Positions 1 through 64,000 of a DNA stretch of 64,000 nucleotides are shown here, one piece after another; within the stretch, counting starts at the first letter, position 1, and each line of letters opens with the position of its first letter. The translations under genes and the position numbers were made by a program. Source of the DNA: Rubripirellula sp. Lineage in GTDB: Bacteria > Planctomycetota > Planctomycetia > Pirellulales > Pirellulaceae. The stretch lies in contig OZ244207.1 of NCBI GenBank assembly GCA_965216875.1, positions 1,120,001-1,184,000 of the forward strand. Direction: 5' to 3'. Below the pieces are notes generated by a model that was not told the origin of the DNA, did no database searches, and was given only the letters and a program-made list of their open reading frames with translations.

Positions 1-2
1 GA

Positions 3-110
3 CTGTTGGTTCTGTTGACCGGAAACTTGCTCATTCCAATCGTTGCGCACGCTGCCTACGACGCCGTCCAGCTTCTTTGGACCGGCCACCGAAAAGAAGC
101 GACCGCATAG
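3..110 (+). CDS. 3' end of CPBP (CAAX/Abi) family intramembrane metalloprotease, partial
   Basis: Frame 3 reads LLVLLTGNLLIPIVAHAAYDAVQLLWTGHRKEATA*; TGNLxxPIxAHxxYD matches the C-terminal CPBP motif. Not on the ORF track. Confidence 0.7.
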   Translation: MLVLLTGNLLIPIVAHAAYDAVQLLWTGHRKEATA

Positions 111-203
111 TCGCGTAGCCACGCTCGCCAGTTCGTAGTACCGAGCTTTAGCCGGAATCTTCTTGTGAGCCGCCAGCAGGCGGGACGACAAACGCTGCTT
201 CTT

Positions 204-280
204 GTGAGCCGAACGCGCTAGCGTCGGGCCTTACACTCCTTTTCATCTCGCAGGGGCCCGATGCTAGCGCGTTCGGCTCA
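204..280. repeat. Inverted pair of REP-like family A elements (GTGAGCCGAACGCGCTAGCGTCGGGCC)
   Basis: 204-230 and its reverse complement at 255-280 lie between convergent genes; the same unit recurs at ~34375, 34543, 42446, 49245, 59422 and 60379. Confidence 0.85.
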
Positions 281-319
281 GGCCAATCGCGAAAGGCGAC
301 TCACTGGAGGGAGGATGAG

Positions 320-2956
320 CTAGCGTTTTTTGAGATGCTGGCCGGTCGCGCTCTTTTTGCATTTGGCGACTTCTTCGGGGGTGCCGGTTGCCATGATCTC
401 TCCACCGCCCACACCGCCCGTGGGGCCGAGGTCCACGATCCAATCGCATGCCGCCAACAGGTCGAGGTTGTGTTCGATCACAAGCACCGTGTTTCCGGCG
501 TCGACAAGTTTCTGCAACACTCCGACTAGCCGTTCGACGTCTGCGAAATGCAAACCCGTTGTCGGCTCATCGAGCAGATAGAGTGTGTTGCCGGTCGATC
601 GCCTCGCGAGTTCGGTACCGAGTTTGATGCGTTGCGCCTCGCCGCCGCTAAGCGTCGTGCTGGCTTGCCCAAGATGCAAATAACCAAGTCCAACTGCCTG
701 GAGCGATTGCAGAAGATGGTGAGGTCGTGGCACGTTCACAAAGAACTCACACGCTTCGTCGACGGTCATGTCCAACACATCAGCGATGCTCGCACCTTTG
801 AATCGAACCTGCAAGGTTTGCCGATTGAACCGTTTGCCACCACATCGCGAGCAAGTCACAAACAAGTCACTCAGGAAATTCATCTCGACGCGTTCGACGC
901 CGTGCCCTTTACAGAGTTCGCATTGGCCAGCGGATGAATTGAAGCTGAATCGCGACGGAGTGAACCCGCGTGTTTTCGATTCTCGCGTGGTTGCATACAC
1001 CTTGCGGATTTCGTCGAGCACGCCGGCGTAGGTCGCCGGGCAACTTCGCGGACTTCGGCCAATTGGACTCTGGTCGATCGGAATCAACTTGTCGAAGTGG
1101 TCGGCGCCCTCCAGGGAATCGTGGGGGCCAGCGGGCGGGGCAGCCAAACCGAGATTTGTCGCCAGCGCTGGATAGAGCGTGTCGTTGACGAGGGAACTCT
1201 TTCCGCTTCCTGAAACGCCAGAGATACCGGTCAGCAATCCGACCGGAAACTTGGCGGTGACACGTTTGAGGTTGTGTGTCGTGGCGTGTTTGATCGTCAG
1301 CCAACGATCCTTGTCTGGTTCGCGGCGTTGCGCTCGGACGGGAACGCGGCGGCGACCACTTAGGTAATCGCCGGTCAGACTGTTCTTGTCCGCAGCAACT
1401 TGCTTGGGCGTTCCGCGGCTGATGATCTTGCCGCCGTGCGGACCGGCGCCCGGTCCGATGTCGACAAGCAAGTCGGCGGCCATCATCGTTGCTTCGTCAT
1501 GTTCGACGATGACGACCGAATTGCCTTGGCGTTGTAGCTGACGAACGCAATCGATCAGCCGTTCATGGTCCGCTGGATGTAGACCGATCGATGGTTCATC
1601 AAGAACGTAGCAAACGCCAACCAGCCCGCTGCCGATACTGGTCGCCAAGCGAACGCGCTGCAACTCTCCGCCGCTCAGTGTGTCGGCTGGACGGTCCAGC
1701 GTCAGGTAGCTGACGCCAACACGCTCGAGGAATTCCAAACGTCGTACCACTTCGGCTTGGATAGGCGCTGCAACCTTGGCATGCAACGGTGCAAGCCCTT
1801 CATGCAGTTTTCGCATCCACTGAGTTGCTTCGCCGAGTGGCATTGCGGCCAATTGATGAATCGCGACGTTGTGAATGGTGACTCGCAGCGCTTCGGCGCG
1901 CAGCCGACCGCCCTCGCAATCCTCGCACGTTCGCTGGTCTTGGTCTTTGCCAATGCGTCCGAGTCCATCGCATGTTGGGCAAGCACCGTAGGGACTGTTG
2001 AAGCTGAACGTTCGCGGTTCGATTTCTTCAAAGCTCGCGCCGCACGACGCGCAAGCCATCGCCGTGTTGTAGATCGATTCTTCCCATTGGCCCCCTTTGG
2101 GTTGTCGCAGCGTCGTTATCAATCCTTCGCCAAGACGCAATGCGAGCGCGACCGATTCGCTGAGTCGCGTTTCGATACCTTCTCGGATGCCCAGCCGATC
2201 GACCACCGCTTCGATGGTGTGGTTCTTGCGCGGGGCGAGTTCTGGGATGTCCTCGAGCAAATGAACTTCGCCGTCGACACGAGCTCGAATCAATCCAGCC
2301 TTCCGAATCGATTCAAAGACTTCTCGGTGGGCTCCTCGTCGGCCGCGGACCAGCGGCGCCATGACGATCAGTTTGGTGCCTTCGGTAAGGGCGGCCAGGC
2401 TTTGACAAACGTCATCGGGCGATTGTTGCGAGATCGAGCTTCCGCATTCAGCACAATGGGGGACGCCGATCCGAGCATAAAGGAGCCGCAGGTAGTCGTA
2501 GACTTCGGTAATCGTGGCGACCGTGCTGCGCCCGCCGGTCGAGCCTGGTTTTTGGTCAATCGCAAGCGTCGGGGCCAAGCCGTCAATGGAATCGACATCG
2601 GGCCGCGGAATTTGATCGAGGAACTGGCGGGCGTAGGCCGAGAGGCTGTCGATGTATTGTCGCTGGCCTTCGGCGTAGAGCGTGTCAAACGCGAGCGAGC
2701 TCTTGCCGCTGCCCGAGACTCCTGTGATCACGGTGACCGCATCGCGAGGAATATCGAGATCGACGCCTTGCAAATTGTGGACTCGGGCGCCGCGAATGCG
2801 GATCTGTCCCCCGCTGCGGCCACTTTTGGGGCGGCGAGCCGACGTTTTGCTTCGTGCTTTCGTCGACGAAGTTCGCTTCGATTTGGTTTCCGCCAAGCCT
2901 GATCGGTCCGGATGAGCAATAATGGGGTAGACTTCCGCATCAAAAACGGCACACAC
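320..2956 (-). CDS. uvrA: Excinuclease ABC subunit A (UvrA), short variant; start may be TTG at 2896
   Basis: Two Walker A motifs (GVSGSGKSS), LSGGE signatures, zinc fingers, and the N-terminal IRIRGARVHNL...TLYAEGQRQY segment. Confidence 0.95.
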   Translation of the reverse strand: MCAVFDAEVYPIIAHPDRSGLAETKSKRTSSTKARSKTSARRPKSGRSGGQIRIRGARVHNLQGVDLDIPRDAVTVITGVSGSGKSSLAFDTLYAEGQRQYIDSLSAYARQFLDQIPRPDVDSIDGLAPTLAIDQKPGSTGGRSTVATITEVYDYLRLLYARIGVPHCAECGSSISQQSPDDVCQSLAALTEGTKLIVMAPLVRGRRGAHREVFESIRKAGLIRARVDGEVHLLEDIPELAPRKNHTIEAVVDRLGIREGIETRLSESVALALRLGEGLITTLRQPKGGQWEESIYNTAMACASCGASFEEIEPRTFSFNSPYGACPTCDGLGRIGKDQDQRTCEDCEGGRLRAEALRVTIHNVAIHQLAAMPLGEATQWMRKLHEGLAPLHAKVAAPIQAEVVRRLEFLERVGVSYLTLDRPADTLSGGELQRVRLATSIGSGLVGVCYVLDEPSIGLHPADHERLIDCVRQLQRQGNSVVIVEHDEATMMAADLLVDIGPGAGPHGGKIISRGTPKQVAADKNSLTGDYLSGRRRVPVRAQRREPDKDRWLTIKHATTHNLKRVTAKFPVGLLTGISGVSGSGKSSLVNDTLYPALATNLGLAAPPAGPHDSLEGADHFDKLIPIDQSPIGRSPRSCPATYAGVLDEIRKVYATTRESKTRGFTPSRFSFNSSAGQCELCKGHGVERVEMNFLSDLFVTCSRCGGKRFNRQTLQVRFKGASIADVLDMTVDEACEFFVNVPRPHHLLQSLQAVGLGYLHLGQASTTLSGGEAQRIKLGTELARRSTGNTLYLLDEPTTGLHFADVERLVGVLQKLVDAGNTVLVIEHNLDLLAACDWIVDLGPTGGVGGGEIMATGTPEEVAKCKKSATGQHLKKR

Positions 2957-3020
2957 TCCACCTAATCAATAGGTAGACGTTCTGGTTCACGGTAGATGAC
3001 CGGGCAATCTTTGAAAATCC

Positions 3021-4160
3021 ATGACCATAACCGACTTGTCCGTGGAACGTGAAAACATGCTGCTCGCATCGTACGCGATGCACAGCGACGAAACGCGCGG
3101 TCGCATTCACGACGAACCGCCGCATCCCTACCGCGGTCCTTTTGCGCGCGACCGTGATCGCATCCTGCACAGCAGTGCGTTTCGACGCCTGAGTGGTAAA
3201 ATGCAGGTTTTTACCGGCGAGATGGGAGTCTATCACCGCACACGACTAACACACACGTTCGAAGTCGCGTCGGTCGCGCGGACGCTGGCCAGAACGCTGC
3301 GATTAAACGAAGACCTTACCGAAGCCCTCGCGCTGATGCACGACATTGGCCATCCACCCTACGGGCATTGCGGCGAGGATGCGCTGAGTGAGTGTATGCA
3401 GGATGTTGGTGGGTTTTCGCACAACGGTTTTGCCTTGGTGATCGTCACCGAGCTGGAACAACGTTACACCGGGTTCCCCGGTTTGAATCTATCTCGAGAA
3501 ACACTGGCCGGCCAAGACGTCCGCGCACACAAGGCCGAAGCCGCGATCGGACACTCACCGCTCTTGGAAGTCCAGCTTGTCGATGCCGCCGATTCGATCG
3601 CTTACGACGCACACGACGTCGATGATGCGCTGCAGATGGGGCTGCTTTCGATCGACGAACTTGCCGAATTGTCGATCGTGCGACGTTCCCTCGATTTGGT
3701 TCGAGAAAAACATGGGATGCTGCCGACCAGTCAGCTGCGTCAATCATTGGTGCATGAGTTGATTGATTTGCAGGTTGGTGATTTGGTGACGATTGCCCAG
3801 TCGCAACTTGCTGCCGTCGACGGATTGAGTTGCTTCGAGGTTTGTCGCCAGGGGGTACGGTTCCAGCACAGCGAGCAGATTGCTCGCGAACGGGCCGAGC
3901 TCGAGGCGTTTCTATTCGAAGCGGTCTATCGCCATTCGCGTTTGATCCCCGTCCGCGAAGCCGCGGCCGAGCGATTGAGGGTTCTGTTTGAAACGATCTT
4001 GGCCGATCCGAACCGTTTGCCACTGCGTTTTCGCCAACGTGCTGAACGGGTGCATATCGAACGGGTCGTGGGCGAGTACATCGCCGGCATGACCGACTCG
4101 CTCTGCGATGCCCAGTCCGAACAAATCGCCCACTCCAGCGGTCCACTTGCCGATTGGTAG
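3021..4160 (+). CDS. dgt: dGTP triphosphohydrolase (HD family)
   Basis: RDRDRILHSSAFRRLSGKMQV, RTRLTHTFEV, HDIGHPPYGHCGE, ADSIAYDAHDVDD, YIAGMTD. Confidence 0.92.
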   Translation: MTITDLSVERENMLLASYAMHSDETRGRIHDEPPHPYRGPFARDRDRILHSSAFRRLSGKMQVFTGEMGVYHRTRLTHTFEVASVARTLARTLRLNEDLTEALALMHDIGHPPYGHCGEDALSECMQDVGGFSHNGFALVIVTELEQRYTGFPGLNLSRETLAGQDVRAHKAEAAIGHSPLLEVQLVDAADSIAYDAHDVDDALQMGLLSIDELAELSIVRRSLDLVREKHGMLPTSQLRQSLVHELIDLQVGDLVTIAQSQLAAVDGLSCFEVCRQGVRFQHSEQIARERAELEAFLFEAVYRHSRLIPVREAAAERLRVLFETILADPNRLPLRFRQRAERVHIERVVGEYIAGMTDSLCDAQSEQIAHSSGPLADW

Positions 4161-4498
4161 GGTTTCTGAGTACGCAGGGCAAATGAACCCGTTTCATCCA
4201 AACCCGAATGACCACCGAGGCGTCCATGCACGCCGCATTTCACCTTCTGGCCAAGGCAGTTCCCTCCCAGCTAGCGGATGATCGTCGCTGCGGGGCCGTC
4301 TGTTCGGAATAGACCGATTTTGACGCCTCCATTCGCTCTCTCGAGCCAGAATGCGGTTTCCACTCCCCTGGGGTGCGCGGTGAGGCTCATTTACACTGGA
4401 TCAGAATGATTTTGTTGTGGCGTCGTTGTTGGCAATTGCCTGGGCACGCCCGGTGGGACTTTCCTACTTTTGAAACCTAAAGAAGGGGCAACCATCTG

Positions 4499-5503
4499 AT
4501 GGCCCTCATTATTCTTCGCTGCATCTTCCTGCTTTGTGCAGGCGGTGTTTCGGTCATCATCAATTCGTCGCTGACCGACGCGTCGACCGCCGCACCCTAT
4601 TTGATCTTTGCAGGGATCATGTCGTTCGCGCTCACCGTTGTCGTGGCCGACATCTACGCTCCGCGAAAACGAATCGACACCATTTCGTCAATCTATTTCG
4701 GTGTGCTGATCGGTGTGCTCCTTAGTTATGTGCTTTGGGTCGCGGTCGAACCGATCGTGCTGCAGTCACTGAACGGCCAGGCCGTCCGATTGATCTTGGC
4801 CGTTGTGCTTTGTTACATCTGTACGAGCGTTTTGCTGCAAACCAAAGACGACTTCCGGTTCCTAATTCCTTATGTGGAATTCGTCCGCGAAGTTAAAGGA
4901 TTCAAACCCTTGGTGCTCGACACGAGCGTCGTGATCGATGGCCGCATCGCCGACCTGGTCGCAACCGGTGTCTTTGACAACCAATTGATCATGCCCCGCT
5001 TCGCACTTAGCGAACTGCAGGCGATTGCCGACAGCGGCGACAAACTCCGGCGCACCCGCGGCCGACGCGGGCTCGATGTGCTCAATCGAATGCGTGCCGA
5101 CGACAACGTCGATTTGATGATTTTTGATCGCGAGCTTCCTGAATTGGCCGGTCAAACCGTCGACTTGAAATTGGTGCTGCTTGCCAAACACCTCGAAGGC
5201 AAAGTGGTCACGGGCGACTTTAACCTCAATAAAGTTGCCAAGCTTCACAACGTTCCCGTGATCAACCTGAACGAGATCAGCAATTCGCTACGCCCCGTCT
5301 TCCTGCCCGACGAAACGTTCAAGATCAAAGTGATCAAGGCTGGCGAAGGTCCTGAGCAAGGGATCGGCTACCTCGATGACGGTACCATGGTTGTGATCGA
5401 AGGCGGTCGCAATCGTATTGGCGAAGAGCTTGATGTGCGCGTCACGAGCACGCTGCAAACGAACGCTGGGAAGATGATCTTCAGCAAATGTGAAGCTCGT
5501 TAG
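4499..5503 (+). CDS. PIN/TRAM domain membrane protein (YacL-like)
   Basis: N-terminal TM helices; PIN motifs VLDTSVVIDGRI and RGRRGLDVL; TRAM-like GIGYLDDGTMVVIE...QTNAGKMIF. Confidence 0.9.
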   Translation: MALIILRCIFLLCAGGVSVIINSSLTDASTAAPYLIFAGIMSFALTVVVADIYAPRKRIDTISSIYFGVLIGVLLSYVLWVAVEPIVLQSLNGQAVRLILAVVLCYICTSVLLQTKDDFRFLIPYVEFVREVKGFKPLVLDTSVVIDGRIADLVATGVFDNQLIMPRFALSELQAIADSGDKLRRTRGRRGLDVLNRMRADDNVDLMIFDRELPELAGQTVDLKLVLLAKHLEGKVVTGDFNLNKVAKLHNVPVINLNEISNSLRPVFLPDETFKIKVIKAGEGPEQGIGYLDDGTMVVIEGGRNRIGEELDVRVTSTLQTNAGKMIFSKCEAR

Positions 5504-5555
5504 ACGGGTGCATGTGAGCTGCGTCAATGACTCGCCGCATGGGGCGTATGGGAGT

Positions 5556-5595
5556 TGCCGGATCTGTGTCGCTGTCGCTCCTTGATCCGGCCTAC
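5556..5595 (-). repeat. REP-like family C (GTAGGCCGGATCAAGGAGCGACAGCGACACAGATCCGGCA)
   Basis: GTAG-tagged imperfect palindrome; further copies at 21982, 22194, 28391, 28499 and 42285. Confidence 0.85.
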
Positions 5596-5609
5596 TCGGC
5601 AAGCAGACG

Positions 5610-6041
5610 ATGAACGAAATCAATCCAGCCTTCTTGCTGCTGATCCCTGTCGCCTGGTGCCTGATTTCTCTTTCAATGTCACGCATGTCAGGCTGGTCGC
5701 GCCTGGCTCGCGAGTTTCCCTGTGGCGATGCACCCGAAGTGACGGGCGATTTGGAAATCGCTCGCATGCGAACCGGGCGTGTCGGCGTGATCAATTACTA
5801 CTCGTGTCTGACCTTCAAGGCGACTGAGCAAGGGTTGTACGTTTCGGTGGCCCCGTTTTTACGATTGGGGCACAAGCCGTTCTATATCCCGTGGAATCAG
5901 TTTCATCATATTGCTGAACACGATCTGCTCTATTCGCAACGGGTGAAGATGTCCGTCGGCAAACCGACCATCAACCGGTTCCTCTTTCCGGGCTGGGTGA
6001 AGTACCACCTTCCCTACGAAATGCGCCCCGACGTTGATTGA
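5610..6041 (+). CDS. Hypothetical membrane-anchored protein
   Basis: 143-aa ORF with an N-terminal hydrophobic helix and plausible composition, bounded by REP elements. Confidence 0.7.
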   Translation: MNEINPAFLLLIPVAWCLISLSMSRMSGWSRLAREFPCGDAPEVTGDLEIARMRTGRVGVINYYSCLTFKATEQGLYVSVAPFLRLGHKPFYIPWNQFHHIAEHDLLYSQRVKMSVGKPTINRFLFPGWVKYHLPYEMRPDVD

Positions 6042-6057
6042 GCGGCGTGATCGTTCT

Positions 6058-6121
6058 GTTCGTAGTACCGCCTTCAGGCGGAATCTTCACGAGGATTCCG
6101 CCTAAAGGCGGGACTACGAAC
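6058..6121. repeat. REP-like family D doublet forming a long hairpin (GTTCGTAGTACCGCCTTCAGGCGGAATC...GATTCCGCCTAAAGGCGGGACTACGAAC)
   Basis: Inverted GTAG-tagged pair; partial copies at ~131-157 and ~42516-42541. Confidence 0.8.
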
Positions 6122-6246
6122 GCACCGAACGGTGTGTCATGCGGAGCATGACCTACAACTACAACCTCCTGCGAAACTTCTGCCCCAATCACGGGTTATA
6201 ACAGGGACTCTTCCCACCTCCCTTCCCTCGCATCAGGTTGCTCGCG

Positions 6247-7605
6247 ATGCCTCGATCCATGCTCTTTTGTGCACTGGCTTGCTTGATTCCTCTTTCTCCG
6301 GCGGCCGCAGAGAATTGGGGCCACTGGCGTGGGCCGACCGGTAACGGAACGTCGCCCGACGCAAAGCCACCCACTCAGTGGAGTGAAACCGAGAATGTGA
6401 AATGGAAGGTGCCGATCGCAGGCCGTGGCTCGGGAAGTCCCGTGGTTTGGGATGACCGTGTCTTTGTCGTCACGGCTGTGCCTACCAGCGGCGAAGCGAC
6501 ATCAGCTGCACCCCAGCAAGCTCGCCCCAGCCTGCGACCACAAACGCGACGCCGGGGAGGCGGACGTTTTTCACGTGGCGGAGGCGGCGGGGGTCACGCG
6601 ATCACGCAGCTCGAATTCAAGATTCTTTGCTTCGCCCGAAACAGTGGCGGTCTGCTTTGGGAAAAGACCTCGGTCACAGCAACGCCACACCAAGCGACCC
6701 ATTCCACCAACGGATTCGCGTCGGCTTCTCCTTGCACCGATGGCCAGCATGTTTACGCCCACTTCGGTTCGCGTGGCTTGTACTGCTACACGATGGATGG
6801 CCAATTGAAATGGAAACGCGACGACTTTCCAAACATGAACACTCGCAACGATTTTGGCGAAGGCAGTTCGCCAACCATCATCGGCGACAAGATCCTGGTC
6901 CCCTGGGATCATGAAGGTCCCTCTGCGCTTTATGCACTCAACAAGCTTACTGGCGACACGATTTGGACAGCCGAGCGAAATGACGAGCCGACTTGTTGGG
7001 CGACACCGCTGGTGATCCCTTACGAGGGCGGAAAACAGGTTGTGATGAATGGCCAAACCTGTGCCCGCGGTTATGACCTTGAAAGCGGTAAGGAACTTTG
7101 GCGTTGTGGCGGGCAGACTCAACGTCCCGTCGCCACTCCCGTTGCAGCGGACGGTTTGGTTTTTGTCGGCAGCGGCTTCCGCGGCGAGTTCCTTGCTGCC
7201 TTTCGTCCCAATGGAAGCGGCGACATTGAAGGAACAACGCACGTTGCGTGGACTACGGAACGCGATACACCCGATATCGCGTCTCCGTTGCTCTCAGGTG
7301 ATCGGCTCTACTTTCACAAGGGCAAGTCGGGAATCTTGACCTGTTTGAAAGCCGACACCGGTCAGCCGTACTACACCGCAACGCGAGTGCCAGGCATCAA
7401 TAGCACGTACGCGTCGCCGATCGCGGCCGGTGGCCATGTCTATTTGACCGGACGAAGCGGCACGACCGTTGTGATTTCGGATGGCGAAAAGATGAATGTC
7501 GTTGCGACCAACTCGGTCGGTGAAGGCGTCGATGCGACGCCAGCGGCGGTCGATGACGAGCTATTCATCCGCGGTGAAAAACACCTCTTCTGTATTGCTG
7601 AGTGA
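6247..7605 (+). CDS. Secreted PQQ-like beta-propeller repeat protein (BamB-like, planctomycete type)
   Basis: Signal peptide, [13 protein letters not shown], repeated SSP/W-x-W propeller blades, C-terminal [12 protein letters not shown]. Confidence 0.88.
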
Positions 7606-7663
7606 TTCCTGCCCTCAGAAGAACGCACGAAGTACTGCCACGACGAAATGGGACAACTGTGAA

Positions 7664-8839
7664 ATGAAGAACGCACGCACTTTCCTTTTGGTCGGACTGC
7701 TCGCCACGGTTGCCGTTGGAACGAGCGTCTTTGCTCAGCGTCGCGGTCGCCGCGGCGGGGGAGCAGCGGCACTCGCTCAGCCTTATAAGGGCGTGATTGC
7801 AGACGGCAAGGTCGAGAAAGGACTCTTCAAGATCGAATCGACGGGCGTGACGACAGAACCGGTTGTTGCCTCAGCCAACAAGTTCATTGCTTCGCTTAAC
7901 GACGACCAGAAGGGACGCACGCTTTATCCCGTTGATGACCTCGAATGGCGGAAATGGGACAACCGGCATTTCTACAAGCGCCAAGGCGTTGGTTTTGATG
8001 AAATGACGAAGAGTCAACGCGAGCTTGCGTTCGGGTTGATGAAATCGAGTCTCAGCGCGAAAGGACTGAAGCTTTCCAAAGACATCATGAAGCTCAACGG
8101 CACGCTCGCCGAACTGGCCAACAACTTCGAAGAATACGGTGAGTGGCTGTACTGGATCACGATCATGGGTGAGCCATCATCCTCCCAGCCGTGGGGCTGG
8201 CAAATCGACGGGCACCATCTCGTGATCAATTACTTTGTCCTCGGTGATCAAGTCGTGATGTCACCCGTGTTCATCGGCAGCGAACCGATTCATGCAACCG
8301 GTGGCAAGTTCAAAGGCACGATCGTGATGCAAGAGGAACAAGATCTCGGATTGAAGTTTGCCCAGTCGCTTGATGACGAACAACGCAAGCTCGCGGTGAT
8401 TGCTCAAGCGAAAGAGGGCAACAACGCTGTCGCCCAGGCGTACCAAGACAACATCGATCTCGACTACTCAGGTCTCCCGGCCGTGATGTTGAATGACAAA
8501 CAGCGCGACATGCTACTCGGCGTTGTCGAGGCCTACGTTGGCAACATGGACGATGGCCACGCGAAGGTAAAGATGGATGAAGTCAAAGAGCACCTCGATC
8601 GAACCTACTTTGCGTGGGTCGGCGACACCAAAGACGACAGCGTTTTCTACTACCGGATTCACTCGCCAGTGATCCTGATCGAGTTTGATCATCAACGCCG
8701 CGTGGCACCCTTCCGGTCAGCGTCACCGACGCGCGAGCACATTCACGCGGTCGTGCGAACACCAAATGGAAACGACTACGGTAAGGATTTACTGCGTCAA
8801 CACATCGAGCGAGATCACGATTCCGACGCCGGTCGGTGA
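7664..8839 (+). CDS. DUF3500 family secreted protein
   Basis: Signal peptide from ATG 7664; [42 protein letters not shown]. Confidence 0.8.
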
Positions 8840-8908
8840 CCCGTGCGAGGTGCAGATGGTCTAAAATCGGAGGGAAACAACCATTCGCCCCATCCCCATG
8901 GAAGAACC

Positions 8909-9454
8909 ATGTCGCGTGCATTGCTAGTGATCGACGTTCAAAACGAATACTTCACCGGCGCGTTGCCGATCACGCACCCCGTTGGGCATCTCGAGTCGAT
9001 CACCCGCACGATGGATGTGGCAAAAGAGAGTGGTGTTCCGACCGTGGTGATTCGTCACCACATGGCCGATCCCGCTTCGCCGATTTTTCGTAAGGATTCG
9101 CCCGAGTGGCAATTGCACGATGAAGTTGCCGATCGTGAGCATCAGAAGCTGATCGACAAACAATTGCCAGGCAGCTTCACCAACACCGACCTCGAGCCTT
9201 GGCTGAAAGACAAGGGAATCGACACAGTCACGATTGCGGGCTACATGACGCACATGTGCTGCGACACGACTGCCCGCCAAGCGGCTCACCTCGGCTTGAA
9301 AGTCGAGTTTCTTTCGGATGCTTCGGGAACGCTGCCGCTCGCCAATGAAGCGGGGGAAGTCACCGCGGAAGAACTCCAACGCTCGATCTTGTGCGCTCAA
9401 CAGATGTTGATCAGCGAGGTACTGCCGTCAGAAAAGTGGTTTGAACGCTTGTAA
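8909..9454 (+). CDS. Isochorismatase-family cysteine hydrolase
   Basis: ALLVIDVQNEYF, IDK, AGYMTHMCCDTTAR (Asp-Lys-Cys triad). Confidence 0.9.
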   Translation: MSRALLVIDVQNEYFTGALPITHPVGHLESITRTMDVAKESGVPTVVIRHHMADPASPIFRKDSPEWQLHDEVADREHQKLIDKQLPGSFTNTDLEPWLKDKGIDTVTIAGYMTHMCCDTTARQAAHLGLKVEFLSDASGTLPLANEAGEVTAEELQRSILCAQQMLISEVLPSEKWFERL

Positions 9455-9466
9455 GTCGCGCTTGGC

Positions 9467-9838
9467 TCAGTTTTCTACCTGCCGGCGGGCCCTTCGGATC
9501 AAAAGTGCAAAGGGAAGCTGCGCCACGAACACGCCCACGAAGGCGTAGACGAACCACAACGCGCCGACGATCAAGGTCGATCGCCAATCACCAATGGCGT
9601 AAAGGATGGGATCAAGCCAGTGCGTTCCGACGTAGCCTGTCTGAGGGCAAAAGTTGTCCCAGCGATAAAAGGTGCTGATGTAAACCAACGTGATTGCGAC
9701 AATGCCCGCACCCGTTGGCAACGCAAAGAGTGCTCCATGCTGATTGATCCCTTTGCGCTCTGCCGTTGTGGATGGCTGGGTGTCGGTGGCAGGTCCAACA
9801 TCCGTCGCAGGTTCAAAGGGATTGTCGCTGTTTTGCAT
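9467..9838 (-). CDS. Small hypothetical membrane protein
   Basis: N-terminal DNPF motif common in planctomycete membrane proteins; two hydrophobic helices. Confidence 0.65.
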   Translation of the reverse strand: MQNSDNPFEPATDVGPATDTQPSTTAERKGINQHGALFALPTGAGIVAITLVYISTFYRWDNFCPQTGYVGTHWLDPILYAIGDWRSTLIVGALWFVYAFVGVFVAQLPFALLIRRARRQVEN

Positions 9839-9883
9839 ACGGTTGGTTTACGGTGGCTAGTTCGCACTTCGAACCTTTGACGA

Positions 9884-12763
9884 TCAGCGACTCGATCGAA
9901 GCCGAGGATCGTCCGTTCGTGCAAGTTCTTCATCAAGCCGCTTTCGCAGACGCTTCTTGACCGAGTCATAATCTGCTTCGTGCGCGACGTTTGTCAGCTG
10001 CGCGGGATCCTTGCGGAGGTCGTAAAGTTCTTCGTCAGGCCGTTTGCCGAAAGTGAGTTCCGCGAAGCGAGCAGTTTTCGGTTCCGTGCGGTGGAGTCGC
10101 AGCCATTGCTTTGAGGGTGAAGGGTCGACGTTGTGCGAGAAGGCACCCTGATCGGTCGGCCACGGATTAGTCGAGAAATCATACGCCGGAGGATTGCCAG
10201 GTTTCGCGCCGGTCGGCCAGTTCTCGACACCAAAGTTTCGGATGTACAGATAGTCGGGCGTGCGAATCGCACGAGACGGATTCAAATAGACGTGCTTTTC
10301 CATTCCGGTAAAAACGGCGTCGCGTGTGGCATCGATTTGTCCGGATCGCTTTGAAAAGAGGATCGGCAACAAACTGTTGCCGGTCATTTGCGAGGAGCGT
10401 TTCAAGCCAGCTGATTCGAGGAACGTTGGCGCCAAATCACACAAGCTGACAAAGTCATCAACGATCCGTCCGCTTGGGACGCGTGATCCCCATCGGATGG
10501 CAAGTGGCACACGTGTTCCCATGTCGTAAAGTGTCGCTTTGCAGCGTGGAAAGGGCATTCCGTTGTCGCCACTGACTACCACGATCGTTTGATCCAGTTC
10601 ACCCATCGATTCGAGATGCTCGAGGATCTGCCCCACTTCACGGTCAAATCGCTGGACTTCCCAAAGGTAGTCGGCGACGTCCGATCGAACGGCGTCAACA
10701 TTGGGCAGGCAGTCGGGGACTTTGACCTTGTCGATATCGATGCCGCTGTTTGCACCGACGCCTTGTTCGTAGGGGCGATGGGGATCCTGGCCACCGTGCC
10801 AATAACAAAAGGGCTCGCCTTTCTTTCGGTCCTTCAAGAAGGCTTCAAAGGAGCGGTATCGCTGGCCGAACGAATCCCGATTGCGGAACGTGTGTTTGCT
10901 TGGCCAGACGCCTTTGCCGAACCTGCCAATCCGGTAACCCGCTTTTTGAAGCAGTTCGGTGTAGACATTGTAGTTCTCGCGAAGCGAACCACCGAGACTT
11001 GCGCCCTCCTTGAGCCGCCAGTGATGCTGGCCCGTCAACACGCTCAAGCGACTTGGCGTGCATGAGGGTGTCGACACGAACGCGTTCGAGAACAGCACAC
11101 CCTCGTTGGCGACGCGGTCAAAGTGAGGCGTTTTGACAACTGGGTCGCCGAGGATGCTCGCATGCGGCCAAGACCAATCGTCGGCCATGCAAAACACAAT
11201 GTTTGGGCGTCCGGCTGATAGAGCATTTGGTCGGCGCTCGGCGGACGCGGGAACTTGCCGAGGTGGCGGCAGCGTGGCCCACATCTGTTGGCTGAGTTTG
11301 GTGAGCGTTTGTTTGTTCTCGGCTCGACCCGCGAGGTTTGTGGTCTCTTGAGGATCCTTGCGGTGGTCGTACAGTTCGGTTTCGACGGTCTTTCCCGTTC
11401 GCCGATCCTGCCATTCGACGTAGCGAAAACGGTCGGTCCGCATCGCGTAGCCCATCAAGGTGACTCGACCTCTTCTACGTTGAAACTGGCTAAATGCCGC
11501 CGTTTTCCACGGTTGGTTTGGTGTGGAAAGGAGCGGCAGCATACTGCGACCTTCGAGCAGACTTGGGGTAGGCAGGCCTGACAAATCGCAAAGGGTTGGG
11601 AAGAGGTCGACTAGTTCGACCAACGCGCTGCTCGACTGGCCGTTTCCCTTGGCTTGCGGGGCTCGAATGATCAACGGCACGCGCGTGTCGATCTCGTAGT
11701 TGGTTTGTTTGCACCAGCTGTTGTGTTCGCCCAGCTTCCAACCATGGTCGCTCCAGAGCACCACGATTGTGTTGTCGTGGAGCCCTAGTGTTTGCAACTC
11801 TTCAAGCAGTAGACCGACTTGGGCATCGATGAAGCTGACCGCAGCGTAGTAGCCGTGACGCAAACGCCGTTGTTGTGCTTCGGATAGCGAACCGACATCG
11901 GGGCGCGGCGTGCCATAGAAATCCATGTAGTCGCGCAGTTCGTACATCGTGTTCATCGCCAGCGGTGGCGCACCGACGGGAAGGGCGCGGTTGTCGGCGA
12001 GCGGGATCTCGTCGCGGTCATACATCTCCCAATATTTGCGAGGCACAACAAAGGGAAGGTGCGGCCGAACAAACCCGGCGGCCAGAAAGAACGGCTGATC
12101 TTGTTCTGCCAGTTCCTTCATCGCTCGAAGGGTTTGTTGAGTGATCCCGCCGTCGATGTGCTGGTGGTCTTCGAGGTCGACAATCTCAGTCGCCGGGGCT
12201 CGCATCCGGTTAATCTGTTGCGGAGTCTTGCCGTCCGTTCGCATCCCATCCTTGAAGTCTCTGAGTCGTTTCTGGGCGGACCTCGACCAAAGCCGCGTTC
12301 CCTGGGGCCATTGATGTGGCTGACTCCAAGATTGGTTGTCTGGCCACGGATTGTGAAAAATCTTGCCAAACGAAACCGCCCGGTAGCCGTTCTGTTTGAA
12401 GTGCGCCGGCAGGGTGAGCGTGTCGGGCATCGTTTCACGAAATCGCGTTCGCAGGTCCCAGACCTTGGTTGTGTCAGGACGCAGTCCGGTCAGCACGCTG
12501 ACTCGCGAGGGATTGCAAACGGCAAGTTGGCAATAGGCTCGTTCGAATCTCACTCCGCTCGAAGCCAAGCGATCAATCGCCGGAGTCTTGATCGCGTCGA
12601 CGCCGTAGCATCCCAATTCGGGACGCAGGTCATCGATCGCGATGAAGAGCACGTTGGGCCGTACGAGATCGGCACCGACACAGCTTGTCGATTGATGAGT
12701 GATCGCCGCTGGCAGCAGCGCCGCGGCAAAGAAGAAGGCGTTTAGTCTCATCGACGCAAACAT
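9884..12763 (-). CDS. Secreted tandem (two-domain) formylglycine-dependent sulfatase
   Basis: Two complete sulfatase modules: PNVLFIAIDDLR...CNPSR and PNIVFCMADDW...CTPSR. Confidence 0.92.
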   Translation of the reverse strand: MFASMRLNAFFFAAALLPAAITHQSTSCVGADLVRPNVLFIAIDDLRPELGCYGVDAIKTPAIDRLASSGVRFERAYCQLAVCNPSRVSVLTGLRPDTTKVWDLRTRFRETMPDTLTLPAHFKQNGYRAVSFGKIFHNPWPDNQSWSQPHQWPQGTRLWSRSAQKRLRDFKDGMRTDGKTPQQINRMRAPATEIVDLEDHQHIDGGITQQTLRAMKELAEQDQPFFLAAGFVRPHLPFVVPRKYWEMYDRDEIPLADNRALPVGAPPLAMNTMYELRDYMDFYGTPRPDVGSLSEAQQRRLRHGYYAAVSFIDAQVGLLLEELQTLGLHDNTIVVLWSDHGWKLGEHNSWCKQTNYEIDTRVPLIIRAPQAKGNGQSSSALVELVDLFPTLCDLSGLPTPSLLEGRSMLPLLSTPNQPWKTAAFSQFQRRRGRVTLMGYAMRTDRFRYVEWQDRRTGKTVETELYDHRKDPQETTNLAGRAENKQTLTKLSQQMWATLPPPRQVPASAERRPNALSAGRPNIVFCMADDWSWPHASILGDPVVKTPHFDRVANEGVLFSNAFVSTPSCTPSRLSVLTGQHHWRLKEGASLGGSLRENYNVYTELLQKAGYRIGRFGKGVWPSKHTFRNRDSFGQRYRSFEAFLKDRKKGEPFCYWHGGQDPHRPYEQGVGANSGIDIDKVKVPDCLPNVDAVRSDVADYLWEVQRFDREVGQILEHLESMGELDQTIVVVSGDNGMPFPRCKATLYDMGTRVPLAIRWGSRVPSGRIVDDFVSLCDLAPTFLESAGLKRSSQMTGNSLLPILFSKRSGQIDATRDAVFTGMEKHVYLNPSRAIRTPDYLYIRNFGVENWPTGAKPGNPPAYDFSTNPWPTDQGAFSHNVDPSPSKQWLRLHRTEPKTARFAELTFGKRPDEELYDLRKDPAQLTNVAHEADYDSVKKRLRKRLDEELARTDDPRLRSSR

Positions 12764-12853
12764 CCCGAAGGGCGGGGCGGGGAAGGGGCGAGACTTCCCA
12801 GCTTAACCGATGCGGGCTGCGACGATTGCGTTACGCCAATCAATACCCTTGGA

Positions 12854-13816
12854 TCAATACTCCTCGATCACTTCCTTGCCATTGCGGGTGGCGAGCGCAT
12901 CGTAGACTTCGGCGTCAATGTTCTCTGTGATTGCTCGAACCGATCCATCGCAGAGAACAAACTGGCAAAGTCCCGAGTGCGGAGCGGAAAGGCCTTTGTC
13001 GTCGCCATCAAGTTGGTTCGGACGGAACTGTGTTTCGAACAGAACCATGTGGCCGTGGTCATCGGTGTACTCGGTGACTTCACGTACCGCGGCGATCCAA
13101 GCGTTTTCGAATTCCGAGTGTCCGCCTGCCGTGGTTGTGCTTGAGGGGATGGGGCCGTTGTGACGTTCGCCGAACGCGAGCGTATTGGAAAGTCCGTCCA
13201 TCACCGCCGAGACTCGGGTGAAGCTGTTTCGGTAAAACACACCGCGGCTCTGGGTCGGAGTCGCGTCGAGGTTGATCGTGTCGTCAGCCGGCCCCCAGTT
13301 TGCTGCGTACGTCGAACAAGCGTAGCGTTCGATGGGCGTGACCGAATCGTCGCGGACGACATACCAGTTGGGCGAGTAGGTATCGCTGGGGCAAAGGAAG
13401 ACGGGAAGGTGGACCTCTCGAACCGCTCGGTTGGCATCGTGCCAAATCGGGACTTCGAAGTTGATCTGTTCGTAAAGTCCGCCTTCCTCAAGTTGCGGAA
13501 GCATGGCCGCGCCCCAAGCCAAGCCCATATGGTTGGCTTGCTCTTCGGCGGACCCAGCTGGCCCATACTTATGAAGGTAGCCAGCAGGGAAATGTTTGAA
13601 GGCCGACTCGTAATTGTGCAACGCGAGTCCAATTTGCTTCATGTTGTTTTGGCACGACATGCGACGCGCCGCTTCGCGGGCAGCGCCGACGGCCGGAAGT
13701 AGCAGGGCGACCAGGATGCCGATAATGGAGATCACGACAAGGATTTCGACGAGTGTGAACCCACTCGCTCGCTTTTTCGATCGGGCGATCGTTCGGTGGT
13801 TTAGTTGATCAATCAT
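12854..13816 (-). CDS. DUF1559 prepilin-type N-terminal cleavage/methylation protein
   Basis: GFTLVEILVVISIIGILVALLLPAV..AREAARRMSCQNNMKQIGLALHNY; DGLSNT; C-terminal H-x9-DG (HSGLCQFVLCDG). Confidence 0.93.
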   Translation of the reverse strand: MIDQLNHRTIARSKKRASGFTLVEILVVISIIGILVALLLPAVGAAREAARRMSCQNNMKQIGLALHNYESAFKHFPAGYLHKYGPAGSAEEQANHMGLAWGAAMLPQLEEGGLYEQINFEVPIWHDANRAVREVHLPVFLCPSDTYSPNWYVVRDDSVTPIERYACSTYAANWGPADDTINLDATPTQSRGVFYRNSFTRVSAVMDGLSNTLAFGERHNGPIPSSTTTAGGHSEFENAWIAAVREVTEYTDDHGHMVLFETQFRPNQLDGDDKGLSAPHSGLCQFVLCDGSVRAITENIDAEVYDALATRNGKEVIEEY

Positions 13817-13852
13817 GGGGTCATCCAGTTGGAATCAGAATCCGAGATAAGT

Positions 13853-15955
13853 TCAGTCTTTGCGTACGATGAATTCAAAATTATGGGTGCCTTCCCCGAG
13901 CGCTACCTTCGAAACGGCAACGCGAAATCCGCCTGCGGCTGAGAGCGAATCTGGGATTGAAGCTTTGAAGGTTGCCGAATTGTTTTCGTGCTGAGCGACA
14001 AAGGTCACGGCGACCGGTTGATCTTCCTCATTCTCAGTACGCGAAATCAGCCCATTGATTTCCGCCGCGGGAATGGGGAATTCGGTCCAGGCGCCTTCGC
14101 TCGTTTCGGTGAGCAGGTGAAAGGTGATCGTGCCATCGGAGATCGGCATGACTTCGGCGTGAAACAGTTGCTCGCCTGTTTGATGAGTGGTGTGGCCGAT
14201 CGCTACGATCTGGCCTCCGTGAGGCGCGTCGGCATGCCGATGCCCATGATCATGTGGGTGCGAGTGCGCTCCCTCAAAGTCGTCGTGCTCGTGGTCATGA
14301 GCGACACCGTCGGCATGAACATGACGGTGCTGGTGTTCGACATCCTCTTGCGTGTTGATGCTTTGATTCAAACGCGTTTCGTGGGGCGAGCGGTCTTGAT
14401 CGCGGTAGGACCGAACCCAACGTGTATTGGTTTTCAGCAGGTCGGAAACGAGGGCTCGCGTCGCCTCGATGTCGACCGGGTCATGCGCAAGTTCGTGTTC
14501 GAGGGCTTCAAGCTTCTTGCGAATCAAATAGCCCTGCATCCGTTGATAGGGTCTCAATTCACCGCGTCGAATGAGCGTTCCAACCTCGAGTCGACGGCTC
14601 CATTCGTCCCAAATCGGAATCCAGAACATTGCATGTTCAGCGTTGCCGCTATTGGCGGCCGAGAGCGTTTCTGCGCGTGCAACCTTGATCTCTTCGAGCG
14701 ATTCCTCGGCCGACGGATAAAACGCATAGCACATTACGATGCTGAGCGCAATCAGGCCGACGAGCATCGTGGCGCCAACGGCTTGCGGCCCAACGTTCCT
14801 GTCAAACGAACCGACGCGTCCTGCATCTTTTCCGGCCGATGCGTTCCAGGATTCCAGCTTGGCCTCGTCGAGTCCGAATGCTCGAAACAGAAGCCCCAAC
14901 ACGACCAACAACGCCATCGCGCTCAACGCAACGGCCTCACCGATGTCGATGTCCTTTTTGAGCTTGTCAGTGATGAGTCTCGACGAAAGTGTATCGAGGT
15001 TGTGAACCGGGTTGGTGTAGATATCGAACGCGTGCGTGTGGTCAAACGGTTCGGCACCGGGTGGGAAAAGAGGTTTGTTGATGGCGTAGGCGATGCCGAC
15101 GACGATCAGCAATAGCGAGCCTAGCCAGATGCCGACGGAGCGACCGCCGAAGGTCTTGCCGAACCATATGAGGGTTGCAAGGTTGGCGCCGGTGCCAAGT
15201 ACCAACAAAACGAATGCCGCCCCTGGCGAATTGGCGTGTTGGAACATCATGCCAAGCTGACTCATTGCCAACATCGGCGTTGCGTAGGCTGGCAGAGCAA
15301 CCGCGGTCATCTTGGCCGGCGCGAGCCAGTCGTCGCGATTGACTTCACTTTGCAGCGTTCCCCACGGAAGCACGGCGGCAAGGAGCACCAATCCCAGGAG
15401 CCCCACGATTGCCCAGCCGCCTGATCGACCAGCCAATTCGCGTGTGATTTGGACGAGAATTGCGAGCAGGCGTGTGACGCCAATCACCTCGCTGTCTTTC
15501 ACGTCGTCGGCCCGATCGTCTTCGGATTGGGATACACGCCGGTCCCATACGACGCCGACCAAAGTCACAACGATCAATGATCCGAATGCAAAGAAAAGGA
15601 TCACGTAGGGTCGCGCCAGCGTCAGCCCATAAAGCAGCGACAGCGGATTGAACAGCGGTGCGGCGAGTGCGAACGCACTCATTGCACCCGGCTTGATGCG
15701 ACAGCGCCGCATCTCAAAAAGGATGGGCAGAACACCGATCGAGCAGACGGGCAACAGCATGCCGACTGCCCAAGATTGCGGCAGGCTTCGCAAAGAATCA
15801 CCGCCAAACAGCTTACGCGTGCCCTCTTTGCCGAGGTAGTAGCGAAGGACAGCGGCGATCAGCAAACCGACCAGCAAGGTTGGCGTTGCTGAGATTGCGC
15901 CTTCGAGCAGACGGATGAATCCGCCCACGGTCGCTTTGGTCAACCAATCGCTCAT
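13853..15955 (-). CDS. Predicted permease (ArsP/DUF318-like) with a His-rich C-terminal extension
   Basis: [10 protein letters not shown]...[11 protein letters not shown] permease motif, many TM helices, HDH-rich tail followed by APHGG. Confidence 0.75.
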
Positions 15956-16659
15956 GAATCACCCTCGACTTTGTCGCTAGGGTGCTCGTGGTCATCATGG
16001 TCGTGGTCGTGGCCATGATCGTGATCACCGTGCGCATGATCATGATCATGATCATGATCATGCCCGTGTCCGTGCTCGCCGTGATCATGCCCGTGCTCGC
16101 CGTGGGGATGTCCATGCTCGTGCGAATGCCCATGGTCGTGATCGTGCCCATGGTCGCCGTGATCATGCCCATGCCCATGATCGTGATCATGATGATGGTG
16201 CCCGTGAGGCTGGAACCGACCGGCCCGTCGTTCGTCCTCCGGCAATTGGCTCCATGCAGCGTCGATCAACACACATAGGCTCTCGGCCTTTTGAACGCTC
16301 TCGTCGTCCCAAGTGCCATCGTTGTCGAGCAGACGAAGTCTCAACGATTCGCTTGCTTGGTAGATCGGATCCCACTGCTTTTCGGGCATGCTTGTGTCGG
16401 CTGCAAACTCAGGCGTCCACGAAACCAAGTCAACCAACTCGGAGGCCGCTTCTTCGCTCTTGAGGTTCGCGAGCCGCCGGCGGATCTTTGTTGACGTGTC
16501 ACCAAGGCTCTCGGGCCAATGATGAGGAGTGTCGTGGCTGTGATCGTGCAGCGATGTCTTCTCTGGGTCGCTCGAGCACCCGCCGGCGCAGACGGCGATC
16601 GCAACCGAAAAAACGATCGCGAGATTCAAAGGGAAAGATGTTCGATTGCTGGGCATCAT
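15952..16659 (-). CDS. His-rich lipoprotein, putative metal-binding
   Basis: Start overlaps the MoxR stop (ATGA); lipobox-like CAGGC; long (HD/HG)n C-terminal tail. Confidence 0.8.
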
Positions 16660-17627
16660 CGGTACTCTGGTACTGGTACGTCGTCCATGATCTTTGAGAT
16701 GACGCTCTCGACGTCGCCGCCTGTGGTGAGCAATCGGACGGACAAGACGGGACGGGCGACATGTGCAATGTCGCTGGGCGTGACAAAATCTCGCTGATTC
16801 ACGACGGCCCAAGCTTGGGCGATGCGTTGCCAGTGCAGCATGCCACGGGGACTGACGCCAAGTTGAATCGAAGAGTCGTTGCGTGTCGCTTCGACGAGAT
16901 CGACAAGGTATTCGCGAACGCGCGGGTGGACGGTGATTCGCGAGCTGTGTTGTTGCAGCCGAGCAAGCTCATCAAGCGGCAACACAGGTTCGAGGTCCAA
17001 GTTGTCGTGCGTGCCGCTCGCGGCAGACTCCAAAATCTCGAGCTGAGCGGAGCGATCGGGATAGCCAATTTCGAGCTTGATGGAGAAGCGATCGAGCTGG
17101 GCCTCGGGCAACGGGTAAGCGCCGTGCGAGTCGATTGGGTTCTGTGTCGCGATGACAAAGAAGGTGTCGGCAAGCGTGTGCGGCACAGCGTCAATGGTGA
17201 CTTGCCGTTCGGCCATCGCTTCGAGCAACGCACTTTGCGTTCGCGGGGTGGTGCGATTCAGCTCGTCGGCCAGCATCACATCAGCAAAGACAGGGCCCGG
17301 GTGAAACTCGAACTCGCGAGATTTTTGGTTAAACAGGTTGAACCCCGTCACGTCCGTTGGAAGCAAGTCGGGCGTGCACTGGATTCGTGCTAAACGGCCA
17401 CCGAGACAGGCCGCCAACGCCTTGGCCAGCGTCGTTTTTCCTGTTCCGGGAAGGTCATCAAGCAAGAGGTGACCACGAGCGAGCAAGCAGGCGATCACGA
17501 GGTCGATTTGATCCGATTTGCCTAGCAGGACACGTCCGAGTTGCTGGCGGAGTGCGGCGAGGTGGTTTTCCAAGTCTTGCGCTTGAACTGGGATCGGCGT
17601 TTCTTGTTCTTTTGTCATAGCGTTCAT
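16656..17627 (-). CDS. MoxR-family AAA+ ATPase
   Basis: [64 protein letters not shown]. Confidence 0.95.
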
Positions 17628-20062
17628 GCGCGGACTCCTTGTTGCGAAATCTCCTCAAATGTGCCCCGCGAGATGTAGCGAGTCGTGATCTGTCGGACGA
17701 GCAGATTGGCTGGGGCGGACCAGTCTGCGACGACCTTGCCGCCAAAGACGAGACGGTCAGCGGCGTTGCAGCATTCAACAGCGCTCGCGGCGAGTTGATC
17801 GTCGCTCCGTGTAAGCAAAAGCAACCAGTCGCGCTGAGGCATTCCCGTACGTCTAGGTTTACCCGCCAAGACCGCGCGCCATTGCAGGATTCCAAGCAGC
17901 ACTCGAACACGTTGTCGATCCGGAAGCACCCGACCGAACAACCATGCACTTCGAGCGGCAAGTTCAAACCAAAGGACGCGGGTGAAGTAGACAAACACGA
18001 TCAACAATGCGATCGACAGAGCTTCTTTCCAATGTGCTGCGGCATACCGTTTGGCCAACAACCAATTTGATGGATGGTATTTCGGTTGCCGATAACCCGG
18101 GGTTGGCTCGACTTCCATCCAGCGTCCGTCTTTCAGTTGAACCTCGGTCCAAGTGTGGACGTCTTCGGCGACAACCGAGGCATGGCCCTGGCCAACATCG
18201 AGGGCGCTGGGGCGAACATAGAAACCAGAGACCAGTCGTGTGTTCAAGCCGATGGCTCGTCCCATTTCGGCCGCTGCCGTGGCGAACAGGTGGTCGCCAC
18301 CACGTTTGGATACGAAGAAACGTTCAAGCGGGTCGTCGCTATCGGAGTCGGCTTGACGATCAAATTCAAACTCGTCGCGAAGGTGTTCGACGATCGCCTG
18401 CAATTGCCGGTACTCGTTCGTTTCGCCGGCGGTCAGCTCCTTTGCCAACTTAGCAGCCAGAAGGCGGCCTGCGGTTTCCGTTTTTTGATCGACCGGTTCT
18501 TGGTTTCGATTCAAGCGGCGAATCTTCGGAAGCGATTCGACTTGCTTCAAGTAGGCTTGGCGATCAGCCAACGCATTCTCTTCGAGCAAGTCATCTTCCA
18601 TCACCTTCGATGCCGCCATGTGAATGATCGTCAGTGGCGGGATCTTGACGCGGCCCGGCATGTAAAGTGAACCGTCGTCTTCGATGCCAAAGAAGTCACG
18701 TCGCTGGATATCCTTGATGTAGACACCGCCGGTCATCATCGGAGCCGGAATGCGGGTCGAATCGAGACGCATGACCTTGAGGATGCCGCCATGGCGAAAG
18801 AGTTCCTTGCCCTTGGCGAGTCGGCTGGCTTGTTCTGGGGAAAAAAACCAATCCTCTTCGCCGAGCTTCACGAGCTTCAACTGTTCTCGTTTCCAACTCC
18901 TGTCTTGCGACCAAAGGACGCCATCAAAGGTGTCGTAGCGATTCATTGCCAACCGAATGCCGGTCGGACCGATCCATTGCACGACAGCGGGCTCTTTGGC
19001 GTCACTGAGGTGTTGGTGGGGAATCGGTTTGTCGCGCGACGTCGAAAAGGAACTGCCGCCACGCTCGCTCTTTGCAGTACGCTGGTGCGCCTCGATGATC
19101 TTCTCGGGCGTCATCCCCTGACGTTTTTCCCAGATCTGTTTCAGCTTGGGTTGTCCGAGCGAATCACTGAACATGTCGTAGAGTGTCGATTCGGTCGACT
19201 CCAAGAAGAGTTCCGATTCAACGGCGCCAAACGACTCGGCGTGGTCCTTGGCAGCGATCGCCGCATCGCCACTCCCAACGCCCGATCGAGCGGCGGGGTC
19301 GGACCAGCTTGAGCCACCACTGGCTGGCATGATGCCCCAGGTGAATCGATCGGCTTTGGAAGCGCGACCATGGATCATCCAGCCGCCAAACACGAACACC
19401 GCGAGTCCAATGAGCACGGTCAACGGTTGAACTCGAACGCTTCGTCGCACTTGATCGGGCGTGCATGACGAAACGCGTTCCCAATGATTGGCGACCATGT
19501 GCCAAAGGCAAAACGTGATCCACAGGAGCGCGGGCGTCAGTGCTCGATTGCTGTCCGAAATCATTGCCGTGAACAGAATCAGGAACCCACTGGTGACCAC
19601 CGAGAGGGCCAGGTTGCGACGTGAACGAGCACAGAGTGCAAGTGCGAGTGAGCCGACGCCCAGTGTGGCGATCGCCGACATTTCAAATGGAATCGGCGAG
19701 CCGAGTTGGCGGGCAACGACCGCAAAGAACAGCGGTGTGCCGAGCGATCCGGCAATGCAACCCGTCCGAAGCCGACTCGGCTTGTTGTAGAGAAAGATGA
19801 GAGCGATGGTGAACGCAGCAATCGATATCAGCTCGGCTGCACACCACGCTCGTGATTCGAATGTAAAACGAAGTAGCCAAACGCCGCCGAGTCCAATGAA
19901 AGCGAGCACGGCGCATTCGATTGCGCGTCGAAGGTCGCCGACGCTCCCATCGCTTGCACTGCCAACACTTGCGCGCTCGACGCGGCTTGCCGTGACCGTC
20001 GATTCGGTCTCGGTGGCGTTGGGTTCGCTTTCTGGACTGCGTTCAGGCAGCGATTGGGACAT
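17624..20062 (-). CDS. Membrane protein with transglutaminase-like (TgpA-like) domain
   Basis: N-terminal TM bundle; C-terminal RLVSGF...DVHTWTEV...GRWMEVEPTP fold motif; partner of MoxR and DUF58. Confidence 0.85.
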   Translation of the reverse strand: MSQSLPERSPESEPNATETESTVTASRVERASVGSASDGSVGDLRRAIECAVLAFIGLGGVWLLRFTFESRAWCAAELISIAAFTIALIFLYNKPSRLRTGCIAGSLGTPLFFAVVARQLGSPIPFEMSAIATLGVGSLALALCARSRRNLALSVVTSGFLILFTAMISDSNRALTPALLWITFCLWHMVANHWERVSSCTPDQVRRSVRVQPLTVLIGLAVFVFGGWMIHGRASKADRFTWGIMPASGGSSWSDPAARSGVGSGDAAIAAKDHAESFGAVESELFLESTESTLYDMFSDSLGQPKLKQIWEKRQGMTPEKIIEAHQRTAKSERGGSSFSTSRDKPIPHQHLSDAKEPAVVQWIGPTGIRLAMNRYDTFDGVLWSQDRSWKREQLKLVKLGEEDWFFSPEQASRLAKGKELFRHGGILKVMRLDSTRIPAPMMTGGVYIKDIQRRDFFGIEDDGSLYMPGRVKIPPLTIIHMAASKVMEDDLLEENALADRQAYLKQVESLPKIRRLNRNQEPVDQKTETAGRLLAAKLAKELTAGETNEYRQLQAIVEHLRDEFEFDRQADSDSDDPLERFFVSKRGGDHLFATAAAEMGRAIGLNTRLVSGFYVRPSALDVGQGHASVVAEDVHTWTEVQLKDGRWMEVEPTPGYRQPKYHPSNWLLAKRYAAAHWKEALSIALLIVFVYFTRVLWFELAARSAWLFGRVLPDRQRVRVLLGILQWRAVLAGKPRRTGMPQRDWLLLLTRSDDQLAASAVECCNAADRLVFGGKVVADWSAPANLLVRQITTRYISRGTFEEISQQGVRA

Positions 20063-21257
20063 AGCCAAACTCCTGCCAGAACGGACTAAGTTGTTTTCCA
20101 AGCGGCTCGTCGCATCGAATCAAAATGCGACGAGAGGTGCTGGATGAACGGGACGTGGCATTGGGGTCGATGATGTCGACCGCGACGAGATCGCCGGTTT
20201 GGCCACCCCGTATTTCGATTGCGATTCGTTGTCGCGACGGTGTTTGCGTTGTTGTTTCGTCAACGCCATCAACAGGCACGCGGGCCAGTGCGTCAAGCAA
20301 CTGGCGGCGACCAAGGTGCCCCGACGCTTGCCGAACGGCTTGGTCGCCAATGGAAACTCGCATCGGTATGTGTGCACCTTGTAAGTGACACACGATACTC
20401 GCGGCGACGCGAATACGATCGGCAAGCGAGTCTCTGGTTTCTCCTTTTCCCACGCTGGGGTCGACGTGCAGATCGATTTCAACGTTCTGTGGACCGCCAC
20501 GTTCGGTCACGATGATCTTTTCGGTTCGAGCCGTCTGGGCCCAGTTGATTTGTCTCGGCGAATCGCCACGTCGAAAGTCGCGAACGCCGACAAAGTCTCC
20601 GCTTCGGCCACCACGCTCGCCGTCACCGATTTCGGCGTTCACCTTTCCGGTCAACGGGCAGGCACCAGCAATGTCGTGGACTTCCGGCCAAACGGTCATC
20701 GGTTTGACCGAGCGCAGCTCGCGACGAGCCGTCCAGATTCCGAAGGGAAACGAGCAGGCGATCTTGGGCGTTTGAACGGGATAGTGCCCACGCAGCGAAG
20801 GCTGCACGGTGATCGCGTAATCGGCAACACAGATCGGCGGCACATGGGAAAGAGCCACGACGGGAAGGGACTCGTCACCTTCACAATCGAGGTAGCCCTC
20901 AACGGCCAGGCCCCAAAGCGGCACCGGGATTCGGTTTCTTACCGAGAAGATCATTCGGCACGACGTGTTCTCGTGGACCGCGTCGACTTCGGGATGCAAC
21001 TCACAGCTCGAGGCCCAAACCGCAATCAGCGGCCAGACCATTCCCACCACAATCACGCCGGCGAGCGCAGCAGCGATCGTCCAGCCAATGGGATTGGCGT
21101 ACATCCCAACGATCACGCTTGCGGCCGTCGCAAGCACGAACCAACCAATGGGTTCTTTCAACCAATAAACAAATCGATTTGCCCAGGGACAGAAGTCGGT
21201 GGTCAGCATTCGAGCTAACCAACTCTGCTTCTGGTGGGCATCGCAAACCGTTGCCAT
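20043..21257 (-). CDS. DUF58 family protein (MoxR partner)
   Basis: RGHY...SFPFGIW, DFVGVRDFRRGDSPRQINWAQTAR; GAGGTG RBS before ATG 21257. Confidence 0.88.
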   Translation of the reverse strand: MATVCDAHQKQSWLARMLTTDFCPWANRFVYWLKEPIGWFVLATAASVIVGMYANPIGWTIAAALAGVIVVGMVWPLIAVWASSCELHPEVDAVHENTSCRMIFSVRNRIPVPLWGLAVEGYLDCEGDESLPVVALSHVPPICVADYAITVQPSLRGHYPVQTPKIACSFPFGIWTARRELRSVKPMTVWPEVHDIAGACPLTGKVNAEIGDGERGGRSGDFVGVRDFRRGDSPRQINWAQTARTEKIIVTERGGPQNVEIDLHVDPSVGKGETRDSLADRIRVAASIVCHLQGAHIPMRVSIGDQAVRQASGHLGRRQLLDALARVPVDGVDETTTQTPSRQRIAIEIRGGQTGDLVAVDIIDPNATSRSSSTSRRILIRCDEPLGKQLSPFWQEFGYVPIAA

Positions 21258-21367
21258 CACACACCTCAACAAGAAATCCGAAAAGGGGCGCACACGGGCT
21301 CAAGGTAGATCTGCGTTCAACAAGGAACGTCAGCAAGGGAGCTTCAAATGTGCGCAGCCGATAGATT

Positions 21368-21802
21368 TCAGGCGCAAGGTGGTCCGCGCGAAGAAAGCGC
21401 CGACAAGAAGACTTGCTCCGGCGCAACGTCCGAGCAAGGAAGGGTGGTTTCGAGCGTTTCGAGTGGTTGCCAGAAGAGGGTGGGGGTCGCCGCTAGCGAA
21501 CCTGCGCGAGTGGCGAAGAAGCTCTGGCAAATCGAGCAGCTGTCGCTGTCATGATCGTGACCATGCTCGACCGGGGATTCTTCGTGCCCTGATTCGGAAG
21601 CTTCCGTCGAATCGCAGTGATGATGGTGACTACAGCACTGATGTTCATGCTCCTCTTCAACGGGAGCCAAATCGCCCACATGAGCCGCGTGTGGATGGTC
21701 ACAGCCATGGTGCCCAACGTGCATCCAGCCAGCCGCGTTGCCCACCAAAAGGGCCGCAATAGCAAGGAAACTCGTTAGTTTTGAGGCGTGGCGCACAGGC
21801 AA
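21368..21802 (-). CDS. DUF2946/CruR-like His/Cys-rich leader protein with C-terminal RGPP
   Basis: Signal/TM segment, His clusters, CSIC (CxxC), ends SSRGPPCA*; first gene of the operon. Confidence 0.75.
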   Translation of the reverse strand: MPVRHASKLTSFLAIAALLVGNAAGWMHVGHHGCDHPHAAHVGDLAPVEEEHEHQCCSHHHHCDSTEASESGHEESPVEHGHDHDSDSCSICQSFFATRAGSLAATPTLFWQPLETLETTLPCSDVAPEQVFLSALSSRGPPCA

Positions 21803-21981
21803 AAGCTAGAAAGACCGATCAATACCGCTAAGTTGGATTCTTGGCAGCATTTACGTGGATGTCAACAATGTTGTTCGCGCGGCGGGGCGAATTCACACAG
21901 ACTGAACATTTGACAACCCGTAAAGAGTCTCTCAACGCAAGATTTTGCCGATTGCCATTAGTCTCCGTGGGGGGGAGGCCC

Positions 21982-22350
21982 GTAGGCCGGATCAAGGAGC
22001 GACAGCGACACAGATCCGGCATTCTCGAACGTCCCCTGTAGTTTTCGCCGCTCTCCCCCTTCGCTGCGGTTGCAATCCATCCACCAACTCCGACCCTGGT
22101 GAAGCCACCGAGAGCACAGGGTTCACCGAGAGATTGAGTTGACCTGGAAGCGCGTTGGCAAGGGCCCGAGGCCTCACGGCCGGCGGCTCACTGGTAGGCC
22201 GGATCAAGGAGCGACAGCGACACAGATCCGGCATTCTCGCACGTCCCCTGTAGTTTTCGCCGCTCACCCGCCCTTCGCTGCGATCGCAATTCATCCACCA
22301 AGTCTGCCCCTGCTGAAGCCACAGAGAGCACAGGGTTCACCGAGAGATTG
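21982..22350 (+). repeat. Two tandem ~212-bp composite repeats (REP family C, spacer, CCACAGAGAGCACAGGGTTCACCGAG element)
   Basis: Near-identical units starting at 21982 and 22194. Confidence 0.85.
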
Positions 22351-22474
22351 ACCGCCGCATGCTCTTCTCCGTGAACGCTGTGCTCTCTGTGGCTCGCCTT
22401 CTCTTGATCTCCCCATGTGACGCCTCCCCCATGTGACGCCTGTTGGGTACCAGCGTCGATCGCGAAACCCCGGG

Positions 22475-23026
22475 TCAGCACCAGGTCCATTTCGGATCTT
22501 CATAGATTAGGCAACGGAAACCGAACACGGACAGCCAGTAGGAGCGATGAGCGACACCCGGTCCCTCGGTCTTAGCCGCATGGTCGCAGGCGACGACGAG
22601 CGGGCAGGGCACCGCGGGGCCACCGACGTAGAACCATGGATCGTCGAGTTGTTCGGGGCGGTTCAGCTCGACGGGATCAAAATCAAACCGATTGACCGCT
22701 CGGTTGGGCGATGCGGCGGCAAGTGTTGCTCCCATTTTTCCGGCAAGTTCGGATTGAAGAGTATGGCTGGTCAAAGCGGTCACGATCCAGAGTGTCAAGT
22801 AGGTCGTGGCGAGTGCGACAGCTGCGTAGGCATTGCGACGCATGGAAACGTGCATCGCCGCTGCGAAGCTGAGGTGGATCAGAGAGAACGCGATTCCAAT
22901 CATGCCTTCCATCAATACCATCGCCACCACGATGGCAACGCCAATGGATGTGAGAAGGAACGAACGGAGCGAGAAACGCGATCCGATGGGACGATCGTTG
23001 CTCGATGCGGCGTTACTCTGATTCAT
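22475..23026 (-). CDS. Hypothetical membrane protein (probable distal gene cassette)
   Basis: 183 aa, RFSLRSFLL N-terminus, TM helices; co-oriented with the cassette array. Confidence 0.65.
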   Translation of the reverse strand: MNQSNAASSNDRPIGSRFSLRSFLLTSIGVAIVVAMVLMEGMIGIAFSLIHLSFAAAMHVSMRRNAYAAVALATTYLTLWIVTALTSHTLQSELAGKMGATLAAASPNRAVNRFDFDPVELNRPEQLDDPWFYVGGPAVPCPLVVACDHAAKTEGPGVAHRSYWLSVFGFRCLIYEDPKWTWC

Positions 23027-23159
23027 CGTCTACCGAGGTTCATCATTTGCCGTGTTGTGTTCCACGCTAAGGCGTTGCTTCATTCAAACGCGATGTTGTT
23101 CACAACGGGGCGGTGATGTTCAAAACCGGGCGGTGATCGGAAAGCGGTGTAGTCTCATC

Positions 23160-23252
23160 TAAAGAATGTCAGCGATCACACGGCAGCGACGAGCGATCAT
23201 CTTTATCATTTTTGTCGATTTCGCCACCCGTAGTGCACGACATGGTTAAACA
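23160..23252 (-). other. attC-like site, degenerate
   Basis: + strand GAAT GTCA GCGATC ACACGG CAGCGA...TCGCCAC CCGTAGTG C ACGAC ATG GTTA; same architecture as the intact sites. Confidence 0.55.
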
Positions 23253-23480
23253 GGCGCACCTTGCTCATATACTCGCCTCCCGCACGTGCGAGTGCCTCGT
23301 CCACTTCTGTGAACGCGGCATGTGCCAGTTCGGTATCGGAAAGGTCAGCGGCGTCTGCGGACAGCGTCGGTGTGATTGTAGTCATCGCTTTCGGCGGTTG
23401 TCCTCGTTCCTGCTCATGGAGCGAGCATCCGATGAGTGCAGCGAAAGAAGCGGCAGTCTGGATCGAGCCATCGTTTCGGT
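23253..23480 (-). pseudogene. Cassette remnant (ORF 23206-23490 runs across both flanking attC-like sites)
   Basis: ~230 bp between two attC-like sites with no clean start or stop inside. Confidence 0.4.
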
Positions 23481-23573
23481 CGGGTAACACGGATCAGCGG
23501 GGATGGGCGAAAGACGTATAGGCAGAAGAAAAAACGGACCAGCTGTTCTCCGTGTGCATCCGTTGGTTCGTCG
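23481..23573 (-). other. attC-like site
   Basis: + strand TAAC AC GGATC AGCGG GGATGG...CTGTTC T CCGTGTG C ATCCG TTG GTTC; lies just after the stop of the upstream cassette gene. Confidence 0.7.
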
Positions 23574-23595
23574 ATTTCTTCGTGTGCAACAGACT

Positions 23596-24132
23596 CTACG
23601 TCGTTTTCGGATTGGATTTGAGTTGAGAAATCACTCCCGTCCGCCACATGTGTTTTGCAGATGGTGATGCAAATTCCGGGAACGACGCTTTTGCAATGTC
23701 CTTGAAGTATTGTCCGACCCAATGCCAAGCTTGGTAGGACTCGCTATCGCAGTAGAAGCCCCACGATGGATTGAGCAAGTCGATCATGAGATCCAGAGTG
23801 TCATCACCAGCGCGGAGTTGAATCGCAAAATCCTGCCCCGAGGGCAGGCGTTGAAAAATTGGATTCCCGTTGTAGAACGCGCGTGGTTCGTTCGCAGCGG
23901 CTCGGATCAAATCCAGATTTTTCGCGGTCAGTGGCGTTCCGGTAGCAAGGATCGTTGCGTCCGAGAGTGGACCATGTGAGCGTTTGCTGATGATGAAAGT
24001 TTCGCCATTCGTTGCGCTGTTTACGATGCGGCGCGTACGCGGGCCAAGTACAGAATCGATATCAAAATCGGGCGATCCGAACTCAAAGACAATTGTGCCT
24101 GAATCAGACAAGTCAACGCTCCTGGTGCACAC
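23596..24132 (-). CDS. Hypothetical cassette protein; start probably GTG 24132
   Basis: The ORF-track N-terminus (METRLAGPG) is translated attC sequence; the rest is a ~178-aa open frame. Confidence 0.6.
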   Translation of the reverse strand: MCTRSVDLSDSGTIVFEFGSPDFDIDSVLGPRTRRIVNSATNGETFIISKRSHGPLSDATILATGTPLTAKNLDLIRAAANEPRAFYNGNPIFQRLPSGQDFAIQLRAGDDTLDLMIDLLNPSWGFYCDSESYQAWHWVGQYFKDIAKASFPEFASPSAKHMWRTGVISQLKSNPKTT

Positions 24133-24144
24133 GTTTAATCTGTG

Positions 24145-24237
24145 CGGCGGACGAACCGCGTCACCGGGGCCCGCGAGTCGAGTTTCCATTAATAGATCCG
24201 AAACAGTCGGCTTCCGTGCGCACGTGATGGTTCCGCC
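24145..24237 (-). other. attC-like site
   Basis: + strand GGAC GAAC CGCGTC ACCGG GGCC...GGC T TCCGTG C GCACGTG ATG GTTC CGCC. Confidence 0.65.
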
Positions 24238-24335
24238 ATTCTACACGCAGCAGAAGCGAGCGAAGGCAGTGGACATTATTCTAACGCGGTGGCGACGGAC
24301 CAACGATATCGCACGAGCTCATCACATCGAAAGCA

Positions 24336-24434
24336 TCGTTAACGGCTCCCCAAGCGTGCGGTGAAACCCCGTCGATGACAACAGCACGCACAGCATCGTG
24401 TGTCAGCATTCCCGCTTCCGGCCCAGGTTCGTCA
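24336..24434 (-). other. Possible highly decayed attC-like site
   Basis: TAAC...GTTC ends at the expected spacing, directly after the pseudogene stop; the stem is poor. Confidence 0.3.
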
Positions 24435-24438
24435 AACG

Positions 24439-24681
24439 TTAGCGGTACAGAATCCTGCGTGTGACAAGATGACCAATGATTGCGTCTCCCCGTTTGATGC
24501 AAACGCCCGACGTGCCCGAGAGTGGATTGCGATCATCGATCGAGCATTCGTATTCTCAGACCTGGTCACCGTCGCTCAAGAGTGTCCTTAGACGCTACCA
24601 GTCAGACTGGACCGCTCCCCAGTCACGGTTGCAATCTTCCTGCGAAAGTTGGGATGAGAGAATGAGCCACGAGTAGTCCAT
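24439..24681 (-). pseudogene. Decayed cassette gene with two in-frame stops
   Basis: MDYSWLILSSQLSQEDCNRDWGAVQSDW*RLRTLLSDGDQV*EYECSIDDRNPLSGTSGVCIKRGDAIIGHLVTRRILYR*; lies between attC-like sites. Confidence 0.6.
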
Positions 24682-24697
24682 ACATGTTCGCTCTGTT

Positions 24698-24789
24698 GAT
24701 GGAACGTTACGAAGCACACGGCGCCGACCGATACCGTGAACTCAAATCGAAACCAATTTCGCCGCTCGTGGGCATTCGGTCGTTATCGG
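24698..24789 (-). other. attC-like site, degenerate
   Basis: + strand GAAC GTTA CGAAGC ACACGG CGCCGA...TCGCCGC T CGTGG GC ATTCG GTC GTTA. Confidence 0.55.
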
Positions 24790-24921
24790 GTATTCGGCAA
24801 TCCGTCAGCCCTGCGTCCAATCGTCATCGTGGGGTTCAAAGTCTCCTGGTTGCCGTCCTTCGGTGCACGACACAACCATCCGTGACGGATCGTTGGACGC
24901 AGGCGGGGCATCCTCTGTCAT
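24790..24921 (-). pseudogene. Truncated cassette ORF (MTEDAPPASNDPSR..., 38 aa) with a strong RBS
   Basis: GTTCTACG core, then AGAGGAG, then ATG at 24921; stops early. Confidence 0.45.
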
Positions 24922-24935
24922 GAGTGCTCCTCTTT

Positions 24936-25020
24936 CGTAGAACCTCCACAATCACCCGGCACGCGTGATTGAGAATCAAGTTGAAAATGCGTGCGCGAGC
25001 AGATTGGGTTGTTATCGGAT
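24936..25020 (-). other. attC-like site, internally deleted
   Basis: GAAC CTCC ACAATC ACCCGG CACGCG...CGCGAGC..ATTGG GTT GTTATCGGAT; the upstream gene's TAA lies within R'' (CGATAAC). Confidence 0.7.
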
Positions 25021-25572
25021 TTTCGGGTGGATTAGGATCAGCTTGCTGCGAAAATGAAATGCGCGGCCAGCGTAAATTGTTTTTGCAGGTGTGTCGGCAG
25101 GGTAGCGAGGACTGCCCGAGAATTCGCCAGTTTCATATGCGAGCACTTCGAACTCGCGTCCTAAGAAACGAGCTGCAAGCTCAGACCGCGTGGGTTTTTG
25201 GCTCGGATCGACGGCTTCGGCGAAGGCGTCGTAGTTTGGCCGGAACGGGATTGCATTGCGACTAAAATAGTCGATATCAAAGTCCATTCTGATCGGCGTG
25301 GAGATAGGCTGATTGTCAACTCGAGTGACGAGGACACGGTAGTCGTCATCGGAATCGGTCATCTTGTTGTTGGGGTTAGTGACGAGCTTGCACGTTATCG
25401 GTGCGACGTACCCAAGAGGCTTACCGAGCTTTCCCGTAACGCTCTCGCCGGTGAGCGACCGTACGTCAATCTTGTCCTGTTCAGCTGTCTGCGCAATCGA
25501 GAGCCTCGGAATAAGTAACCCCAGCAGTAAGCCGACAAACGTTTTGAGAATCGTGTCCTGCATTGGCTTCAT
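25012..25572 (-). CDS. Hypothetical secreted cassette protein
   Basis: 186 aa with a signal-peptide-like N-terminus; the cassette starts GTTATCGGAT and ends ATCCGATAAC (exact complement). Confidence 0.75.
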   Translation of the reverse strand: MKPMQDTILKTFVGLLLGLLIPRLSIAQTAEQDKIDVRSLTGESVTGKLGKPLGYVAPITCKLVTNPNNKMTDSDDDYRVLVTRVDNQPISTPIRMDFDIDYFSRNAIPFRPNYDAFAEAVDPSQKPTRSELAARFLGREFEVLAYETGEFSGSPRYPADTPAKTIYAGRAFHFRSKLILIHPKIR

Positions 25573-25643
25573 CCGATAACGATCGGGATCACACGGGAAT
25601 CAAAACGAACCACTGCCGCTCCGCAACATCGCATGCTTCGCAA
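25571..25643 (-). other. attC-like site, degenerate
   Basis: TAAC GATC GGGATC ACACGG...GC T CCG CAA C ATCGC ATG CTTC (GTTC mutated). Confidence 0.6.
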
Positions 25644-25649
25644 CACACT

Positions 25650-26183
25650 TTACGGACCAGCATCAGCGAAGCAATACAAGTCATCTTCATCTGTGACAAC
25701 TTTGTATTCGACGACACCGGACCAGTCGTACGTTTGCGCAAGATGCCGATCGGAATCGAGTGGAAGTCCGGTGCGAAGGGCAGTGTTGATGTGGCTGATG
25801 AAAGCGTCCGCAGCTTCAGCGTGTGCGGTTGCGTCTGAGTCGCCGCATGATTCCAGCCAGAAGATTAGGCTAAATGCGGCCATCATGGTTGCGCGCAGGC
25901 TTGAAGCCGGCGCGGTATCACCGATTGGCAGGTCAAGATCGTTCGACCCGTAGTGAACATCATCAAAAAGAGCATTCGTCGCATTGGCGCCATCAAGAAC
26001 TCGCTTGCGTAGGGATGGGTCGATGTTCTGCTTCGCCGACAGTTCGGCTGCGGCGAGCAGCGCATTATGGATGCGCTGCAGATTGTTGCGCTGTCGTTTC
26101 AGTCTGCGAATAGGGTTGCATTGCCTCAGTGAACGCTGGGACGCGCGAATCGCAAGAAACAGACGAAGAGGCCAGTCATCCAT
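25650..26183 (-). CDS. Hypothetical cassette protein
   Basis: 177-aa ORF fitting between two attC-like sites. Confidence 0.65.
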   Translation of the reverse strand: MDDWPLRLFLAIRASQRSLRQCNPIRRLKRQRNNLQRIHNALLAAAELSAKQNIDPSLRKRVLDGANATNALFDDVHYGSNDLDLPIGDTAPASSLRATMMAAFSLIFWLESCGDSDATAHAEAADAFISHINTALRTGLPLDSDRHLAQTYDWSGVVEYKVVTDEDDLYCFADAGP

Positions 26184-26202
26184 TTGTTATGCGTGTCTCT
26201 AC

Positions 26203-26296
26203 TGGCGAACGGCAGTCATCACCGAGCACTCGGGAGTTGAGCATCCAATGCGTGAACACCGACCACCGGTCCTCCGTGACATCCGATGGTTATCGG
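26203..26296 (-). other. attC-like site, partly degenerate
   Basis: GAAC GGCA GTCATC ACCGA GCAC...TCC T CCGTG A CATCCG ATG GTTA. Confidence 0.65.
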
Positions 26297-26452
26297 CCGT
26301 TCTGTTCTAGGACGTGAGCTCAACCGTTCCGCCTGTGTCGCTCGGCGGATCACCCAAATGATACCCATTCTCTGGTGGTGCCGCAGTGTAGTCGATCCCG
26401 GCTCTATGCAGCGCCGACATTGCACGAAACGCGATGTCGGCCCAACGCTGCC

Positions 26453-26543
26453 TGGCGAACGGCCGTGATCAGCGGGCACGGCCCATGTGGTCAACATTTG
26501 TAACAGCCCCATGCCGTGCTCCGTTGCATCGCATGGTTCTGCG
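26453..26543 (-). other. attC site, intact
   Basis: + strand GAAC GGCC GTGAT CAGCGG GCACGGC-loop-GCCGTGC [T] CCGTTG [C] ATCGC ATG GTTC: R box, unpaired spacer, L box and two extrahelical bases. Confidence 0.85.
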
Positions 26544-26547
26544 GTTT

Positions 26548-26958
26548 TCACTTCCGTGTCGTAGCGTCAATCCGCCCGAACTCAAATTCATCTTCGTGGC
26601 AGTAAAACACCAACCAATTGTGGTCGAGCGACAAGATCAAGGCGTCATCACGGCCAGGGCATAAGACGTCACGCCAATGGGTGAGGATGAATTCGACCGA
26701 CGTGTCGAACACAGAGTCCAGCCCAAAAATGATACGCAATTCCGTTCCAGCGCACCGATCAGCAAGCCATTGATCGACTAAGTCGGAATCACCTGCCGCA
26801 TCGCATTGCTCAATCTGAGTAACGGATGCGTCGTTCAATCCATAGCGATTTGTTGACGACTGTCCAATCTGCGATTCATACGCGTTCGCGGCGTTATCCG
26901 GTGACAGCCACCGAATCGAGTCACCGAAGTGTTCGTACTGGTCGCGGCGAAAGTTCAT
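26548..26958 (-). CDS. Hypothetical cassette protein; acidic and aromatic, resembling immunity-type proteins
   Basis: 136 aa; the cassette starts GTTCTGCG and ends CGCAGAAC (exact complement). Confidence 0.75.
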   Translation of the reverse strand: MNFRRDQYEHFGDSIRWLSPDNAANAYESQIGQSSTNRYGLNDASVTQIEQCDAAGDSDLVDQWLADRCAGTELRIIFGLDSVFDTSVEFILTHWRDVLCPGRDDALILSLDHNWLVFYCHEDEFEFGRIDATTRK

Positions 26959-26985
26959 GTTGTCGAGGAGTTACATCCAAACAAT

Positions 26986-27078
26986 CGCAGAACGACCGCG
27001 ATAACCGAGTCGCGGCGATTGATTTTCCATTGTCAAAAACGAGGACTCCGCGACTTCGGTTCATCGCATGGTTCCCCG
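26986..27078 (-). other. attC site, intact
   Basis: + strand GAAC GACC GCGAT AAC CGA GTCGCGG-loop-CCGCGAC [T] TCG GTT [C] ATCGC ATG GTTC. Confidence 0.88.
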
Positions 27079-27081
27079 CCA

Positions 27082-27822
27082 CTATTTGGTTCGTTCGCCG
27101 AAGCAGCGTTCCATTTGATTGACTATATCAGAAGGAATAGCTGAGCCGTGAAGAAAGGAAAGCTCAAGGTAACCGTTGCCGTTCGCAAGAATATAGTTTT
27201 GCTCTGTGATACCCCAGTAGGGTCCTTGCCAGCGGTACGGTTTCGCAGGCGGTTCTTTGGTATGCTGGACAACGTCAATCACAATCCCGTTCGACTTCGG
27301 TCCAACGACCGCGACCGTATCGTGACCGTATTCTCCATCTTCAAGTTCGGGGTGCAACTGAAACTCCCGACTTCGGCTACGAATTGATAACGAGGTGTCG
27401 TTGATTTCAATCGTATCCAATGGCATGTCGTGAGACGTCATGAATTTCTCGAGTCGTTGTTTCAAGTCTACCAACCCATTGACGCGTCCCTTCACCGCCA
27501 TTTTATCAACCGGACCGTTCCAGTCATTGATGTCTGCCTCGCCTTGCATGTTGACATAGACATGCTTTTTTGAACCATCAGAGCACCCGTAGAAAATGTT
27601 CCATGCTCCACCTTTGCCGTCACCCTCGGCGTTGCCGTACAAACTAACGCCAATTGGATAGTATCGTGACGCGTCATCCGCCAGAAGTGACTCGCCCTTC
27701 TCCAATGCGGCTGCAAGCGTCACGGGCGGGCGGTTAGTATTGACCCAACGGTAGAGCGATCCGTATGCGATCGCGGAAACGAGAGACAGTGCGGCAGCGA
27801 TTGCGAGTCTGGTTTTCAGCAT
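27082..27822 (-). CDS. Hypothetical secreted/membrane-anchored protein, first cassette
   Basis: 246 aa with an N-terminal signal/TM segment; the cassette starts GTTCCCCG and ends CGGGGAAC (exact complement). Confidence 0.78.
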   Translation of the reverse strand: MLKTRLAIAAALSLVSAIAYGSLYRWVNTNRPPVTLAAALEKGESLLADDASRYYPIGVSLYGNAEGDGKGGAWNIFYGCSDGSKKHVYVNMQGEADINDWNGPVDKMAVKGRVNGLVDLKQRLEKFMTSHDMPLDTIEINDTSLSIRSRSREFQLHPELEDGEYGHDTVAVVGPKSNGIVIDVVQHTKEPPAKPYRWQGPYWGITEQNYILANGNGYLELSFLHGSAIPSDIVNQMERCFGERTK

Positions 27823-27831
27823 GGCTTTAGT

Positions 27832-27852
27832 CGGGGAACTTATTTATCAGCT
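27832..27852 (-). other. attI-like recombination site
   Basis: Minus strand AGCTGATAAATAA-GTTCCCCG: AT-rich, non-palindromic sequence before the GTT crossover of the first cassette. Confidence 0.6.
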
Positions 27853-27993
27853 GGTGAACGGGTGAGAATACGGCGTGCTGGGTGTTCTCGCCGAGTGGAC
27901 CTTCGGTACGGTCGGTGACACGCGCCTTGATCCTCGTATTCTCACTGGTCGCTCCAGTATTCTCACCGGTTAGGTGGTAACCACTCTGGGGGT

Positions 27994-28022
27994 ATTCTCG
28001 CCGTTGACATTTGGGTTGTCAA
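27994..28022 (-). promoter_or_regulatory. Putative Pc-like sigma70 promoter reading into the cassette array
   Basis: Minus strand TTGACA (28022-28017), 17 nt, GAGAAT (27999-27994). Confidence 0.55.
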
Positions 28023-28344
28023 ATTGTTGGATCGCGCCGGGCTCACTCTTATTGGGCAATGATTGGCCACGAACAACGCGGGAAGAAACGCATAAGGATT
28101 CTTGCGCTCGGCTTGTTGTGTTTTTTTGTGTTTCTTGTGGCTCACTCATCCATTAGGCGAAAAGGACGAACCACGAATTGGTCGAATGACACGAATGAAG
28201 AACTGTTGCGCGAGTGCTATTGGTGAGGTTCTCTCGGGAAGGCTGCCACGAGAAACACGAGAAGGCACAAAGAGATAGGAAGGCCCGGCCGCTTACGCGT
28301 TCACGGCTCAGTGGAGTTCGTTCATGTTCTGGCGAAGGTTGCTG

Positions 28345-28610
28345 CGGATGCGTGAGTAAGTGTCCGTCGGCTCATGGTTGGGTTCGGTCGTGCCGGATCT
28401 GTGTCGCTGTCGCTCCTTGATGCCGGCCTACGAGAATGGATGCGTGAGTAAGTGTGGGCCCGCGGCTAGCGCCGTCGGCTCAGGGTTGGGTTCGGTCGTG
28501 CCGGATCTGTGTCGCTGTCGCTCCTTGATGCCGGCCTACGAGAATGGATGCGTGAGCAAGTGTAGGGCCCGCGGCTAGCGCCGTCGGCTCACGGGGTGGG
28601 TTCGGACGCA
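28345..28610. repeat. BIME-like tandem array (~108-bp period) alternating REP family C and family A variants
   Basis: Family C copies at 28391-28431 and 28499-28539 with near-identical linkers. Confidence 0.8.
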
Positions 28611-28618
28611 CGTGTTGG

Positions 28619-29563
28619 CTAAAACGCTATGTCGGTTACGACGGGGCGGTGGTCTGATAGTTGCGTGTCGATCGCTTGGTAGTTGTTGAAAGTCCATGTG
28701 TCGGGGATGACGATCCAGTCGATCAATTGATGCGGGCTTTCGGACGTGAAAGTGAGCTGTGGCTCGCTCGGAGCCTCGATTGGCCGGCGAAGAAACGCTT
28801 CCGACTTGTCGATGAGCTCGATCGCGTTTCGTCCCGCTTCGTCTTTCTGGTGATTGGGAAAACCTTCGGGCGTCGAGTTGAAGTCTCCTGCAAAGATGAC
28901 TGGCAAACCAGAGTTCTTTGCCAATGTCGTCAAGATCTCGATCGATTCACAACGAATCGTTTCGCTCCGATGTGAGAGATGGATCGGGACGATTCGAAAG
29001 GGCTGCTTGGGGTGGTGGACAACGCAAACCATCCCCCGTTTGCGACCAGCGATGAACGATTCGACCGCAGAAACGGGCGGGTACTCGAGCGGCTGCAACT
29101 CTCTTAGTGGGTAACGTGACAGGACTGCGTTGCCAAAGTTCCAGGTCCAACCTAGAAAACGTGCTTCCACATTTCGCTGCCGCGCCACGTAGGGGTATCC
29201 GGCCTTCAGCGCGATCTGTTCGGCTTGATCAACGTGATGACTCCAGCTGCAATCGAAGTCGACTTCGTTGAGAACCACAACGTCAGCATCGGTTTCGGTT
29301 AGAAGCTCGGCGATTCGGTCGATCCTGGCGAGTCGTGTGACGGCCGGTTCGCCGTTCCAATTCTTCGGAACAAGGCCTCGTGTATGCGCGATGTTGTAAC
29401 AAACCAAACGCAATCCCTCGTGTCGGCCCGGTTTGGCATGAGGCGCGTTGACCGAGAGCTGATCAACGCGATTGAAGAGACTTCGGGCTCGAGACCAGAG
29501 TGTGGGCAGGGCGACGAGGAACAGGATTGCCAGGATGCAAAGTAGGATTCGCTTCGGTCGCAT
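28619..29563 (-). CDS. Endonuclease/exonuclease/phosphatase (EEP) family protein
   Basis: CYNI, DVVVLNEVD, GNAVLSRYP, IHLSH, AGDFNS, IDWI, SDHRPV. Confidence 0.9.
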   Translation of the reverse strand: MRPKRILLCILAILFLVALPTLWSRARSLFNRVDQLSVNAPHAKPGRHEGLRLVCYNIAHTRGLVPKNWNGEPAVTRLARIDRIAELLTETDADVVVLNEVDFDCSWSHHVDQAEQIALKAGYPYVARQRNVEARFLGWTWNFGNAVLSRYPLRELQPLEYPPVSAVESFIAGRKRGMVCVVHHPKQPFRIVPIHLSHRSETIRCESIEILTTLAKNSGLPVIFAGDFNSTPEGFPNHQKDEAGRNAIELIDKSEAFLRRPIEAPSEPQLTFTSESPHQLIDWIVIPDTWTFNNYQAIDTQLSDHRPVVTDIAF

Positions 29564-29586
29564 GCGCCAGCCCTAAGAGTATTCCT

Positions 29587-31056
29587 TTAGCTCAAGATGT
29601 CGTGGACAACGTGACCGTGAACGTCGGTCAAGCGGAATTGCCGTCCTTGGAAGCGATAGGTCAGTTTCTCGTGATCGATTCCGGTCAAATGCAACAGGGT
29701 TGCTTGGAAGTCGTGAACGTGGACAGGGTTTTCAACAACGTTGATGCCGAGGTCGTCGGTTGCGCCGTAGGTGTAGCCCGGTTTGACACCCGCACCGGCC
29801 ATCCACGAGGTGTAGGCATAAGGATGGTGGTCGCGCCCCCAACGTTTTCGATTGTTGATGTCGCCTTGAAGGAACGGCGTGCGGCCAAACTCGCCACCCC
29901 AAATCACCAGAGTGTCTTCAAGCAGTCCGCGTTGTTTGAGATCTTGCACAAGTGCAGCGCTCGGTTGGTCGGTCGCTTTGCATTGACCATAAAATTCAGT
30001 CGTCAAGTTGTTGTGTTGGTCCCAGCCCGCGTGCATCAGTTGAACGTACCGACAACCCCGTTCGACCAATCGACGAGCGAGCAAGCAGTTGTGCGCGTAC
30101 GATCCCGGTTTTTCGACATCCGGTCCGTACATTTCGAGCGTCTCTTTCGATTCGGTGCTCAGATCAGCAAGCTCGGGGACGCTTCGTTGCATCTTGAAGC
30201 TCATTTCGTATTGAGCGATTCGCGTTGCAATCTCGGGGTCGCCAAACTCTTGCAGCTTCATTTCGTTGATCGCAGCAACATCGTCTAACCAACCTCGCCG
30301 CATCTGGCGACTCATCCCGTCTGGGTTGGAGACGTAGAGGACGGGGTCGCCGCTGCCGCGAAATTTGACACCCTGGAAACGAGACGGCAAAAAACCGCTG
30401 CCCCAGTAAAAGTCGTAGAAGATTTGTCCGCAGCTTGTGTTAGGCGTGATGCTTGTCATCACCACAAACGACGGAAGCTCGTCCGTTTCGCTGCCGAGTC
30501 CGTAGGTCAACCACGCGCCAACCGTTGGGCGTCCTGGCATTTCGCCACCGCTGAGTGCAAAGGTGATTGCGGGCGCATGATTGACTTGTTCGGTGTGGAG
30601 GCTTTTGACGAAACAGAGGTCGTCGGCAACCTTGGCGGTGTAGGGCATCATTTCGCTAACCCAAGCACCACTTTCGCCGCGTTGCTTGAAGGGTTCGATT
30701 GGTGCCAGCAGCAGCTTGCCGTCAGCTTTTCCCGTCATGGTCGAGAAACGCCGATCGCCGATGTAGGAAAGAGGCACCGGTTCTTTGTGCATCTTTTCGA
30801 GGTTGGGCTTCCAGTCGAAGAGGTCGACGTGCGTGGGCGCTCCATTTTGGAACATGTAGATCACGCGTTTGGCTTTTGGCGAAAAGTGCGGCAAGCCTGG
30901 AAGTCCGCCGAAACGCTGCTGGTGCGTTTTCGCCTCGCCAGCCAAACCGTCTTTGGCCATTAGCGAGGCGAGTGCCGCGGTGCCGATGCCGGAAGCGGAT
31001 CGGCCAAAGAAATGACGGCGACTTAGGTGCAGGTTGTTTTGGGTAAGCGGATCCAT
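29587..31056 (-). CDS. DUF1501 family protein (Tat signal)
   Basis: SRRHFF, PKAKRVIYMFQNGAPTHVDLFD, CLLARRLVERG, WDQH, WGGEFGRTP, GRDHHP. Confidence 0.93.
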   Translation of the reverse strand: MDPLTQNNLHLSRRHFFGRSASGIGTAALASLMAKDGLAGEAKTHQQRFGGLPGLPHFSPKAKRVIYMFQNGAPTHVDLFDWKPNLEKMHKEPVPLSYIGDRRFSTMTGKADGKLLLAPIEPFKQRGESGAWVSEMMPYTAKVADDLCFVKSLHTEQVNHAPAITFALSGGEMPGRPTVGAWLTYGLGSETDELPSFVVMTSITPNTSCGQIFYDFYWGSGFLPSRFQGVKFRGSGDPVLYVSNPDGMSRQMRRGWLDDVAAINEMKLQEFGDPEIATRIAQYEMSFKMQRSVPELADLSTESKETLEMYGPDVEKPGSYAHNCLLARRLVERGCRYVQLMHAGWDQHNNLTTEFYGQCKATDQPSAALVQDLKQRGLLEDTLVIWGGEFGRTPFLQGDINNRKRWGRDHHPYAYTSWMAGAGVKPGYTYGATDDLGINVVENPVHVHDFQATLLHLTGIDHEKLTYRFQGRQFRLTDVHGHVVHDILS

Positions 31057-31060
31057 GGCT

Positions 31061-34000
31061 CTATTCCCGGGTCAAGGTTTCGTCAAAGTTGAGCACGGCC
31101 AAACAGAGCGCCGTCCAGCTGGCATGGTCGACAGCGTCAAGCGATGCGTCACGTTCCGACTCGCCCATCGAAAGCAGCGCGGTCGCTTCTTCGGCGTCGC
31201 TGTTGAATTCCGTTCGTGTTCGCTCCAGGCCCGCTTTCAATACTTCGAATTCGTTGTCGGAGGCTGGGCGTGCAATCATCCGCTGCAACACAAAGTTCAC
31301 TCGTTCACGGTCAGAGTCCAGCTCTTGTTGCAGCGTCAGTTGTGCCAGAGCGCGTGCCGCTTCGACGTAAGCGACATTGTTCAGGGTTTGCAAAGCGTGC
31401 AGCGGCGTGTTGGTGCGACTCACTTTCACAGTGCAAGCTTGACGCGAGGCGCTGTCAAAGAACATGGTCGGCGCAATGATGCGTCGCCAGAAGGTGTAGA
31501 GACTGCGGCGGTAGAGTTTTTCGCCGCCGTCGAGCTTGTACTTTTTCTTGCCAAACGACGCCTCTTCCCAAACGCCGGGCGGTTGGTAGGTGTTGACGGC
31601 TGGCCCCGAGTTGGCTGCAGATAGCAGGCCGCTTGCCGCGAGCGCTTGGTCGCGAATCATCCAAGACGGCATACGGTAACGAGCACCGCGAGCGAGGTAG
31701 CGGTTTTGGGGGTCGGATTCAAACACCGCGGGGCTGGCGATTTTGGACGACTGGCGATACGTGTGACTGGTAACGATCAGACGCACCAAGTGCTTGACGT
31801 CCCAACCACTTTCGCGGAATTCGGCCGACAGCCAATTCAACAAGTCCATGTGGACCGGGATTTCGCCTTGCGCCCCGAAGTCTTCGGTCGTCTTGACCAG
31901 ACCGATTCCAAAAATCTGCTGCCAGAATCGGTTGACCGTCACGCGCGCGGTCAGCGGATTGTCATCAGCAACGAGCCAGCGAGCCAAGGTGAGCCGGTTT
32001 GCATCGTCCGCATCATTGGGTGCGGGCAAAAAGTCGGGGAACCTCGAAAAGACTTCGGTCTCCGTCGGCTTGTTGTAAAGTCCACGCGAGAGAATGAAGG
32101 TCTTGCGCGGTTTGGCCATGTCTTCCATTGTCATGACCTTGGGGATTTGCTTGTCGATGTTTTCGCGTTCTTTGACACTGCTGTCGCGATCGTTCAAGAG
32201 TTTGACGTAGTCACTTGAGGTGCGTCGATGAGCGTCAGCGAGCAGTTTCTTCTGTTCGTTGTTGCGTTCGTCGGGCGTTGTGCGCAAAGCGACAATGAGC
32301 TTTTCGTTTGGCGCGGCCATCTCGACGTCTTCACGCTCGGTAAGCGAGATACGAAAGCGGCCAAGGTTGTGCTGAGCGAAACGTGAGTCGTGGCTGAGCG
32401 TCAGTGTGACTTCGGCGTCTTGCATTCCCGTGAGCGGCTTGTCAAAGGCAAACACGGCGGTGTGTTCGCGGTCGACCGTTCTTCCCTCGTGGACGGCCCA
32501 GCCCGATTTGGGGTCATCGTCAAAGACGTTTTCGATTTTGAAACCGTTTTGCTCGTAGGTTGCTTTTCCGCGAGCAATCTTGATTGGTTCCGACTCGTCC
32601 GCGTCTTTCCTTTTGACCTCAATCTTGAGCGAGGTGAGGACAAAGTTGCCACTATCGCTGCGTGCCAAGCCGTTCTTGGTCATCGTCTTGTGACGCAACG
32701 CTTCGATACGCAATGCCGAGACCTGGTCGAGATTCGATTGAGCGACGTAGGTGTAGGTATCGTTCGGTGGGCTCCAGCCAGCGGCAAGTACGGAGTTGTC
32801 GTCAAGAATCTTGAGGTTCGCGTTCTTGGCGAATGCGGTTTGAGGTTTGAGTGGTTTCCAGGCCAGGTCGGCCGTGACTTTATCAAGTTCAGCGATCTCC
32901 CAATCACGCTGCGTCTTGGCAAACTCGTCGGCGATCATCTTCATTTGACCGTCAAGCTTGGCGATCTTTTCATCAAGCTCGGCCAAGCGGTTTGTTTGTT
33001 CGGTACTTGGTGCGTCGATGAAGGGTGCGGTCTGCGGGTTGCCGCCCGCCCCGGTCACAGGCGTTTGGTTGAAGAATGAAAAGAGCTCGTAGTATTCTTG
33101 GTTGGTGATCGGGTCGTACTTGTGGTCGTGGCATCGACAGCAGTTCAGCGTCATGCCCAACCAGACCGTTCCCATCGTCTCGGTCATGTCCATGACATAT
33201 TCGACGCGGTTTTCTTCGGCGATGCGGCCACCTTCGCCATTGATCATGTGGTTGCGACAAAAGCCGGTCGCCATCTTTTGTTGGTTGGTTGCGTCGGGCA
33301 ACAAGTCGCCAGCCAATTGCCAAACCGTGAACTTGTCGTAGGGCAAGTTGTCGTTGAACGATTGGACAACCCAGTCGCGCCACGGCCACATCGTCCGTTC
33401 GTTATCGCCTTGGTAGCCGTTGGTGTCAGCGTAGCGAGCTGCGTCGAGCCAGTCCCAAGCCATGCGTTGTCCATAGGCAGGCGACTTGAGCAAGCGATCA
33501 ACCAATCGTTCGTAGGCAAGCGGTTGGTTGTCCGCGAGAAAGGCATCGACTTGTTCGGGTGTGGGGGGCAGCCCCGTCAGGTCGAGCGAAAGGCGGCGGA
33601 TCAATGTGCGTTTGTTTGCTTCGTGCGATGGTGCCATCGCACGCGAAACAAGTTGCTGTTGAACGAACGCGTCAATCGGGTTTTTTCGCAGTGGCAGCCA
33701 ATCGGGTTGGGCAGCAGGTTCTTCGGGGCGCTCAATGGGACGAAAGGCCCAGTGTTGGTCCCACTGGGCACCTTCATCGATCCAGAGACCAATCAATTCA
33801 ATCTGCTCGGGGGTGAGCGAACGATTCGAATCGACCGGTGGCATCCGAATGTCTTCGTCATCGGTGGTGAGTCGATCAAACAACTCGCTCGCGTGACGGT
33901 CTGATGCTTCGATCACGGCGGCGATCCCGTCGGCGGTATCGACGCGGAGGTCGGCGGCTCGATTTGCGGCATCTGGGCCATGACAGAAGGCACAATTCTC

Positions 34001-34105
34001 AGAGAGGATTGGGCGAATGTCACGGACAAAGTCGACTGGATCCTCGGCAAAGCAGGTAGCAACCAGCCCGAGGCTCAAAAAGACTGAAGAAAGGTTTCGA
34101 TACAC
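31061..34105 (-). CDS. Planctomycete cytochrome c / PSD1 protein (PSCyt1-DUF1549-DUF1553)
   Basis: CAFCH heme motif, NPIDAF, RRLSLDLTGLPPT, WLDAARYADT, CCRCHDHK, ARVTVNRFWQ, RRSLY. Confidence 0.93.
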   Translation of the reverse strand: MYRNLSSVFLSLGLVATCFAEDPVDFVRDIRPILSENCAFCHGPDAANRAADLRVDTADGIAAVIEASDRHASELFDRLTTDDEDIRMPPVDSNRSLTPEQIELIGLWIDEGAQWDQHWAFRPIERPEEPAAQPDWLPLRKNPIDAFVQQQLVSRAMAPSHEANKRTLIRRLSLDLTGLPPTPEQVDAFLADNQPLAYERLVDRLLKSPAYGQRMAWDWLDAARYADTNGYQGDNERTMWPWRDWVVQSFNDNLPYDKFTVWQLAGDLLPDATNQQKMATGFCRNHMINGEGGRIAEENRVEYVMDMTETMGTVWLGMTLNCCRCHDHKYDPITNQEYYELFSFFNQTPVTGAGGNPQTAPFIDAPSTEQTNRLAELDEKIAKLDGQMKMIADEFAKTQRDWEIAELDKVTADLAWKPLKPQTAFAKNANLKILDDNSVLAAGWSPPNDTYTYVAQSNLDQVSALRIEALRHKTMTKNGLARSDSGNFVLTSLKIEVKRKDADESEPIKIARGKATYEQNGFKIENVFDDDPKSGWAVHEGRTVDREHTAVFAFDKPLTGMQDAEVTLTLSHDSRFAQHNLGRFRISLTEREDVEMAAPNEKLIVALRTTPDERNNEQKKLLADAHRRTSSDYVKLLNDRDSSVKERENIDKQIPKVMTMEDMAKPRKTFILSRGLYNKPTETEVFSRFPDFLPAPNDADDANRLTLARWLVADDNPLTARVTVNRFWQQIFGIGLVKTTEDFGAQGEIPVHMDLLNWLSAEFRESGWDVKHLVRLIVTSHTYRQSSKIASPAVFESDPQNRYLARGARYRMPSWMIRDQALAASGLLSAANSGPAVNTYQPPGVWEEASFGKKKYKLDGGEKLYRRSLYTFWRRIIAPTMFFDSASRQACTVKVSRTNTPLHALQTLNNVAYVEAARALAQLTLQQELDSDRERVNFVLQRMIARPASDNEFEVLKAGLERTRTEFNSDAEEATALLSMGESERDASLDAVDHASWTALCLAVLNFDETLTRE

Positions 34106-34265
34106 GATTTGCGGAGAGCAAGGGGGAGGGAGGGGCGTAGATCCTATTCTACTTCAATTCCGCAGTAGTCTCGTGGTGGGGGGCAAGACGAGATTCTATA
34201 CAAGCCCGCAGTGCAAGCAAGTGAGATTTGCGGGTGGTTGTTTGTTGTCCCGCGTTTTGGCGGGC

Positions 34266-34674
34266 GTAGCTACCTTCGCCAGAAGGTGGGGCCCGTCGGT
34301 AGACCGCGTTCTGTTGTCACCACGCTCTGGCGAGCGTAGCACGTTGGGTCATGCGCGATGGGAGTCGGGTGTAGGGCCCGACGCTAGCGCGTTCGGCTCA
34401 CTGTTTGTTGTGCTTATGCGGAAGGGCGTAGCTACCTTCGCCAGAAGGTGGGCGTGTGAGGAGGCCGCTTTCTGTTGTCACCACGCTCTGGCGAGCGTAG
34501 CTACGTTGGGTCATGCGCGATGGGAGTCGAGTGTCGGGTGTAGGGCCCGACGCTTGCGCGTTCGGCTCACTGTTTGTTGTGCTTAGGCGGAAGGACGTAG
34601 CTACCTTCGCCAGAAGGTGGATCGTGTCGGTAGACCGCACTCTGGTGTCACCACGCTCTGGCGAGCGTAGCTAC
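34266..34674. repeat. Tandem array of three REP family B doublets (GTAGCTACCTTCGCCAGAAGGTGG...CCACGCTCTGGCGAGCGTAGCTAC) interleaved with family A
   Basis: Units start at 34266, 34428 and 34597. Confidence 0.88.
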
Positions 34675-34708
34675 GAAGATCAGGTCCGGCCGCTTGCGTG
34701 ATCGTGGG

Positions 34709-36799
34709 TTATGTATCGGCTCGCGCCTCTTCGGTGGGGCCTTGGGCTGTCAAGACAACCGTTGACCTTGGTTGGACTTTGTAGCTGGTTCGCTTGCCAA
34801 TGCCGGTCGGATCGCCGATGTCGTTGGGAGATTCAAGCGACGTATCGATCACGCGCATCCATGGTTCGAAACCATCGGGGAGATTGGGAATCTCGAACGC
34901 AATTTCTTGCCAGTAGGCATTGAAGATCAGGTGGTACCACTTGTCACTATTTTCAACCGTGAAGGCGACCGAGTGCGATGCGTGCCCCCAATCGGGTTGC
35001 TCGAGTTTGGCGCCGTGCCAGCGAACTTGGGAACGCGAAATCACTTCATCGAGACTGAGTCCCGGATCGTGGCGATCGGGTAAGCCCTTGCGGTATTCGA
35101 TCAAACACCGGACAAACCGCAGCAGGTCCTCATGCTGCTTAACGAGTTTCCAATCAAACCAACTGATGTCGTTGTCTTGGCAATAGGCGTTGTTGTTTCC
35201 CTTTTGCGTGCGTCGTACTTCGTCGCCCATCACGGTCATCGGCACACCCAAGGCAAGCACGTTGATGGTGAACAGGTTTTTCATCTGCTTGACACGCAAG
35301 CGTTCGATTTCGACGTCGTCGGTTGGTCCTTCGACGCCGCAATTCCAGCTGATGTTTTCGTTGTGGCCGTCGCGGTTGTCTTCGCCATTGTCGAGATTGC
35401 GTTTTTCGGTGTACGACACCAAATCGTTCATCGTGAACCCGTCATGTGAGGTGACGAAATTGATGCTTTGTTCGGGTTCGCGATTGCGATGTCCGTAAAT
35501 GTCGGGGCTGGCCAAGAACCGTTTGGCAAAGGTACCGGCGTGGCCTTCATCTCCTTTGACGAACGCACGGACGTCGTCTCGGAAGCGGCCGTTCCATTCT
35601 TTCCAGTGGTCGCCAAAGAAATTGCCCACTTGGTACAGCCCGGCCGCGTCCCATGCTTCGGCGATGAGTTTCGTTCCACTCAGGACAGGGTCGGTTTCGA
35701 TGTCCCAAAGGATTGGCGGATTGGCTTGCGGGTGACCATTGATGTCCCGGGAAAGGACCGATGCGAGGTCGAACCGAAAACCGTCGACATGCATTTCCGT
35801 CACCCAGTAGCGAAGGCTATCCAAGATCAGGCGTCGAACGACTGCGTGGTTCCCGTTAAGTGTGTTACCGCAACCACTGAAGTTTGCATAGTGACTTCCG
35901 TTGCGCCGGTTTTTCAGATCGTTTTCGAGAATGTAGTAGGCCGAGTTTTCGAGACCCTTGAAGCAAAACGTTGGTCCGACCTCGTTGCCTTCCGCGGTAT
36001 GGTTGTAGACCACGTCCAACAACACTTCGATGCCCGCTTTGTGAAGTGCTTTGACCATGTCGCGAAATTCATTCAAGACTTCCAATGGGTCGCCGCTCGA
36101 TGAGTAACCGTGGTGCGGTGCAAAGAACGAAACGGGGTTGTATCCCCAGTAGTTGGTCAGGCCCGCGTGGGCTTCTTGCGGGTCGAATTGAAAAACGGGC
36201 AGCAGCTCAACGGCGGTGATGCCGAGTTCTTTTAGATAGGGGATCTTTTTTGCCAAGCCACGGAAGGTGCCGCGATCCTTTTTGAGAATCCGTGAACTGG
36301 CGTGCCGCGTGAAGCCGCCGACATGCATCTCGTAGATGATTGTGTCGCGAAAGGGGCGGTACAGAGGCTCGTCCCCTTCCCAGTCGTAGGTTGATAGATC
36401 GGCAACCACGCTCTTCATGGCAAAGGCACAGTTGTCGCCCGGTTCCGCACCGGCTTGGCGATCAAATCGATCGGGAACGGCTACCGCGCGTCCATAGGGA
36501 TCGAGCAGCACTTTGCTGGAGTCGTAGCGCAATCCGTCATTGGGCTGGAAAGGACCGCGAGCCCGATAGGCGTAAACCTGGCCCGCTTTGAGTCCAGGGA
36601 CCTTCACATGCCAATAATGAAACGTGCGATGATTGGTCGCATCAAGGGCGATGGTGCGCGATGGTTTGGCGTCGTTGGCATCGTCAAACAGCAGAAGCTC
36701 GAGCGAATCGCAGCTCTTGGAGTGGACGCTGAAGTTGACACCGTCTGCTTGTAAGGTCGCCCCGAGAGGGAACGTGTTACCGGGAGTCACTTTGGGCAT
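34709..36799 (-). CDS. glgX: Glycogen debranching enzyme (GH13)
   Basis: PLGAT..DGVNFSV, NYWGYNP, DVVYNHT, DGFRFDLAS, IAEAWD, NFVTSHDG, TQKGNNNAYCQDN. Confidence 0.95.
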   Translation of the reverse strand: MPKVTPGNTFPLGATLQADGVNFSVHSKSCDSLELLLFDDANDAKPSRTIALDATNHRTFHYWHVKVPGLKAGQVYAYRARGPFQPNDGLRYDSSKVLLDPYGRAVAVPDRFDRQAGAEPGDNCAFAMKSVVADLSTYDWEGDEPLYRPFRDTIIYEMHVGGFTRHASSRILKKDRGTFRGLAKKIPYLKELGITAVELLPVFQFDPQEAHAGLTNYWGYNPVSFFAPHHGYSSSGDPLEVLNEFRDMVKALHKAGIEVLLDVVYNHTAEGNEVGPTFCFKGLENSAYYILENDLKNRRNGSHYANFSGCGNTLNGNHAVVRRLILDSLRYWVTEMHVDGFRFDLASVLSRDINGHPQANPPILWDIETDPVLSGTKLIAEAWDAAGLYQVGNFFGDHWKEWNGRFRDDVRAFVKGDEGHAGTFAKRFLASPDIYGHRNREPEQSINFVTSHDGFTMNDLVSYTEKRNLDNGEDNRDGHNENISWNCGVEGPTDDVEIERLRVKQMKNLFTINVLALGVPMTVMGDEVRRTQKGNNNAYCQDNDISWFDWKLVKQHEDLLRFVRCLIEYRKGLPDRHDPGLSLDEVISRSQVRWHGAKLEQPDWGHASHSVAFTVENSDKWYHLIFNAYWQEIAFEIPNLPDGFEPWMRVIDTSLESPNDIGDPTGIGKRTSYKVQPRSTVVLTAQGPTEEARADT

Positions 36800-36866
36800 C
36801 TGTAAAAATCCAAGTCGAGCATCACTGGGCTGTCGTCGGTAGTTTAACCTGGATGCCTACGCGAGA

Positions 36867-38378
36867 GTGAGTGCTGAGCGAATGTTGGCGGCGTTTCCCG
36901 ATCCCATTATCGAGTGGTTTGATCATTTCGGTTGGCAGACGATTACGGTCGTCTCGGTGTTCGTCGTTTTGTTGCATGCCCTGGCCATCACATCGGCGCT
37001 GCACGCGATCAGCAATGTCCGCACTTCGCAGGCGGCGGTCGGTTGGACGGTCGGGTTATTGACGCTGCCGATGATGACGCTCCCGCTGTATTGGGTTTTC
37101 GCACGCCACCGGTTTTACGGTTATCGCGAGGCGATTCGAGACGTCGGACGCCGGCATCGTGAGTCGGTGACGGCCGTCCAGAAGGCACTGCTCACACCGC
37201 GAAACATCAGCACGGCCGAACACGAGCGCTCGATCGATCGTGTCGCCGATGTGTTGGACACGCCTGTCTCGACCGGCAATCAGTTCGAAGTGCTTGTTGA
37301 CGGCGAAGCCTCGTTTGATGAAATCTTGGCGTCGATTCAGTCGGCCGAGCACTACGTGTACATCGCGTTTTTTATCATTCGCGACGATGCTCTTGGAAAC
37401 CGCTTTGCCGATGCGCTGATCGAGCGTGGTCGCGCTGGCGTGACCGTTCGATTGCTTTATGACGAAGTCGGTTCGATCCGTCTGCCGAAACGCTACTGCA
37501 AACGTTTGGTGGATGCGGGAGTCGAGGTTCGCTCGTTCAATACGCGACAAGGTTTCGTCAACCGATTCCAAATCAACTTTCGCAATCATCGAAAGATCGT
37601 TGTGATTGATGGCAAGACCGCGATCGTCGGCGGATTGAACGTTGGCGACGAATACCTGGGCGAAACGGCTGGGCTTGAATCTTGGCGAGACACGGCGGTG
37701 GTCGCGCGCGGTCCGATCGCCAAACAAGTGCAGGCCGTTTTTGCAGCCGACTATTACTGGGCCGCACGTTGTGATTTGCCCGAAGCGGATTGGCAGCTTG
37801 CCCAAGATGTCGATCGCGAACCGTCGTGCAGTGGTCGGGGGGAGGTCTGTGCAACCGGACCGGCAGACAAGCGGCCGCGCGCTTCGATGATGTTTTCGGC
37901 CGCTGCCGCTGCCGCCAAGAAACGGTTGTGGATCAGTACGCCGTATCTGGTTCCCGATGAAGCTGTCATGATCGCACTTCATATGGCTCGTGCACGCGGC
38001 GTGGACGTTCGAATCTTGATTCCGAACAAGGCCGATCACTTTGCCGTATACCTGGCAGGCTTTCACTACGAACAAGAGTTGGGTGAGGTGGGGATTGAGG
38101 TGTATCGCTATGAATCGGGGTTTCTGCATCAAAAGTGCGTGTTGGTTGACGATGACCTTGCGCTGATCGGGTCGACCAACTTGGACAATCGTTCGTTGCA
38201 CCTTAACTTTGAATTAATGGTCGCGTTTGAGGAGACCGATGCGGTTGCCGAGGTCTTTACGATGCTGCAAAACGATTTTGAAAAGGCATCCCGAAGCGTC
38301 GGCGAGCACAAGCCAGTGCGTCGTTGGTTCGAGCGGGCAGGAACGGCAGTCGCGAGACTTTTTAGCCCCGTCCTGTGA
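36867..38378 (+). CDS. cls: Cardiolipin synthase
   Basis: Two HKD motifs (NHRKIVVIDG, LHQKCVLVDD), STNLDNRS, two N-terminal TM helices. Confidence 0.92.
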   Translation: MSAERMLAAFPDPIIEWFDHFGWQTITVVSVFVVLLHALAITSALHAISNVRTSQAAVGWTVGLLTLPMMTLPLYWVFARHRFYGYREAIRDVGRRHRESVTAVQKALLTPRNISTAEHERSIDRVADVLDTPVSTGNQFEVLVDGEASFDEILASIQSAEHYVYIAFFIIRDDALGNRFADALIERGRAGVTVRLLYDEVGSIRLPKRYCKRLVDAGVEVRSFNTRQGFVNRFQINFRNHRKIVVIDGKTAIVGGLNVGDEYLGETAGLESWRDTAVVARGPIAKQVQAVFAADYYWAARCDLPEADWQLAQDVDREPSCSGRGEVCATGPADKRPRASMMFSAAAAAAKKRLWISTPYLVPDEAVMIALHMARARGVDVRILIPNKADHFAVYLAGFHYEQELGEVGIEVYRYESGFLHQKCVLVDDDLALIGSTNLDNRSLHLNFELMVAFEETDAVAEVFTMLQNDFEKASRSVGEHKPVRRWFERAGTAVARLFSPVL

Positions 38379-38665
38379 GTTGCAAAACGAATCTGCTTGA
38401 AATCGCGTGGTTTGCAGTTCACATTGATCCACGGTTTTCCTACGGACGCGACGAGGCTGTTTCAATGGCGATGGCGGCAAACATGACGCTCTTGGCAAGA
38501 CTCGGTAGGACGAGCGAACTGCAAGGCAAAAAAATCACTGTCTCGCTGCCAAGATGATCGGCTGGCTGACGAAACACCCATCTGATTGACAACATAGGAA
38601 TCGGTTCACTGGAAGAAGTTGCCAACTTATCGAGCGTTTCAAAGCACTACGGCAACGTCGCCGCA

Positions 38666-39553
38666 TTGCGAGAGGTATCGCTGCGCATCCCAACCGGGGT
38701 GACGGGGCTGCTCGGGCCAAACGGCTCCGGCAAGAGCACGCTGATCAAATCGTTGCTTGGATTGGTGGCCACCCAGTCGGGCAGCGGTTCGGTTCTCGGC
38801 CACGCTTGGCCGGTCGAGGCGAGGGCGATTCGTGACGATGTCGGCTATCTGCCCGAAGATGATTGCTACATCGCTGGGCTTTCCGGCGTCGATTCGATTG
38901 CCTTTATGGCACAACTCTCGGGGCTGCCCGGTACCGAAGCGCTTCGCCGCGCTCATGAGATTGCTGACTTTTGCGACATCGCCGAAGAACGGTATCGCGA
39001 AATCGAGACGTATTCGACCGGCATGCGTCAGAAACTCAAGTTTGCCCAGGCACTGGTTCACGACCCGCCGCTGTTGATTCTTGACGAGCCGACCACGGGG
39101 CTCGACCCCGATCAACGCGCCTCGATGCTTAGCCGGATCAAGACGCTGGCGACCCAGTACGGCAAGTCGGTGATTCTCTCGACCCATATCTTGCCCGATG
39201 TGCGCCAAGTCTGTGACTACGTGATCATGCTTGTCGGTGGACAGGTTCGTATCTCGGACACGCTTGATAACCTGAGTCGACCTGCTGAGCCGACTTTACA
39301 TGTTTCGGTGCTGGGGGAGAGTCATGCGTTTCAACGTCGCTTGATTGAAAACCGGCACAACGTGACCGAAGAGGCCGATGGGGCACTTCGCATCGAAGGC
39401 ATTGACGAATCTCAAATCGCTTTGGTTTGGCAGTGGGCGGCGGAGACCGAAACGTCCATTCGTCGATTGCAGCCCGCCCAGAATTCGCTGGACAAGATCT
39501 TTTTCGAAGCGGCCTCGTCCGCGGTTGCGGAGGGCGCCCATGCCAGTTCATGA
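38666..39553 (+). CDS. ABC transporter ATP-binding protein (true start may be a non-canonical codon slightly upstream)
   Basis: GPNGSGKST, YSTGMRQ, LLILDEPT, STH. Confidence 0.9.
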   Translation: MREVSLRIPTGVTGLLGPNGSGKSTLIKSLLGLVATQSGSGSVLGHAWPVEARAIRDDVGYLPEDDCYIAGLSGVDSIAFMAQLSGLPGTEALRRAHEIADFCDIAEERYREIETYSTGMRQKLKFAQALVHDPPLLILDEPTTGLDPDQRASMLSRIKTLATQYGKSVILSTHILPDVRQVCDYVIMLVGGQVRISDTLDNLSRPAEPTLHVSVLGESHAFQRRLIENRHNVTEEADGALRIEGIDESQIALVWQWAAETETSIRRLQPAQNSLDKIFFEAASSAVAEGAHASS

Positions 39554-40553
39554 TCTTGGCTACCGCCGCTGGGATGGCGACCGTATGCCGCGCATCCTGC
39601 GGCCGCTTGACGTTGCTCGCAGTGGTATCTCGCTGATTTGGAAAAAGCGTGCGCTGCGTTTGATGCTGATGCTCTCTTGGCTTCCGGTGTTGCTTCCGGC
39701 AATGGCGATTTTCGCGTTCGAGTACTCGACCACAAGTCGTGAAGCGAGCACGTTCATGCGGGGAATGCTTGGCAATCCCTTCGTTGGTCAGTACGACCTT
39801 GCGGCGATGGCGTCACAGGACCCATCGAGTGCGCGTCATGATGTTTGGGCGACGTTGATCCTTTTCTTTTTCCGGTACCCGCAGCTCAGTGTGATGGTCC
39901 TGTTGGTAGGGCTTATCGCACCGGCATTGATCTCTTATGACCTGCGTACCAAGGCCTACTTGCTTTACTTTTCGCGGCCGCTGACACCCCTTGAATACAT
40001 CCTTGGCAAGTCGGCTGTGATTTGGTTTTTCCTTTTCATGGTTGTGACGCTGCCGGCGATAGGTGCCTATTTTGTTGGCGTGATGCTGTCGCCTGACTTG
40101 TCGGTGGTGGCTGATACCTGGGATATACCGCTGCGCATTTTGGGGGCGACCGTTGTCTTGGTCGTGCCTGCCACCGCGATTGCTCTTTGCTATTCTGCGT
40201 TCACTGGCGAAAGTCGTTACGCCATGTTCGCATGGTTTGCGACTTGGGTCATGGGTTTCGTTTCGTATCAGATCTTGACCTTTGCTGGAGCCCGTCGACC
40301 GAGGCCTGGGCCCCGCGGTCCGCGAGGTCGCCGTGGTCCGCCTGAAGAATTTCGTTGGGAAGACATCGGTGTCGATCTTGATCGGTTTCGACTGCTCTCG
40401 CCCTATCACACGTTGGGCAAGGTCGAAGCGTGGATCTTTGGGCTCGATCCGACACCCGGCAGTGTGGTGCCTGGGATGATCGTGCTCGTTGTCTTGACGG
40501 TTGCCGGTTACTGGATCGTTCGTCGACGCATCATCGCGAGGTTGAGTGTCTGA
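39540..40553 (+). CDS. ABC-2 type permease
   Basis: MPVHDLGYRRW, LLYFSRPL..YILGK, multiple TM helices; overlaps the ATPase gene. Confidence 0.85.
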   Translation: MPVHDLGYRRWDGDRMPRILRPLDVARSGISLIWKKRALRLMLMLSWLPVLLPAMAIFAFEYSTTSREASTFMRGMLGNPFVGQYDLAAMASQDPSSARHDVWATLILFFFRYPQLSVMVLLVGLIAPALISYDLRTKAYLLYFSRPLTPLEYILGKSAVIWFFLFMVVTLPAIGAYFVGVMLSPDLSVVADTWDIPLRILGATVVLVVPATAIALCYSAFTGESRYAMFAWFATWVMGFVSYQILTFAGARRPRPGPRGPRGRRGPPEEFRWEDIGVDLDRFRLLSPYHTLGKVEAWIFGLDPTPGSVVPGMIVLVVLTVAGYWIVRRRIIARLSV

Positions 40554-41491
40554 TGATGATGCAGCTTTCCAATGTCACGCGGCTCTACAAGAACGTGATT
40601 GGCGTCAACGATTTGAACATTGAGCTCCCCGCGGGCGCTTACGGACTGGTCGGGCCGAATGGTTCGGGAAAAACGACGTTGATCAACCTGTTGACTGGGC
40701 AGCTCAAGCCGACGATCGGGGCGGTTTCGGTTTTTGGCCGAACGCCTTGGAAGCACCGCGAACTGCTTCGCAACATGGGGCTTTGTCCTGCGACCGACGT
40801 GCTCTATCCCAACGTGTCGGCGCGTGAATGGGTGCGGTACCAGGTTCGACTGCATGGGTTTTCGCACGCCGAAAGTCGGCAGATGGCAGACGAAGCGCTC
40901 GAGATCGTCGGGATGAGTGATCGCATGCACCGTCCGATGGGAACGTATTCGCTGGGGATGCGGCAACGGGCCAAGATTGCCCAGGCGATCGCACACCGCC
41001 CCGACTTGTTGATTCTTGACGAGCCGTACAACGGACTGGATCCGGTCGGCCGCTACGAGATGACCGAACTGCTCAAGACATGGACAAAGGAAGGCAAGAG
41101 TTTGCTGTTTGCGAGTCACGTGTTGCACGAAATCGAGGCGATCACTTCATCGTTTCTGTTGATCTTTGGCGGACGGCTGCTCGCATCGGGGACGGCAAGT
41201 GAAATCGAAGGCATCCTCGCCGACACGCCGCAGGAAATCGCCTTGATCGGTCCCGACGTTCCGAAACTGATTCATCGACTGGCCGAGGAAACTTGGGTCG
41301 ACTCGCTGCAGCTGCAAGAGAACCGAACGTTGTTGAAGGTGGCACTTCGCGATCCTTCGCAATTGTTTAGCCGATTGGCAGGCTGGATTACGGAAGACAA
41401 CTTGCAGATCGATCGCTTTCAAACTGCCGATGGAAACTTGACGGCACTGTTTGAATCGTTGCTGCGGCATCATCGAGGAGAGACGCTATGA
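40553..41491 (+). CDS. ABC transporter ATP-binding protein
   Basis: GPNGSGKTT, YSLGMRQR, LLILDEPY, ASH. Confidence 0.92.
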   Translation: MMMQLSNVTRLYKNVIGVNDLNIELPAGAYGLVGPNGSGKTTLINLLTGQLKPTIGAVSVFGRTPWKHRELLRNMGLCPATDVLYPNVSAREWVRYQVRLHGFSHAESRQMADEALEIVGMSDRMHRPMGTYSLGMRQRAKIAQAIAHRPDLLILDEPYNGLDPVGRYEMTELLKTWTKEGKSLLFASHVLHEIEAITSSFLLIFGGRLLASGTASEIEGILADTPQEIALIGPDVPKLIHRLAEETWVDSLQLQENRTLLKVALRDPSQLFSRLAGWITEDNLQIDRFQTADGNLTALFESLLRHHRGETL

Positions 41492-42270
41492 ATCCTGCCT
41501 TGATGCTTGACGTGGTTCGTTTTGAACTTGCCCGTTCATTGACGGTTGGCCGCATCGCGATTTGGTTCGTGTTGACCGCGTTTCCGATTTTTCTGTCGGC
41601 CGGCATCCGTGTGATCGCGCAAGTCGCTCAGGCCAATGGCGGGCAAATCCATCCCGAGGAGTGGGGGCTGACCCTCTACTTCATGACCGAGGTGATCTGT
41701 TTGCTAAGTTTGCTGCTGTGGGCGACGCCGGTGATCAGCACCGAAATCGAAGGGCAAACGTGGATCTATCTGGCGATGCGTCGTTCCGGTCGATCGATGG
41801 TGCTGCTGGGTAAGTACCTGACCGCAATCATTTGGACGCTCGCCGCGACCCTCATATCAGTCACGGTATGCAGCCTCATCATGGCCCCGTTTGGCGGGTT
41901 TCGACTGTGGTCGGTGATGTGCATCGTCACCACTCTTTCTGTCGTTTCGCATGCAGCGCTTTATCTGCTGATCGGAACGCTGTTTTTCAAACGCACGATG
42001 GTGACTGCGGTTTTCTACACGCTGACGATCGAGTGGGGGATGTCGTTCGTGCCAGCGCTGGCTAACAAGATCACGATCAACTATCGGCTTCGCGGACTCC
42101 TCGCCGACTGGATGAATTGGGAAGAGGTGCGATCTCAGGCCGAAACGATCTTTGGCAATGAGCCCGCCTGGACGCATCTGTTGGTCCTCTTCGCCATTAC
42201 GGTCACCTTGATCGGTGTCGCTCTGTTCCGCATGGGGCACAGCGAATTCCCGACCGTGCAAGAGGCGTAG
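41488..42270 (+). CDS. ABC-2 type permease
   Basis: EIEGQTWIYLAMR..LLGKY, about six TM helices; ATGA coupling. Confidence 0.85.
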   Translation: MNPALMLDVVRFELARSLTVGRIAIWFVLTAFPIFLSAGIRVIAQVAQANGGQIHPEEWGLTLYFMTEVICLLSLLLWATPVISTEIEGQTWIYLAMRRSGRSMVLLGKYLTAIIWTLAATLISVTVCSLIMAPFGGFRLWSVMCIVTTLSVVSHAALYLLIGTLFFKRTMVTAVFYTLTIEWGMSFVPALANKITINYRLRGLLADWMNWEEVRSQAETIFGNEPAWTHLLVLFAITVTLIGVALFRMGHSEFPTVQEA

Positions 42271-42284
42271 GCTGCCTTGACCTG

Positions 42285-42551
42285 GTAGGCCGGATCAAGG
42301 AGCGACAGCGACGCGGATCCGGCATGACCTACACGTTCGTAGCTACCTTCGCCAGAAGGTGGGTGTGTTGGTTGAGTGTGTTCCGCTGCTCCACGCTCTG
42401 GCGAGCGTAGCTACGTTGGGTCATGCGCGATTGGAGTCGAGTGTAGGGCCCGACGCTAGCGCGTTCGGCTCACTGTTTGTTGTGCCTAGGCGAAGGTAGC
42501 TACGTCTACGGGCTCTTCCGCCTAAAGGCGGGACTACGAACGCGGCTCACT
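42285..42551. repeat. Mosaic REP cluster (families C, F, B, A, D) between convergent genes
   Basis: C at 42285-42324, B doublet at 42339-42414, A at ~42446-42472, D half at ~42516-42541. Confidence 0.85.
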
Positions 42552-42556
42552 GGGGA

Positions 42557-43465
42557 CTAGACGCTTGCGGCAGCTGAGCCGAGGCCGAATGCGAACAGGG
42601 TTTGACGCAGGCTTTCTTCGGCGGCATCTTCCAGCGGGGTCATTGGCAAACGCAATTCGCCGGTATCGCGGCCGACCATCTTCATGGCAGCTTTGACTGG
42701 GATGGGGTTGGTTGCCAAGCCGAGCATGTTGTTGCACAGTGCAAACAAACGGTGGTGCAGCTCGCGAGCCTTTTCGAAATCGCCGGCGGCGGCCGCTTGG
42801 ACCAGTTCCAACATCGGTGCGGGGACCAAGTTGGCAACGACCGAAATCACACCCTCGGCTCCGACACTCATCATCGGCAGGGTGAGGGAATCGTCACCGC
42901 TGAGGACGGTCAAGTCCGTTGTGCCGGCGATGGCTGAGCATTGATCAAGTTTGCCGGTCGCTTCTTTGACCATGGTGATGCCGGGAACATCGGCAAGTCG
43001 CTGGATCGTGGCGACATCGATTTCTTTTCCGGTGCGTCCGGGAATGTTGTAAACACAAACCGGAATGTCGACCGCTTCGGCAACCGCTTTGAAGTGTTGG
43101 TAAAAACCTTCTTGGGTTGGCTTGTTGTAGTAGGGAGCGACTTGCAACGTTGCATCTGCACCTTCGGCTGCGGCTCGTTTGGTCAGCCGCAATGCTTCTG
43201 CGGTGCTGTTGCTGCCGGTACCGGCCATCACTTTCGCACGACCTGCAACCGACTGGATCACTTCGGCGATTACTTTGTCGTGTTCGTCGTGCGATAGGGC
43301 GGGGGATTCGCCCGTGGTCCCAACTGGAACGATGCAGTTGGTGCCAGCAGCGATTTGAAATTCGATTTGTTCGCGGAGGCGAGCGTAGTCGACTTCGCCG
43401 TCGGCAAATGGAGTGATGATCGCGACCGATAGTCCGGCAAAATCGGAACCCTTGCGTTGGGCCAT
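42557..43465 (-). CDS. dapA: 4-hydroxy-tetrahydrodipicolinate synthase
   Basis: [48 protein letters not shown]. Confidence 0.96.
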
Positions 43466-43709
43466 GTCTCGTTCTCTATTCGGGTTGGCTTGCGTTTCCA
43501 CGGTATTCTACGGATTCGAGCGTTTCTCACCAGCGGGTGGCTGCCCGCCCGCAGCGACTCGGACGTCCTGTCAGCTCTATCCAGACCTGACTTGTCGCGG
43601 CCAGGTTCGATGTTTGTGGCATGAGACACCGATTCACACGCCGCAACGGTGCCCAGGTGCAATGTTGTTGCCACGGTTGTCCCCATGATGGTTGTGTCCC
43701 GGTTGTTCC

Positions 43710-43880
43710 CCTAGCGCGAAGGGCGGAACAAGGACTGCCGGGGTCGTAAGACCCCGGGCCTGGATTCGAATATTGACTCAGCCCGGAGGGCGGCACAATT
43801 CGAATCTGTCGCCCTCCGGGCTGAATCGATTCTTGTTCGTATTCCGGTGGCTCACGCCACCGGCAGGCATATGTCGGCCT
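43710..43880. repeat. Nested palindromic element (MITE/REPIN-like)
   Basis: CCGGGGTC-GTAA-GACCCCGG; TCAGCCCGGAGGGCGGCA...TGTCGCCCTCCGGGCTGA; CCGGTGGC-TCAC-GCCACCGG. Confidence 0.7.
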
Positions 43881-44022
43881 CCGGCCTAGGTACTCCACTA
43901 CGCCGACCAGTGGCGTGAGTTGCCGTGGCATTTTGACGGCCCCGCGGGCGTGACGCGCCAGCTCGTTCGGCAATGGTATGGCTGACAAGCTAAGATGACT
44001 CCCCGACACATCCACCACCGCC

Positions 44023-45204
44023 ATGGGAGCCTGCCTGATGCCCAAACCATTGTTCCTTTGCGTTGCCCTGCTGCTTACGTCCGTTTGCTCGGGCGATGAC
44101 GTTCCTGAATTCAAATGGCGAACGCAGGAGATCGACAAGATCTCCATCGGCTATGGATTGCAAATGGCCGACGTCAACGGTGACGGCAAGACGGACATCG
44201 TGTTGGCTGATAAGAAAACCATCCAGTGGTATGAGAGCCCAACGTGGGAAAAGCATGTAATCGTGTCTGACTTGACCAAGCGCGACAACGTTTGCATCAC
44301 TGCCCGAGATATTGATGGCGACGGTAAATGCGAAATCGCAGTTGGCGGCCAGTGGAACTTTCGAGAAACAATCAAAGACGGCGCGGTTTTCTATCTGATT
44401 CCTCCTGAAGACCGAACGCAGAAGTGGACGCCCGTCGAACTGCATCACGAACCGAGCGTTCATCGCATGCATTGGGTCAAGTCGCCGACCGATTTCAAAC
44501 TCGTCGTCAAACCACTTCGAGGGCGAGGCAGTGTGGATGGAGACGGGGCTGGCATTCGCGTTCTGGAATACCACGTCCCCGAGAATCAAAAGGGAGATTG
44601 GAAATACGATGTGATCTGTGAGTTCATGCACTTGTCACACAATTTCCACCCGGTGAATTGGGACGACGATCCTGAAGAGGAGTTGATCATCGCCGGCAAA
44701 GAGGGCGTTTGGCATTTCGATCGCGATCAGGGCAAGGGGGATTGGATCGCGACGCAATTGACCGATGAGTTCGCCGGTGAGATTCGCGACGGCAAACTTC
44801 CCAACGGCAAACGTTTCATCGTGACCATCGAGCCGATGCACGGCTTCAAGTCGGCCGTCTATGTCCAGCCTGACAACAAAGGCGACCGCTGGCAGCTCGT
44901 GAAAGTGCTTGACGAGCAATTGAAAGATGGGCACGCGATTGCAGTGGCCGATTATCTCGGTGTCGGCAGCGATCAGATCGTGGTTGGTTGGCGAGCGATG
45001 AACGCGCCCGGCGTTCCCGGCGTCAAGCTCTTCGCACCACTCGATTCGAATGGGGCGAAGTGGCGTCCGACGCAGCTGTCGGCGGAGGAAGTCGCGGTCG
45101 AAGACATCAAAGCCGCGGACTTGAACGGCGACGGAAAAGTGGACATCGTCGCCGCGGCAAGACAGACCAAGAATTTGGTCGTGTTCTTTAACGAGACGGA
45201 GTAG
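44023..45204 (+). CDS. Secreted FG-GAP/VCBS repeat protein
   Basis: Signal peptide; repeated DxNGDGKxDI calcium-loop motifs. Confidence 0.85.
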   Translation: MGACLMPKPLFLCVALLLTSVCSGDDVPEFKWRTQEIDKISIGYGLQMADVNGDGKTDIVLADKKTIQWYESPTWEKHVIVSDLTKRDNVCITARDIDGDGKCEIAVGGQWNFRETIKDGAVFYLIPPEDRTQKWTPVELHHEPSVHRMHWVKSPTDFKLVVKPLRGRGSVDGDGAGIRVLEYHVPENQKGDWKYDVICEFMHLSHNFHPVNWDDDPEEELIIAGKEGVWHFDRDQGKGDWIATQLTDEFAGEIRDGKLPNGKRFIVTIEPMHGFKSAVYVQPDNKGDRWQLVKVLDEQLKDGHAIAVADYLGVGSDQIVVGWRAMNAPGVPGVKLFAPLDSNGAKWRPTQLSAEEVAVEDIKAADLNGDGKVDIVAAARQTKNLVVFFNETE

Positions 45205-45214
45205 GGCGTCGACA

Positions 45215-45240
45215 TTGGGTGCGTGCTCGCACGCACCCAA
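45215..45240. terminator. Perfect hairpin between convergent genes
   Basis: TTGGGTGCGTGC-TC-GCACGCACCCAA. Confidence 0.55.
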
Positions 45241-45255
45241 CGCAATCGTTGCTCG

Positions 45256-46086
45256 CTACTCGATTGGGCGTTCTTCGCCTTTGTTGTTTCGCAAGAAGGG
45301 ATCGCGTTCCTGTTCGCCTTCGGCTGCCTTGAATTCGCGGAGCCAAATGTTTCGGAAACGCACAGGGTTGCCGTGATCCTGGAGCGAGATTGGGCCCGTT
45401 TCGCCATGCTTGCTGTACGCAGGAGGTCGGTTGTAGGGCGTGTCCCCTTTGAGCTCGAAGTGATTCAAGATCAAGACGCCGTTGTGAACCGCAGTGATGT
45501 AGGCGGGTGATTTGAGCGAGCCATCTTCGTTGAATCGCGGTGCAGTCCAAAAGATGTCGTAGGTGTTCCAGTCGCCCGGTTTGCGCATCGCATTGACCGC
45601 TGGTGGCGTTTGCTTGTAGATCGCGCCCGCTTGGCCATCAAAGTAGGTTTGGTTGTCGTACGAATCGAGCACTTGGATTTCGTAACGCCCCATCAAGAAG
45701 ACACCGCTGTTGCCGCGTCCTTGGCCGTTGCCTTTGACGGGCACGGGGGCTGACCATTCAATGTGCAGTTGGCAGTCGCCAAATTGGTCTTTGGTGACGA
45801 CCTGGCCCTTGCCGCTACTGACGATGCCATCTTTGACCGGCCAGTTTTCGCCGTTCTTCCACTTCGACATGTCAGTGCCGTCAAAAAGGATGATGGCATC
45901 CGATGGTGGCGAGGCGTTCGATTCGCCTGGATCGACGACGGCGGGTTCTTTCCATTTGATTCCGTTGAGGTATTCGTCTGCGGTGGCAGTGCTGACGACG
46001 GCTGTAAAGCAGGCAGTCATGATCGCAATCGTAAAGTGGCGGGCCGACATCGATAGGAAACCTTGGCTAAGGGGTGTTGAGGTCAT
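45256..46086 (-). CDS. DUF1080 (3-keto-disaccharide hydrolase-like) secreted protein
   Basis: ILFDG, FGDCQLHIEW, GNSGVF, YEIQVLDS, WNTYDI, ISLQDHGNPVRFRNIW. Confidence 0.9.
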   Translation of the reverse strand: MTSTPLSQGFLSMSARHFTIAIMTACFTAVVSTATADEYLNGIKWKEPAVVDPGESNASPPSDAIILFDGTDMSKWKNGENWPVKDGIVSSGKGQVVTKDQFGDCQLHIEWSAPVPVKGNGQGRGNSGVFLMGRYEIQVLDSYDNQTYFDGQAGAIYKQTPPAVNAMRKPGDWNTYDIFWTAPRFNEDGSLKSPAYITAVHNGVLILNHFELKGDTPYNRPPAYSKHGETGPISLQDHGNPVRFRNIWLREFKAAEGEQERDPFLRNNKGEERPIE

Positions 46087-46208
46087 GGGCAGGCGCGAGC
46101 GGAGGTCGCATTCCGCTAACGAAGTGGGGAAGTATGATTGGCCCGCGCACGCCGATCAAGCATGCCCCACACCAAACGATTTCAGCGCCATCGATCTGCG
46201 GCCAAGAA

Positions 46209-47111
46209 TCACGCCTGGGACGGACCATCGGAGTGCGAGCCGGGGCTTTTTGCAATTGCGATTGCGATTCCACCAATCACGGCCAAATTGGCTGCTAGTA
46301 ATCCAGCGATGACCGATGGCACTTTGGACACGCCGTAGCTGTGGATTTCAGTCGCATACGACGACGCCAAAACATACGAAAGTGCGATCATCCAAAACGC
46401 GACTGCGGCGACGGCACCGCCGCGAACCGATTGCCCAGCGGATGGACGGGATTGTGGCGGCATACTCAAAACCCACAAACCCGAAAGTGCGAGCGTGACG
46501 AGCGCGAACCCTTCACGAGGATCCCACCGCCAAGGTTGTCCCCAGCTGAATTGTGCCCACACGCATCCAAGCAGAACGCCGACTGCATAGAACGCGATCG
46601 CGCCTCGCAGCAAACGCCTTTCCCAGCGGCGGCAAGACAATTCCAACGCCGCCCTTCGCAATGAGCCAAGCAACGCAATCTGTGCCAACAGGTAAGCCAG
46701 CACCATACCAAGCAAGCCGCCAAGCAAAGCAAAAACGTGAAGCATCAACAGAAAACGCATCGGGCCGCTGACCAAACCCTCGATGCCGACGTCGGTCGTA
46801 GCGGGCGCTTCGACATCGACGTTGGACCTGCTGTAGTCGTTGGCGATGTTGGCCCAAGCCGATGTCTGTGATCCAAGCAGCAAACAAAAGAACAACATCG
46901 AGGCGGCGATCGAAACGAGCATCCGGAGTTTCCAAGAACGCACTGCTGGAGATGGCACCGTCGAATGGACGCTAGGGGCAGCGCGGGACAGTCGTCTTGC
47001 GATTTCGGCACAGGCTTGATCGGTTGGCATGGACGACAGCATGACATGAAGTGCATTGGAAACGGAGGCATCAAGTTCATCGCGGTACTTCACAGGATTG
47101 GAGTGATTCAC
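46209..47111 (-). CDS. Putative anti-sigma factor fused to a CcsA/CcmC-like WWD heme-handling domain
   Basis: GTG 1 nt after the sigma stop with a GAGAGG RBS; soluble N-terminus, TM helix and SAWA, then LHV, WAQFSWGQPWRWDPRE and IHSYG. Confidence 0.75.
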   Translation of the reverse strand: MNHSNPVKYRDELDASVSNALHVMLSSMPTDQACAEIARRLSRAAPSVHSTVPSPAVRSWKLRMLVSIAASMLFFCLLLGSQTSAWANIANDYSRSNVDVEAPATTDVGIEGLVSGPMRFLLMLHVFALLGGLLGMVLAYLLAQIALLGSLRRAALELSCRRWERRLLRGAIAFYAVGVLLGCVWAQFSWGQPWRWDPREGFALVTLALSGLWVLSMPPQSRPSAGQSVRGGAVAAVAFWMIALSYVLASSYATEIHSYGVSKVPSVIAGLLAANLAVIGGIAIAIAKSPGSHSDGPSQA

Positions 47112-47112
47112 T

Positions 47113-47649
47113 TTAAGCCTCTCGGTTTTCGGAGAACTCATGCGCGAGTGACTCGCGCAGATTGTTTCGTGCCTTGTAGAGCGCGGTCGAAACGGCGCTC
47201 TCGGAGATCTCGAGATAGGTCGCAATTCTCGCGTTGGACATGCCTTCGATGTGTCGTAACGCAAAGCACCTTGCTTGACGGTCAGGCAAGGCAGCGATCG
47301 CGGCTTGCATGATCGCAATTTGTTCGTCCACTTCGATGGAGCTGGAAAGGGGCGTTTCGACGGGATGTTGGTTTACATCAAGGGGTGACGGCGTCTTGCG
47401 GCGACGCAATTGATCGATCGCCCGAAGTGTCGTCATGTGACTCAGCAATCCAATCTCGGGAAGTTGATCGCTTTTCTGGGAATGCCGGTAAGCTTCGAGC
47501 AGCACTTCTTGGGTGATGTCCTCAGCCTCGGCGGCATCGTGCAGGATTCGGTAGGCCGCTCGGAATAGCTGTTTGCTGTGGTTCGATACGAGCTGCTGCC
47601 ATGTCACGGGTGGGCGCCAAGGAGTCGAGTGTTTCAGTGGGCGGTTCAA
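47113..47649 (-). CDS. ECF-type RNA polymerase sigma factor (start may be GTG 47607)
   Basis: Region 2 AYRILHDAAEAEDITQEV...RAIDQLRRR; region 4 LPDRQARCFALRHIEGMSNARIA...ALYKAR. Confidence 0.9.
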   Translation of the reverse strand: MNRPLKHSTPWRPPVTWQQLVSNHSKQLFRAAYRILHDAAEAEDITQEVLLEAYRHSQKSDQLPEIGLLSHMTTLRAIDQLRRRKTPSPLDVNQHPVETPLSSSIEVDEQIAIMQAAIAALPDRQARCFALRHIEGMSNARIATYLEISESAVSTALYKARNNLRESLAHEFSENREA

Positions 47650-47752
47650 AAGAGAATCGAGCGCCGACGACGAATGTCACCCCAAAACGAGAAAAAAGCG
47701 TGACGCAGCGTCGCGCTTCGATCAAATCGACGCGTGCACCTCGCGTCAGTCT

Positions 47753-47777
47753 GGAACGATCATCACGATCTTGCGTT
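47753..47777 (+). promoter_or_regulatory. Possible ECF-type promoter GGAAC-N16-CGTT upstream of the beta-barrel gene
   Basis: GGAAC at 47753-47757 and CGTT at 47774-47777. Confidence 0.35.
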
Positions 47778-47883
47778 GCCGATGATTGCTCCGGCAGTCG
47801 AGTGGTGTGCAGCGACGATGGTTGTTTTCAGAGCGTCAGAATGGAGTTTGACGTGTCGTTTTGGGGCGGATGGATCGTTAGAT

Positions 47884-49026
47884 ATGGCTGGGTCTCGTTA
47901 CCACTGGTTGTTGTTTGCATGCGGCATCGCGAGCCTGATCGTGCCGGCGTCGAAGTTGCAAGCCGGCGATGCGTCGGGCAACGTATCGATGGCATCGATC
48001 TGCGACGGGTATTCGTTTGGGTCCTGGCAGCTTCCCGCGCAAACCCCGGCCACCGCCCAAACTCTGCCGCAAGCCGCCATCGCCGCTCGCGCTGAACCTG
48101 CCATGGAGCGTCCTGTTTTGACGAAGCGGCTCAACCCGGTCACGCGTCGTTGGCGAGCAAACGCCGGATTCGAGTTTGGTTGGTTGCAGCCTCGCTTTTC
48201 TGAAAACGTTGCCGCCATCGTGACGAGGCCAACGGGGAATCGAGTCCTCGCGTATGACTTTGAACACGAATTGACGCCGCGCGTTTGGGTTGGCATTGAA
48301 AACTGCAATCGGGTCGGGCTCCGAGCCGGCTACTGGTACTTTGAAACCGACGCACCCACTGGCGTGTATCAGGCCACGGCTGGCTACGCCCCCATCTCAC
48401 GCACGATCGTTGGTGCATCGGGAGGACTGAGCCGAATGGCGGTTGCCAACGTCGGTGATGCGATGACGACCAACCATCATCTCGAAGCAAAAACGATCGA
48501 GCTTGAACTGACCAAACGGATCGTTCATCGGCGCGGCGATTGGACAGCAGCGCTGGGGCTACAGTACGCAAAGGTCGATCAGCGATCCCATGCGGTTGCG
48601 ACCGACGGTGTCGGAGCACTCACCGAACTCGTTTGTCAGGACATCCTGATCGACGGTTTCGGGCCAACGCTGGCAGCTGCGTGCAACCACCGCCTGTTTT
48701 GTTGCGATGGTCCGCTTCGCGGATTGGGCATTTACGGCCACGGACGAACGTCACTGTTGTTTGGACGGACGGAACAGGAGATCGTGTTGGTGACAGGGGG
48801 CGGAGCAGGGTTGGCCGAAGACGATCATCAGCAGGATAGTTTCCTGCCAATCATTTCGGTCGGCGGCGGCCTGCGTTGGATGAGTCAACCGCGTGGGTTT
48901 GGATCGATTGAGTTGAAGACCGGTTATCGCGGCGAAAGTTGGTTCAGTGTTGGCGGACCTTCCGATTTCGACAGCAACCTCGGATTCCACGGCGTCACCT
49001 TTTCGATCGCCTGGTGGCGCGCCTAG
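47884..49026 (+). CDS. Putative outer-membrane beta-barrel protein (Lpg1974/BBP7-like)
   Basis: Signal peptide, amphipathic beta-strands (PRVWVG, GLRAGYW, GFGPTL, GFHGVTFSIAW), aromatic C-terminus. Confidence 0.7.
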   Translation: MAGSRYHWLLFACGIASLIVPASKLQAGDASGNVSMASICDGYSFGSWQLPAQTPATAQTLPQAAIAARAEPAMERPVLTKRLNPVTRRWRANAGFEFGWLQPRFSENVAAIVTRPTGNRVLAYDFEHELTPRVWVGIENCNRVGLRAGYWYFETDAPTGVYQATAGYAPISRTIVGASGGLSRMAVANVGDAMTTNHHLEAKTIELELTKRIVHRRGDWTAALGLQYAKVDQRSHAVATDGVGALTELVCQDILIDGFGPTLAAACNHRLFCCDGPLRGLGIYGHGRTSLLFGRTEQEIVLVTGGGAGLAEDDHQQDSFLPIISVGGGLRWMSQPRGFGSIELKTGYRGESWFSVGGPSDFDSNLGFHGVTFSIAWWRA

Positions 49027-49049
49027 CAGCGCACGACCACGCTCCGCGT

Positions 49050-49271
49050 CGTTCGTAGGTCATGCTCTGCATGACGGCCGTTGGTATTGCGTGTTGGAGT
49101 GTGCAAGGGCCGGCCGCTTACGCGTTCGGCTCACCGTAACTACAGCCTCTGCCCGTAGCTACCTTCGCCAGAAGGTGGTTCGTGACGGCAGACCGCTATC
49201 CCTTTTCCCACGCTCTGGCGAGCGTAGCTACGAGAGATCTGCAAGGCCCGACGCTAGCGCGTTCGGCTCAC
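49050..49271. repeat. Mosaic REP cluster (families F, A variant, B doublet, A)
   Basis: GTAGGTCATGCTCTGCATGAC at ~49055; B doublet at 49155-49231; A at 49245-49271. Confidence 0.8.
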
Positions 49272-50050
49272 TTTAAGTCGACTTTGCGCTCGAATCGCTC
49301 CACGCTCTTTGCTCGGCCTTCGTCGTTGGATTCAACGAGCGCTCCGCAAAGACGCACGTCCCCTGTGGCGACATGGAAATGACAGGGCTCAAACGTGCGT
49401 GTCGTGTGAGTGACCCGTTCAATGTCGCGACCGATGATGCTGTAGTACGGGCCGCACATCCCGACGTCACATTGAAAGGCTGTCCCGCCGGGAAGCACGC
49501 AGGTGTCTGCCGTCGGGACGTGAGTGTGCGTTCCAAAGACCGCGGTCACTTTGCCGTCGAGGTACCGACCGATCACTTGTTTGTCGCTCGTTGCCTCGGC
49601 GTGGATGTCGACGAGCACGTGATCGGTTTGGTCGCCAATCTCTTCGAGCGCTCGATCGACCGCGTCAAAGGGACAATCGACGGGCCGCATGTAGACACGT
49701 CCGAGCAGTGAGATGACCGCGATTGGCCCGGCGGGAGTGTCGACCATCGCCCACGTTCTTCCTGAGGCCTGGCTGGGGTAGTTTGCCGGTTTGACGATTC
49801 GCGAGTCTTTTTCGAGCACGCTGACGATTTCTTTGCGACGGTAGATGTGATCGCCCAGCGTGACCGCATCAACACCGACTTCCATCAGACGCTGGAATTG
49901 GCGTGGCATTAGGCCGGAGCCGTCGGATGCGTTTTCTGCGTTGACCACCAATGCGTCAAGCTTCAATTCGTCGCGCAGAGGCTGCGCTTCGCGAAGCACT
50001 GCGCTGTAGCCAGGTTTGCCGACGATGTCGCCGAGGAAGAGAATCCGCAT
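49268..50050 (-). CDS. ymdB: YmdB/TIGR00282 family metallophosphoesterase
   Basis: LFLGDIVG, NAEN, TLGDH, DIHAEATSDK, GTHTHV, DVGMCG. Confidence 0.9.
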   Translation of the reverse strand: MRILFLGDIVGKPGYSAVLREAQPLRDELKLDALVVNAENASDGSGLMPRQFQRLMEVGVDAVTLGDHIYRRKEIVSVLEKDSRIVKPANYPSQASGRTWAMVDTPAGPIAVISLLGRVYMRPVDCPFDAVDRALEEIGDQTDHVLVDIHAEATSDKQVIGRYLDGKVTAVFGTHTHVPTADTCVLPGGTAFQCDVGMCGPYYSIIGRDIERVTHTTRTFEPCHFHVATGDVRLCGALVESNDEGRAKSVERFERKVDLK

Positions 50051-50343
50051 TCGAAATGACGGGTTGGAAAAGGGAATAAGAAGAGAGTGTGAAGCAGTGT
50101 AGGGGATGGCAGGCGGTTGGGCGACGCCGTTTGGGGGACTATACGAAAGTAGTGCCCAACTGGGGGAGATGAACTTTGGTCGACTAAAATGTGTCTGTTT
50201 CCCGCTCGGTTTCACGCCAAGAATCAGCCCGCGAGCAATCGCGGGGCAAGATCACCGTTGACCCCTGAAGGTCGTTTATCGAGAATCGGACCGAGTCTTC
50301 GTATATTGCCATAATTGCCCTCCGTTCCCCAATCCGACTGCGA

Positions 50344-51621
50344 ATGTCCACCACTGTCACCGAAGCCAACTTGGAATCCTATTGCCGCGAAACCGCCGAG
50401 GCGGCCAAGGAGGCTTCGTATGAATTGGCAATGCTGGACGCAAGCGTCAAGAACGCTTGGCTCGATGCGTCAGCCGCTGCGTTGATCGAAGCGACCGATG
50501 CCATTTTGGAAGCCAATGCGAAAGACATCGAGATGGCGCCCCAGTACGGTTTGACCGATGCGATGGTCGATCGGCTGAGACTTGATCCGGAACGCATCAA
50601 GGGGATCGCCCAGGCGCTGAACGAAATTGCACTTCTGCCGGACCCCGTTGGCGAAGTGATGGATGGGTTCACACGACCGGGTGGTTTGCAGATTCAAAAG
50701 AAACGCGTGCCGCTTGGCGTTGTGTTTTTCATCTATGAGAGCCGGCCAAACGTTACCGCCGATGCGGCTGCGATCTGCGTCAAGAGTGGCAACGCCGTCA
50801 TCCTGAGAGGTGGCAAAGAGGCGATCCACAGCAGTCAAGCGATCGTCAATGTTCTGAGTGCGACCGCAAAACAATACGGTGTTCCCGAAGCGGCCGTGCA
50901 GCTTGTGGCGACCACCGACCGAGCCGCGGTTGGGCAATTCTTGGAAATGAACGATCTGATTGACGTCACGATCCCACGAGGTGGCGAGGGCCTAATTCGC
51001 CGCGTCACTGCCGACGCGACCATGCCCGTGATCAAACACTACGACGGCAACTGTCACGTGTACGTTGACCAATCCGCCGACGTGGCGATGGCTGCGACCG
51101 TGATTGAAAATGCGAAGTGCCAACGGATGGGCGTCTGCAACGCGTGCGAATCGCTTCTGGTACACAAAGCGATCGCTGCCGACGCATTGCCAGCGATCGC
51201 CGCCAAGCTACGCGAGCAAGGGATCGAGATGCGTGGTGACGATCAAGTCACTTCGATCCTGGATGACGCACTACCCGCGACCGACGAAGATTGGTCCGCT
51301 GAATACCTTGGTCCGACGATCAGCATCGCGGTTGTCGATTCGTTGCAGGACGCTGCGAAACACATCAACCGATATGGTTCCCACCACACCGATGCGATTG
51401 TGACGGCTGACCTAAAGGCCGCCGATCAATTCACGCGGTTGGTGGACAGTTCGGCGGTCATGGTCAACGCGAGCACGCGGTTCAACGACGGCGGTGTGTT
51501 TGGCCTCGGAGCCGAGATCGGCATTTCAACGGATAAATTTCACGCTCGCGGGCCATGCGGTTTGCGCGAGTTGACGACGTACAAGTTCATTGTTCACGGG
51601 GACGGTCACGTACGTAGCTAG
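50344..51621 (+). CDS. proA: Gamma-glutamyl phosphate reductase
   Basis: [55 protein letters not shown]. Confidence 0.96.
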
Positions 51622-51676
51622 TCTGCACAAGAGCGTACGGCCGCCAATCCAAGGATAGGGGAGCGGGACAAAGGAT

Positions 51677-52726
51677 ATGTCCGAAGAATCACTTAGCCAG
51701 AACCAGGTCGAAAGTCTGCTCAAGGCGATGGAATCGGTCGAGGGTGCGCCACCCAAGCCCGATCCGCCCAAGTTTTCGGCTGAAAAAAGCCCAACCGCCC
51801 AGCGGGCGCCCAGCAGCATTGCACCGGCCGGCAGCCGAGTCACCGCATACGACTTCAAACGGCCTGAGCGGGTCGGTAAGGACCAAATGCGGGCGATGCA
51901 CTCGTTGCACGAAGCACTCGCCCGGAACTTTGGCGCGTCGATCTCGGGCATGCTGCGGACGATGATCGAAGTCAAACTGCTTAGCGTCGATCAATTGACC
52001 TACAGCGAGTTCGTTTTTAGCCTGGACAATCCCAGTTACTTCAACGTGCTCAAGCCCGCGCCGCTTGAAGGCAACTGGATCCTGGACATCGCACCGACGC
52101 TATCGTACGCAGTGATTGACCGTATGCTCGGGGGCGATCCCAATCCGAACGATACGGTGCGTCGGCCGCTCACGGAAATCGAAAACCGTTTGATGGGGCG
52201 TGTCGTCGAAATCTTCCTGACGCAATTGCATAGCGCCTGGGAGAACATCATCGATCTGGAGCTTGAAGTGGAAAGCGTCGAAAGCAATCCACAGCTCGTA
52301 CAGATCGTTCCGCCCAACGAAGTCGTGATCCTGGTTGGCTTCGAAGTTTTGCTGGGCAAGAATCGCGGGATGATGAATCTTTGTATTCCGTTCAACACGA
52401 TCGAGAATTTCAACTCACAGTTGTCACGCAACGGATGGGTCGGTTACGGCAAAGGCAAACCGACTGAGGAGAGTCGCGAACAAATCAGTTCCAACATCGA
52501 TCAGGCTCCGGTCGACATTGTCGTGACCCTTGCACGATCAACGATTCGCACCCGTGACCTGCTTGATCTTTCGGTGGGCGATGTGATCACGACCGAAAAG
52601 GAAGTGACTGAACCTTTGGAATTAGCGGTGCAAGACGTGCACAAGTTTGACGCGCGAGCTGGCGCGTTCAAAGGAAAGAAAGCCGTGCAGATCGAAACGA
52701 TCGTCGAGAACCCAAAGAAGGGTTAA
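51677..52726 (+). CDS. fliM: Flagellar motor switch protein FliM
   Basis: LSQNQVESLL (CheY-binding), YDFKRPER, ESNPQLVQIV, MNLCIP, C-terminal SpoA domain. Confidence 0.93.
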   Translation: MSEESLSQNQVESLLKAMESVEGAPPKPDPPKFSAEKSPTAQRAPSSIAPAGSRVTAYDFKRPERVGKDQMRAMHSLHEALARNFGASISGMLRTMIEVKLLSVDQLTYSEFVFSLDNPSYFNVLKPAPLEGNWILDIAPTLSYAVIDRMLGGDPNPNDTVRRPLTEIENRLMGRVVEIFLTQLHSAWENIIDLELEVESVESNPQLVQIVPPNEVVILVGFEVLLGKNRGMMNLCIPFNTIENFNSQLSRNGWVGYGKGKPTEESREQISSNIDQAPVDIVVTLARSTIRTRDLLDLSVGDVITTEKEVTEPLELAVQDVHKFDARAGAFKGKKAVQIETIVENPKKG

Positions 52727-52873
52727 TGTGGCACGGATGACCTTTCGGTGAAGGTCGGGCGACGAACAATCGTCGAGATTGAGAAAGTCGATGCGACGCT
52801 AGCTTGTAGATGAGTCCACAAGCTAGCGCCCAAGCGACAATGCGTGATTGCAATGATCTCGCTGGCAAACGCC

Positions 52874-53191
52874 TTAGATCATTTCCTTGAGGCCCTTGAG
52901 CGGGCGAATCGCGAGCTTCTTGGTAGCTGGCTTTGGCTTCAGCCAGATTTCCGAACCGTCGGCTGGGTTGCGGCCCTTACGCTTCGGCTTGGCGGGAACG
53001 TCCTTGAGGACGATCTTGCAAAGTCCGGGGATTGCGAACTGACCAGGACCGCCCTTGGCCAACGCTTTGGCGATTTCCTCGGCCAAAGCATCAAACACAG
53101 CTGCGACATCCTTTTTGGACAGCTCGGTTTCTTCCGCGATGTTGGCCAGGATCTGAGTCTTGGTCGGAGCCTTTAGCGGAGCTTTTGCCAT
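52874..53191 (-). CDS. HU family DNA-binding protein
   Basis: TKTQILANIAE..LSKKDV, IPGLCK, RKGRNPADG, KPA..LKEMI. Confidence 0.9.
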   Translation of the reverse strand: MAKAPLKAPTKTQILANIAEETELSKKDVAAVFDALAEEIAKALAKGGPGQFAIPGLCKIVLKDVPAKPKRKGRNPADGSEIWLKPKPATKKLAIRPLKGLKEMI

Positions 53192-53611
53192 TTTGCGACA
53201 ACCTTTTTTCGTTGAGTTTGTAAGTGAATTCTGGGCCTGCGGCATCGATGCCCATCAATGGTATGGGCAAAGTGTTATGTGCGTGGCGTAATCCATGCAA
53301 CCCGGCTTAGGCCAAAAAAGCCCACGTTTTTCGGGGTTTTTTGCTCAAAACGCACTCTTCGCACCTCGGCTCGGCGCTACGAGGGCCTCTAGGAGGCGTC
53401 TTGCCGCGGTCGGACGGCACCTTCATCACCCCCTGTAACTGCCGTGGTCGTCGTCGCTGGGGGCGTTTCTGCGTTGCTACTGAGCAGATTTTCGCGGCCG
53501 TTTTCGCAATCGTTCGTGCTGGTCAAACGAAAAAAGTCGCCGCGATTTGCGACGACTTTTATACGGTTAAAAAATGGAAAAACGGGCGCCACTGGCCACG
53601 CCAAAATCGGA

Positions 53612-56600
53612 TCAATCGATGTTCGACGCCAACACTTCATCGATGGCCAATGCATCGAGTTGTTTTTCATCTTCCAGATCGTCGGCACTCGATTGGGCAA
53701 CCGAAAGTTGGGGAGCGACATCGGTGAGCGCGGTGTCGACCGAATCGGCCACGCCAACCTTCTCTTCCGAGTTCTCACCAAGCCACAGGTCGCCCGAGTT
53801 CGTTGGCAGCACGACAGCATCGGATCGCGAGTTGCCGTCATCGGTCACGGGGACAAAGACATCGGCAACCGAGGTGCTCTGCACGACCAGTTCGCCCTCA
53901 GGCTGTCGTTCGCCGACCGTGATTTCAGGCGTTGTGCCTGAGGCTGCTGCACTCGGGTTCGGCGCTGGAACGAATTGCGATTCAATGAACTCGGGGGAAG
54001 CATTGGTCGAAGGCGTTGTCACCGCTTCGAAGGACACGTCGTCATCTTCAACGCTGACCCGGTAGAGTTTCGCACCATTCGCTTCGCCACGCAGTTGAAC
54101 GCGTGAATCGGAAGTCGGAATTGTCGCTTGGATGTCATCGCCGGCATCGTCTTTGCCGCGGATGACAATGTTCTCGCCAGACGGGTCAAGTGAAACGGCC
54201 GGTTCGGAAACCGTGTCCGTTGCCTCGGTCGGTTCGGCAAACAATTGATCGCCACTATCGTTGACAGCGACAAGGATCGATTTGGTTGGCGTCGAACCGA
54301 GGAAGTCTTGCAACGTGATGTATCGTGGCAGCAGCGAACCGAGGTCGGTATCGATCGTCATGTCGCCGTCGTCGGCTTCACTGACCACTGGAATCGACTG
54401 GGCAGTTTGCGCTTTCGCTAAGAACGGAATCGCTGGGATTTCGAGTGTGTATGACCCAGGAAGTAGGTCTTCGAAGCGACCCGCACTGCTGTCATAAACC
54501 AGTGGCAGATCAACCGAATCACCAAGATCGTTGGTGCCTCGTAGGCGGATGCCGTCAACCGGTGTAAAGGAATCAGGGAAGTCAACGACAATGTTTCGTA
54601 CCGTGAAGTCGGTGACGTCGACGGTCACAGTCGCGGTGCTGACCGAACCTTGAGTTCCGTCGTGGATTTCGACCGTGAAGGTGTCCGTTCCTGTGAAGTC
54701 GCCCGAAGGTGGTGTGTAGAAGATGCGCTGTGTGGTTGCATCGATGCGGACCGTACCACCTGCGGATGTCGTTCCTAGATTCTCAAACGTGAGCGTTTCG
54801 CCGGCGTCAACGTTTTGCGGCAGATCCGCAAGGCTGAAGACTTCCGTTTCACCACTTGCGCGATTGACCGTTCGATCGGGGTTCGTGACCGGCGGTGCGT
54901 CATTGATTGCGTTGACCGTGAAGGTCACGGTGCCGACCGAAAGTCCACCACCGGTGTCGCGAATGGTGTAAGGAACGGTCGCTGTGCCGTTGAAGTCGGC
55001 TGCAGGCGTGTAGAAGAACTGCGTGCCATCGTTGCTGATCCGAGCGGTGCCGCCATCACTTGGCGTGCCCACGGAGTCGATGACAAAGGTTTGGTCGTCG
55101 ACGTCACGGTCGTCGTTCGTTGTGACGTCGAACTCGGCTTCGGCATCGTCTTCGTCGATCGTGAATGCATCGTCGTTTGCCGTCGGAGGATTGTCGGCCG
55201 GGGCAACGGTGACGGTGACCGTGGTTTGTTGTTCGAGTGCTCCGTCGCTGACGGTGTACGTGAACGTCTCGGTGCCTGTGAATCCTGAAGCCGGTGTGTA
55301 ACTGATGTCGGCGCCGTTGTTGGTGATCGTGACCGTACCACCTTGGTCGGTCGTGCCAACGGAGACCACGGTCAGCGTGTCGGCATCGATGTCGGAATCG
55401 TTATCAAGCACATCGAGCGTGTTGCCGGTGGAGTCTTGGTCGACGTTGAATGTGTCCGCAACGGCGACTGGCGAATCGTTGACGGGAGTGACCGAGACCG
55501 TCACGGTTGCGTCTTCCTGAATCCCATTGGTGTCGGAAACACGGTAGGTGAAGGTCAGGTCGCCGTTAAAGTCGGCACTTGGTGTGAATTTGACTTCACC
55601 GCCATCGAGGACGACGTTGCCGCCGGTGGTTGGCTGAGTCACCGAGACGACGCTTAGTGAAACATTGCTTCCCGCGACGATCGCATCATTGGCCAAGACG
55701 TTGAAGGTCGTTTCGCCGGAGTCTTCAGCGACGTCAAAGGTGTCGTCGGCGATGACGAAACTTTGGCCAACGGCGAGCGAGGCGCTACCGTATTCGATCT
55801 GGTCGGAAGTGACCAAGTCATCCAGGCCATACAGCAAGACTTCGCTGTCAACTTCATCCGCGGGTTCGCTGCGAATGTTGACAGATCCTGTACCGAGGGC
55901 TTCGAAGCGTACTGTCGCAATCAAGCTCTCTTCTTCGGCACTCGCGACGGTGCGATCCGACGCCGCACCGAGTTCGTTGATCAAGCCCGATGAGAAGGCG
56001 CCTTTGTTGACCGCTGGGAAGCGGTCAGCGTAGTCGATGGACGATCCTTGGACGGGACGTACAAGGCTGCTGTCAAACAAGATGTCCGCGAATGCCGCGA
56101 AGACCCCGTCACGTTGGAAAGAGAATTCACGTAGGTCGACGCCGATGAAGTTCATCAAGAACTCTTGTCCGACGGCGATGGAATCGATGGGCGTTCCCTG
56201 CAGGTCGGTCAATTCAATCTTGATGCCAACCAGCGGTTCGTTGGCGACATCGATACTGAAGTTCTCGGTGCGTGTGTTGCCGGCAAGGTCTGTCACTTCC
56301 AGAACAAACGCGTTCGTTCCCGCTTGGCTGGAGGTTGGCGTCCACGTGATCACACCGGTCGTTGGGTCGACCACGGCGCCGGTGGGCGAGGTCGTGAACG
56401 CATAGGTCAGGCCGCTGCCTTCTTCGCTGTTGATCAAGTCGGTTTCAAACGCACGGCCGACATTGGCTTGCGATGGAATCGTCGAGATCACCGAATCCGG
56501 GTCGGTCGAATCGTAGACAACGGTCAGACGAGCGGTCGAGATTTCGCTAGTGCTCGAGCCATCGCGTTGCCGGGCGGCGATTTCGTAGGTTCCGTCGCCG

Positions 56601-58432
56601 AGTGCGGCTAGGTTTGCAGTGGTGATCGTCGCGGTCGTTCCCGAAGCGAGTCCGGTTCCGATGACCGTGTTGCTGCCGGCCAACAAGAGTTCGACCGTCG
56701 CGCCATCGTCGACACCGGTCACCGTGAAGGTAAGGCTGCCAGCCGAGGTGACGTTGTCGATGTTGCTCGAGCCCGTGTCGCTTCCGGTTTCGAGATCGAT
56801 ACCGGTCGGCTGAGACAGGACGCCGCCCGAGAATGTGAAGGCGACGATTTGCGAGTCAAAGTCATTCGACGGCGTGGTTGGCTCGACACCGACTTGCACA
56901 TTGATGACTCCTTCGAAGCCAGCCGCCGGTGTGACGGTCACCAAGCCGGTGGTTGGGTTCACCGTCGCCGTTCCGCTTGCGGGACTCGACACCGATTGTG
57001 CGAAATAGCGAACGGCATCCCCTTCAACATCGATGCTGCTCAGTTGCAGGGTGGCTGGTGTGTCGTTGGGGAACGCAGCAGGGTCGGCGATCTCGTTCAA
57101 GAACGGCTGTGTGTTTGCATTGTCGGCGACAACATTCAACTGGAACGTTTCGTTGTGTGTGTTGCCATCTTGATCGCGAACCGTCACGGTCACGTTGGTC
57201 GAACCGGTCCGCAGTCCTCGCATCATGATCACTGAGTTCTCGGTGTCGTTGAAGACATCGATCGACTCGATCACCACGTCGTTATCAGGACGCTGAGAGG
57301 AACCGGCATTGCGCGACTCGGGAGTGCTTGTTGAACTGATCGCTTCCCGAACGTCTTCCCCCTCGACCAGTTGACCAAAGATCGAGTGGTTGCCATCGAG
57401 GAACCGTGCGGGGCCTTCGGTGACGAAGAACTGCGAGTTGTTTGTGTCGTCGCTCGATTTGGCAAACGACAAGACCCCGGATCGATTGTGTTGTAGGTCG
57501 GGATGGAATTGGTCGTCAAAGTTGCCCAGGTTCGATCCGCTCGTTCCCGTTCCCGTTGGGTCACCGGCCTGAATCACAAAGTCAGAAGTGACTCGGTGAA
57601 AGATGATTCCGTTGTAAAAGTCAGCGTCGGCCAGGTCGGCGACACGCTCGCTCGGTCGCGGTGCGCGTTGCTCGAACAATTCAAAGACCATGTCGCCATA
57701 GCCGGCCATGTTGATCCGAATCGATCGATTTCCTGACAGCACCGTCGCTTCTGCGATCGTTGGATCGTCGATCGAAACGGTGACCGTCAGTGGGCCGCCA
57801 TTGGGGTCGTAAGCGTCAACGGGTATGTGAAACGGCGATTCGAGTCGAATCGTTGTGTCGCCAATCGTCTCAAAGGTTGGGTCTTCACTTTCTGGGATCG
57901 CCACACCACTGCGTTGGCTCAACTCCTGGAGCGAGAGAACTCCTGTTTCGCGGCTCTGGTCGGGAAAGACCCACGTCGGGAACTGCGTGATGTTGTTGGC
58001 CGAGCCGATCGAGTTGAGCGTTCGATCCGGATTGGTCACCTCGATGAAGGGCAAGTTGTCTTTGCCGTCCGCAAAAAGTTCCTTTTGCTCGGTACAGGCG
58101 GGGCACCAGTGCGCACCGAAGAACTGAGTTCCCGAATCAGTCAGTCGCTTGGCGAATTCGACCAAGTCAGGAGCCGCTTCTCCTTCGGCCTGGCGAGTGC
58201 TTTGCAAGATGTTGGTTTCGGCAGCCGTCGATTGATCAGCAACGTCGCTGGTGCCGTCGGTGAATAGCAATTCGACGTCGCCAGCCAGCATTTGCCGCGA
58301 TTCCAGTGTTTCCAGCAGCAAACTTCCTCGCTGAGGATCATTTTCCTGGCGTTTTTCGCCAATGATGGAATCCAACAAGCGGCGGAAATGCGAACGCGAG
58401 GATGGGGAAGGTTGCTTGGGGGAAGAAGGCAT
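53612..58432 (-). CDS. Large secreted protein: thioredoxin-like, cyclophilin PPIase and cadherin/Ig (tandem-95/Big) repeat domains
   Basis: Planctomycete export motif LETLESRQMLA, WCPAC, FYNGIIFHRV..FVIQAGDP..SQFFVT, and repeated YTP..F.G..TF.Y.V.D units. Confidence 0.88.
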   Translation of the reverse strand: MPSSPKQPSPSSRSHFRRLLDSIIGEKRQENDPQRGSLLLETLESRQMLAGDVELLFTDGTSDVADQSTAAETNILQSTRQAEGEAAPDLVEFAKRLTDSGTQFFGAHWCPACTEQKELFADGKDNLPFIEVTNPDRTLNSIGSANNITQFPTWVFPDQSRETGVLSLQELSQRSGVAIPESEDPTFETIGDTTIRLESPFHIPVDAYDPNGGPLTVTVSIDDPTIAEATVLSGNRSIRINMAGYGDMVFELFEQRAPRPSERVADLADADFYNGIIFHRVTSDFVIQAGDPTGTGTSGSNLGNFDDQFHPDLQHNRSGVLSFAKSSDDTNNSQFFVTEGPARFLDGNHSIFGQLVEGEDVREAISSTSTPESRNAGSSQRPDNDVVIESIDVFNDTENSVIMMRGLRTGSTNVTVTVRDQDGNTHNETFQLNVVADNANTQPFLNEIADPAAFPNDTPATLQLSSIDVEGDAVRYFAQSVSSPASGTATVNPTTGLVTVTPAAGFEGVINVQVGVEPTTPSNDFDSQIVAFTFSGGVLSQPTGIDLETGSDTGSSNIDNVTSAGSLTFTVTGVDDGATVELLLAGSNTVIGTGLASGTTATITTANLAALGDGTYEIAARQRDGSSTSEISTARLTVVYDSTDPDSVISTIPSQANVGRAFETDLINSEEGSGLTYAFTTSPTGAVVDPTTGVITWTPTSSQAGTNAFVLEVTDLAGNTRTENFSIDVANEPLVGIKIELTDLQGTPIDSIAVGQEFLMNFIGVDLREFSFQRDGVFAAFADILFDSSLVRPVQGSSIDYADRFPAVNKGAFSSGLINELGAASDRTVASAEEESLIATVRFEALGTGSVNIRSEPADEVDSEVLLYGLDDLVTSDQIEYGSASLAVGQSFVIADDTFDVAEDSGETTFNVLANDAIVAGSNVSLSVVSVTQPTTGGNVVLDGGEVKFTPSADFNGDLTFTYRVSDTNGIQEDATVTVSVTPVNDSPVAVADTFNVDQDSTGNTLDVLDNDSDIDADTLTVVSVGTTDQGGTVTITNNGADISYTPASGFTGTETFTYTVSDGALEQQTTVTVTVAPADNPPTANDDAFTIDEDDAEAEFDVTTNDDRDVDDQTFVIDSVGTPSDGGTARISNDGTQFFYTPAADFNGTATVPYTIRDTGGGLSVGTVTFTVNAINDAPPVTNPDRTVNRASGETEVFSLADLPQNVDAGETLTFENLGTTSAGGTVRIDATTQRIFYTPPSGDFTGTDTFTVEIHDGTQGSVSTATVTVDVTDFTVRNIVVDFPDSFTPVDGIRLRGTNDLGDSVDLPLVYDSSAGRFEDLLPGSYTLEIPAIPFLAKAQTAQSIPVVSEADDGDMTIDTDLGSLLPRYITLQDFLGSTPTKSILVAVNDSGDQLFAEPTEATDTVSEPAVSLDPSGENIVIRGKDDAGDDIQATIPTSDSRVQLRGEANGAKLYRVSVEDDDVSFEAVTTPSTNASPEFIESQFVPAPNPSAAASGTTPEITVGERQPEGELVVQSTSVADVFVPVTDDGNSRSDAVVLPTNSGDLWLGENSEEKVGVADSVDTALTDVAPQLSVAQSSADDLEDEKQLDALAIDEVLASNID

Positions 58433-59075
58433 TAGTGGGTCTCGGGGTCTCTGTCGGGAAATGCTTTCTGCTTTTTGGCGGAATCACGCCACCGGCCACG
58501 ATGAACGAGCCAGAACTCTGCCATCGTCATAGGGTCGGCATGAAAAGACGTCGGGACGAAAATATTCCGTACAACCCGCACGGCTTAACAGGACGGAAAA
58601 GACAGGCCAATCACACACCTTTTCGTGCTCAGAACTGCCCTTTGTCACCCTTTGCAGGCAAAAGCGGCCATTTCACCGCCAAGGCGAAAGTGCGACATCT
58701 GCCCCATCCGCGAGATTTCACAACCCTGAAACTTCGCTGTCGCTGTCAACTGCGTCATTCCAGTGTCCCCTCGGCCAGATCGGGTGGTCAGTCGTGAGAC
58801 GCGTGCAAATTAATGCGTGTTCCCCCCAATATAGCCAGAGTTGCTGATTTCCCCGGTTCGGTAATCCAAAACCTCTAGAGAGACCTGCGGGAGTGACACG
58901 GTTGGGCCGTCTGTCCCACTTTTAATAGCCTGGGCCCAATTTCATGTTTCGCGAAATCAACAGCTCACGCTATTGCGATTGGCCCGGAAGAGGGGCAACG
59001 CAGGGGCGAGGCGACGTCCGTGGGCCGCTTTTCTGTTCTAAGGAGGCCCGTTTCTTTTCGGGAGGATCGTTTCTT

Positions 59076-59297
59076 CTACGGAGGATCGTAGCCACTTCCG
59101 CCAAAGGGATTACACCGCAGGATGCGTTTGGCTGCGCGCCAGCCACCGCGAATCGGCCCATCTTTGCGGATCACTTCGATCGCATATTGGCTGCAGGTCG
59201 GTGTGTACCGGCAACTCGCCGGAAGCATCGGGCTGATCCCGATTTGATAGAAGCGAACCAGTTTGATCATCACCCAAGCGATAGATCGACGGATCAT
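59076..59297 (-). CDS. yidD: Membrane protein insertion efficiency factor
   Basis: [18 protein letters not shown]...[12 protein letters not shown]. Confidence 0.92.
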
Positions 59298-59532
59298 GTT
59301 TGTCCCTTCGCTCACACCCATTGCCGCGCCTCCACCAACATAATCGCCGCCGGCGACTTTTCGCCATGCCCGTGCATTCAGCACCTCTTCGTAGGTCATG
59401 CTCCGCATGACGGTCATGTAAGGCCCGACGCTAGCGCGTTCGGCTCACGTGGTGATCGATTGTCATACAATCACGAGACGGAGTTTTTTGTTGAGAAGAC
59501 CGCAGCGGCGGTACGGTGTCTCGATCGCTTGG

Positions 59533-60375
59533 ATGAATCAAATGACCGCTCTGACTGACCAGCAGTTGTCTGACTACCGGCGTGATGGCTATCTCTTTGA
59601 GCGGCATCTGTTTTCGGCTGATGAGATTGCGGCTCTCGCCGAGACGGCTCGCAATGATCATGCGATGGACAAGGCGTCGGCCTTACGTGACGACGGTTTG
59701 GGAAACGACGTCCGCTTGTCGCTTTGGAATCATCCGGGTGAGGGAATCTATGGCATGTTCGCCCGATGTTGCCGGATGGTTGATCGCGTCGAGTCGATCC
59801 TGGGCGATGAGGCCTATCACTACCATTCGAAAATGATCTTGAAAGACGCCAAGGTGGGTGGCGCTTGGGCTTGGCACCAAGACTATGGCTACTGGTACCA
59901 AAACGGTTTGCTCTATCCCAATCTCTGCAGCGTCATGATTGCGGTCGACGATGCGACGATCGAAAACGGGTGCCTTCAAGTGCTCAAAGCATCGCATCAC
60001 ATGGGGCGAGTCAACCATGTCCTCTCAGGTGACCAAGCCGGTGCGGACATGGAGCGGGTGACGGAAGCGAAGAAGTCTCTTGAGCTCGTGCACTGCGAGA
60101 TGAAAGCGGGCGACGTGCTTTTCTTTCACGCGAACCTTTTGCACTGTTCGGCAGCCAACCACTCCGATCATGCTCGATGGGCGCTGATCTGCTGCTACAA
60201 CGCCAGGTCGAACAACCCCTACAAAGAGTCGCATCACCCGGCCTACACGAAGCTTGACAAAGTTGATGATTCGAAGGTGCTGGCAATTGGACGCGACGAC
60301 GCGCGGCGGTCGTCGGTGCAATTCGCGGATCTTGTGAACCGCGATCGTAGCGCCAAGAGCTTGGCCGAAGAGTGA
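59533..60375 (+). CDS. Phytanoyl-CoA dioxygenase (PhyH) family 2OG-Fe(II) hydroxylase
   Basis: WHQD (HxD), ENGCLQV..SH, GDVLFFHANLLHCS..N..R. Confidence 0.88.
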   Translation: MNQMTALTDQQLSDYRRDGYLFERHLFSADEIAALAETARNDHAMDKASALRDDGLGNDVRLSLWNHPGEGIYGMFARCCRMVDRVESILGDEAYHYHSKMILKDAKVGGAWAWHQDYGYWYQNGLLYPNLCSVMIAVDDATIENGCLQVLKASHHMGRVNHVLSGDQAGADMERVTEAKKSLELVHCEMKAGDVLFFHANLLHCSAANHSDHARWALICCYNARSNNPYKESHHPAYTKLDKVDDSKVLAIGRDDARRSSVQFADLVNRDRSAKSLAEE

Positions 60376-60677
60376 TACTGAGCCGAACGCGCTAGCGTCG
60401 GGCCCTTTGCGTCGGGGTTGTTGTGGCGAATACCGGCGGCTAGTGCCTTGCCGCTCAGCTGTGTGCCGTGATCGCGTAAGCGGCCGGGCTTTGATCGTCC
60501 TCACACTCGCCGCGCGTCAGCAAGGGCCCGAGGCCTGACGGCCTGCGGCTCACGGGCACTGCCCAATCTGCACAAGATGTTGCTCTGGTGGCACCAAGAT
60601 TGCAATCCGCAGCACAATCGCCTTGCCGCTCATGAGCCGCGATCATGTGATCGCGGCTTCAAAGAGAATCACTCGCG

Positions 60678-61223
60678 CTAGTTGCGGGACGGGAAGGTAC
60701 CGATGAGTGCGATGATGTAATTCAATCCGAGGAACGGTTGACGGTTGCTGAACGAAGTGTTGTTGCCAGTGTTGAGAACCGTAACACCGCCTGTCAGCGC
60801 TCGCAGTGACGCGTCGGTAGCCGCCGTGCTGTAGATGTCTTCTGGCGAAAGACCCAACGCGTTGCCCGACGGATCATCTGAGTTGCCGTTATCTGTCACG
60901 TGACAGGGAACTGCCAAGGTCGATGTCGCTGTGTGGGTGTGGGCCGGCAGGTTGTTGACGTTCAGCGTTGTGTCAGCGTTACCTGACCTTTCACCAAGGG
61001 CGACATTTTGAAGACCAGGGCCTTGACCTTCGTGCACGGCCACGCGGCCTCGAAGTTCGGGCAACCCAAAGGTTGTTCGTCCATCGCCGCCGTAGGTTGT
61101 CCCTAGGATCGCAAATAGGGCTTGATTCTCACTGATTGCTAAGAGCTGACCATCACATAGTGCCCAGCCGCGAGGGGCGAAGTTGCCCGCGAATAAAATG
61201 ATTTGACCAATAAACGGTTCCAT
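60678..61223 (-). CDS. Phage tail-collar domain protein (MdpB-like), copy 2
   Basis: FIGQIILFAGNFAPRGWALCDGQLL...LGTTYGGDG..TF.LPELRGR; C-terminal QPFLGLNYIIALIG.FPSR. Confidence 0.9.
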   Translation of the reverse strand: MEPFIGQIILFAGNFAPRGWALCDGQLLAISENQALFAILGTTYGGDGRTTFGLPELRGRVAVHEGQGPGLQNVALGERSGNADTTLNVNNLPAHTHTATSTLAVPCHVTDNGNSDDPSGNALGLSPEDIYSTAATDASLRALTGGVTVLNTGNNTSFSNRQPFLGLNYIIALIGTFPSRN

Positions 61224-61260
61224 GACCTATCTCGCTGTTAAGTGTTTTTGCGGGTGATGC

Positions 61261-61806
61261 TTAGCTTCGACTTGGGAAAATGCCAGTCAACGCAATGATG
61301 TAGTTCAATCCCAGGAAGGGCTGCATGTTCGAAAACGAGGTTCCGTTGCCAGTGTTCGCAAGCGTGACGCCGCCGGTGAGTGCACGCAGCGATGCATCGG
61401 TTGCCGCGCTGGAGTAGATGTCTTCGGGTGACAAACCCAGCGCGTTTCCAGACGGGTCGTCCGAATTGCCGTTGTCGGTGACGTGACACGGCACTGCCAA
61501 AGTGGACGTTGCCGTGTGTGTGTGCGACGGCATGTTATTGATATTTAGCGTTGTGCTTGCGTTGCCAGCCTTCTCACCCAAGGCGACCGGTGGCAGGCCA
61601 GGTCCGTTGCCTGGGTGCACCGGCACTCGCCCACGCAATTCAGGCAGCGCGAAGTTGGTACGTCCATTACCGCCGTAGGTTGTGCCGAGAATCGAAAACA
61701 ACGCGCTGTGCGAAGCGATGTCCAGGAGCTGGCCATCGCAAAATGCCCAACCGCGCGGGGCAAAATTGCCCGCAAACAAAATGATCTGTCCAATAAAGGG
61801 CTCCAT
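61261..61806 (-). CDS. Phage tail-collar domain protein (MdpB-like), copy 1
   Basis: Same motifs; 181-aa paralog of the adjacent gene. Confidence 0.9.
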   Translation of the reverse strand: MEPFIGQIILFAGNFAPRGWAFCDGQLLDIASHSALFSILGTTYGGNGRTNFALPELRGRVPVHPGNGPGLPPVALGEKAGNASTTLNINNMPSHTHTATSTLAVPCHVTDNGNSDDPSGNALGLSPEDIYSSAATDASLRALTGGVTLANTGNGTSFSNMQPFLGLNYIIALTGIFPSRS

Positions 61807-62193
61807 CGCGATGACCTCTGCAAGAAGTTGATGAGTGAATCAAGGGGGACTGTGTTCATCGAAGAGCACTTTGCCCACCACGAATTGGTTAGCGACCAGC
61901 TGCGAATCGCAGCGCGATCGCCGGTGGCAGTGCAACCATGTTAGTGTCTCGGCGCCCCCATGAACAAAGATGAACAGGCGTGCCGTGCTTCAAGAATAGC
62001 GCGATGGCTGCCACGTTTGGTCTGCACGCCCGCGCACCGTGTATGGGACACTTGGCATTTAGAAACGCATACTAAGGTGTCTGCTGTGCGACGCGGCTGA
62101 ACTGCTGTTCAGGAACGTGACGAATTCTGTTCGACCGAACGACGGAAACCTGGTGGTGTTTCGTTCAGATAGAAAAATTCAGGTTCCGCTGAA

Positions 62194-63099
62194 TCAATTG
62201 CTACAGACTTGGTTGCGTCCGAGCGATTTGGCTTGATAGAGCGCTTTGTCGGCTCGAACAAACGCGGAGTCCCAAGTCTCATCCTGTCCGACCAGCGTTA
62301 CACCGGCACTTGCCGTTACGGTCAAACAAGTCGATTCGAAGCGTAGGTCGCATCCTTGAAGTTTGCGCAGAATTTGAGCAACGATCTCGCAGGCATCCTT
62401 GACGCCCGATCCAGGCAGGATCAAAGCGAACTCTTCGCCCCCAAACCGCGCTGCAAATGAGCCCTGGGGTGCTTGCGCGACGAGTAACTTTGCGATTGAC
62501 CGTAAGACAGCGTCCCCTACAAAGTGTCCGTGTTGGTCGTTGACTCGCTTGAAGTGATCGATGTCGACCAGCGCCAATGACAGCGGAGTCTCGTTTTGGA
62601 CGCTCTCGTTCAAGAGGTGTTTGAACTGAGACTCGAGCGGCCGTCTGTTCGGCATTTCGGTAAGCGGGTCGGTATCGGCCGTCGCTTGGATCCCGAGCAC
62701 CTTGCGTTGTCTCGCGATCGCGTATCGGATGGCTCGCAGAAGTGATTGACGCGTGACATCGCCTTTGGCAAGAAAGTCCTGAGCACCCGTTTCGATTGCC
62801 GTGAGCCCAAGCTGTTCATCGTCGCTTCCGGTGACCACGACAACGGGCAACCGCGCATCAAGGGAACGAATCTGGTCAAGTGAATCGAGACCCTCTGAGT
62901 CGGGCAAACTCAAATCCAACATGGCGACGTCGTAGTCGGTTTCCTGCAGTCGCTCGATTGCGTCTTTCAGATAGGCAACCTGCTCGACTTCAAAGTTCAC
63001 CTCACCACTGGCTTGCAACAATCGTCGAACGAAGATCGCGTCGACATCACTGTCTTCGATCATGAGGACTCGAATCGATTGATAGGCGCCGTTGGTCAT
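62194..63099 (-). CDS. Response-regulator diguanylate cyclase (REC-GGDEF)
   Basis: VLMIEDS, MLDLSLPDS, DPLTEMPNRR, DIDHFKRVND..GH..GD, RFGGEEF, ADKALYQAK..GRN. Confidence 0.92.
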   Translation of the reverse strand: MTNGAYQSIRVLMIEDSDVDAIFVRRLLQASGEVNFEVEQVAYLKDAIERLQETDYDVAMLDLSLPDSEGLDSLDQIRSLDARLPVVVVTGSDDEQLGLTAIETGAQDFLAKGDVTRQSLLRAIRYAIARQRKVLGIQATADTDPLTEMPNRRPLESQFKHLLNESVQNETPLSLALVDIDHFKRVNDQHGHFVGDAVLRSIAKLLVAQAPQGSFAARFGGEEFALILPGSGVKDACEIVAQILRKLQGCDLRFESTCLTVTASAGVTLVGQDETWDSAFVRADKALYQAKSLGRNQVCSN

Positions 63100-63700
63100 G
63101 TCGAGGGGGCGTTGGGCGATTGGCCTGCGATGGGAGAGTGACGGTCTTGAATGAGAGCAGACATCGTGGCGCACAAGTGATGCCATTGGCAATGGCGATT
63201 CATTCTCTCTGAGTCAGTGTTTTTTCGAATTGGGCCGTTTTTTCAACCTCGTCAATGCTTTTGGGCGCCGTCCACCAGCTCGACTTCTCTCTCGCGAAGC
63301 GTATTCGATGGTGTCGCGGGCCCAAGGAACGGGATGTTTCCAAACGCAACTCTAGCGGCTGCGGGTTCATAGACGATTGTAGTGGCCCGTTAATCGTTAC
63401 AGGTCGCGCAGTCAAAAAGGTCCGCGTGACCGACCAGGAAAGCTGGTCCGGCTAGCGAAAAACTACAGGTTTGCAACGAGTGATTGAGGTCGAGGGTCGA
63501 TAGCAGTTGTGCACGCCCAGAGTTTGGGCGTGGCGTCGCGCCGCCACACGCCGATCGACCACTTTGGAACCTCCCATGGAACCTAGGCCTGGTCAGATCG
63601 GGGCGAAGCTTCGAGAAGGGCTGATGGCCGCTCGGACGTGTTGCGGCTCAGGCGCTGGCAATGAACCTTCCCAAGTACCCAAGTCCATGGAGATCTCACG

Positions 63701-64000
63701 ATGCGTCGTGTAATCGTTCCTGCGTTGTTTGCAATCGCAATGGTTGCAGGCAGCTCGGTCAACGCCAGTGCGTTTGGCCTCTTTGACAAACTCTGTAAGA
63801 AGAGTTGTGACACCTGCTGTGACGTCGAACCGGCGTGCGGCTGTGAAGCACCTTGCGAACCCGCTTGTGGCTGCGAAGCTCCTTGCGAGCCAGCTTGCGG
63901 TTGCGAAGCTCCTTGTGAGCCCGCATGCGGCTGCGAAGCACCTTGCTGCGACAGCGGCTGCGGCTGCAAGAGCAAAGGCCTGTTGCACCGCTTGTTCCAC
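63701..64000 (+). CDS. Secreted Cys-rich repeat protein, 3'-partial
   Basis: GGAGA RBS; MRRVIVPALFAIAMVAGSSVNASA-FGLFDKLCKKSCDTCCDV(EPACGCEAPC)x4 CDSGCGCKSKGLLHRLFH; open at the window end and absent from the ORF track. Confidence 0.85.
   Translation, partial: MRRVIVPALFAIAMVAGSSVNASAFGLFDKLCKKSCDTCCDVEPACGCEAPCEPACGCEAPCEPACGCEAPCEPACGCEAPCCDSGCGCKSKGLLHRLFH

What the first reader, a model, noticed from the sequence alone, without database searches (positions are those of the whole stretch)
22475..27850. Integrase-less integron cassette array (CALIN-like) with about 10 attC-like sites
Seen: small unrelated minus-strand ORFs, each followed by a ~70-95-bp imperfect palindrome with the layout (G/T)AAC-4nt-GCGAT-C/A-arm...arm-[T]-arm-[C]-ATCGC-ATG-GTT(C/A). 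The clearest are at 26453-26543 and 26986-27078. Established: this is attC architecture (R box, unpaired central spacer, L box, two extrahelical bases on one arm). The extrahelical bases lie on the 3' arm of the + strand, making the minus strand the top strand, which matches gene orientation. No integrase lies where one is expected (+ strand beyond 27850). Inference: a cassette platform serviced in trans by a distant IntI, or one that has lost its integrase. All cassette genes are unrecognised orphans.
Basis: partly seen in the sequence, partly recalled or inferred. Interest (0 to 1): 0.85.

Follow-up and report, generated by a model that had tools for sequence, protein, structure and literature searches.

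The report
Satellite integron array, integrase deleted
This is a real integron gene-cassette array that kept its docking site but lost its integrase gene; it is one of four such docks in a planctomycete genome with a single integrase, which likely still loads new genes here from 0.67 Mb away while the older cassettes decay.

Summary
Real, and a known kind (CALIN). Eight attC sites score clearly and a ninth is degenerate; all fold on the + (bottom) strand with strong covariation and occur only in four arrays genome-wide. intI is cleanly deleted here, at a junction shared with a second satellite. Only the two attI-proximal cassettes are pristine; the other seven sites are damaged or mismatched. 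Evidence for servicing in trans: another satellite shares a 590-bp cassette without mismatch with the main integron, and a related strain in a metagenome has the same deletion junction and flanks but apparently other DNA from the attI crossover on. No cassette of this array is shared within the genome, and activity is untested. attI-headed integrase-less arrays also occur in two other Pirellulaceae-like genera. The scan noted this architecture before, on the other arrays of this genome and in other genomes; one printed precedent exists (Shewanella prophage).

The parts
27833..27851 (-). attI simple site: L box, 5-nt spacer, core GTT (crossover between 27839 and 27838)
   Evidence: identical over this stretch to the site beside the genome's intact intI
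27852..28025 (-). platform leader with repeated GTGAGAATAC-type boxes (exact copies at 27862, 27936, 27957)
   Evidence: 175 of 189 nt identical to the intI-linked leader; all 10 exact genomic copies of the 10-mer lie in the four platforms
27994..28022 (-). predicted Pc-like promoter, TTGACA-17-GAGAAT, pointing into the array
   Evidence: 2 sites found, 0.5 +/- 0.6 in shuffles: weak alone; both hexamers kept in 4 of 4 platform copies
28027..28052 (+). intI deletion junction: leader joined to DNA that follows intI in the complete integron
   Evidence: likeness to the intI locus ends at 28025 and resumes at 28052 with post-intI DNA; same junction in the 237-kb satellite
27082..27822 (-). cassette 1 gene, 246 aa, hydrophobic N-terminus, no known family
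   Evidence: 80.4% DNA identity from 27839 to 27072 to an attC-flanked cassette in a Pirellula MAG; 14 other homologues
26987..27077 (+). attC1, intact (bottom strand on +)
   Evidence: 95.6 bits; 18 of 18 pairs; R'' complements the cassette start 7 of 7
26548..26958 (-). cassette 2 gene, 136 aa; weak lead to CdiI-immunity/DUF2947-like proteins
   Evidence: 3 other homologues; atlas scores 0.92-0.93 with low recognition, lead only
26454..26542 (+). attC2, intact
   Evidence: 74.8 bits; 18 of 18 pairs; cores match 7 of 7
26297..26453 (-). 157-bp remnant unit, only a 37-codon frame, mismatched cores
26204..26295 (+). attC3, arms poorly matched (possibly a chimera of two sites)
   Evidence: 51.4 bits; 11 of 18 pairs
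25650..26183 (-). cassette 4 gene, 177 aa
   Evidence: homologue (36%) flanked by attC on both sides in G069
25574..25641 (+). attC4, degenerate: about 24 nt shorter, R'' core altered
   Evidence: sequence; not detected by CM or HMM
25012..25572 (-). cassette 5 gene, 186 aa, predicted signal peptide by eye
   Evidence: weak homologue (26%, E 7e-6) is the first cassette of a G001 integron; start and R'' cores match
24937..25017 (+). attC5, about 10 nt deleted from the 3' arm
   Evidence: 48.3 bits; alignment gap; 8 of 18 pairs
24789..24936 (-). 148-bp remnant unit, 38-codon frame, mismatched cores
24699..24788 (+). attC6, near-canonical
   Evidence: 45.1 bits; 16 of 18 pairs
24238..24698 (-). 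461-bp unit without a long ORF
24150..24236 (+). attC7, spacer next to R' shortened or core altered
   Evidence: 52.4 bits; sequence
23596..24105 (-). cassette 8 gene, about 169 aa
   Evidence: ORF; cores match 7 of 7; 0 of 150 family genomes hold a homologue
23482..23572 (+). attC8, spacer shortened
   Evidence: 49.1 bits; 16 of 18 pairs
23253..23481 (-). 230-bp unit whose frame runs into the next attC
23161..23251 (+). attC9, R' core reads ATT in place of GTT
   Evidence: 47.3 bits; 13 of 18 pairs
22475..23026 (-). terminal cassette-derived gene, 183 aa, no attC after it (immobile tail)
   Evidence: 1 of 3 homologues is attC-flanked (G170); kept in the related strain of run X8

Best explanation
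This is a copy of the genome's integron platform (attI plus leader) with the integrase gene deleted, heading nine attC sites, and the single intact IntI encoded 0.67 Mb away likely still inserts and excises cassettes at this attI in trans. Shown: attC anatomy, the attI and leader copy, the deletion junction, one intact IntI with R-K-H-R-H-Y and the IntI-specific insertion, four platforms. Inferred order of events: the integron was duplicated; a first deletion removed most of intI (state kept at 3542 kb), a second removed the rest, and that integrase-free platform was itself copied or the two descend from one such copy (window and 237 kb share the junction). Inferred working: IntI would recombine the folded bottom strand of an incoming attC with this double-stranded attI at G|TT, placing the newest cassette first, under the predicted Pc; cassettes 1 and 2 are the recent arrivals, and cassettes 3-10 are an older, decaying tail that is largely immobile.
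For: attI core identical and leader 175 of 189 nt identical to the intI-linked copy. One IntI over the TIGR02249 cut-off, 414 bits, no stops; best structure match VchIntIA 2A3V, E 2e-66. Freshness gradient: attC1 and attC2 have 18 of 18 pairs and perfect core chaining, the next six scored sites 8-17 of 18 pairs and 1 of 6 perfect, although the platform itself has drifted 7.4%. Cassette 2 of the 237-kb satellite equals cassette 2 of the complete integron with no mismatch over 590 nt, bounded by the crossover and the attC end, while those two platforms are only 88.4% identical. Run X8 holds a strain with the same flanks, terminal gene and deletion junction (15 differences in 301 nt), whose flank contig turns unlike at 23117, and a contig with two window-specific leader alleles whose likeness stops at 27837 with 2.5 kb of other DNA beyond. 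Cassette 1 exists as an exact unit among other neighbours in another genus. Same layout in G015 (4 heads, 1 broken intI) and G025.
Against: No cassette of this array is shared with the other three arrays, so direct proof of exchange concerns a sister satellite, not this one. Seven of nine sites are damaged or core-mismatched. X8 is a metagenome: its contigs do not span the locus, and the attI contig differs at 13 of 156 letters, as much as paralogues do, so it may be another copy. Only 2 against 1 informative leader sites group window with 237 kb. In G002 I found shared cassettes but no clear platform copy heading its other arrays. No recombination or transcription was measured.
Confidence: 0.7

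Rival explanations
1. Frozen relic: a once complete second integron lost intI and has only decayed since; strain differences come from deletions between look-alike attC sites by homologous recombination, without IntI.
For: 7 of 9 sites damaged; short units with mismatched cores and the poorly paired attC3 look like cross-cassette deletions; nothing shared with the main array. Integrase inactivation with fixed arrays is described in Xanthomonas (10.1101/2025.06.18.660453, passages).
Against: attI core is unmutated whereas the 3542-kb copy has ATT and 4 of 23 perfect junctions; the two proximal cassettes are pristine; the sister satellite with the same deletion shares an identical cassette with the main integron; X8 likeness ends at the crossover.
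Confidence: 0.24
2. The array arose without a platform, by cassette insertion at a secondary chromosomal site (attG) or by a rearrangement that split the main array.
For: Both routes are described for CALINs (PMC4889954, passages; 10.1101/2022.09.11.507474, passages).
Against: A 189-bp attI leader and the DNA that follows intI are both present, joined across a deletion; the main integron keeps its own attI.
Confidence: 0.04
3. The hairpins are REP elements or terminators and not recombination sites.
For: The genome has a REP-like repeat (204 BLAST pieces) on both sides of the array.
Against: That repeat is a different sequence; attC-like hits at E<1 are 88 of 88 inside four arrays, one strand each, none in the reversed genome; cores chain cassette to cassette in 29 of 37 units of the main array.
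Confidence: 0.01

Closest known systems
[quoted passage not shown] 2016, PMC4889954; passages read)
   Same: At least two attC sites, no intI nearby, unknown cassette genes, IntI elsewhere in the replicon; loss of intI is one of the four origins that paper lists.
   Different: Retains attI, leader and predicted Pc, so it can in principle gain and express cassettes; that paper searched attI only for classes 1-3 and says the sequence is unknown for most integrons. No intI pseudogene is left, yet the deletion can be mapped.
[quoted passage not shown]
   Same: An attI heads both the complete integron and an integrase-less array in one genome.
   Different: Here three such arrays lie 0.67-1.7 Mb from intI on the chromosome, with graded deletions, a cassette shared exactly between arrays, and recurrence in related genera.
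Sedentary chromosomal integron; Planctomycetes attC class (Ghaly et al. 2021, PMC8352920; passages read); VchIntIA (PDB 2A3V)
   Same: Homogeneous ~91-nt attC family, divergent intI, attI with GTT core, newest cassette first; a Planctomycetes attC model exists.
   Different: First extrahelical base is C in 45 of 50 sites instead of the usual G (G-to-C is tolerated in VCR, PMC2727003, passages); cores are often GAAC/GTTC; IntI is 523 codons long with N- and C-terminal extensions; the cassette store is split over four loci. I could not score the sites with the published model.
Xanthomonas CALINs at fixed loci away from ilvD (10.1101/2025.06.18.660453; passages read)
   Same: Extra arrays at conserved loci apart from a single intI.
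   Different: The passages seen do not report attI at those arrays; many of those integrases are inactive.

Membership tests
attC site | R'/R'' cores AAC...GTT pairing in the folded strand | tested here: met
   3 core pairs 99.3% paired over 50 sites; altered in attC4, attC9 and possibly attC7
attC site | unpaired central spacer, then L'/L'' stem held by covariation | tested here: met
   4x3-nt bubble; 13 of 15 stem pairs change on both sides
attC site | two or three extrahelical bases on the R''-L'' arm of the bottom strand | tested here: met
   C (45 of 50) and T (48 of 50) on the 3' arm of +; the first is C, not the usual G
attC site | recombined by IntI as a single bottom strand | not testable with these tools
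   needs a recombination assay
gene cassette | one ORF from a GTT crossover to an attC whose R'' complements the cassette start | tested here: met
   cassettes 1, 2, 5 and 8 (4 of 9 units); the other five have mismatched cores
gene cassette | the unit occurs among other neighbours elsewhere | tested here: met
   cassette 1; homologues of genes 4 and 10 attC-flanked; gene 8 not found in 150 genomes
CALIN | at least two attC sites | tested here: met
   8 scored plus 1 degenerate
CALIN | no intI nearby | tested here: met
   only IntI at C1:1814967-1816538; tblastn and blastn find no intI piece at this locus
complete integron | intI adjacent to the array | tested here: not met
   deleted
complete integron | attI at the head of the array | tested here: met
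   same sequence as at the intI-linked site, first cassette starts at its GTT; function untested
complete integron | Pc promoter driving the cassettes | tested here: inconclusive
   consensus match 10 of 12 kept in 4 of 4 copies; no transcript data
REP/terminator repeat | dispersed genome-wide, independent of cassette arrays | tested here: not met
   88 of 88 hits at E<1 in four arrays

The most novel reading that the evidence does not exclude
Pirellulaceae-like planctomycetes run a distributed integron: the attI-promoter platform is copied around the chromosome, sheds its integrase, spreads further in that form, and the docks stay in service, so one IntI shuffles cassettes among several separately expressed first positions. 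Many arrays filed as dead CALINs would then be working satellites.
Probability: 0.55. Interest if true: 0.65.

Novelty: new variant of a known kind. Interest (0 to 1): 0.42.

Why it matters
Whether integrase-less arrays are relics or live parts of the cassette system is open, largely because attI cannot be searched for in most taxa (PMC4889954). Here the origin of one such array can be read from the sequence (duplication, then stepwise intI deletion), and the genome offers a ready test set: one integrase, three near-identical attI sites and one with a mutated core. Several docks would let a cell express several newly captured genes from first positions at once while keeping a single, controllable recombinase. 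The array itself carries no recognised resistance, toxin or defence gene.

Tried and rejected
Family scans of cassette proteins: no Pfam match over cut-off for 9 array ORFs (one sub-threshold DUF1275 hit), none in PADLOC or NCBIfam for 7; atlas gave nothing for gene 1. The leader DNA was not found in 60 related genomes. Two metagenome pattern scans for the leader: 0 hits, then 2 hits that proved to be chance matches beside glgX-like genes with no attC (that script ended in an error after printing this). Unconstrained folding ranks only the best sites and does not discriminate. The short units have no DNA or protein match in the genome or in the loci then held. Sequencing runs: no RNA holder listed; X5-X7 carry only short pieces with no differences, likely traces of the same strain, so they are not independent; lack of X8 cover over 23300-27830 is not counted as evidence by itself; contigs of the organism's own runs X1 and X4 confirm the assembly and show no excision joint, which contigs would not be expected to keep. 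The genome CM search scored only 150 of 2025 candidates, so the genome-wide claim rests on the unfiltered nhmmer scan. Not run: IntegronFinder and the published Planctomycetes model (not available), structure prediction, complex prediction. Paper searches found no description of several chromosomal attI-headed arrays served by one integrase; the library lacks most subscription papers, and I read passages only, no supplements.
Full report
Setting. The window is C1:1120001-1184000 of a single-contig 8.26-Mb genome. Flanking DUF1501-type genes (recalled label) and homologue names such as Pirellulaceae and Pirellula point to a planctomycete. The array lies between a MoxR/transglutaminase/DUF58-type cluster (labels recalled from the translations) and an endonuclease/exonuclease/phosphatase gene, with REP-like repeats on both sides.

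The observation. I seeded a profile with eight hand-picked hairpins and scanned the genome: 77 hits, all in four clusters. A second round with 48 sites gave 88 hits at E<1, all in those four loci (14, 8, 39, 27), one strand per locus; six hits at E 1-10 lay elsewhere and the reversed genome gave none under E 1. Fifty sites were aligned: 18 consensus pairs, 94.5% of cells paired against 68% in shuffles and 28-45% in slid controls, 13 pairs with changes on both sides. On the folded strand the layout is AAC, a 4-nt by 3-nt bubble, a 5-bp stem, an unpaired C (45 of 50), about 6 bp, an unpaired T (48 of 50), a further stem and a variable loop. This is attC anatomy with + as bottom strand, consistent with genes on minus. 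C in place of the usual G changes VCR recombination little (PMC2727003, passages). The covariance model finds 8 sites in the window; since they were in its training set I repeated the test with a profile from 27 sites of the distant integron only, which recovers 7 of 8 and gives 0 hits in 200 resampled regions. A ninth site at 25574-25641 is degenerate and seen only by eye.

The genome has one IntI (414 bits, cut-off 265), a 523-codon frame at C1:1814967-1816538 with R278, K303, H409, R412, H435, Y444 and the IntI-specific insertion aligned to VchIntIA. The DNA between its first cassette and its start has four copies in the genome: 237 kb, this window, 1815 kb and 3542 kb, 88-93% identical over 189 nt. 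Each heads one of the four arrays. In the window the attI core is identical to the intI-linked one, and cassette 1 starts at its GTT. Beyond the leader, likeness to the intI locus stops at 28025 and resumes at 28052 with DNA that follows the intI stop. The 3542-kb copy keeps codons 14-60 of intI; the window and 237-kb copies keep none and share one junction. All three rejoin the same post-intI point, which suggests two successive deletions and then copying of the integrase-free form; support inside the leader is thin (2 sites against 1).

State of the array. In a cassette that arrived as a circle, R'' complements the cassette's own start. This holds for 29 of 37 scored units of the main array (the first 27 in a row), 10 of 14 at 237 kb (the first 9), 4 of 23 at 3542 kb, whose attI core reads ATT, and 3 of 8 here, 4 of 9 when the degenerate site is added. 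attC1 and attC2 have 18 of 18 pairs; the other six scored sites have 11, 8, 16, 17, 16 and 13, against a mean of about 17.6 for 27 main-array sites. Three units are 148-461 bp without a long ORF. The last gene has no attC. So the head is fresh and the tail is decayed.

Is it serviced in trans? No cassette here is shared with the other arrays. But cassette 2 at 237 kb and cassette 2 of the main integron are identical over 590 nt, from crossover to attC end, with unrelated neighbours, far closer than their platforms (88.4%). Run X8, an algal metagenome, holds a strain with 51 differences in 2028 nt of the left flank; one 14-kb contig carries that flank and the terminal gene and turns unlike at 23117, with a 25-nt attC-like piece in the remainder; another spans the deletion junction with 15 differences in 301 nt; a third shares two window-specific leader alleles, and its likeness ends at 27837 with 2476 other letters beyond. 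The simplest reading is that intI was lost before the strains split and the cassettes changed afterwards. The contigs are not joined and the third differs at 13 of 156 letters, so this is suggestive only, and deletion between similar attC sites needs no IntI.

Cargo. No family match. Cassette 1 is 80.4% identical at DNA level, from 27839 to 27072, to a unit between attC sites in a Pirellula MAG and has 14 other homologues. Among 150 family genomes, homologues were found for gene 1 in 1, gene 2 in 1, gene 4 in 1, gene 8 in 0 and gene 10 in 3. The gene 4 homologue and 1 of the 3 gene 10 homologues are attC-flanked on both sides; the gene 2 homologue lies inside an array but not directly against a site. 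Gene 2 resembles CdiI-immunity/DUF2947-like clusters, a weak lead.

Relatives. 18 of 61 genomes (G000 included) have an IntI over cut-off. The two congeneric genomes have the same attC family but no attC at E<1 in the three 20-kb stretches fetched at the orthologous flanks, which in G002 are 1.6 Mb apart. G015 (closed, another genus) has four arrays and one broken intI; its four heads align from the AAC core on, 77-80% identical over about 80 nt, with no IntI match in the 5-5.5 kb fetched around the three others. G025 (closed) has a large array and a second one headed by an attI copy with no IntI in 20 kb. G001 has three copies of one platform with intI nearly whole, 5'-deleted or truncated, and a 508-bp cassette 99-100% identical in five arrays. 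Against generality: in G002 a cassette is shared by three arrays at over 99.5%, but of six further array heads fetched only one gave a short (48-nt) match to a platform. These genomes were chosen because they had IntI, so they give no frequency.

Comparison with what is known. It meets the definition of a CALIN (PMC4889954, passages) and fails that of a complete integron only on intI. An attI-bearing CALIN beside a complete integron is in print for a Shewanella prophage (PMC9892861, passages), trans mobilisation of CALIN cassettes is commonly proposed (PMC9668308; 10.1101/2025.06.18.660453; passages), and a Planctomycetes attC class exists (PMC8352920, passages). PMC3108266 (passages) notes that planctomycete LexA does not use the E. 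coli box, so regulation here is open. Seven searches found no paper on several chromosomal docks served by one integrase; coverage is limited. This scan's earlier notes describe the same four-platform layout from the other arrays and similar satellites in other genomes; my reading was formed before I saw them, I share their word 'satellite', and they are not independent support.

Verdict. A genuine integron array of a known class, in a variant form: attI retained, integrase deleted, likely still serviced. What this window adds is the shared deletion junction, the fresh-head/decayed-tail gradient and a strain comparison. Interest 0.42.

Noticed in passing
window 27852-28025 and the three other platforms: All 10 exact genomic copies of GTGAGAATAC lie in the four leaders; leaders of G001, G025 and G015 carry their own different repeated boxes. 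Candidate accessory IntI or regulator sites, unexplained.
   Followed up: partly
L001:1066-2637 (C1:1814967-1816538): The IntI frame is 523 codons, with about 145 residues before and 60 after the TIGR02249 match; open frames of 440-625 codons are common among relatives.
   Followed up: no
L001 about 1056-1072: A near-palindrome upstream of intI, absent from the 3542-kb copy, could be a repressor box; untested.
   Followed up: no
window 27830-27839; L007 9716-9726; L040 and L041 heads: The first cassette begins with the same 10 letters (GTTCCCCGAC) at two of four G000 docks and at both G025 docks examined, although the genes differ; possible insertion preference or chance.
   Followed up: partly
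C1:1801429-1801971 and 1813182-1813727; C1:1791151-1791703 and 1793985-1794537: Two cassettes are duplicated within the main integron at 95% and 97% identity.
   Followed up: no
window 21982-22351 and 28364-28608: A REP-like repeat of about 42 nt (204 BLAST pieces genome-wide) flanks the array in opposite orientations and also follows intI; it may have seeded the duplications or deletions.
   Followed up: partly
window 28053-28270 and C1:243274-243430: The post-intI element has its five long matches only at integron loci, one of them inside the 237-kb array.
   Followed up: partly
window 28619-29563 and C1:247352-248047: The EEP-family gene beside this platform has its only paralogue (27%) near the tail of the 237-kb array; probably chance.
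   Followed up: no
L018:12878-15340; L019 and L020: In G002 a transposase-like frame sits between intI and the first cassette; G001 arrays contain XerC-like recombinase genes (31% to IntI) among the cassettes.
   Followed up: no
window 13853-16812 and 21368-21802: Three histidine-rich proteins flank a MoxR/transglutaminase/DUF58-type cluster, conserved in order in G002; likely metal handling, not examined.
   Followed up: no

Follow-up and report, generated by a model that had tools for sequence, protein, structure and literature searches.

An ECF sigma factor gene followed directly by a gene for a membrane protein with a WWD domain raises the question of what a domain of this type does next to a sigma factor, since two reviews (PMC10663686, PMC11442138) describe WWD domains only in cytochrome c biogenesis machines. 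In the window, i.e. the whole 64,000-nucleotide stretch of Rubripirellula sp. DNA that was analysed, two genes form this feature:

47113..47649, (-) strand: ECF sigma gene, read as an ORF, with its stop codon at 47113-47115
46209..47111, (-) strand: putative anti-sigma factor in the membrane, 300 aa long, with six TM helices and a WWD domain derived from CcsA

The ECF/WWD feature is genuine, and it is both conserved and coherent. The case for the partner as an anti-sigma factor is strong, and the reading as a heme sensor is about evenly balanced.

The ECF protein matched Pfam Sigma70_r2 and Sigma70_r4_2 and scored above the cut-off of TIGR02937. It is 178 aa long when read from TTG 47649 and 164 aa when read from GTG 47607; the latter codon may be the true start, as conservation begins there. 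The partner gene starts with GTG 47111, one base past the ECF stop, and ends at 46209, in agreement with the 1-nt gap claimed in an earlier reading of the letters alone (the sequence-only reading). A 369-aa extension of the partner ORF from a TTG start within the ECF gene (46209-47318) was rejected, because all relatives begin at the ECF stop. In its AlphaFold2 model (mean pLDDT 85, pTM 0.72), the partner begins with two short helices, which are followed by TM1, another short helix (residues 84-96), a linker and five more helices. The layout that had been described, with a short N-terminus, a TM helix and SAWA, was recovered as the two-helix N-terminus, TM1 and residues 84-87, and the motifs LHV (H125), WAQFSWGQPWRWDPRE (185-200), LALSGLWVLS and IHSYG (H257), all named before, are present in the translation.

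Other than the ECF gene, no neighbour of the pair was conserved across genera; the divergent gene 47734-49026 and the downstream DUF1080 gene lay beside it in the same genus only. No conserved heme, iron, cytochrome or CXXCH gene was found near the examined loci. The sole ResB match in the window's genome sits 4.3 Mb from the locus in a CcsBA fusion of 1262 aa (ResB and PF01578), and CcmE was not found in this genome (99% complete), which bears out the claim that ccsB and ccm genes are absent from the neighbourhood. A separate CcsBA fusion (1217-1325 aa) was present in the window's genome and in all five other carriers tested.

The full HMMER scan yielded 33 proteins at E 1e-10 or better, clearly set off from the canonical CcsA matches, most of them 290-330 aa long and covering the whole query; word-index protein searches gave two relatives each. 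An alignment of 30 full-length sequences, made up of 28 HMMER relatives together with P0004 and the window protein, had a mean column identity of 34%; fragments and one aberrant 412-aa match were left out. The family comprises about 30 clusters at 50% identity, all of one architecture, with the frame open in all loci. On the tree it forms one side of a long branch (SH-aLRT 99), with a stem of 0.84 and long end branches. The quick tree, for which 89/196 candidate segments passed the filters, gave no starred sister as donor CcsA lineage. One of the 89 canonical relatives fell inside the family.

The species-genome scan gave 46 loci, nine of them full-length and all planctomycete, the other 37 being short matches; among the 13 metagenome loci one was full-length (L079), with its ECF gene cut by the contig end. 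In all 12 full-length loci (the window, L033-L041, L079 and L123), representing about seven independent lineages, an ECF gene lay directly upstream, so the neighbourhood survey proposed in the sequence-only reading found the linkage throughout. The ECFs upstream of the full-length species-genome relatives (9/9) showed 41-53% identity to that of the window. Carriers besides the window's genome were found in 1/150 family-level, 0/400 order-level and 1/400 class-level genomes, the class-level search having used a stricter first look, and the WWD anti-sigma family occurred in under 1% of the planctomycete genomes sampled.

The C-terminal part of the partner contains the following features:

46248..46766, (-) strand: CcsA-type core (TM2-TM6), residues ~116-288, PF01578
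46737..46739, (-) strand: His125, the P-His1 equivalent, present in 30/30 family members and aligned with H761 of 7S9Y
46506..46559, (-) strand: WWD loop, residues 185-202
46467..46469, (-) strand: Leu215, site of the lost TM heme-channel histidine, aligned with H858 of 7S9Y
46341..46343, (-) strand: His257, the P-His2 equivalent, aligned with H897 of 7S9Y

The HMM search suggested earlier as a check detected Cytochrom_C_asm (PF01578) in the partner (E 2.6e-13; 50.5 bits, cut-off 29.9), and the domain was found in 29/30 family members. Searched against the PDB, the family profile gave two significant matches, both CcsA/CcsBA proteins (E 1.7e-14 and 9.3e-13). TIGR03144 was the best NCBIfam match, far under its cut-off (52.1 versus 187.6 bits), and matches to TIGR01191 were weak and restricted to 9/30 members. 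The top three results of the structural search were CcsBA (Z 13.4), CcmC (12.7) and CcmF (12.7), with unrelated four-helix bundles close by at Z 12.2. No Foldseek match reached an E of 0.001, although CcmC and CcsBA stood in the top rows.

In the alignment with CcsBA of H. hepaticus (7S9Y), H125, H257 and L215 stand opposite H761, H897 and H858, which we take to be P-His1, P-His2 and TM-His, respectively. These labels agree with the flanking positions given in PMC6299221. Within the WWD loop, W185, G191, W194 and W196 were invariant (30/30) and E200 (29/30) and P198 (28/30) were nearly so, while R/K199 (26/30), W190 (24/30) and D197 (24/30) varied. W185 and W194 correspond to W828 and W837 of CcsBA, which have been placed at the heme vinyl (PMC6299221, PMC10663686). 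Cys183, beside the pocket, was present in 16/30 members. The column aligned to H858 held a histidine in 0/30 members, which confirms the claimed loss of the TM-His; a crude count over the corresponding stretch found it in 76/89 canonical relatives. P-His2 was present in 20/30 members in its own column and in 21/30 anywhere in the loop, and in 9/30 relatives, on about five branches, it was missing or had given way to R, Q, K or N; the H[SAT][YF] motif occurred in 75/89 canonical relatives, again by a crude count. The IHSYG histidine of the sequence-only reading thus stands for the window protein, but not as a universal feature of the family. The order of the helices and the charge of the loops suggest that the N-terminus faces one side of the membrane and H125, the WWD loop and H257 face the other, which is also the arrangement in CcsA.

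The nearest sequence family is CcsA/CcsBA (System II; PF01578, TIGR03144; 7S9Y, 7S9Z), which has in common with the partner a four-TM core plus last helix, the WWD loop, P-His1 and usually the HSYG motif of P-His2. Unlike CcsA/CcsBA, the family has no TM-His (30/30) and no CcsB part, P-His2 is optional, the N-terminal helices are swapped for a putative anti-sigma head and TM1, and the gene stands behind an ECF gene. With no TM-His, no linked CcsB and a score under the equivalog cut-off, the family, although derived from CcsA, is not CcsA. The pocket has been kept, but CcsB, the TM-His channel and the helices at the N-terminus of CcsA have been lost, so that the protein neither exports heme nor acts as a cytochrome c synthase. 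The proposal that the WWD domain came from CcsA and was uncoupled from cytochrome c maturation is supported by the PDB and TIGR03144 matches, the separate CcsBA and the structural search.

The N-terminal part of the partner begins with one further feature:

46974..47111, (-) strand: predicted cytoplasmic sigma-binding domain, residues ~1-46, with helices 15-26 and 31-44 in the model

The complex of the ECF with this N-terminus, set as a check in the sequence-only reading, was predicted as bound. With the ECF alignment and residues 1-62 of the partner alignment as input, a score of 0.87 was obtained, compared with 0.00 for the best of three controls; the high score may partly reflect likeness to solved ECF/anti-sigma pairs, because such pairs exist. 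The mark used for the score was reached by 116/157 solved pairs and by 2/215 mismatched pairs. The runs had at least 80% of their contacts in common, and the pLDDT of the partner was at least 67. In the predicted interface, partner residues 6-46 face sigma2 (3-40) and the sigma4 side (93-158) of the ECF. It is highly probable that the two proteins are an ECF/anti-sigma pair, and an anti-sigma role of the partner is well supported.

The class I anti-sigma domain has four helices and about 100 aa (PMC7406223). The cytoplasmic part of the partner, with two main helices in about 46 residues and no HxxxCxxC, would wrap the ECF in a manner that in the model resembles the CnrY/NepR two-helix type more than the four-helix class I. 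No anti-sigma Pfam domain was found among the 30 family members, and DUF4179 did not match them either. An Atlas search with residues 1-100 gave only leads below 0.9, with one cluster containing zf-HC2 in 39% of its members, and a search with the whole partner protein gave no usable match.

Other planctomycete ECFs with a membrane protein at the +1 position show where this architecture may have come from. The ECF profile, run against 401 family-level genomes, gave three matches of at least 237 bits, all WWD-linked and all represented in the profile itself, and then matches of 160 bits or less. The sister set consisted of 29 ECFs (L119-L121 and L132-L157), 26 of them from the 401-genome profile and three others; L158 was left out, and nine weaker profile matches had no locus. 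Against these 29 sisters the WWD-linked ECFs formed one clade (support 100/99). None of the 29 sister loci gave a match to the WWD domain. A profile of residues 1-96 (cytoplasmic domain and TM1) placed 22/29 sister +1 proteins above all 2,900 shuffles; a profile of the cytoplasmic part only did not beat the shuffles on three sister proteins. The C-terminal domains of the 25 sister +1 proteins scanned were DUF4349 (2), WD40-like (4), a weak DUF5673 (1) and, in the rest, unnamed. The sister pairs thus represent the nearest ECF clade, with a homologous N-terminal module and TM, and differ in C-termini that are never WWD as well as in their promoter motif. Since the N-terminus is homologous to sister +1 proteins, none of which has a WWD domain, the simplest reading is that the WWD partner arose when the sensor domain of a modular anti-sigma scaffold was exchanged.

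The promoter motif was located upstream of the ECF gene:

47655..47681, (-) strand: candidate autoregulated ECF promoter, with -35 GGTGAC (47681-47676), a 15-nt spacer and -10 TCGATT (47660-47655)

The pattern GGTGAC-N15/16-[TA]CGAT[TA] was found within 300 nt upstream of the ECF gene in 10/10 loci, the same ten from which it had been derived, and lay 46-91 nt before the conserved first ECF codons in all of them. It was also found at L123, a close relative of L037 outside the derivation set. The GGTGAC...TCGAT motif was present in 0/26 upstream regions of sister ECFs, 14/26 of which showed G(G)TCAT...CGAC instead. These observations fit an autoregulated ECF operon whose promoter specificity has changed relative to that of the sister ECFs.

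The same pattern revealed no wider regulon. In the 8.26 Mb genome of the window, only 30 exact sites were counted on both strands (16.5 million strand positions), compared with 19-28 for wrong spacers, i.e. no excess, and a weight-matrix scan of this genome likewise gave no excess over wrong-spacer controls; upstream promoter candidates numbered 28 versus 21-33 for the controls. Five other carrier genomes contained 26 exact matches, behind which the operon itself was the only gene in common, and across six carrier genomes no gene following a promoter match recurred besides the ECF operon. About 317 nt before hemL (G000 C1:1379448) stands a perfect match that lies within another ORF; it was considered as marking an ECF target and rejected; all five other carriers lacked a counterpart with a spacer of 15-16 (best scores 8-13 versus 21), and the match is treated as chance.

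Between the N-terminal domain and the CcsA-type core lie two features that might be involved in the release of the sigma factor:

46872..46928, (-) strand: TM1, residues ~62-80, with the hydropathy peak at 62 and a model helix at 56-81
46824..46862, (-) strand: A-W-A/G signal-peptidase-like site in an amphipathic helix, residues 84-96

The permissive (-3,-1) rule was satisfied in 27/30 members and W86 was present in 28/30. The hydrophobic moment of the helix had a mean of 0.42 versus 0.27 in shuffled sequences, and 0/1000 shuffles reached 0.42. In RsiV, which acts on sigmaV, an AXA-type site likewise lies in an amphipathic helix after the TM and before the ligand-binding domain (PMC8844934); unlike RsiV, the partner has no DUF4179 match and carries a five-TM heme-handling core in place of a soluble lysozyme receptor. 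M50 proteases are encoded in the window's genome. By analogy, a release by signal peptidase and site-2 protease as in RsiV is plausible, and the chance that the sigma factor is released by proteolysis falls a little short of even. The A-W-A motif was inherited from the sister scaffold and so says nothing about the ligand.

The chances are evenly divided on whether the pair is a stand-alone autoregulated ECF/anti-sigma operon in which the heme pocket of CcsA, facing outward, became the sensor of the planctomycete scaffold. In such an operon, the two N-terminal helices would embrace the ECF in its closed sigma2-sigma4 form and keep it at the membrane, as the computations support well, and the five C-terminal helices would provide the WWD loop and the P-His1 that are retained in their sequence. 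The pocket might take heme from the periplasm or the outer leaflet, as proposed for CcmC, with His125 as the ligand and His257 as an optional second one. Occupancy would then move the amphipathic helix 84-96 and expose A-W-A to signal peptidase, and a site-2 protease would cut TM1 and free the ECF, both steps being drawn by analogy to RsiV. The freed ECF would transcribe from GGTGAC-N15/16-TCGAT, at least its own operon.

Several observations bear on the ligand. The synthase activity of CcsBA requires both P-His residues, and the loss of P-His2 in 9/30 relatives on about five branches weighs against a plain bis-His heme site in the family. In CcsBA, P-His1 and not P-His2 is imidazole-correctable (PMC6299221), and CcmC works without a TM-His (PMC10663686). 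TM-His variants of CcsBA retained only about 10-15% of the heme (PMC10663686, PMC6299221), which indicates that heme normally reaches the external site from inside. The pocket probably binds heme or a close metalloporphyrin, and whether heme is also the signal could go either way. We infer heme or redox sensing by the WWD domain and put it no higher, because P-His2 has been lost in those relatives and no heme-related target or neighbour was found.

The same anti-sigma factor might instead have a pocket retuned to a signal other than heme, such as a flat hydrophobic molecule, a metal or a periplasmic protein partner; a different tetrapyrrole, an envelope-active compound or the CXXCH peptide of an apocytochrome would be examples. 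The repeated loss of P-His2 (9/30), the change of D197 in 6/30 members, the stem branch of 0.84 with its long end branches, the presence of Cys183 by the pocket in 16/30 and the failure to find heme-related targets or neighbours would agree with such a signal. It is nevertheless rather unlikely, as His125 and three pocket tryptophans, the heme-contacting set in CcsBA and CcmC, were conserved in 30/30 members, and a CXXCH peptide in particular would meet a protein without the CcsB beta-cap proposed for CXXCH binding. Heme could also be a standing cofactor, five-coordinate at His125 and with a labile or absent sixth ligand, through which a gas (NO, CO, O2) or the redox state is sensed in the periplasm, with sigma release by conformational change or proteolysis. 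An invariant P-His1 combined with an optional P-His2 would leave the sixth site open in about a third of the members, and six-TM redox-sensing anti-sigma factors do exist (NrsF/OsrA of ECF16; PMC7826278). WWD sites are, however, transient and surface-exposed in the three known members (PMC10663686), and without a TM-His there is no evident route for heme loading, which makes a standing cofactor distinctly unlikely.

Sensing would be secondary if the partner were a heme-handling accessory, i.e. a sink, a chaperone or a substrate-specific synthase subunit, which is the regulated product of the ECF and whose anti-sigma head gives feedback. The operon as the only conserved target of the promoter and the retention of most residues needed for CcsBA activity (W185 30/30, W190 24/30, K/R199 26/30, E200 29/30) would suit a protein of this kind. 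The missing TM-His (0/30), the dispensable P-His2 and the replaced N-terminal CcsA helices do not, nor does a genome with an intact CcsBA elsewhere and no ccsB, ccmE or conserved CXXCH gene near the locus, and an accessory role appears quite improbable. A chance fusion or a decaying ccsA copy without any sensing role would explain the rare and patchy occurrence (0/400 order-level and 1/400 class-level genomes besides the window's own), but hardly the single architecture of about 30 clusters with an invariant pocket and a frame open in all loci, or the co-inheritance of the ECF clade and the promoter. This explanation has scarcely any probability left, as family-wide conservation already largely refutes it.

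Read as an anti-sigma factor with a heme sensor, the partner would share single traits with several known systems. CcmC (System I) likewise has a WWD/P-His site without TM histidines (PMC10663686) and was matched structurally at Z 12.7; unlike CcmC, the family is CcsA-like in sequence and fused to a predicted sigma-binding domain, and the genome has no detected CcmE. Among class II anti-sigma factors (CnrY/NepR), CnrY has a two-helix cytoplasmic domain touching sigma2 and sigma4 (PMC4598750), as is predicted here; there is no sequence match, and the likeness is one of size, helix count and predicted interface. CnrY also works with a separate sensor, CnrX, whereas the putative sensor of the partner is fused and polytopic. 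In HasR-HasS-HasI and HurI heme is sensed by a TonB-dependent receptor; the histidine kinases ChrS and HrrS bind heme in a six-TM pocket (PMC11442138). In these systems heme controls transcription via a membrane sensor, as would hold here, but the Has-type anti-sigma factor merely relays the signal, while in the present case heme would bind to the anti-sigma factor itself, and no receptor gene lies close to the pair.

A text search of the available part of the Casas-Pastor 2021 ECF classification (PMC7826278) brought up no group that has this domain or promoter, and no paper on an ECF-linked CcsA/WWD fusion was found in the literature searched, subscription papers being mostly outside its scope. 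According to papers that cite it, Wiegand 2020 described 30 planctomycete ECF groups, which may include this one.

Next to CcmC, CcmF and CcsA, the family might represent a fourth functional class of WWD proteins, namely anti-sigma factors to which heme binds directly on the periplasmic side of the membrane, so that heme spill-over or the status of cytochrome c maturation is converted into transcription without a TonB-dependent receptor or a kinase; we consider such a class possible, at slightly less than even chances. Signalling use, if true, would make the heme pocket a portable sensor. The partner would then be a WWD protein reduced by nature to a minimum (P-His2 optional, TM-His and acceptor absent) in which the pocket alone could be studied, and a model for how heme reaches the pocket from outside, a question that also stands for CcmC. 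Together with its predicted promoter and the cognate inhibitor, the ECF would form a compact reporter with which the ligand is directly testable in E. coli, and the ECF/anti-sigma set could serve as an orthogonal periplasmic heme sensor. At least one member of the family's clusters has been annotated automatically as CcsA, probably wrongly.

The following genes were found to flank the ECF/WWD pair in the window:

44023-46086: genes for an FG-GAP propeller protein and a 3-keto-disaccharide hydrolase (DUF1080), downstream of the pair
47734-49026, plus strand: a gene divergent from the ECF gene; its outer-membrane barrel match (Legionella_OMP) is weak and falls short of the cut-off

The FG-GAP propeller and DUF1080 genes were also observed downstream of the pair at the same-genus locus L033 and were absent from this position in other genera; no counterpart of the divergent gene was detected beside other loci of the pair.

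The nearest ECF relatives (loci L119-L121 and L132-L157) belong to a wider planctomycete ECF family, in which the products of the genes following the ECF gene have an anti-sigma-like N-terminus in common and swappable C-terminal domains, i.e. DUF4349, WD40 and many unnamed ones. A G(G)TCAT...CGAC motif was present upstream in 14 of 26 of these sister loci. Within the WWD family itself, the final ~170 residues of the relative P0018 diverge from the other members after TM4, a pattern such as a frameshift or an assembly error would give.

A perfect fit to the ECF promoter consensus was observed in the window's genome at G000:C1:1379448 (L124), with hemL ~317 nt downstream. The site lies within another ORF and was not conserved in five other carriers of the pair. 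A third PF01578 gene of ~300-350 aa was not found in the window's genome; it was present in four of five carrier genomes:

G151:C4:2512179
G153:C268:41555
G154:C159:7666
G155:C924:3924

Elsewhere in the window, two 181-aa genes stand in tandem; their N-termini are nearly identical, and their products presumably resemble tail-collar-domain proteins:

60681-61223, minus strand: first 181-aa gene
61264-61806, minus strand: second 181-aa gene
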